Part shown: one piece after another, positions 1 to 64,000 of the stretch
Position numbering within the stretch: position 1 is the stretch's first letter
Layout of the letters: each line of letters opens with the position of its first letter
Assembly: GCF_044704955.1 (NCBI RefSeq)
Contig: NC_091992.1
Span: 88,040,001 to 88,104,000, forward strand
Direction: 5' to 3'
Source: Pristiophorus japonicus
Taxonomy: Eukaryota
Length of the DNA stretch: 64,000 bases
The notes under the pieces: generated by a model
What the model was told of the DNA's origin: nothing
Databases searched by the model: none
Seen by the model: the letters and a program-made list of their open reading frames with translations, nothing else
Position numbers and translations under genes: made by a program

Positions 1-54
1 GGGTTAGCAAATATGGTCAAGCTTTGTCTGCCTAGTAACAATAAGGAAAGGGGT

Positions 55-150
55 ACTGAGGTAAATGATCAGCCATGATCTTATTGAATGGTGGTGCAGG
101 CTTGAAAGGCCGAATGGCCTACTCCTGCACCTATTTTCTATGTTTCTATA
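55..150 (+). mobile_element. CR1 LINE 3' UTR fragment
   Basis: gatcagccatgatc...ggccgaatggcctactcctgcacctattttctatgtttctat, same tail as other CR1 copies in the window. Confidence 0.75.
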
Positions 151-246
151 TACTCTTCCTTAACTCGATTCAGAATTTTAATCTTTAGGTTATAATTCCA
201 TTCTCTGTCTCCCTCACATCCCTAATATGTACTACTGTTTTTCATT

Positions 247-995
247 TCATCATCTTAGGCAGTCCCTCGGAATCGAGGAAGACTTGCTTCCACTCCTGAA
301 GTGAGTTCTTTGGTGGCTGAACAGTCTAATACGAGAGCCACAGACTCTGTCACAGGTGGGACAGATAGTCATTGAGGGAAGAGGTGGGTGGGACTGGTTT
401 GCTGCACGCTCCCTCCGCTGTCCATGCTTGATTTCTGCATGCTCTCAGCATTGAGACTCAAGGTGCTCAGTGCCCTCTCGGATGCATTTCCTTCACTTAG
501 GGCGGACATGGGCCACCCAGGCATCAGTGGGGTTGTCACACTTTATCAGGGAGGCCCTGAGGGCATCCCTGTAGCATTTCCGCTGCCCACCCCTGGCTCG
601 TCTGCTGTGAAGGAGCTCCGAGTAGAGTACCTGCTTTGGGTGTTTCGTGTCTGGCATGCGGACTATGTGGCCTGCCGAGCGGAGCTGATCGAGTGTGGTC
701 AGTGCTTCAATGCTGGGGATGATAACCTGAATGAGGACGCTGATGTTGGTGCACCTGTCCTCCCAGGGGATTTGTAGGATCTTGTGGAGACATCGTTGGT
801 GATATTTCTCCAGCTACTTGAGGTGTCTACTGTACATGGTCCATGTCTCTGAGCCATACAGGAGGGCAGGTATTACTACAGCCCTGTAGACCATGAGTTT
901 GGTGGCAGTTTTGAGGGCCTGGCCTTCAAACACACTTTTCCTCAGGCGGCCAAAGGCTGCACTGGCTCGCTGGAGGCGGTGTTGGATCTCGTTGT
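247..995 (-). mobile_element. RTE-clade (BovB-like) LINE, 5'-truncated ORF2 C-terminus
   Basis: Minus strand reads YRAVVIPALLYGSETWTMYSRH...CLHKILQIPWED...GHIVRMPD..PKQVLYSEL, typical RTE C-terminal motifs; short (gat)n-like tail near 247. Confidence 0.8.
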
Positions 996-3635
996 CTTTT
1001 ATTGTACTTCATTTATATCTATATTGGTAGTGTATTTGTTACATATCTGTTAATTATTTTAACATGTCCTTGTTCTTCTGCGGTCTTCTGCATTCTCCCT
1101 CACTATTTGTTAGGACTCCCTAATTTACTGTCTTCATCGTTGTTAATCACTCCATAATTATGCCAACGTTATTTATGTGTTTGGAGAATCCCTGCATAAA
1201 AGCCTAGTGCACATCACTTAACATCTTGCCAATTTGTTAAAGGTGTTTACTCTTACCATCTGTTCGTCAACCCTACATCCGTCCCACTGCTCATGCTGCC
1301 AAATTAACTTTAATGCCATGGGCCTTAATCTTCACATGTATCTTGTGTGCTACTTTATCAAACATTTTTTGAACAAATACCAGCACATCCACTGTGTTCC
1401 CTTTGTCTATACCATGATTTTTGTAAAACAGTGCAGCTTTACTCTCCCCCACTCTTCCTATTAACTACAAAGTGGAACGTGGTTTTAAATTTGGAAAATT
1501 CGTACAATTGTGTACTGTAAAATATGTTGCTTTAATAATGTTGCAAACGGAACAAAAAACGCTGTGCGGCGCTGAATACCGCGTTAACACGACGTTTTAA
1601 TCTAATGATTCCTCGTCTAACGTATTTAAATACTGATTCAGCTTTAAGACTTTTCAGAACAGCTAAGTGGCTTGCGCGTCCATTACATTTCAATTTCTCC
1701 ATTAACGTAAAAATGTACGAACACCCTGAGCGTTCTGTGGAGCTGGATACATAACAGTGTGAGTTGATTAGATGTCACTGAAATTGATATATATTTTGTG
1801 TTCATCGTTTCTGAACCAGCTGCTTGTGATAAAGTCTTGGATGACAGCCAGTGTGCCAGTCAATAATGACTAATTAACATGCAGTTGAGCTTTATATATT
1901 AAATAACCAGCACTTTCTATCAAATTTAATTTTGTGGTGATCTATTAAGGTTTGTTTTCTCTTTAAGCAATCTAGTTTAGATTCGGCTGAATTAGCATCC
2001 CTTACCTTGATTGATTCTGCCCAACGAAAAAGATGTGTACAGCAACTGTAACAAAAGAAAAAAAGATAGGTGAACTTTCCGTATATCATTACTGAGAGTG
2101 AAAGGCGGTCTTTCGAAATACCGTATACAAAATCATTTCATTTTATGCAAGTCAGTCTCAAAATAATAATGGTTTGTTACATTCCAGTATAAAATTACAA
2201 ATAAAAAACAATAACGTTCCAACATGTTAAAGACGGTGGGATGTCTGAATAACTAATCCACAATATCATAAATATAATTCAGAGAGTTACTATACTATTA
2301 TTAATACCCTAATTACCGTGAAGAAAATCAATAACGAAGAGACTCGATGGTTGGACGCTAGAAAGCGTCCGAGGGTCTGTGGGACAACCTATATACACGG
2401 AATTTTTGCCCGCGCAGCAAGTCCAGTCCCTATTTGGTATTTCAAAAGCCTGATGAGCAGATTTGCTTATTGCGTTAACTCTCGTGTTCTCACATCAGGA
2501 CAAAATTAGAGAAGCAATGTCAGTAGTTTTGAGTGGAATTCTTGAGCCACTAATCCAGTCCTTATCAAATGTCTCCATTACTGACCACGTAAAGCTAACG
2601 TGGCAATTTTTATCAAGCGCAAAATCGTTGACGGATTGAACCTTTAATTTAGGGTCAGCAAATAGCACAAATAAATTTCAGTAAATTCACTCCCCCAAAA
2701 AATAATTCATAGTATCGAAGTTCAATATTTTTTTAATTGCTACCCTAGATTTGTAAACGAAGCCTTTCACTGATTTACATCAATATCTGGCATAACATTT
2801 ACCTGGGGTTTATTTTATAAATGGAAATACAAAAAATGTTTCCCCGCCGCCTGAAATTTCGCATGGACTAAATGCAGAAAACATGCTAATTATTGCGCTG
2901 CGGCAAAACGTATCAGTTGTGGCAGGATTCCAACGATTTTTGCATCTTGTTTTTCCAAATTGTTAGAAAATTGTAAGCAAATTAAATGGCAAAGCGGTTG
3001 GGAAATGGAACTTTCGTTTGCTTTGGAATTAAGTTTATATTGCAAATTCAACTGTCTCGCGATACATGAATGGAAAGATCTAGAGATCATTAATTAATAT
3101 ATTTATGATTATGCAGATACATTGTTATCACATCGTCTGATCATCTCCATTCATAAATTAGTGGATACTTGTGAAGTACAGTATTCATAACTAGACGAAG
3201 TTGTTTCTGTGAGTGTATGCGTGAGGGGGGCAAAGGGGGAAAGCGGGTGCAGGCTACATAAGGCAATGTTTGTATAAGTCAAGCCGTTTAAAATGGAAAA
3301 TGGCATAAACACAGAGCTTATATTAAAATAAAAAAGTAGACAGTTATTAATCTAAAAATGAGAGAAAAATGTATTGATTCTCCACCTACCGATTTCAATT
3401 ATGAAAAGGAAGATGTATATTAAACCCAATTTATGTTAGCACCTTTGGTTATTCACGTGAATGGACAGTGTTGAAGTTATAAGATGTAGGAACCTGTTCA
3501 AGAAACAGCTCAGCCAGCACCTGCCTTAAAATCAAATTCCGATCTATTTCCATAACATAAAATTGGTATGTCCAGATGGGCATGAGTGGAATTCTGCCGT
3601 CTCCCATGGTTACATATTCCCCCAACTGTGGCATT

Positions 3636-4067
3636 AGAGAAAGAAACTTGCATTTATATAGCGCCTTTCACAACCACCGGACGTCCCAAAGCACTTTACA
3701 GCCAATTAAGTATTTCTTGAAGTGTAGTCACTGCTGTAATGTAGGAAAAGCAATCTCCATTTGCGCACAGCAAGCTCCCACAAACAGCAATGTGATAATG
3801 ACCAGATAACCTGTTTAGTGATGTTGATTGAGGGATAAATATTGGCTAGGATACTGAGGATAACTCTCCTGTTTTTCTTCGAAATAGTGCCATGCTCGGT
3901 TTACTGTCTCATCCCAAAGCCAGCTCCTCCAACAGTGCAGCACTCCCTCAGTACTGCACTGGAGTGTCAGCCTGGATTTTTGTGCTCAAGTTATTGGTGT
4001 GGGACTGAAACACACAACCTTTTTGACTCAGAGGAAAGGGTGCTACCCACTGAGTCTCAGCTGACAC
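3636..4067 (-). mobile_element. tRNA-derived Deu-domain SINE (SacSINE1-like)
   Basis: Reverse complement of the copy at 22294; tRNA-like head gtgtcagctgagactcagtgg, Deu-like core, tail ...gcgctatataaatgcaagtttc. Confidence 0.75.
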
Positions 4068-5944
4068 TAAATGGCAGTTAAAGGGCCCTGGCCTGAGGAT
4101 TGCATAACATGCAGACCCCCATGTTCCTATAACTTTGGGCATATTCTCCCATCATGATTTAAATTTTCATGTTAGGAGAGAGCACATAGTAGTATGGGCT
4201 CTCTTCTAACATTAAACTCAGATTTCTTGGTCCTCCATTATCAATTTTACACTGACCAGTAGTTTGCCAGTATTGACCTGACTCTGAGTTAGACTGCCAC
4301 TTCATCATCAATATGCTGCTGAAATGACTTTGAATTGATGTGAACATGATATGGTAACAATACAGTGACAATGATTGCTGATGCCCATCTAAACAGAATG
4401 GTTACTGTCAGATGCAAGGTGTCCATGGAATTGCACACTAGTATCAATCGATATTTTCAAGAAAGGAAGTATGGGAAAAATCAGAGCTAAAATTCGAGAA
4501 GAAAAATGTAATTTTATAAAATTTAACGAATTCCATCCTAATATGTACCTAGTTCCAAAAATAAAGAAACATCCATGCTTTAAAATGGGATATGAAGACA
4601 TCAATAACTCTTGGACTAAACCTCTGCATTCAACACCAAAAAACTGAATTACAGAAAAAATGTATCACTAAAACAACTTATTGGGTAATAGGAAAAGAAA
4701 ACCGAGCAGTGTGAGTCAACCTATGTGTTCCTGTGAGTGTGCTAACAGTAACAGGAGAAAAATATCATTCTCATTTAACAAATTATGAATGTTAAGAGCA
4801 AATTAAATCTTCAGTTTACTCAAACCCACATTTTTATAAAAACTAGCCCATGCTGGAAACTACATGCCAATATGTTTTGTTTTTCCACCTCCAGTTGCCC
4901 CAGACTGCATTTGGCCTAAGTGGGTGGTGGGCATCTAGATAATCTGTTTACAACAAAATGCAACACTATTCATGATGCTGCTGCTAGAAGATACATTAAA
5001 TCTGGTTAGATTAACAATGGCATAATGACATAGCTGGGATCAGAAATTCATCTGATGGATAAGTGACAATTTATCATTTTATTGCACAATGTCTTGAAGA
5101 AGGGACATAAATACTTTGCATGTGTTACTCAAATTTAAATATTATGTTACATAGTTACTGGATACATTAGCTCAGAGGAGTGTTACATTTCAGTCCAAAA
5201 TGTAAACACGAGCAGCTAGTCTTAATAGCAGCCCTAATATTTTGGAGGGCAATCCACATTTTGGAGGGCAATCGTTCAAGGAATATTTGTAGATTATAAA
5301 GTTGTGGTTATTCATGAAGCAATTTTTAAAATACTTTTATAAAACTGTAGGTCCATTTAAAATGCTTTTATTTAAATCTCTGTTCAAGGCATTTTTAAAC
5401 TAGCAATCAAACATCTTTTTACCTTCATTTTTTAAACAAAACATCCTTCATTCTTAGATCTCTCTTCACCATGCACCATTTTGTAATCAAAAGGATACAT
5501 GCAAGGTGAGCCACAGGGATAACTGTCATCAATGTTATGCTGATAAATCTGGGTATCACTGACAAATGCTTTGTGCGGCTACATTTGTCAATTATCTTGT
5601 TTTGGTAGAAATGGGTAGCCAGGTTTTGCTGAATAGTTGCATTGAAAATGGTTGACTTAAATTTAATTGGTAACTTGTGTGAAATAGAACACCAAAGTGA
5701 GGTAATCAGAATATTTTGGAAGTATCAGAATTGGCAGATAATGCAGATATGGTCAGCAGCTAGAAAAAAATAACAAATTATACCTTTCACAGACTAAATG
5801 AGCTGACTAATGAAATGTACTTATTTAACTTTTCAAACTTCAGCTCAGAAAGTACTTGACATTTCATACTACTGTTTTAACAATATGCACACTAGTGTAC
5901 AGCCTTTGTTTCTTTCTCCAAAATGTAATCTTATATGATTCATA

Positions 5945-6340
5945 GGGGCTGAAATTGCCCCTCGCCCCGATTGGGGGCGGTAACCTTCCGGGACTGGGAC
6001 ATTTATCGCTCGGGCCGGAGGTCCTGCCCCCGACTTGGAATTGGGACATACAACCCTCAAAGGAAGGCGCTGTGCTTCTTTGAGGGGTGCTCCCGGGGCG
6101 GGAGCGTGGCTCTGACTCCAGCGCTAAGCGGCGCAGGCCAGGGCTACGCAGATGTTCCTCGTAACACTGATGGGCTACAATGCCACTCCCCTTCAACTAA
6201 AGGCGAGGCCGCTGAACACTCTGCATGGCCCTTTGGTGGCCCCGGTCGACGCTAGGGTCAGTACTGTCGGGCAGGCCCATGAGTCGCCTGGGGCGCTAAA
6301 GACCTCCCCTTTAAAAGGCGCCCCAGCAGTGGATGTCCAC
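5945..6340. mobile_element. Harbinger-like MITE fragment (left end only)
   Basis: Starts GGGGCTGAAATTGCCC, identical 16-mer to 62504; GC-rich interior; right TIR not found. Confidence 0.5.
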
Positions 6341-7123
6341 CATCTTCGTGACCCACAAAACTGGCATTGATATCCACCCACACCAGCCTCAAACAGCACT
6401 TCAGGGGCCTCAGCACATAAGTGGACATATTACAGTACAGTTCTGCCTGAGTCTCCACGATCATCATTGTTTGCTACATAACTTTGATCTGACCATAGAG
6501 GAGGAGATTTTCAATCTGCATTCACAGTCAAAGCAAAATGCAAACATAGACCAAGAGGAAGTTTTTGAGGGCTGGCAGCAACACTGCAAATGTGCAAGAT
6601 TTACATATATGGGAGAAATTTTAACTTCAAAGAGTGAGTGGGTTTGGGAGCAGGTAGGTGGTAAAATATGCTTGAAATTGACAGCACATTGGAAATTTGG
6701 ATCCAACCCGCTGACTCAGATTTCGTTGGAGGACATTCGGCAGCATGCGATGAACTCCTCAGGAGAGGAAGGATACCAATTGAAATCAATTAAGAGGTAG
6801 TTAAGAATTTTTTTAACAGAGCTTTTCAACTTTCACTGTAAGTCCACGGGTTTCTCAGGTTTCCTGGACCTCGCCAGTGAAAGCAGTATGGCGGCATTGA
6901 GGGAACTGAACAAATGACAGTTAACAAATTGCATAAGTACCAAGACCTCACACATTTTTCCTTACCTAAGTGAAAGGCTTTTGCTCACAGCACTTGTTTT
7001 GAGAATTTGCTTTCAGTACTTTGCGGCTGTTTTCTACAACTTTAGAGGAGGTGTCTAGAAATTTGGAGGTGATTTCCTCCCACATTGCAGGTTTGTGCAC
7101 CTGGTCTCTTTACATCTGTCATA

Positions 7124-8372
7124 TGCTGGAGTTCTTCGAGGATGTAGCGAACAGGGTGGATAAAGGGGAACCAGTGGATGTGGTGTATTTGGACTTCCAG
7201 AAGGCATTTGAAAAGGTGCCACGTAAAAGGTTACTGCACAAGATAAAAGTTCACGGGGTTGGGGGTAATATATTAGCATGGATAGAGGATTGGCTAACAG
7301 AGAACAGAGAGTTGGGATAAATAGTTCATTCTCTAGTTGGCAACCAGTAACAAGTGGGGTGCTGCAGGGATCAGTGCTGGGACCCCAACTATTTACAATC
7401 TATATTAATGACTTGGAAGAAGGTACTGAGTAGCTAAATTTGCTGATGATACAAAGATGGGAGGAAAAGCAATGTGTGAGGAGGTCACAAAAAATCTGCA
7501 AAAGGACATAGACAGACGAAGTGAGTTGGAAAAAAATTGGCAGATGGAGTATAATGTTGGAAAGTGTGAGGTCATGCAGTTTGGCAGAAATAAAATCAAA
7601 GAGCAAGTTATTATTTAAATGGACAGAGATTGCAAAGTGCCGCAGTACAGCGGGACCTGGGGGTAATTGTGCATGAAACGCAAAAGGATAGTATGCAGGT
7701 ACAGCAAGTGATCAGGAAGGCCAATGGTATCTTGGCCTCTATTGCAAAGGGGATGGAGTATAAAAGGATGGAAATGTTGCTACAGCTATATAAGATATTG
7801 GTGAGGCCACACCTGGAATACTGCGTGCAGTTTTTGATTCCATATTTACGAAAGGAAATACTTGCTTTGGAAGCAGTTCAGAGAAGGTTCATTAGGTTGA
7901 TTCCGGGGATGAGGGGTTGACTTATGAGGCAAGATTGAGTAGGTTGGGCCTCTACTCATTGGAATTCAGAAGAATGAGAGGTGATCTTATCGAAACATAT
8001 AAGATTATGAGGGGGCTTGACAAAGTGGATGCAGAGAGGATGTTTCCACTGATGGGGGAGACTAGAACTAGAGGGCATGATCTTAGAATAAGGGGCCACC
8101 CATTTAAAACAGAGATGAGGAGAAATTTCTTCTCTCAGAGGGTTGTAAATCTGTGGAATTCACTGCTTCAGAGAGCTGTGGAAGCTGGAACATTGAATAA
8201 ATTTAAGACCGAAATAGACAGTTTCTTAAACGATAAGGGGATAAGGAGTAATGGGGAGTGAGTGGGGAAGTGGAGCTGAGTCATGATCAGATCAGCCATG
8301 ATCTTATTGAATGGCGGAGCAGGCTCGAGGGGTCGTATGTCCTACTCCTGTTCCTATTTCTTATTTTCTTAT
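7124..8372 (+). mobile_element. CR1 LINE, 5'-truncated (RT to 3' UTR), degenerate
   Basis: [50 protein letters not shown]; tail ttcctatttcttattttcttat. Confidence 0.9.
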
Positions 8373-8449
8373 ATATCAGATCAGCATGAGTGCCGCTTAT
8401 GCTATTTCACCTTGGACCAGATGAGAACCAAGATGAGCACCTGCATTAA

Positions 8450-8523
8450 CAGCACCAGCAGCAGGAGGAGGACAAGCAGCAGCAACAGTACCAGCAGCAT
8501 CAGCAGGAGCAGGAGCAGTAGCA
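8450..8523 (+). repeat. Imperfect (CAG)n tract
   Basis: cagcaccagcagcaggaggaggacaagcagcagcaacag... Confidence 0.6.
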
Positions 8524-8559
8524 ACATTCTCCTCACAGATTTGCTGCTCCCCAGAAAAG

Positions 8560-9600
8560 AGGGGATGAGGACATAGGTGCAACTTGCAGGTGATACCCGC
8601 AACATTGAGTACACAGGCAGAGGATCAGCTTCATTGACATATGCGAACACCAGTGCATTCGAAGGCTCAGGGTAGCGCGTCAGGTTGTGGCAGATATTTG
8701 CACCCTGCTGGAACAAGCCCTGCTGCCAATTGGACCTGGTGGCCACGCTTTACCAGTGGCTGTCAAAGTGACCACCGCCCTCAACTCTTCACCTTAGGGA
8801 CTGTCCAGGAATCTGTAGGAGATATTTTCAGGATTTTGCAGTCGGCCACCAACAAATGCTTTACACTGGTGACTGATGCCATGTTTACAGGCAATTATGT
8901 ACACTTTGTCACTGATGAAGCCAGTCAGAATGAGCGTGCGCTTGGGTTTCGGCTCTATCTGGCTTCCCACTGGTGCACAGCATCGTTGATTGTACACATG
9001 TGACAATCAAGGCACTTCCAGATCATCCAGGAGTGTTCGAGAACCATAAGGACTTCCGCTTTATCAATGTGCAGCTGATCCATAACTATAAAAGATCATT
9101 ATGCAGGTGTGCAAAAGATTCCCATGGAGTTGCCATGATGCATTTGACCTGCACCAGTCCACACTCCCTGATCTCTTCACACCTCAGAACAGACTTACCG
9201 ACAGGTTGCTTATAGAAAAGGGCTATCCACTCAAGTTGTGCCTCATGACACCCGTGAGGAGCCCAAACAATGAATCCCAAGAGCGCTAGAATCAAAGCCA
9301 TATGATGATGAGATGAGATATGTCATTGAGCAAACAATCGGAATGTGAAGATGAGCTTCAATGCCTTGACAGATCTGGCAGCACCCTTCAATTCGCACCA
9401 ACCAGTGCCTCCAGAATGATCGTTGTTTACACAATAGAGCGCAGCAGCGAGGATTGGAGTTGCAGGAGGAGCAAGGCGCAGAGCAGGAAAATGATGATGA
9501 GGAGGAGGAAGAACGTCTTGAGGCCATGGCACCATTAGCAACGCACATTGCTACTTGGGATGTCTGGGGTGGACTCATCCAGGCAAGATTTAGTTACGTT
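8560..9600 (+). pseudogene. Degenerate PIF/Harbinger (HARBI1-like) transposase
   Basis: Frameshifted pieces: VKVTTAL, DCTHV, HDAF, KGYPL..LMTP, CLDRSG, acidic tail, LIQARFS. Confidence 0.8.
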
Positions 9601-9647
9601 GCATCAATACCCAACTGTCAGCCACATACTAAGCCTACGTGCACATT

Positions 9648-12600
9648 ACATAGAAACATAGAAAATAGGTGCAGGAGTAGGCCATTCGGCCCTTCGAGCC
9701 TGCACCGCCATTCAATGAGTTCATGGCTGAACATTCAACTTCAGTACCCCATTCCTGCATTCTCTCCATACCCCTTGATCCCTTTAGCCATAAGGGCCAT
9801 ATCTAACTCCCTCTTAAATATATCCAATGAACTGGCATCAACACTCTCTGCGGTAGGGAATTCCACAGGTTAACAACTCTCTGAGTGAAGAAGTTTCTCC
9901 TCATCTCAATCCTAAATGGCTTACCCCTTATCCTTAGACTATGACCTGGTTCTGGACTACCGCAACATTGGGAACATTCTTCCTGCATCTAAGCTGTCCA
10001 GTTCCATCAGAATTTTATATGTTTCTATGAGATCCTCTCATCCTTCTAAACTGCAGTGAATACAGGCGCAGTCGATCCAGTCACTCCTCATATGTCAGTC
10101 CTGCCATCCCGGGAATCAGTCTGGTGAACCTTCGCTGCACTTCCTCAATAGCAAGAATGTCCTTCCTCAGATTAGGAGACCAAAACTGAACACAATATTC
10201 CAGGTGAGGCCTCACTAAGGTCCTGTACAATTGCAGTAAGACCTCCCTGCTCCTATACTCGAATCTCCTAGCTATGAAGGCCAACATACCATTTGCCTTC
10301 TTCACCGCCTGCTGTACCTCCATGTCAACTTTCAATGATTGATGTATCATGACACCCAGGTCTTGTTGCACCTCCCCTTTTCCTAATCTGCCGCCATTCA
10401 GATAATATTCTGCCTTCGTGTTTTTGCCACCAAAGTGGATAACCTCACATTTATCCACATTATACCGCACCTGCCACTCATTTGCCCACTCACCTAACCT
10501 GTCCAAGACACCCTGCAACCTTTTAGCGTCCTCCTCACAGCTCACACCGCCATCTAGCTTAGTGTCATCTGCAAACTTGGAGATATTACACTCAATTCCC
10601 TGATCCAAATTATTAATGTATATTGTAAATAGCTGGGCTCCCAGCACTGAGCCCTGCGGCACCCTACTAGGCACTGCCTGCCATTCTGAAAAGGACCCGT
10701 TTATCCCAACTCTCTGCTTCCTGTCTGCCAACCAGTTCTCTATCCACATCAGTACATTACCCCAATACCATGTGCTTTAATTTTTCACATCAATCTCTTG
10801 TGTGAGACCTTGTCAAAAGCCTTTTGAAAGTCCAAATACACCACCTCCACTGGTTCTCCATTGTCCACTCTACCAGTTACATCCTCAAAAAATTCTGGAA
10901 GATTTGTCAAGCAGGATTTCCCTTTCATATATCCATGCTGACTTGGACAAATCCCATCACTGCATTCTAAATGTGCTGCTATTTCATCTTTAATAATTGA
11001 TTGCAACATTTTCCCCACTATTGATGTCAGGTTAACTGGTCTATAATTACCCGTTTTCTCTCACCCTCCTTTTTTAAAAAGTGGTGTTACCTTAGCTACC
11101 CTCCAGTCCATAGGAATTGATCCAGAGTTGATAGACTGTTGGAAAATGATCACCAATTCATCCACTATTTCTTGGGCTACTTCCTTGAGTACTCTGGGAT
11201 GCAGACTTTCAGGCCCCGGGAATTTATCGGCCTTCAATCCCATCAATTACCCTAACACAATTTCCCGCCTAATAAGGATTTCCTTCAGTTCCTACTTCTC
11301 ACTAGACCCTCGGTTCCCTAATATTTCCGGAAGGTTATTTGTGTCTTCCTGCGTGAAGACAGAACCAAAGTATTTGTTTAACTGGTCTGCCATTTCTTTG
11401 TTCCCCATTATAAATTCACCTGAATCTGACTGCAAGGGACCTACGTTTATTTTTACTAATCTTTTTCTCTTCACATATCTATAGAAGTTTTTGCAGTCAG
11501 TTTTTATGCTCTCAGCAAGCTTCCTCTCATACTCTATTTTCCCCCTCCTAATTAAACCCTTTGTCCTCCTCTGCTATATTATAAAATTCTCCCAGTCCTC
11601 AGGTTTTTCTGGCCAATTTATATGCCTCTTCCTTGGATTTAATACTAGCCTTAATTTCTCTTGTTAGCCACGGTTGAGACACCTTTCCCGTTTTATTTTT
11701 ACTTCAGACAGGGATGTACAATTGTTGAAGTTCATCCATGGGATCTTTAAATGTTTGCCATTGCCTCTCCACTGTCAAACCTTTAAGTATCACTCGCCAG
11801 TCTATTCTAGTCAATTCACGTCATACCATCGAAGTTACCTTTCCTTAAGTTCAGGATCCTAGTCCCTGAATTAACTGTGTCACTCTCCATCTTAATAAAG
11901 AATTCTACCATGTTATGGTCACTCTTCCCCAAGTGGCCTCAGACAACAAGATTGCTAATTAGTCCTTTCTCATTACACATCACCCAGTCTTGGATGGCCA
12001 GCCTTCTAGTTGGTTCCTCGACATATTGGTCCAGGAAATCCTCCTCCACCGCATTGCTACCAATTTGGTTAGTCCAATCAATATGTAGATTAAAGTCGCC
12101 CATGATAACTGCTGTACCTTTATTGCACGCATCCCTAATTTCTTGTTTGATGCTGTCCCCAACCTCACTACTACTGTTTCGTGGTCTGTACACAACTCCC
12201 ACTATCGTTTTCTGCCCTTTGGTATTCTGTAGCTCCACCCATACTGATTCCACATCATCCAAGCTAATGTCCTTCTTTACTATTGCATTAATTTCCTCTT
12301 TAATCAGCATTACCACACCACCTCCATTTCTTTTCTGTCTATCCTTCCTAAATGTTGAATACCCCTGGATGTTGAGTTTCCAACCTTGGTCACCCTGGAG
12401 CCATGGCTCCGTGATGCCAATTACATCATATCCGTTAACTGCTATCTGCGCAGTTAATTCGTCCACCTTATTCCGAATACTCCTTGCATTGAGGCACAGA
12501 GCCTTCAGGCTTGTCTTCTTAACGAACTTTGCCCCTTTCGAATTTTGCTGTAATGTGGCCCTTTTTGCTTTTTGCCTTGGGTTTCTCTGCCCTCCATTTT

Positions 12601-13712
12601 TACTTTTCTTCTTTCTATCTTTTGGTTCTGCCCCCATTCTACTTTCCTCTGTCTCCCTGCATAGGTTCCTATCCCCCTGCCATATTAGTTTAACTCCTCC
12701 CCAACAGCACTAGCAAACATTCCCCCTAGGACATTGGTTCCGGTCCTGCCCAGGTGCAAACCATCCAGTTTGTACTGGTCCCACCTCCCCCAGAACCGGT
12801 TCCAATGTCCCAGGAATTTGAATTCCTCCCTTCTGCACCACTCCGCAAGCCACGTATTCATCTGAGCTATCCTGCGATTCCTACTCTGACTCGCACATGG
12901 CTGGTAGCAATCCTGAGATTACTACTTTTGAGGTCCTACTTTTCAATTTAGCTCCTAACTCCCTAAATTTGTCTTGTAGGACCTCATCCCATTTTTTACC
13001 TATATCGTTGGTACCTATATGCACGACAACTGGCTGTTTACCGTCCCCCTTCAAAATGTCCTGCACCCGCTCCAAGACATCCTTGACCCTTGCACCAGGG
13101 AGGCAACATACCATCCTGGAGTCTCAGTTGTGGCCACAGAATCGTCTATCTATTCTCCTTACAATAGAATCCCCTACCACTATAGCTCTCCCACTCTTTT
13201 TCCTGCCCTCCTGTGCAGCAGAGCCACCCACGGTGCCATGAACTTGGCTGCTGCTGTTCTCCCCTGATGAGTTATCCACCTCAACAGTACCCAAAGAGGT
13301 GTATCTGTTTTGCAGGGGGATGACCGCAGGGGACCCCTGCACCACCTTCCTTCCATTGCTTTTCCTGTTTGTCAGCCATCCCCTCTCTGGCTGTATACCC
13401 TTTACCTGTGGTGTGGCCAACTCACTAAACGTGCCATTCACGACATCCTCAGCATTGCGGATGCTGCAGAGTAAATCCACCCACAGCTCCAGTGCCGCAA
13501 TGCGGTCTGTCAGGTGCTGCAGGCGGATGCACTTCCTGCACATGGAGTCATCAGGGACACTGGAAGCATCCCTGACTTCCCACATAGCACAGGAGGAATA
13601 TAACATGTGTCCGAGCTCTCCTGCCATGACTTAACCCTTAGATTAATTTAATTTGGCAACAACAATGCTAAAAGGTTACTTACTGATAAAGAAAAGAAAA
13701 AGAACAACCACT
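9648..13712 (-). mobile_element. Near-full-length CR1 LINE with ORF1 (zinc-finger + SGNH esterase) and ORF2 (APE endonuclease + RT), frameshifted
   Basis: ORF1 13627-12881: C..W...CRKC, PLQNRY, VVGDSIVR, CLPGA, HIGTND; ORF2: [43 protein letters not shown]; 3' tail at 9648. Confidence 0.92.
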
Positions 13713-14229
13713 CACGAATCACCAGACATTCTGAGAAACTTGTGTACTTGCCTCTCCCTTCTTGCCATCCTCCCTCCACTGGACCAGCAGCACTTTACTC
13801 CTGCCTGTCCATGGGAGAGCAGCTTGGATGAGATCAATGATGCATTGGAAGATGTCTGGTCTATCTGCCAGCTGTGAAGCTGGTAGAAATATTGGTGGCC
13901 AGATTATCTTCTATGTACGTCCTGGTACAACTTCCGCAGAGGCAACCAAATGCTGAATGGAACGTTGCATGGTGAAAAAAAACAGCAATATCTCTACAAA
14001 TGGTTGAGATGGACTCCCCCATCCTGTGTACCATTTTGGAAAGCGTGCACAGGCACTTCTGAGCCACCAGCATTCTCCTTTTCATTGATGTCCTCCCCGG
14101 GCTCTGCCTCACTGTTCTGCTGAGCAGAACTTCAAAAGGATGGCACCCTCTGATGCCTACTCTCCTCTGATGCTGTACTCTCTGCTTATGCTCACTTGTA
14201 CTTTGACAATTACCAGGTGACATTCCATC

Positions 14230-14405
14230 TAGGTCAGCATTTATTGCTGATCCATATATTCCAATGAGAAGGTGGTGGTGAGCCGTCTTCTTGAACTGCT
14301 GCAGTCTGTGTGGTGAAGGTACTTCCATAGTGCTGCTAGGGAAACCTGCTGTTTTTGTCCTTTTAGGTGTAGTAAGTGCTGTCAAAGAAGCTTTGGCGAG
14401 TACCG
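14230..14405 (-). mobile_element. 3' fragment of second CR1-like family
   Basis: Minus frame PSPHRLQQFKKTAHHHLL then gcaataaatgctg; resembles the element at 42990-44920. Confidence 0.5.
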
Positions 14406-14619
14406 GTAGTGGAGGGAGCGTATGTTTAACGGAGTGACTGCTGCCAATGACCAAATTTTAACGAGCTTGCTCCAGTGATGAACAGGAAACGCACATGCGC
14501 AGAATACTACCAGGTCGTTGGCAACACTCGTATCTGGCTTTTTCTCATGAGCCCACTTCTTTCCTGGCTATTGGAGAAAATTCTGGCTCATTCAGTAATG
14601 GGTATCAAACAAGCAAGCT

Positions 14620-14845
14620 GATTACACATAGGCAGTTGACGGGTTGAGAGAAATGGTGCAGAAGAAGATCTGAGTGTCATTAACATGTATGTAGAACCTG
14701 ATGCCATGCCTTTAGATGATGCTGCTGACGGAAGCATGTAGATGAGGAAGAGGAGGGGGCCATGGATAGATCCTTGAAGAACTGCAGAGGTAATGGTGCA
14801 GGAAGAACAGGCATTGTTGGGGATGCTCTGGCTATGATTTGATCG
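14620..14845 (-). mobile_element. L2-clade LINE RT fragment (target of Gypsy insertion)
   Basis: Minus strand: PLLFLIYMLP...HGIRFYIHVNDTQI, degenerate L2 RT around the (Y)ADD motif. Confidence 0.55.
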
Positions 14846-15048
14846 TGTTATGTATGCAATAAAGGTAAAAACTGAGTACTGTTTAACTGAACAAGGTACA
14901 ACCTTCTTCTTGCTTTATTACGGCCCAAAAGTCGCTGACTCACAAAATGGCTGGCCTTTTATACCAGAGCAGCACCATGTGCTGCTGCTCAGTGGCCTCC
15001 AACAATGACATCATCTGGTGGCTACAAACAACATGTACATACATGACA
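14846..15048 (-). repeat. 3' LTR of Gypsy element
   Basis: TG...CA ends; minus-strand TATAAAAG and AATAAA; degenerate PPT at ~15049-15065. Confidence 0.92.
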
Positions 15049-15076
15049 ATACCCTCAGAGATCTTAGCACAGTCTT

Positions 15077-18000
15077 TCACAGGTTGAGACGGTCCGGTGC
15101 TTTACGCTCCCTGGTTGACCGTCTCAGTTCGATTCCGGCCTTGGTTGAATGTGCGGAGTCTGTTGTGGCTGGTGGTTGGATGGCTGACTTGTTGGGGATG
15201 GCCATGGCCATGTCAGGAATTGCAATTCCATTTTTATTGAACAAGTCCGTGATGGAAATTCCGGGTTCACTGATGACCCTTGAGTCCACTGAAGGCTGCT
15301 GGTAGGTTGGTCGGTCGTCGATGGTTTCTTTGTCCAACAGCTCTGGCTCATCTGTGTGCCTCAGCTTTGTTTGATCCATGTGTTTCCTGCAAGTTTGCCC
15401 ATTCTTGAGCTTAATAATAAATACTCTGTTGCTCTCCTTGGCCATGACTGTGCCAGCGATCCACTTGGGATCCTGACCATAATTCAACACATATACAGGA
15501 TCATTAACAGAAATCTCGCATGACACAGTTGCATGATCGTGGTACCCTTGTTGACTCTGTCTTCTGTATTCAACATGATTACTTAAATCCAGGTGTACAA
15601 GAGATAACTTGGTTTTAAAATGTCTTTTCATCATGAGTTCAGCAGGCGAGATGCCTGTGAGTGTGCGGGGTCTTGTCCTGTAACTCAGCAGTATGCAAGA
15701 TAAGCGGGTCTGCAGTGACCCTTGGGTTACTCTCCTCATGCTTTGCTTGATAATTTGTACTGCATGTTCTGCTTGCCTGTTGGACGCAGGCTTGAACGGT
15801 GCTGACCTTACATGTTCTTACTCCTGACTGATGAAGCACGACCCATTGTAGCACACCACTATGTCAGGCAGACCATGTGTCGCGAACATGACATTGAGAT
15901 TCTCCATGGTTGCCGTGGACGTACTGGATAGCGAGGGGATTTGAGTATAGGAACAGGGAGGTCTTACTGCAGTTGTACAGGGCCTTGGTGAGAACACACC
16001 TTGAGTATTTTGTGCAGTTTTGGTCTCCTAATCTGAGGAAGGGCATGCTTGCTATTGAGGGAGTGCAGCAAAGGTTCACCAGACTGATTCACGGGATGGC
16101 AGGACTGACATATGAGGAAAGACTGGATCAACTAGGCTTATACTCACTGGAATTTAGAAGAATGAGAGGGGATCTCATAGAAACTTATAAAATTCTGATG
16201 GGACTGGACAGGTTAGATGCAGGTAGAATGTTCCCGATGTTGGGGAAGTTCAGAAGCAGGGGTCACTGTCTAAAGATAAGGGGTAAGCCATCTAGGACCG
16301 AGATGAGGAGAAACTTTTTCACCCAGAGAGTTGTGAACCTGTGGAATTCTCTACCACAGAAAGTTGTCAAGTCCTGTTCGTTGGACATATTCAAAAGGAA
16401 GTTAGATGTTTGAAGGAAGTTACGGCTAAAGGGATCAAGGGGTATGGGGAGAAGGCAGGTGGGGTACTGAGGTTGCATGATCAGCCATGATCATATTGAA
16501 TGGCGGTGCAGGCTCAAAGGGCCGAATGGCCTGCTCCTGCACCTATTTTCTATGTTTCTATGTTTCTATGACATGATTATGCATTCTATCCACTTCGAAT
16601 AAGCATCCACCACCACTAAAAACATCTTGCCCAGGAAGGGACCTGCAAAATCTACATAGATCCTGGACCAAGATTTGGATGGCCATGACCACAGACTCAT
16701 CAGTGATTCCGCTGGTGCTGTGCTGAGCTGCATGCAGATGTTGCATTGATGCACGCATGCTTCCAGCTCAGAATCAATTCCTGGCCACCATACATGGGAC
16801 CTGGCGATGGCCTTCATAATCACTATACCCGGATATGTGCTGTGTAACTTACGCACAAACTTCTCTCTCCCTTTCTTAGCCATTACAACTTGACTGCCCC
16901 ACAATATGCAATCTACTTGAATAGACAGTTCGTCCTTGCGACGAATGTTTTGTTTGGCCTCCTCGCATATTAGCTTAGGTATGGCTGACCAATCCCCTTT
17001 GAGGATGCAACCCTTTACCACCGATAATATCAGGTCCTGGCTGGTCCAGGTCTTAACTTGTTGAGCCGTGACAGGGTACATTCATTTTCAAAAGCATCCA
17101 TGATTAACATTAAATCTGCCGGTTGTGGCATTTCCACCTCCGGTGTGGGCAACGGCAACCGGCTCAAAGCATCGGCACAATTCTCTGTGCCAGGTCTGTG
17201 GCGAATGACATAATCATAGGCAGATAATGTCAGTGCCCACCTTTGGATGCGGGACGAAACGTTGGTATTGATACCTTTGCTCTAAGAAAACAACGAAATG
17301 AGCGGCTTGTGATCGGTTTCTAATTCAAACCTCAGACCAAACAGGTATTGATGCATCTTTTTAACACCGTACACACACGCTAAACCTTCTTTTTCTGCCA
17401 TACTGTAGGCTTTTACTGCTTTAGACAAACTTTTGGATGCATACGTGACAGGTTGAAGATTCCCCGACTCATTGGCTTGTTGTAACACGCAACCAATTCC
17501 ATATGACGATGCATCACAGGCCAAAACTAAAGGTTTACATGGGTCATAATGTACCAGCAGCTTGTTCGAGCAAAGCAGATTGGTGGCTTTCTTGAAAGCT
17601 CTGTCTTGCAACGCGCCCCACACCCAGTTGTTGCCTTTTCTCAATAGCACGTGCAGTGGTTCAAGTAAGGTGCTCAATTTAGGTAGCAAGTTACCAAAGT
17701 AGTTGAGTAGACCCAGGAACGAATGCAGCTCCATCACGTTCTGCGGCTTGGGTGCATTCTTGATGGCTTTGGTTTTCACGTCAGGAGGTCTCCCGAGGAA
17801 TTCGACCTCCGGTGCCATGAAAATGCACTTCGAGCATTTAAGTCTGAGCCCCACTCTATCCAGACACAGTAGAACCTCTTCCAGGTTGTTCAGATGTTCC
17901 TTGGAGTCACGACCGGTGATCAGGATGTCATCTTGGAACACGACGGTTCTGGGAACGGACTTCAGTAGACTTTCCATATTCCTCTGGAATATTGCTGCAG

Positions 18001-19712
18001 CTGAGGAAATTCCAAACGGGCACCTGTGGTAAATAAACAGTCCTTTGTGCGTGTTAATGCACATAAGTCTCTTTGACGCCTCGACCAACTCCTGTATCAT
18101 ATAGGCCGACGTCAAGTCCAGTTTTGTGAATGACTTCCCTCCGGCTAGCGTCGCAAACAAGTCATCAGCCTTCGGTAATGAGTACTTATCTTGTTTCAAA
18201 ACCCTGTTGATCGTAGCCTTGTAGTCTCCACAGATTCTGACTGTGCCATCAACTTTTCAGCACAGGAACAATGGGCCATTCATTAAATTTGACCGATGAT
18301 ATGATCCCTTCACGCAGGAGTCTGTCCAGTTCAATTTCAACCTTCTCCCTCATCATATATGGCACTGCCCGAGCTTTATGATGGATGGGTCTTGCATTTG
18401 AGTCCACGTGGATCTGCACCTTGGCTCCCGTGAAGTTACCGATACCCGGTTCGAACAGCGAGGGGAACTTGCTCAATAATTGGGCACATGTATCTTCCTC
18501 CGGTGACAACGTCTTTATGTCGTTCCAGTCACATCTGATTTTCTCCAATCAGATCCTGCCGAGCAGCGTTGGGCCATTGCCTGGAACAATCCACAATGGT
18601 AACTCGTGAACCGCACTGTTATACATTTGTGCATTGCCAATCACTATCAGTTCTTTGGTGTACATGCGCAGCTTGGCATTAACAGGGCTCAGCTTGGGCC
18701 TCACAGTCTTAGTATCCCACAGCTTATTAAATGCCCTCTCATTCATGATTGATTGACTCTCCCCTGTGTCCAGTTCCATCAATACCGGTATCCCGTTAAA
18801 CTTCACGTTAATCAAAATTGGTTAATTCTTGGTTATGAAAGAGTACAATCCATACACTTCCTCCTCTGGCATCTCGGATTGCGTATCCGGATCTGCGCTA
18901 GTCTGACTCTCATGCTCCATGTGATGTGTCGCAGCTCGCTTGCTTATCTGCGGACACTTGCGCTGGAGATGCCCCACTCTCAGACAGCCTTTGCAACTAT
19001 ATTACTTAAATCTGCACTGCTAGTGCCAATGATTTCCCCCACAACGCCAACATGGAGAAGTCGGATACATTCCCGCTGGCGGACTTTAGACAGCCACAGG
19101 TTTCGCGAACGCAGCCGGATGGGCCCTACCATGTGCCGCTGTGCCAAACGCCGAATCAATCGCATTTACAGTACTTGCCGAAGTTTGGTTCTTCACCGAT
19201 ATTTGCTTTAAACTCCTGTCCATCGTCATACATGATTGAGCGATCTGGGTGGCCCTTTTTAAATCCAACTCCTCCACCGTCAGAAGTTTGCACAGGATAC
19301 CGATAACAAAGAAATCCCGCAGCATGTCTGCCAACCCCGTCCCAAACTTGCACGGTCCCGATAGACGTCTCAGGTCGGCAATGAATTCCGTCATGCTCTG
19401 GCCCTCCGATTTAAAGTGTGTATTAAACCTGTATAGCGAGATGATGATGCCGTCGTCTGGCTTGAGATGCTCTCGTGCCAATGTACACAACTCCTCGTAC
19501 GTTTTCTCTGTTGGATCACTCGGCATCATCAGTAGATTGTTTATCAGACCGTAGATCTTTGTACCGCACACAGTGAGGAACATGGCCCGGCACCGATCTG
19601 CATCATCGACCCCCTTCATTTTGTTGGCCACGAAGTACTGGTTCAAACAGCTCACAAAATCTTCCCAATCTTCTCCCTCCATGAATCGCTTTAAAAATCC
19701 AATCATGCTCAT
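15077..19712 (-). pseudogene. Gypsy gag-pol, frameshifted and interrupted by a CR1 insertion
   Basis: ORF pieces 19086-19712 (gag), 18549-18815 (PR), 18249-18548, 17282-18199 (RT-RH), 16566-17081 (IN N-term, VDFAGP, VDAYSKW), 15077-15739 (IN C-term). Confidence 0.85.
15928..16570 (+). mobile_element. 5'-truncated CR1 inserted into Gypsy integrase
   Basis: IARGFEYRNREVLLQLY...WNSLP; (TTCTATGT)n tail; removing it restores integrase ...IIMS|STST... Confidence 0.9.
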
Positions 19713-19748
19713 TTTGCAAACAAAGGTTCATGTATTCTCGTCGCCAAA

Positions 19749-19952
19749 TTTTATGTATACAATAAAGGTGCAAACTGAGTACTGTTTAACTGAACAAGGT
19801 ACAATCTTCTTCCTGCTTTATTACGGCCCAAAAGTCGCTGACTCACAAAATGGCTGGCCTTTTATACCAGAGCAGCACCATGTGCGTGCCGGTCAGTGGC
19901 TTCCAACAATGACAACATCTGGTGGCTACAAACAGCATGTACATATATGACA
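19749..19952 (-). repeat. 5' LTR of Gypsy element
   Basis: Matches 14846-15048 (about 12 substitutions + 1 indel by eye); PBS adjacent at 19737-19746. Confidence 0.92.
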
Positions 19953-20057
19953 GATCGATATGCGTGGAACATAGGAACATAGAAACAAGAGCAGACCATT
20001 TAGCCCCTCGAGCCTGATCTGCCATTCAATCATGGCAGATCTGTGACCTCACTCCCT

Positions 20058-21644
20058 GGCCTCAAGTTTCCACATGATTTGCTCCTGATTTTTAGGAGCA
20101 ACTGGTGTAGAACGGAGTATCTTAGAAATCGGAATTCTCGTCATTTAGTTTGCTCCAGTTCTAGTCAGTTAGAACAGTTTCACTTTGGAACAGAATTTTT
20201 TTTCAAAAGGGGGCGTGTCCGGCCACTTATGCCTGATTTCAAAGTTTCGTGAGTGAAAACTTACTCCAAACTAACTTAGAATGGAGTAAGTGAAGATTTT
20301 TATACGCTCAAAAAAACCTTGTCTACACTTTAGAAAATCAGGTTACAAATCAGGCGTAGGGAATGGTGGAGGGGGGGGTGTTTAAAGGGAAGTTTACAAA
20401 CATTAAACACTTCAGTTTTACAAATAAAGAGCCATCATCAATAATAAATGATAAATACATCAATAAATCAACCAATAAATCAATCAAAAAAAATTAATAA
20501 GAAATAATTTTAAAAAATCAATAAATAAAACATTTTCTACTTACCGACTGCAGCACCGGGAGCCCTCCAACAGTGTGCTGGGATGCCCCCCTCAGTTTGT
20601 CTCTGTCAGTGTCTCTATCTCTCTGTCTGTCTGTGTGTCTCTCATTCTCTGTCTGTCAGTGTCTGTGTTTCTGACAGCGAGTGGAGGGGGTTAGAGGGAG
20701 AGAGGGGGGGAGCAGAGGGAGGGAAGGAGGAGGGGGGGAGAAGGGGGAGGGATGGGGGAGGGATGGGGGAGAAGGGGGTAGGGGGTAGAAGGGGATAAAG
20801 GGGAGAAGGGAGAGAAAGGAGATGGGGGAAAGGAGATGGGGGAGGGGAAAGGAGATGGGGGGGAAAGGAGATGGGGGGAGAAGGAGATTGCGGGGGGGAA
20901 GGAGATTGGGAGGGGGAGAAGGAGATTGGGGGGGGGAAGGAGATTGGGGGGGTGGGGGGGAAGGAGAAGGGGGACGGAGGCTGAACGGGCCGGGCCCGAG
21001 ACTTCGGGCAGGGCCCGTCCCCAGCACCAGATTTACAGGTAGGTGGCATTGGGTCGGGTTGGGGGGGTGGTGGGAGGGAGGTCAGTTCGGGTCGGGGGGA
21101 GGGAGGGAGAGAGAGGGAGGTCAGGTCGGGGGGAGGGAGGTCAGGTCGGGGGGAGGGAGGTCAGGTCGGATCCAGTCCGGGGGCGGGGGGTGGGGGAGCG
21201 GGTGTTGGGTCTGGTCCGGGGGCAGGGGGGGGGTGGGGGAGCGGGTGTCGGATCCGGTCCGTGGGGCAGGTGGGGGGGAGCGGGTGTCGGGTTCGGTCCG
21301 GAGGCGGGCGGGGGGAGGAGGGAGCGGGAGTCGAGTCGGGTCGGGAGGAAGTAGGAGCTGGCCGTAGGAGGAGCCTTATTCACGTAGCCCCAGTGAGGCC
21401 ATTCGGCCAGGGCTAGGGGCTGCATGCTTCGGGCCCCTCCCACTGTAGCGCGCATGTGCAGAGGTTCCGGCACTGCTTTCAGCGCAGGGACCTGGCTCTG
21501 CCCCCTACAGCTCTTGCTGCACTGCGCCGAGGGCCAGAGGACCTGCAGGGAGGTGGAGAATTTTTTAGGCGCACTTTGTGGCGCGAAAAACGGGCGTCCA
21601 TGTCGAGACTGCGCTGTTCTAGGCGCGGCTCGATACCTGGGCCC
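20058..21644. mobile_element. Harbinger-type MITE (GGGCCCAAGTTTCC family), copy A
   Basis: Degenerate TIRs GGCCTCAAGTTTCC / ..ACCTGGGCCC, 3-bp TSD CCT on both sides, interior homologous in inverted orientation to 39541-41501. Confidence 0.85.
20685..20975 (+). repeat. Polypurine G-rich tract with ggagat(t)ggggg..aa repeats
   Basis: Near-pure G/A with many G-runs of 4 or more. Confidence 0.85.
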
Positions 21645-21899
21645 CCTATAACTGCCTTTGCTCCATATCCCTTAAAATCTTTGGTTAACAAAAAGCTATC
21701 AATCTCAGATTTAAAATTAACAATTGACTTAGTTTGCGGACATGAGTTCAAAATTTCTACCACCCTATATATGTAGAAGTGTTTCCTACTTCACTCCTGA
21801 AAGGCCAGGCGCTAATTTTTAGGCTGTGTCCCCTAGTCCTAGAATTCCAAAAAGCAGAAATTGTATTTTCACGACCGTATCAGTTCCCCGTAGAACCAT

Positions 21900-22085
21900 G
21901 CAAAGGGACTCCACTCAGCTGGACAATGGATGAGAGTCGTTGGAGGGTGATGTTATGGTCAAATATTTAAAAGGCTGCAGAGAGGTCAAGAAGGACGAGG
22001 AGGGATAGTGCACAATGGTCACAGTCACAGGATGTCATTCATAACTATGATTAGAGCCATTTCAGTTCTGTGGCAGGGATGAAAA
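21900..22085 (-). mobile_element. L2-clade LINE RT fragment (upstream part of the 14620-14845 element)
   Basis: Minus strand: CHRTEMALIIVMNDIL...SLLVLLDLSAAF, diagnostic L2 RT motif. Confidence 0.7.
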
Positions 22086-22293
22086 TGTATTGATATTGGG
22101 CCAGAAATTGCTGGAATGGTGCATTTCACAGCAAGTAGCGTTAATTGGACTTTTTAACCTCATCCTTCAGATATTCGCACTGTAAATTTCTGGAATTGCG
22201 AATTGATAACGGTGCAGCAATGGGAAAGTCGCTTCTGGGACCACATGAACATTGTGCCCAATGGCTTCTCTCCTTAACCTTTAATCTCCTTTA

Positions 22294-22720
22294 GTGTCAG
22301 CTGTGACTCAGTAGGTACCACTCTCATCTCTGAGTCAGAAGGTTGTAGGTTCAAGTCGCACTCCAGGGACTTGAGCACAAAAAATTCTAGGCTGACACTG
22401 CAGTGCACTGAGCTGCACTGTCTGAGGTGCCGTCTTTCGGATGAGATGTTATACCGATGCCCCGTCTGCTCTCTCAAGTAGATGGAAAAGATCCCATGGT
22501 ACTATTTCGAAAAAGAGCAGGGGATTTATCTCCGTTGTTCTGGCAAATATTTATCCCTCAATCAACATAACACAAAAACAGATTATCTGGTCATTATCAC
22601 ATTGCTGTTTGTGGGAGCTTGCTCGTGTAATTGGATGCCGCATTTCCTAAATTACAACAGTGACTACACTCCAAAAGTACTTCATTTGCTGTAAAGCGCT
22701 TTGAGACATCCTGTGGTCTT
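22294..22720 (+). mobile_element. tRNA-derived Deu-domain SINE (SacSINE1-like)
   Basis: A-box-like tgactcagtagg, B-box-like ggttcaagtc, Deu-like core (aagatcccatgg..tttcgaa..gagcagg; gattatctggtcattatcacattgctgtttgtgggagcttg), tail gtaaagcgctttg. Confidence 0.8.
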
Positions 22721-23714
22721 TCTTTCATTCTAGTCAATTACAGAATAGGATAAACAAACAGAGCCAATGAAGGAGAAGGAAAAAGGATGAATTACAGTCA
22801 TCCAAGAGAGAGAAATAAAGAGAAGGAAAGCGAGTTAATTAAGAGAAAGAGATAAAAGAAACAGAAAGAGAAAATGAGAAAGAAATGAAAAAGAACAACC
22901 CAGTTGTGTTTGGAAATTGGTGTTTGAGAAGTTAATGAGTGAATAGCAGGGTAGGTGTGCAAACAAACACTTTTGACCCATGAAGTATAGATCCAGCAAG
23001 CCCGTCCATCAGGAACAGTGAAACTGCTTTCATAGGAACATAAAAATTGCTAGACGAAAGAAGGCCAAGGTCCCTCTAGTTCGCCTTCTACCATCCTTGT
23101 AGTCACATGATACAATGATAATGGAGTTGTTGACAAGTCATAGCAATCAATCTCTATCAATTAGACTACAGCAGACCCAGAAATGGCATGAGGAAAACCC
23201 CAGTGGTGGACAGCTTTGGGAACCATAGGTTCCAAGTCAACCCCTTTCCTCCAAAGGATGCTACACTTACCACGTCATGTCTCAAATTATTCATATAGCA
23301 AATCCCAAAATTATTTTCAGAACAAAATCTATCAAATTTGCATTTCTGAGTGTCCAAAAAGCTTGGCATCCTGAAAATTATTGCCTTCCAACAATAACAG
23401 GAGTGTGGATGATAAGACTGCAACAAAAATACAGCAAAGACAGATAAAAAGTTTTAAAAACCTATAGGTACAATTCAGCTGCAGTGAGAAACTACAGCTT
23501 CATTGTTTCCTGTCTGGGCCTCCAATGTTGAGTGTCATGTCAGGATTATAAATCACATCATTAACAGCATCTTTTCATGAATAACCAACCATTAATGGCT
23601 GTGGCGAGATTAATTTGCATTAATGGCATAAATCCAGCAATTTCATGATATGTAGTTATGCAGAATTACAAAGAAGTTACAGCACAGAAATAGACCGTTC
23701 AGCACATATAGTTT

Positions 23715-25200
23715 CTAAGAACATGAGAAATAGGAGCAGGAGTAGGCATACGATCTCTCGAGCCTACTCCGCCATTCAATGAGCTCATGGCTTAAGTTTT
23801 ACATCAACTTCACTCTTCTGCCCTGACCCATATCCCTTGATTCCCTTTGTGCCCAGAAATCTATCGATCTCAGTCTTGAATGTACTCAATGCCTGAGCAT
23901 CCACAGCCCTCTGGGGTAGAGCATTCCAAAGATTCACAAACCTGAGTGAAGAAATATTGCCTCATCTCAGTCCTTGACATGACATCGCCTCATCTCAAAT
24001 GTCCGACCCCTATCCTGAAACTATTGCCCCCTAGTTCTAGACTCTCCAGGGGAAACAGCCTCTCCACATATACCCTGTCAAGCCCTCCAAGAATTGTATA
24101 CATTTCAATGAAATGACTTTTCATTCTTCTAAACTCCAGGGAATATACTCAATTTCTCCTCGGAGGACAGTCCTCTCATCCCAGGAATCAATTCAGTCAA
24201 ACTTTGTTGCACTCCCTCTAAGGTTATAGTCTTTGTTCGGCAAGGAGACCAAAACCGTACACAGCACTCCAGGTGTGATCTCACCAAAGTCCTATATAAA
24301 TCTTCCTTACTCTTATACCCAAACCCCCTTGCAATTAAGGCTAACATGCCATTTGCTTTCCTAATTGCTTGCTGTAACTGTATGTTATCTTTCTGTGATT
24401 CATGTACAAGGACACCCAAATCACTCTGAATCCCAACATTTACTAGTCTCTTACCTTTTAAAAAATATTCTACCTTTCCATTTTTCCTACCAAAGTGGAT
24501 AATTTCACACTTCCCCACATTATACTCGATCTGCCACGTTCTTGCCCATTCATTAATTGAGCTATAATCCTTTGCTGTCTCTTTATGTCCTCCTCACAGC
24601 TTATTTTCCCACTTAGCTTTGTATTATCAGCAAACGTGGATATATTACACTTGGTTCCCTCATCGAAGTCATTGACAGAGATTGTAAATAGCACAGATCC
24701 TTGCGGCACTCCACTTGTTAAACTCTGCCATCCTGAAAATTACCCGTTTATTTCTATTCTCTGTTTTCTATCCATTAACCAATCCCCAATCTAGGTTAAT
24801 ATATTACTCCAATCCCATGAGCCCGAATCTTGTATAACAACCTATTGTGTGGCACCTTATCGAATGCCTTCTAAAAATCCAAAAATGCTACATCTGATGG
24901 ATCCTCCTTATCTACACTGCTAGCTACACCCTCAAAAATCTCTAATAGATTTGTCAATATTGATTTCCCTTTCTTAAAACTGTGTTGACTCTGCCTAATC
25001 ATATTATGATTATCCAAGTAGCCTGTTACCACATCCTTAATAATAGATTATAGCATTTTCCATATCACTGATGACAGGCTAACTATCCTATAGTTCCCTG
25101 TTTTTTCTCCCCCTCCTTTCTTGAACAGTGGGGATACATTTGCCATGTTCCAATCCACGGGTACCATTCTAGAATCTAGGGAATTCTGTAAGATCAAAAC
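23715..25200 (-). mobile_element. CR1 LINE, 5'-truncated, old
   Basis: PQGSVL, FADNTK, KCEIIHFG, VRSHLE on minus; 3' UTR at 23715. Confidence 0.85.
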
Positions 25201-25224
25201 CTATGCCGTTGTTTATGTTGCTCA

Positions 25225-25460
25225 CGAGCCATCTCCCAGTCTACTTCATCAAACCCTATCAGCAGAACCTTTTATTCCTTTCTTCCTGATGTACTGATCT
25301 AACATTTCCTTGAAGGCATTTATGCTAACAGTCTCAATCACTGCATGTGGTAACAAGTTCCACATTCTAATCATTCTTTGTGTAAAGGTGTTTCTCCATA
25401 ATTCTCTATTGGATTTATTAGAGACAATCATATATTTATGAGCTCTATTTGTGGACTCCC
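25225..25460 (-). mobile_element. CR1 3' fragment
   Basis: RNTFTQRMIRMWNLLP on minus. Confidence 0.6.
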
Positions 25461-26455
25461 CCGCAAGCAATTCATTTCAATGGGAGGCTTACGGCATGGT
25501 CACAAATTTTTACTTTTGTTGAGGCCAATGGTGGAGGCAAATCGTCCCGCAATTGGTGGAGAATTGGAACTCATGACGTATATTGGGGGAGGGTTTCAAT
25601 TAGCTCGGCAGGGGATAGGAACCAGAGCTGGAAATGGAAGATAGAAAATTAGTAACTGAGTTTGGAAGGTAGAGCAAAGGCAATAAAATAGATAAAAAAG
25701 GTAGTTAGGCCGTGATTAATGGTCAATATGTCAATGCAAGGATTCTAGTGAATAGGCCGGATGAGCTGAGGGCACAGGTAGAGACTACGGGCTAGAACTT
25801 CCACTTTTTTTTGCATGCTTAACACCCACTTAACACCCATTTTGCCATTGAAATGACGTATAATGCTCATATATCGCCCATTTTGGCACAAAATGGACAC
25901 TGATGGGCACTTTCAGGAAACTTATCGGCGAGCGTAACTTTCCCTATATGCTTAAAGCCGGGAAAAGATATTACCACCCGCCCAATTTTTTGGGGCGGAA
26001 TCATCAGAATGGGCGAAATCAACGCCCATATCAGCCAGCGTTACTTTCCACATGGGATTAACGCTGAGATTCAATAATACTGCCCGCCCACTTCTTTTTG
26101 TCGTAAAGAGCAGATTTGGCGAAACTAACGTCCAGGAGATCACCCACCGTCACTTTCACCACCTCGCACACATGTCGGCCAAAATATTGCTCGCCCAAAA
26201 AAACGGCCATAAAAAGTGGAATTGTTCTGAACTCACGCCAGCGGTGTGGCTGCCATTTTTTAAATCGCAGGTCGCTTCATTCAAAAGGCTGCTTCAACTT
26301 CGGGAGAGTTTGCATTGACTCTGGAGTGTTTCTCAGGTGAAGTGGCCATCTCAACGTATATATTTTCAGACTCTGGACTATTGGGCGTTTACTCTAGGTG
26401 TATTTTAGTGAAGAAATCATTGTTTCTGATCAATCGCTATTATACTTTCATAGCA

Positions 26456-27661
26456 ATGGGGCCAGCCATTTCTCAGCCTGCATCGATTAATACGCAGATG
26501 CTGCAGAGTGCAGATGGCTCAATGTGTGATGCACATCATTATGTGCCCAATTTAAGACATGCAAGAATGAGGAGGAGGGCCAGACCGTACACACTGCACA
26601 TGTACAAGGAAAAGAGGTCTTACCTCAACGTGTCCGACCACACCTGCCTTCGGAGTCTGCGCTTCCACAAGGTGGTGATCAATGAAATATGTGAGCTCAT
26701 TAGGCCACATATGCAGCCTGCCATCAAGACATCAGTGTTGTTCGAGGTCAAGGTCACCGCGGCACTGTCTTTCTCCCCGTCCGATTCCTTTCGGGCCTCC
26801 GCGGTCGAGATTTGCCCTCTGTCTCTCCATGCCACACATCGCTGCATTAGACAGGTCACAGAGGCCATGTACACGAGAAGGATGGACTTTATCAGCTTCC
26901 CCTTGACCATGGAGGCTCAGACTGACAGGGCTGGAGCATTCTACCACATTGCTAAGTTCCCCAGGGTACAGGGAGCTAGTCAATGCACTTACATCACCAT
27001 GCGGCCACCTTCTCAGGGCCCGGAGCGTTTTCATAACAGAAAAGGTTTTCACTCCCTGAAGGTCCACCTAGTTGTCGACCACAACCAGATCATACTGGCA
27101 GTGAATGCGAAATGTCCGGGCACCTTCGTTAAGGCTCACATCCTGCGTGAAAGTGCTGTCTCTGACATCTTTAAGAGTCAGTCACAAGGACAATGCTGGA
27201 TGCTTGGTGATAACCGATATGGCCGAACCACCTGGCTGATGACCCCACTGCGTGACACCCACACCAAGGCCGAGAAGCGATACAACCGGAGCCACAGAGA
27301 CACGCACAATGTGGTCCATAAAACAATAACTGTGCTTAAGCAGCGCTTCAGATGTCTGGACCAGTCAGGAGGGGAGCTACAATACAATCCTGAGCAAGTA
27401 GGTAAATCCGTGGTCATGTGCTCCATGCTGCACAACCTGGCTATCAGGAGAGGCCAAGAATTGCCAGAAGGGACTGATGCTCCACCTCAGGAGAGAGAGG
27501 AGGAGGACGACGAGGGGCTGGACGCTGACCTAGGGCCAGACAATCAGGCTGGCTATGCAACCACGCCCATGACCCCCTCCAGACCGCAGGAAAGGGCCCA
27601 TGATGGCTACATAGCTGCAAGACTCGTACCTGAGGAGCTGATAGCTGAACGATTTGCCTGA
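26456..27661 (+). CDS. Harbinger (HARBI1-like) transposase ORF, uninterrupted, 401 aa, catalytic residues substituted
   Basis: GCAATGG start; VKVTAAL, FPRVQGA, NRKGFHSL, LGD, WLMTP, YNRSH, LKQRFRCLD.SGG.LQY, MLHNL, acidic tail; conserved D/D/E positions read Q176, K226, H288. Confidence 0.75.
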   Translation: MGPAISQPASINTQMLQSADGSMCDAHHYVPNLRHARMRRRARPYTLHMYKEKRSYLNVSDHTCLRSLRFHKVVINEICELIRPHMQPAIKTSVLFEVKVTAALSFSPSDSFRASAVEICPLSLHATHRCIRQVTEAMYTRRMDFISFPLTMEAQTDRAGAFYHIAKFPRVQGASQCTYITMRPPSQGPERFHNRKGFHSLKVHLVVDHNQIILAVNAKCPGTFVKAHILRESAVSDIFKSQSQGQCWMLGDNRYGRTTWLMTPLRDTHTKAEKRYNRSHRDTHNVVHKTITVLKQRFRCLDQSGGELQYNPEQVGKSVVMCSMLHNLAIRRGQELPEGTDAPPQEREEEDDEGLDADLGPDNQAGYATTPMTPSRPQERAHDGYIAARLVPEELIAERFA

Positions 27662-28099
27662 GTTAACATTGATGTGAGTGACAACGCTGACACACTGCTG
27701 TGTGTGTGCAACTCTGACATCAATGGTGTCCATCATCTTGGTGCCAGTTAAAGTTTACGTTGGTTGCTGTTAAGTTGTATTTAATCCTTTCGTGGTAAAG
27801 AATCACCAGTGTGTAATGGTCTAGCTATCTGAGACAATGCGCAACAAGGTTATGTTCAATTAAAAAAAATTATACCAACATTGGTCTGAACTCATAAGAA
27901 TCACAGGCAATAACACCCAACCCCGGCCCGCACCCCACTTTTTCCACTATTGCCATCAATCAAATGTTCAACATGTTCAGCAACACAGAATATAAAGGCA
28001 AAGCGGGAGCGTGGTCCCCAGCCCCCATACGTTATAACAAATTGCATACAGCCAGATGCAGATGTAACACAGCCATCAGCTGTGCACATGCACCTCACT

Positions 28100-29897
28100 T
28101 TCCTTCCCCCCTCCGCTTCTTCTCCCCACCTTTATCCCTTCCCCTCCTTGCTCCACGGCGCCTGGTTGAGGAGTTCCGCAGGCGGTGCCGTATTGAGGGG
28201 GATGTAGGCAGATGCAGTGGCTGCATGGGTACGGGAGCAAGGGGTGCCGAGGGGGCAACATTCTCTGATGCAGACGCAGGATCTTGGTCCTTGCTCTCAT
28301 CTGTCGTTCACAGTGGTGGTGCGGAACATAGGGGTGGAGTGCCATGCTCTGGGACCACTGGGAGACCTGTGTCAGCAGTGTTCCTGGCTATCGCATCTAG
28401 GGCCTCCACCATCCGCAGAATGTACTCAGGCATGGTGGCCAGCTGTCGGGATATGCCCCCCAATGCTTCGATGAGCTGGTCATCAATGTCTACAGTCCTC
28501 CTGTACAACTGTACCATCTCTCCGCTCTCATGTATTGCTCGTGGAACAGACCTGCCGCGTCCACGAGGCCTCTGCGAAGTCGGCGCCACCCTGACGACAA
28601 ATGGGGTGCCCTGTTGTGAGCTGCTTGGGGCCAGTACCTCCAGATTGGAGGCGGGAATGACCGGAGGATCACTAGCTGGCCTTCGGGTGGAATGGCTTCT
28701 GCAGCGTGGCGATGCAGGTTCCTCGAAGTCTGCGCTCTCATCCATGGAGACAGACCCAGCGGATTGACGGGCACGAATCGGAGCTCCTCAGCAGCAGATG
28801 TAGGATCGTCCAGAAAGTTGGGCCCCACGCCCCACCTTCTGGCCTCTGTGGTCCTGCCTGGGGCCACGCTGCTGGCTGAGCTGTAAAACACAAATTAGGT
28901 TATTAGAGGAGAAGTGGGTGCTAGGGTCACAAGGTGAGTCCAGTGCTGTAAACAGCATATGCACGACAAAAGCACAACCACTCTCAAAATCATCACAGAC
29001 ATCACATTTCATGACTATCAACACATTAGCATTGTAATAATTTTCAATAGGCCAGCATTATTTCTATGACAATTTTAGAAATCATCTATCATATAACTGG
29101 TTGGATACGAGTGGGTGTAGCATCTATTGACTTTACATTACATAATGGTGTAAGCTTTACTCACATGGCATCACTTCAGGGTCTGCAGATGCTTCCGTGG
29201 CTGTCCGGGTGTGCTTCCCCACGAATGTGAGCACCCGCTCCTCCATCTCAGTATTGTCGCTAGGAATTGGTGACCCCCCAACCTGTTCGCCTCTGCACGG
29301 ACCTCATCATCGATAGCGTCTTCTGTAAAAGGTGACAGGACAACATGGCATGAGATCATTGCGTGATATCATTGCTAGCTACTGTCACAGAGACTGTAAC
29401 ACATAACCGACAGATGTAATCATGTTTATCATGAAAATGATCATTCTTGACGTAAAGACGTGTCCCATGACTGCAGGCTTTGAGTAAAACATTCCTGGTG
29501 AAAGTGAAAGACCTCATATCTGCTGATTGTCACTCATGACTGTTACAAATCAAATTATATAAATACATAAGTACATGTAAATAAATGTAATACTTACTCT
29601 TGCGGATTCCACAAGTTAGTTCCATTGTTTGCGGCATTGGTTGCCCTTATGAATCTCTTTGGTCGCCGACGAGACCACCTCTGCTATCTCGGTCCATATC
29701 CTCTGGTAGGCCTTTGGGGTGGCTTCCCACACCCTCCCTGTGTCAAAACACCCCATAGTGACTTGACCTCCTGCAGGAGGGAGGCACTTGCCTCATCTGA
29801 GACCCACCCTCCTGGCTCTTTTGCGCCCTCCCACCTCACTGTTCTCTCCAGCGTCAGTCTCCATAGCATGCTGTGATGCCTCCTCCTCTCCCTCCAT
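28100..29897 (-). pseudogene. Harbinger Myb/SANT-like DNA-binding gene, three exons, decayed
   Basis: Exon1 29897-29598 (RKRARR, SLLQEV, IWTEIAEVV, QCRKQWN*L; 2 frameshifts + stop; donor gtaagt), exon2 29322-29165 (RRTG, EMEERV), exon3 from 28880; 3' end approximate. Confidence 0.75.
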
Positions 29898-32089
29898 TAT
29901 AGGCCAAATTCAGGCAAATATGTGGCTGGTAACAGCTAATTTTTGTTTCCCTACTTGCTGTGAAGCTCTAAAACCTCCATCCTTCCTCCCAAAGCAGCAA
30001 CACCACACCCAGACATTCCTTCCATCTCTCTGAGCTCCTTCTCTCTCTGTCTCATCTTCTGCGCATGTCATGATGAACCTTCACCTCCTGAATGCGAGAA
30101 TCGAGCGTTGCCATGCCATTGCTAAGGATGGCGACACTTTATGGCAGAAGGTTAGTAAGATTTAACGCTACCGCCCATTTCATATCATACGCGGTAACGC
30201 CCATTTAAAAAAATGGGGACTAGATGCTTTGAGAATGGGCAAGAAGCCAACAATCTGAAAACCCATTTTTACCGTCCACGCCGGAAATAAGGCCCATTTT
30301 TGGGCAATAAGCACAAAAGTGGAAAATCTAGCCCATAGAAATACGATATCATACCTATTACTGAAACATGGCTGAAAGGGCAGGAATGGCAGCTCAATAT
30401 TCCTGATTACAGAGTTTTCAGATGAAACAGAGAGGGAGATAAAAAAAGGAGGGCTGGGGTGTCGCAATACTGCTTAAAGAAATAATTGCAGCTGTGAGGA
30501 GGGATGCTAAATTTAGAAGGATCATCAAATGAGGCCATATATGTTGAACTGAAGAACAAAAAAGGGGCAATCCCACTGCTGGGAGTGTATTGTAGACGGC
30601 AAATAGTCAGAGGGAGAGAGAAGAGCGAAAATGTAAGCAAATTTCTAAGTAGTAGAAAATCAATAGGGCAGTAATAGTAAGGGATTTCAACTACCCTAAT
30701 ATTAACTGGGATAAAATTGGTGTAAAGGGTACACAGGGTGCAGAATTCTTAAAATGCATTCAGAAGAACGTTTTTTAGCCAGTATGTAGCAAGCCCAACA
30801 AGAGAGGGGGCAAATAGATGGGCAGATTATTGGTAAAAATCTGAGGAACAGTATTAATCATCATTTAGAAAGTCACGGATTAATCAAGGACAGTCAGCAT
30901 GTATTTGTTATGGGTAGATCGTGTCTTGACTTGACTGAATTTTATGAGGAGGTATCAAAGAGGGTCAACGAGGGTAGTGCATTTGATGTAGTCTACATGG
31001 ATTTGAGCAAGGCTTTTGACAAGGTCCCACATGGCAGAGTGTTCAGAAAAATGAAAGTGCATGCGATCCAAGGGCAAAATTGGCTCAGTGGCAGGAAGCA
31101 AAGGGTCATGGTCGATGGGTGTTTTTATGACTGGTAGGCTATTTCCAGTGGGGTTTCGCAGGGTTCACTACTAGGTCCCTTGCTTGTTGTGGTATATATC
31201 AATGATTTAGATTTCAATTTAGGGGGTATGAATAAGAAATTTGCCAATAATATAAAAACTGGCCGTGTGGTTGATAGTGAGGAAGAAAGCTGTAGAGTGC
31301 AGGAAGATATCAATGGACTGGTCAGGTGAGCATAAAAGTGGCAAGTGGAATTCAATCTGGAGAAGTGTGAGGGGAGGGCTGACAAGACAAGGGAATACAC
31401 AATAAATTGTTGGATACCGAGAAGTGTAGAGAAACAGAGGAACCTTGGAGTGCATGTCCACATATCCTTGAAGCTAGGATGACAGGTAGATAAGGTGCAT
31501 AGAATATAAGAATAGGGAGGTTATGCTTGAAGTGTATAAAACACTAGTTAGGCCACAGCAATGGTCACCACATTATTGGAAAGATGTGATTGCAATAGAG
31601 AAGATACAGAGAAGATTAATGAGGATGGTGCCAGGATTGGAGAATATTAGCTATAAGGAAAGATTGGATAGGCTGGGGTTGTTTCCTTTTGAACAGAGGA
31701 GGCCGAGATGAGACTGAATTTTGTGTTTAAAATTATTAAGGGCCTGATAGAGAGGATAGGAAGGACCTATTTCCCTTAGCAGAGAGGTCAATAATTGCCA
31801 GGGGGCATAGATTTAAAGTAATTTATAGAAGGATTAGAGAGGAATTAAGGAGAACTTTATTCACCCAGAGGGTGATGCGGGTCTGGAACTCACTGCCTGA
31901 AAGGGTGGTAGAGGTAAAAACCCTGATCACATTGAAAAAAGTACTTATGCACTTGAAGTGCAGTCACCGATAGAGCTACCAATCAAAAGCTGGAAAGTGC
32001 GATTTTTTTGAGTGGATTCTTTTTTTGGTTGGCATAGACAAGATGGGCCAAATGGCCTCCTTCTGTGCCATGAATTTGTATGATTCCAG

Positions 32090-33199
32090 GGGCCCAAGTT
32101 TCCACATGATAAAAAACGGGTGCCCTTCCGAGCTGGGCGCCCGTTTTTCGCATCTAAAACGACGCCGGAAAAAAAATGAGCAATTCTGGAGCGCTTTGCA
32201 GCTCCTTGTCTGCTTGGCGCGGCACCCAGGGGGGCGGAGCCTACACTCAAGGCGATTTTGTAAGTGGGAGGGGGCGGGTACTATTTAAATTAGTTTCTTT
32301 CCTGCCGGCAACGCTGCGCATGCGCGTTGGAGCGTTCGCGCATGCTCAGTGTGAAAAAAACATTGGCACTCGGCCATTTTTGTAGTTCTTTGTAGTTCTT
32401 TGTAGCTGTTTAGTTTTTGAACATTTTTTAATAGAAGTACATTGCCATCAGCACAGAGGCTTCTTGTAGCAGTGAGAAGGGTGCAGGAAGCCTCAGAAAG
32501 TTGAGGCAGCCGTTTCCCGACGACCTCCCCCTTTTGCCGTCGGGAAATGGCTCCTCAATTTCTGAGGATTCCTGCAGCCTTCTCTCTTTCCCGCCAGCCG
32601 TCTGGAACGGCTCCATTCCCTACCCCCACCCCCCATGTTCGGTCGGCTCCCTCCCTCCCCCGCCGCCCGTATTCGGTCGGCTCCCTCCCCCCCCCCCCCG
32701 CGTTCGGTCGGCTCCCTCCCTCCCCCGCCGCCTGCATTCGGTCGGCTCCCTCGATGGTTTATCTTTTCTTTGCTTATAAATGTTTATTCAGGTTGGATTT
32801 ATTTGTATAATATTTGTATAAGTATAAATAAGGATTGATTGTAGAATTTAATGAGTTCCCTTCCCCCACTCCCCCCCCCCACCTCGTTCTGGACGCCTGA
32901 TTTGTAACCTGCACCTGATTTTTTAATGTGTAGAACAGGTTTTTTCAGTTCTACAAAAATCTTCACTTGCTCCATTCTACTTTAGTTTGGAGTACATTTT
33001 CACTGTGGAAAGTTTCAAATCAGGCGTCAGTGGCCGGACACGCTCCCTTTTGAAGAAAAAATTCTGTTCCAAAGTAGAACTGTTCTACCTGACTAGAACT
33101 GCAGAAAACAAAATGTGGAGAATTGTGAATTCTAAGATAGTCCGTGCTCCACCAGTTGCTCCTAAAAATCAGGCGCAAATCATGTGGAAACTTGGGCCC
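32090..33199. mobile_element. Harbinger-type MITE (GGGCCCAAGTTTCC family), copy B
   Basis: Perfect 21-bp TIR GGGCCCAAGTTTCCACATGAT; right ~450 bp near-identical to 41050-41501; flanks cag/tat (TSD not conserved). Confidence 0.88.
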
Positions 33200-33629
33200 T
33201 ATATCTTCTTTGCCTCAAAATTGCTGAATTTTGTGTGAACTCATAATGGTGAGCAAAGTTAATTCGCCATTAATTTACCGCAATTTCTGGGCCAATTTGT
33301 GCAAGAGCTTGTAGGAAAGATGCCGTATTCTGCTGTATAATATTTTAGAAAAATTATTCATCTCAGCCATTTTGCATTTTAATTCAAAAATAAACCCCAG
33401 CTAAATGTTATGTATTGAGGTGTTGTGGCCATACTTCCAAAATCCATATTAGCAACAAAGGAATGAATGGATGTATAAACAGCAAGGTATTTTTTGGTAA
33501 GTGGATTTATAAATTATAAATGCAGCGTGTGCTTACCAAGAACTTGCCACATGTTGAGCACAAGCCTCTTTTACAGGTTCAGTGGATGAAGATTTTATAA
33601 ACTGGACTTGTCATGTGTCAGTTTTAGAT

Positions 33630-33820
33630 GCTCATCTTATATGGATACACATGGTGACAACTAGATTAATGTTAAAGAATTCAAAACCAAATTACTGACG
33701 TTGCTTCTCTAATTATATCTTGACATGAGAATACCAGTTAATGCAATCATCAGTCGTTTGTACACTAAATATAGAAACTGGAGCTGCTGTGCCCACAAAA
33801 AATGAGCTCATATATAAGTT
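33630..33820 (+). promoter_or_regulatory. MYH proximal promoter: CArG-like box, AT-rich element, MEF2 site, TATA box
   Basis: TCTTATATGG 33635-33644 (CArG, 1 mismatch), CTAATTATAT 33709-33718, perfect MEF2 consensus CTAAATATAG 33765-33774, TATATAA 33811-33817, followed ~45 nt later by a strong donor G|GTAAGT. Confidence 0.75.
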
Positions 33821-33839
33821 GTCCAGAGAACACAGAAAG

Positions 33840-33861
33840 CTGCTGGTGTCCCACCATCAGG
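33840..33861 (+). other. Putative non-coding exon 1 of MYH (TSS approximate)
   Basis: ~30 nt downstream of TATA; donor gtaagt at 33862; vertebrate MYH genes have two 5' non-coding exons. Confidence 0.6.
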
Positions 33862-34098
33862 GTAAGTTTCTCACTAACTTTCTTCATCTTAATTGGGGTA
33901 CTAATATTTTTTCTCAGTGAAGCAGAGGGAGAGGACCTCATCAAGTTAGGCAAACTATTATATTATATAACAGAAGAAATCAATCCAGAAAATTCTCTCA
34001 AAATAAGTAAAGGCCAAAGGACATAAATGTAATTGATACATTTAAATCAGATGCAAGAAGTAAAATTAATTTATCGATTATGTTGTTTCTTTTACTAG

Positions 34099-34139
34099 AA
34101 TTGCTGTGGAGGATTTTTTCTTGCCTGGGACTGATTAAG
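34099..34139 (+). other. Putative non-coding exon 2 of MYH
   Basis: Acceptor tgttgtttcttttactag ending 34098, donor AAG|gtaacg at 34140, 41 nt, no ATG. Confidence 0.55.
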
Positions 34140-34684
34140 GTAACGGATGTTAAGACAAGCAAATGTAAACTACATTTCTTAAATAGAAAACTGATCAGAA
34201 AAGTCTAAAACCATTGTTTGAAATTGAGTTGATTGTAAATGTTGGTTATCTTTCAGACACAGATCGTTAAGTTCAATTACATGTTAATTAGACTTTAATG
34301 ATGCTCCACTGGTTGTTATCCAATACCGCACTACAGGCAGCTGGGTCAGCTTCGATAAACACAGCATTACGGAGCAGTTCAATGACATATAAAAGTTCCA
34401 CACACATTGTATGAAACAGTGGCGGGACGATCTTCATTTCCAATAATTTCAACATCAGTTACACAGAAATATTATGTAATGTGCCTATATAATTTACTTT
34501 ACATTGTTTAAATCACATTGGCATTCTAAACATGCCAGGCAAATTAAAATTACATTCAAAAATACATGTTAACATGGGACTTTCGAAGTCTTGTTTGCAG
34601 CACTATTAAATTAAAACAGTACAATTGCTCTGGTTTTGAATACTGAAAGCCACATTCGGCCTTTTGGGAGTAATTTGGGTGGGG

Positions 34685-37160
34685 AAGACCAAAGGCAAGG
34701 GGTAGCCTTGAGGAGAAATTCATAGAATGCATATGGGATTGTTTCTTAGAACAGTATGTTACAGAACCTACAAGGGAGCAAGCTATCTTAGATCTGGTCC
34801 TGTGTAATGAGACAGGAATAATAAACGATCTCCTAGTAAAAGATCCTCTCGGAATGAGTGATCACAGTATGGTTGAATTTGTAATACAGATTGAGGGTGA
34901 GGAAGTAGTGTCTCAAACGAGCGTACTATGCTTAAATAAAGGGGATTACAGTGGGATGAGGGCAGAGTTGACTAAAGTAGACTGGAAACACAGACTAAAC
35001 GGTGGCACAACTGAGGAACAGTGGAGGATTTTAAGGAGCTCTTTCATAGTGCTCAACAAAAATATATTCCAGTGAAAAAGAAGGATAGTAAGAGAAGGGA
35101 TAACCAGCCGTGGATAAAGAAGGAAATAAAGGAGAGTATCAAATTAAAAGCCAATGCATATAAGGTGGCCAAGCTTAGTGGGAAACGAGAAGATTGGGAA
35201 AATTTTAAACGATAGCAAAGAATGACTAAGAAAGCAATAAAGAAAGGAAAGATAGATTACGAAAGTAATCATAAAAACAGATAAACAGAAAAAAACATAA
35301 AAACAGATTGTAAAAGCTTTTACCGATATATAAAACGGAAAAGAGTGACTAAAATAAATGTTGGTCCCTTAGAACATGAGATGGGGGATTTAATAATGGG
35401 AAATGTGGAAATGGCTGAGACCTTAAACAATTATTTTGCTTCGGTCTTCAAAGTGGAAGATACAAAAACCATGCCAAAAATTGCTGGTCACGGGAATGTG
35501 GGAAGGGAGGACCTTGAGATAATCACTATCACTGGGGGGGTAGTGCTGGACAGGCTAATGGGGCTCAAGGTAGACAAGTCCCCTGGTGCTGATGAAATGC
35601 ATCCCAGGGTATTAAAAGAGATGGCGGAAGTTATAGCAGATGCATTCGTTATAATCTACCAAAATTCTCTAGACTCTGGGGAGGTACCAGCGGATTGGAA
35701 AGCAGCTAATGTAATGCCTCTGTTTAAAAAAGGGGGCAGACAAAAGGCAGGCAACTATAGGTAGGTTAGTTTAACATCTGTAGTGGAGAAAATGCTTGAA
35801 ACTATCATTAAGGAAGAAATAGCGGGACATCTAGATATGAATAGTGCAATCAAGCAGACGCAACATGAATTCATGAAGGGGAAATCATGTTTAACTAATT
35901 TACTGGAATTTTTTGAGGATACAACGAGCATGGTGGATAGAGGTGTACCGATGGATGTGGTGTATTTAGATTTCCAAAAGGCATTCGATAAGGTGCCACA
36001 CAAAAGGTTACTGCAGAAGATAAAGGTATGCGGAGTCAGAGGAAATGTATTAGCATGGATAGAGAATTGGCAGGCTAACAGAAAGCAGAGAGTCGGGATA
36101 AATGGGTCCTTTTCGGGTTGGAAATCGGTGGTTAGTGGTGTGCCACAGGGATCGGTGCTGGGACCACAACTGTTTACAATATACATAGATGACCTGGAAG
36201 AGGGGACAGTGCAGTGTAACAAAATTTGCAGATGACACAAAGATTAGTGGGAAAGCGGGTTGTGTAGAGGACACAGAGAGCCTGCAAAGAGATTTACATA
36301 GGTTAAACGAATGGGCTAAGGTTTGGCAGATGGAATACAATGTCGGAAAATGTGAGGTCATCCACCTTGGAAAAAAAAACAGTAAAAGGGAATATTATTT
36401 GAATGGGGAGAAATTACAATATGCTGCGGTGCAGAGGGACCTGGGGGTCCTTGTGCATGAATCCCAAAAAGTTAGTTTGCAGGTGCAGCAGGTAATCAGG
36501 AAGGCGAATGGAATGTTGGCCTTCATTGCGAGAGGGATGGAGTACAAAAGCAGGGAGGTCCTGCTGCAACTGTACAGGGTATTGGTGAGGCTGCACCTGG
36601 AGTACTGCATGCAGTTTTGGTCACCTTACTTAAGGAAGGATATACTAACTTTGGAGGGGGTACAGAGACGATTCACGAGGCTGATTCCGGAGATGAGGGG
36701 GTTACCTTATGATGATAGATTGAGTAGACTGGGTCTTTACTTGTTGGGAGTTCAGAAGGATGAGGGGTGATCTTATAGAAACATTTAAAATAATGAAAGG
36801 GATAGACAAGATAGAGACAGAGAGGTTGTTTCCACTGGTCGGAGAGACTAGAACTAGGGGGCACAGCCTCAAAATACGGGGGAGCCAATTTAAAACCGAG
36901 TTGAGAAGGAATTTCTTCTCCCAGAGGGTTGTGAATCTGTGGAATTCTCTGCCCAAGGAAGCAGTTGAGGCTAGCTCATTGAATGTATTCAAATCATAGA
37001 TGGATAGATTTTTAACCAATAAGGAAATTAAGGGTTATGGGGAGCGGGTGGGTAAGTGAAGCTGAGTCCATGGCCAGATCAGCCATGATCTTGTTGAATG
37101 GCGGAGCAGACTCGAGAGGCTAGATGGCCTACTCCTGTTCCAAATTTTTATGTTCGTATG
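34685..37160 (+). mobile_element. CR1 LINE ORF2 (5'-truncated) in MYH intron 2
   Basis: [62 protein letters not shown]; 3' tail ~37140. Confidence 0.92.
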
Positions 37161-37709
37161 ATACGTTTTTGCTAGCTTTTTATAAACAGACTACCAGAAA
37201 AATTCCAACAATATCTTTTATATGAGAAACAACTAATCGGAATGTGATACTAATACATCGTTCATCAAGGCTATTTAAACAGTTTTATCGTCTTGATCAC
37301 ATAAACTATATTTTGCAATCAGGTGCAGTGAAATCGCAACTAAATTAACTATTTGAAAAAGTTAAAAAACTTAACACTAAATTATAAAGGATACTATTTA
37401 GTGGACCTCGAAAATTCAAAAACCTTTTATAACATGCAATGGAAGTAATTATACGTCATGAATGACTGCGACATAGAAAAAAATCAAATAAAACAAGACA
37501 TCATCACAATTTAGAAATAAATCGACAGGAATTAATTGATTTTTTTCCTAAAAGCAATAGCTAATTAAATTAAGTTCAAATATGAGCTATCTTGCTTTCT
37601 GATAAACAAAGGAATTATTTATTCGTGTCAAGAAGTAATGCCCTGAAATATGCTGGATTTGTTCGGGATCACTTTATGGATGTACATATTTCAGCAATAA
37701 ACCGACGCC

Positions 37710-60963
<23,254 letters not shown>

Positions 60964-61043
60964 ATGACATGGTCCAAAGAAGAAATCCACAAAATGTGTA
61001 TTTCATTGTAACATAGTTTTACAAATATAGTGCTGACAATAGA

Positions 61044-61049
61044 AATAAA
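61044..61049 (+). terminator. MYH polyadenylation signal AATAAA
   Basis: AATAAA 80 nt after stop, followed by U/GU-rich tract (tgtttctttgttatc). Confidence 0.75.
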
Positions 61050-61124
61050 AGTGCAATTCTGAAAAATGTTTCTTTGTTATCTTATGCTTTTATAATGATA
61101 ATCATGCTCGGAGAAAAGTGGTAA

Positions 61125-61608
61125 AAACATAAGAATTAGGAGCAGGAGTAGGCCATTCAGCCCCTTGAGCCTGCTCCGCTAGTCAATGAGCTCATGGCTG
61201 ATCTTCTGCCTCAACTCCACTTTCCTGCACTATCCCCATAACGCTCGATTCGCTTAGTATCCAAAAATCTATCGATCTTTGTCTTGATTATGTACGCCTC
61301 CACTGCCCTTTGGGGTAGAGAATTCCAAAGATTCACCACTCTCTCAGTGAAAAAGTTTCTCCCCATCTCAGTCCTAAATGGCCGATCCCTTATTCTGATA
61401 CTGTGGCCCCTGGTTCTAGACTCCTCAGCCAGGGGAAACATCCTCCCTGCATCTACCCTGTACCAAAACTGTACATAATGCTCCAGGTGCGGTCTCACCA
61501 AGAATCTAAATAATTGCAGTAAGACTCTTATACTCAAATCCTCTTGTAATAAAGGCCAACATACCATTTGGTTTCTTAACTGCTTGCTGTACCTGCATGT
61601 TAACTTTC
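61125..61608 (-). mobile_element. CR1 3' fragment, internally deleted
   Basis: VRPHLEH, RNFFTERVVNLWNSLP on minus; tail at 61125. Confidence 0.8.
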
Positions 61609-62199
61609 AGGTGCACCGAAAAACAAAGTTACATTGCGAACAATAGCTTAATGTGACTATAAAAAGGAGAAACTATTACAACGGTGCATATGAAATCTTG
61701 TTAATCAAGAATCTGTGGGCCTCAGGCCTTATTAACATTTTATTGTGTGAGTTGCCGCATTTGTGTTGCTTCCACTGGCAGCTTACAGATTTGAAGATGC
61801 TGTTGTTGGTCGCTGACCTCGCCAGTAGCAGCCCGAAAGATATTCTCAGGTACGGGGTTGGAGAAGGCAACAGATTACATAAACTTTTGAGTCAGAGCGG
61901 CACTCCAGCTCCTCCTGGCTCCAGGGGAAGGTTTTTAAAATCATAATGAAGAAAAAAACTTTTGCGGCGACCGTTGAAGAAGCTTGACCAAGGCAGGTCT
62001 AATTCCTTCCTCGCTCATCACTTCCAAAATTTCAGTGAGGGGATCTAAAACATGCATTGTGCCCCTCGTTCATATGTGCAAGAGAGCTAACGCCTACTGC
62101 CCCACCGACCTTGCCACCCAGCTTGCCCATGGAGGGTTAATGTTGCTAATCTCTTCCCCGGCCAACTCATCCCTCCAAGCACTGACACTGTGGATGCTG

Positions 62200-62320
62200 G
62201 CAATGGATCTGCCATTACCGATCCTCTCCGCATCTCTTTGCAGAATGTCCGTTTGCTTGCGAACAAGGCCCTTGCCATCCCTGAGCTTATCATGGATGAT
62301 TGCAAGGACATCATGGCCCT
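62200..62320 (+). mobile_element. LINE (L2-like) endonuclease N-terminal fragment
   Basis: LRISLQNVRLLANK...DIMAL. Confidence 0.5.
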
Positions 62321-62495
62321 GATGTTCCCCAGGCTGAGGAGTCTAGAACCAGGGGGCACAGGATCAGAATAAATGATCGGCCATTTAGGACTGAGGTGGG
62401 GAGAAACTTCTTCACTGAGAGGGTAGTGAATCTTTGGAATTCTCTACCCCAGAGGGCAGTGGAGGTGAGTATAATCAAGACAGAGATCGATAGAT
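62321..62495 (+). mobile_element. CR1 fragment, inverted copy of 61266-61442
   Basis: AEESRTRGH..RNFFTERVVNLWNSLPQRAVE..IIKT. Confidence 0.75.
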
Positions 62496-62503
62496 AACAT
62501 CTT

Positions 62504-63200
62504 GGGGCTGAAATTGCCCTTCCTGAGAGGTCTCTGGCCACCGGAAAGTGGTGGCCATGGGGCAGCGCGGAATGGCCGCCGACTCTCCGTGGAGGGGCCG
62601 TCATTTTAGAAATGGCCTTAGCTTAGGAGCGGAGCGGTGTCCGGGATCGCTCTGCCCATTTCCCCGCTGCAGCCTGCTCCTTACCGTCTGGCTGGGACTC
62701 GGTTGCGCAATTGCCCTTGCGAAATTGCCCCGTCGCTGGCCAGTGCCCCAACAGCTCTTGCTGTCGGTGAACTCTATGTGAAGGGGAGGGCACACTGCCA
62801 TAGCCGTTATGTTATTTTTTGTCGGACGACTGCCAGGTCGACCCAAAAATTATGCCCCCGGGTTTGGTCGGGCTGCCAACAGACCACCTGGCACCCTCTC
62901 TTGGGTGCTGGCCCGGCTGAACCCCTCCCTGATAGCCCAGTGGATCTAACTAAAATATATGCAGAGTTCGCAGTGGCTCTCACCTCTAACTGAAGGGGAG
63001 AGACATAGTGACATGCCAGCGCGATGATGTCATCAGCGCGGCGCTGATTGGTGACAGCTGCAGACATTCTGTCCCGCCCCCACTTCCGCCCCATTAATGA
63101 CGGCCACTGCGTCCGCTCCCATTTTCGCCCCCATGATGATCCACTTCCGCCCCGCTGGAAAAGAATCCCAGAGGTGCTGAATTTTGCCGGATAGGCCGCC
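62504..63200. mobile_element. Harbinger-like MITE (GGGGCTGAAATTGCCC family)
   Basis: Left end identical to 5945; GC-rich interior; degenerate right end near 63190. Confidence 0.55.
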
Positions 63201-63209
63201 GCATTCATT

Positions 63210-63830
63210 GTGGGTAACATAAAAGAGAATCCTTAAGTCTTTAATAAACATATAAAGAGTAAAGGGATAGTCAATGAAAAATTGGCACAGATTAAGGACC
63301 TAAAAGGAAATCGGTTTGTGGAGGCAAATGTGGCATGGCTGAGGCATTTAATGAGTACTTTGCATTGGTCTTCACTAAAGAAGAGGGCACTGTCAGTGTT
63401 ACAGTAAAGCAGGAGGTGTTGGAGCAATTGGATAGGATAAAAATAGATAAGGAGGAAACACTAAAATGGTTGGCAGTGTTCAAAGTAGAAACATCACCCC
63501 GTCCAGATGGGATTCATCCCAGGAAGCTGAGGGAAGTGATGGTGGAAATAATGAAGGTTATAGCCACATTCTTTCAATCCTACTTTGATATGGAAGTGGT
63601 GCCAGAGGACTGGAGTGTTGCAAATGTTACACTACTGTTTAAAAATGGGGATAGAGATAAACCAGGTAACTAGAAGTCAGTCAGCCTAATACCAGTTGTG
63701 GTGAAACTTCTAGACATAATTGTCACTTGGAAATACATGGGTTGATAAATAACAGCCAACATGATTTGTTAAAGGCAAATCATGTCTGTCTAACTTGATT
63801 GGGTTCTTCAGTGAAATAACATTGGGTTTG
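63210..63830 (+). mobile_element. Old CR1 ORF2 fragment
   Basis: AEAFNEYFALVFTKE, PDGIHPR, PEDWSVANVTLLFK. Confidence 0.8.
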
Positions 63831-64000
63831 AAAAGTCTGGAAATATCCTTTAACAGTTTAAGCAATTTATTATTTAACTTTATTATTCAACTTCAAGCAA
63901 TTTGCACCGACTTTTAAGCACTTTTATTTAACTTCATTTATGGCATATTAAACTCAAGAACATGCAAAGAAATGTCAAAGCATTGTCTGTAGCCAAGGAG

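Follow-up and report, generated by a model that had tools for sequence, protein, structure and literature searches.

At 26456 to 27661 of the window analysed here, a 64,000-nt stretch of the genome of the shark Pristiophorus japonicus (NC_091992.1, positions 88,040,001 to 88,104,000), lies an uninterrupted reading frame of 401 codons for a Harbinger transposase that has lost most of its catalytic residues. Has the frame stayed open as a domesticated host gene, or is this a transposon copy like any other, and if so how did its family come to spread a transposase lacking an active site?

The open frame and its element

The intronless frame starts at an ATG in good context (gcaATGG), as a sequence-only reading of the locus had claimed, and matches Pfam DDE_Tnp_4 (PF13359) with E=9e-24. 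A structural model of the protein was confident over residues about 50-340 (mean pLDDT 85); a PDB sequence search returned no hits, and a fold search of the PDB gave nothing at E≤0.001, with DDE transposases as weak hits. The codons at the four conserved acidic sites read CAA (26981, Q176), AAG (27131, K226), GAT (27209, D252) and CAT (27317, H288), and the corresponding residues in about 160 homologues are D, D, D and E in 130, 118, 134 and 129 of them, respectively. Codons and homologues thus agree with the earlier reading that three acidic residues have been replaced and only that of the GD motif is left. The argument then added, that each replacement took two nucleotide changes, is true but uninformative, because intermediate codons occur within the family (Table 1).

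Terminal inverted repeats (TIRs), also seen in that reading, bound an element that carries both genes expected of a PIF/Harbinger transposon, the DDE_Tnp_4 transposase and a Myb/SANT protein whose three-exon frame is open in the family majority; PF13873 scored above its cut-off on the Myb protein of two intact family copies, L156 and L443. In the given copy, Myb exon 1 holds the two frameshifting indels and the stop described before, plus a 15-nt deletion that keeps the frame; the other two exons are broken as well. The 3-bp flanks of the given copy are TAC and ATA (25786-25788 and 30335-30337). Among 59 elements with both ends, flanks were identical in 23, differed at one position in 18 and fell outside these two groups in 18; they fit a palindromic target motif, and mismatched flanks may reflect ends swapped between insertions.

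The sequence around the element resembles what we take to be a single LINE of CR1/L2 type, and the first motifs of what is presumably a myosin gene appear at 38274, about 8 kb downstream of the element. Elsewhere in the window, a 1.1-kb element at 32090-33199, whose 21-nt inverted ends match perfectly and begin with GGGCCC, and a related arm at 20058-20378, are probably other non-autonomous Harbingers. Decayed reverse-transcriptase frames lie at 15077-19712 (RT/RNase H at 17282-18100) and 10081-12637 (RT at 10081-10749).

Table 1. Features of the element that carries the transposase frame, in window positions
Feature	Position	Strand	Comment
Harbinger DNA transposon, class M (transposase dead, Myb retained)	25789..30334	+	4546 bp; TIRs; colinear with full-length family copies
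Left arm including TIR	25789..26225 (boundary approximate)	+	lockstep sharing with class T
Transposase ORF, 401 aa	26456..27661	+	catalytically dead by sequence; frame open by chance in given copy
Q176, first catalytic D site	26981..26983	+	family path GAC>CAC>CAG; CAA a private silent change
V225-K226, HD motif site	27128..27133	+	family state DE; V and K private to given copy
D252, retained	27209..27217	+	DKG to DNR throughout family
H288, catalytic E site	27317..27319	+	family path GAG>CAG>CAC; CAT private
Myb gene exon 3	28095..28880 (low end approximate)	-	two 1-nt deletions and a stop in given copy
Myb gene exon 2	29165..29322	-	1-nt insertion in given copy
Myb gene exon 1, SANT domain	29598..29897	-	broken in given copy; open in family majority
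Right arm including TIR	30066..30334 (boundary approximate)	+	lockstep sharing with class T

A DNA search of the same genome gave 9215 candidates, the best 39 non-self matches being 90-92% identical. The given copy diverges by 5.4% from the majority of 29 sisters, and its dN/dS of 0.72, against 0.64 pooled over those sisters, reveals no constraint on it; its rare changes comprise 18 nonsynonymous (N) to 8 synonymous (S), or 14:6 at invariant codons. Frame survival simulated at its divergence had a probability of 0.083 x 0.354 = 0.029, and an ORF of at least 385 aa was present in 4 of 75 full-length, DNA-sampled copies of its class, termed M (the frame was open in 10 of 40 M copies from protein-based samples, which favour open frames). 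The openness that had seemed remarkable is no more than chance provides: the given copy is an ordinary decaying transposon, of a kind in which about 3% of copies are expected to retain the frame.

That the locus, lying near the myosin gene, is instead a domesticated host gene, for instance the chromatin factor suggested earlier, would account for a 401-codon frame lying open beside a broken Myb gene. We reject this reading and hold it highly improbable: the private changes of the copy are neutral where purifying selection since insertion would be expected, a survival probability of 0.029 is set against at least 1851 copies (exact motif matches) in a family of thousands rather than a single or low-copy gene, the TIRs are intact, and 4 of the 75 DNA-sampled sisters are likewise open. 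Better candidates for domestication are an inverted pair of divergent Harbinger transposase ORFs (L062:1315-2478 and L070; G000:C2 13.83-13.84 Mb), in which the first catalytic D has become A; the L062 ORF has 387 aa and matches the given family at about 44%. Loci L061-L090 include at least two further Harbinger families with DDE intact and cores at 62-70% at the amino-acid level, one of them younger (2.3% divergence).

Four classes and the stepwise loss of the active site

In full-length alignments about 1.6 kb of Myb sequence is missing from the closest live relatives. The family falls into four classes. A full-length parent, P, with DDE intact and Myb present, gave rise to T, in which DDE is intact and Myb deleted, and to M, in which Myb is present and the transposase lost E288, D226 and then D176; the trunk of M later deleted the transposase to become class D. 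The whole transposase is absent from D, the majority frame of its Myb gene is open, and D continues M's trunk, so that transposase-only and Myb-only elements with common ends descend from one parent. Position-ordered samples of 30 loci each bear this out: those with the HD motif comprised 23 T with the Myb deletion, 3 full-length P and 4 unresolved, and those with the DE motif 20 that run on into Myb, none with the Myb deletion and 10 unresolved. Exact matches numbered 3653 for the HD motif, 1851 for DE and 1383 for the D junction. The latest left-arm motif had 1399 matches, 30 of which, when sampled, were about 14 T, 4 M, 10 D and 2 others.

Private divergence is alike across the classes, at 1.1-1.4% (values biased low by best-hit sampling), and they were therefore active at about the same time; P stood at 1.4%, compared with 1.1-1.2% (p=0.05 for P and M, p=0.44 for P and T). 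Partial, misaligned rows (L049 and L032) and duplicates of one locus were left out, as were L196 and L121 from the analyses ranging from class divergence to the SANT tests, L182 from one alignment and L418 from ladder placement. P0002, considered as a second dead subfamily, proved to be one more diverged copy, with the next hits at 65-70%.

The active site was lost family-wide, one base change at a time, as source elements succeeded one another in a ladder. Among 133 M copies, a class defined partly by the catalytic-site motifs themselves, residue 176 was Q in 96, H in 19 and D in 6, residue 226 was E in 126 and D in none, and residue 288 was Q in 104, H in 24 and E in none; nearly all of 19 P and 49 T copies retain all four acidic residues. 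The catalytic residues required of an autonomous Harbinger are thus kept in P and T and lost in class M and the given copy. E288Q, H225D/D226E and G254R came first, followed by D176H, D176Q, K253N and Q288H. The given element sits on a late rung (position 0.109), just below class D. As to whether its replacements are shared by a subfamily, a check that had been proposed, Q176 and Q/H288 are family states and K226 is private (the family has E).

The family tree is a nested ladder rather than a mosaic, and mosaic conversion tracts were not seen in the transposase. No special C-to-G mutator need be invoked for the source lineage, the spectrum mostly reflecting a lack of CpG decay, and directional CpG gain or loss was not seen. 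Family-wide, the source lineage lies up to 13% from the parent with private divergence flat near 1.2%, and sources therefore evolved many times faster than inserted copies.

Selection on the retained genes and exchange of arms

T and M/D each retained a gene under constraint. The core of the T transposase has an ω of about 0.25, with no N changes in 14 active-site codons, and the SANT domain in M and D together has 7 N to 10 S (ω 0.28, p=0.016). In M, purifying selection also continued to act on the transposase after catalytic loss, except in the active site. With private changes as the reference and after exclusion of alleles also found in T or P, the core ω of this transposase was 0.23-0.41 (p 8e-6 to 0.02 over six filters); against noncoding rates of the same lineage it was 0.37, where Myb exon 3 gave 1.07 by the same method. 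The deficit of amino-acid changes holds at all four stages of the ladder, including that after loss of D176. In M, the 14 active-site codons, picked after the changes had been seen, took 10 N, which is close to neutral, and the other 175 invariant codons took 22.5 N to 38.5 S. The active-site rate fits neutrality, so positive selection for killing the active site was discarded. Along the trunk, about 118 changes included no stop or frameshift against roughly 7.6 expected by a rough estimate. The suggestion that this is a trans-mobilised subfamily whose protein was selected for fold and not catalysis is supported, at the level of the family only.

All copies are old and decayed, and at codon 254 half of 14 basal copies carry a stop of CpG type. 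The deficit, too, has its limits. It was absent from a crude first test (stem 85 N to 41 S vs private 2285:1123), which pooled the ends and the active site and used a looser control, and it is weaker once CpG-prone columns are left out (p 0.01-0.1 for the invariant codons taken alone). The transposase has a synonymous rate 2.4 times that of noncoding sequence and a nonsynonymous rate equal to the noncoding one, and the raised synonymous rate could account for part of the deficit. Separately, Myb codons about 270-330 (window about 28310-28540), which are helical, were hit repeatedly along the M ladder, with 32 N to 10 S; this ratio is neutral, yet the stretch may be a drifting interface.

A neutral active site within a constrained fold could also arise if the dead transposase was useless but expressed, and if misfolded or truncated forms tied up Myb or live transposase, so that only well-folded dead forms persisted until the gene was cleanly deleted. 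This is the main rival, because D later dropped the gene, and we judge it unlikely while taking it seriously. The gene is intronless, and D became the trunk, outnumbering M by 10 to 4 in the latest left-arm sample, as such avoidance of damage would predict; D's success is, however, explicable by its shorter length alone. Changes abolishing binding, or an early stop, would on this account also have been harmless or favoured, yet none was fixed among the trunk changes.

T and M have nearly all derived alleles of their ends in common, and few of the interior. Within the first 380 bp of the left arm, 29 derived alleles are common to T and M (T 36, M 31; chance about 1), comprising 4 of 4 at the tip and 25 over positions 61-380 (T total 32, M total 27; chance 0.9), and the right arm has 20 in common (T total 24, M total 26); the transposase has just 11 (T total 69, M total 156). 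Arm state follows each class's own interior ladder (rho 0.83-0.95), and 24 arm alleles found in late copies of T and in D are absent from M. Two of 20 D-junction loci (L437 and L430) are D/T recombinants, changing from D to T within the spacer, with both genes missing. Since the scattered arm matches are too many for parallel mutation, we infer that T and M/D exchanged terminal arms by recombination. The reciprocal, autonomous product of the D/T recombination did not appear in the samples.

Recombination between classes, a parent P of similar age, the raised synonymous rate and the crude first test would all fit T, M and D being passengers of an autonomous source, either P or an unseen derived full-length element, with the synonymous excess due to conversion by unseen live donors or to mutation bias. 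We consider this improbable: the changes are scattered and nested and form no tracts, the signal persists after alleles common to T or P are dropped, neither the 26 resolved HD loci nor the 7 resolved live loci with late arms included a derived full-length element, and all 21 sampled P copies carry ancestral arms.

A proposed split transposon

The reading we favour, with a probability of roughly 0.6, is that the ORF is a neutrally decaying copy of the Myb-carrying half of a split Harbinger, whose classes likely moved each other and whose dead transposase likely once served as a folded, non-catalytic subunit. Harbinger transposition requires both proteins, which can be mixed between elements (Ping, Pong), and the Myb protein binds the ends and carries the transposase into the nucleus (PMC2836001, PMC9179366); in Ping a single D>A lowers excision about 150-fold (PMC2836001). 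T, having kept its active site, would have supplied cutting, and M/D, having kept the SANT domain, would have supplied end-binding, with recombination keeping the ends compatible with a single Myb protein. Such cross-mobilisation in trans is likely, judging from selection on each retained gene, similar ages and common arms. More tentatively, M's dead transposase may still have been made, its fold required within a Myb-transposase complex, and its benefit would have been small enough for the shorter deletion form to take over. Yet the trunk passed to D, from which the dead gene is missing; by then the protein had become dispensable in cis.

The full-length parent is present with overlapping age, so dependence may not have been obligate, and there may have been a rare derived autonomous source. 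It is possible, though on balance doubtful, that this was an obligate two-component vertebrate DNA transposon, whose halves outran their autonomous parent, whose ends were kept by repeated arm exchange, and in which a mobile pseudo-transposase stage was selected as a non-catalytic subunit, the state domesticated in plants as ALP1 and HDP1.

One-gene Harbingers as such are known, the published accounts describing them in sea kraits and a nematode, with none found in teleosts (PMC9179366); what is unexpected in the shark family is the swapped, shared ends and the selected dead transposase. Among the 258 elements of Harbinger-1M_cIno in Caenorhabditis inopinata, 19 are MADF-only and 5 DDE-only (1 intact), by deletion (PMC13668399). 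There, too, DDE and Myb/MADF sit on separate descendants of one parent with common termini, and the article only proposes supply in trans. The shark halves, in contrast, occur in thousands of copies each, the loss of DDE began with point mutations, and measurements cover selection, common arms and recombinants. Harbinger-Snek of sea kraits, another vertebrate case, has multi-copy transposase-only (2263) and Myb-only (452) variants, ascribed to large deletions; unlike the present account, the article text never mentions purifying selection, catalytic or DDE, and no pseudo-transposase stage or arm exchange was found in the passages covered (PMC8437027). A literature search that covered passages of the main articles found no report of a selected mobile pseudo-transposase, or of lockstep arm exchange in a split DNA transposon. 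By analogy only, the unrelated bipartite begomoviruses have two components with different genes and a replication region shared through recombination (common region and regulon grafting; PMC2858149), where in the shark elements it is two transposon arms, about 435 and 270 bp long, that are shared.

ALP1 and HDP1 are likewise Harbinger transposase folds that have lost the DDE triad and have a Myb-type partner, and they act in chromatin complexes (PMC4671723, PMC5339849). The dead shark transposase could by that precedent have worked, on behalf of element or host, as a repressor or an anti-silencing factor, and the source lineage did retain about 50 CpGs. P has the same CpG count, however (50 vs 53), and the gene was later deleted; we think such a role quite improbable. 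ALP1 and HDP1 are, moreover, host genes, HDP1 being described without TIRs and TSD, whereas in the shark the constraint falls on a mobile source lineage that later deleted the gene.

The given locus is ordinary, and its interest rests on the family behind it. In a family of high copy number, a frame that stays open although its catalytic residues are dead is no evidence of domestication. If the split-Harbinger reading is true, thousands of copies provide evolutionary evidence that the halves of a split Harbinger complement each other, a point that the nematode paper treats as hypothetical (PMC13668399), and a transposase can lose catalysis yet remain selected while mobile. With dated intermediates along the ladder, the order in which the steps occurred and the part played by a non-catalytic subunit can be tested directly, and the route to catalytically dead domesticated genes would then begin before capture by the host.
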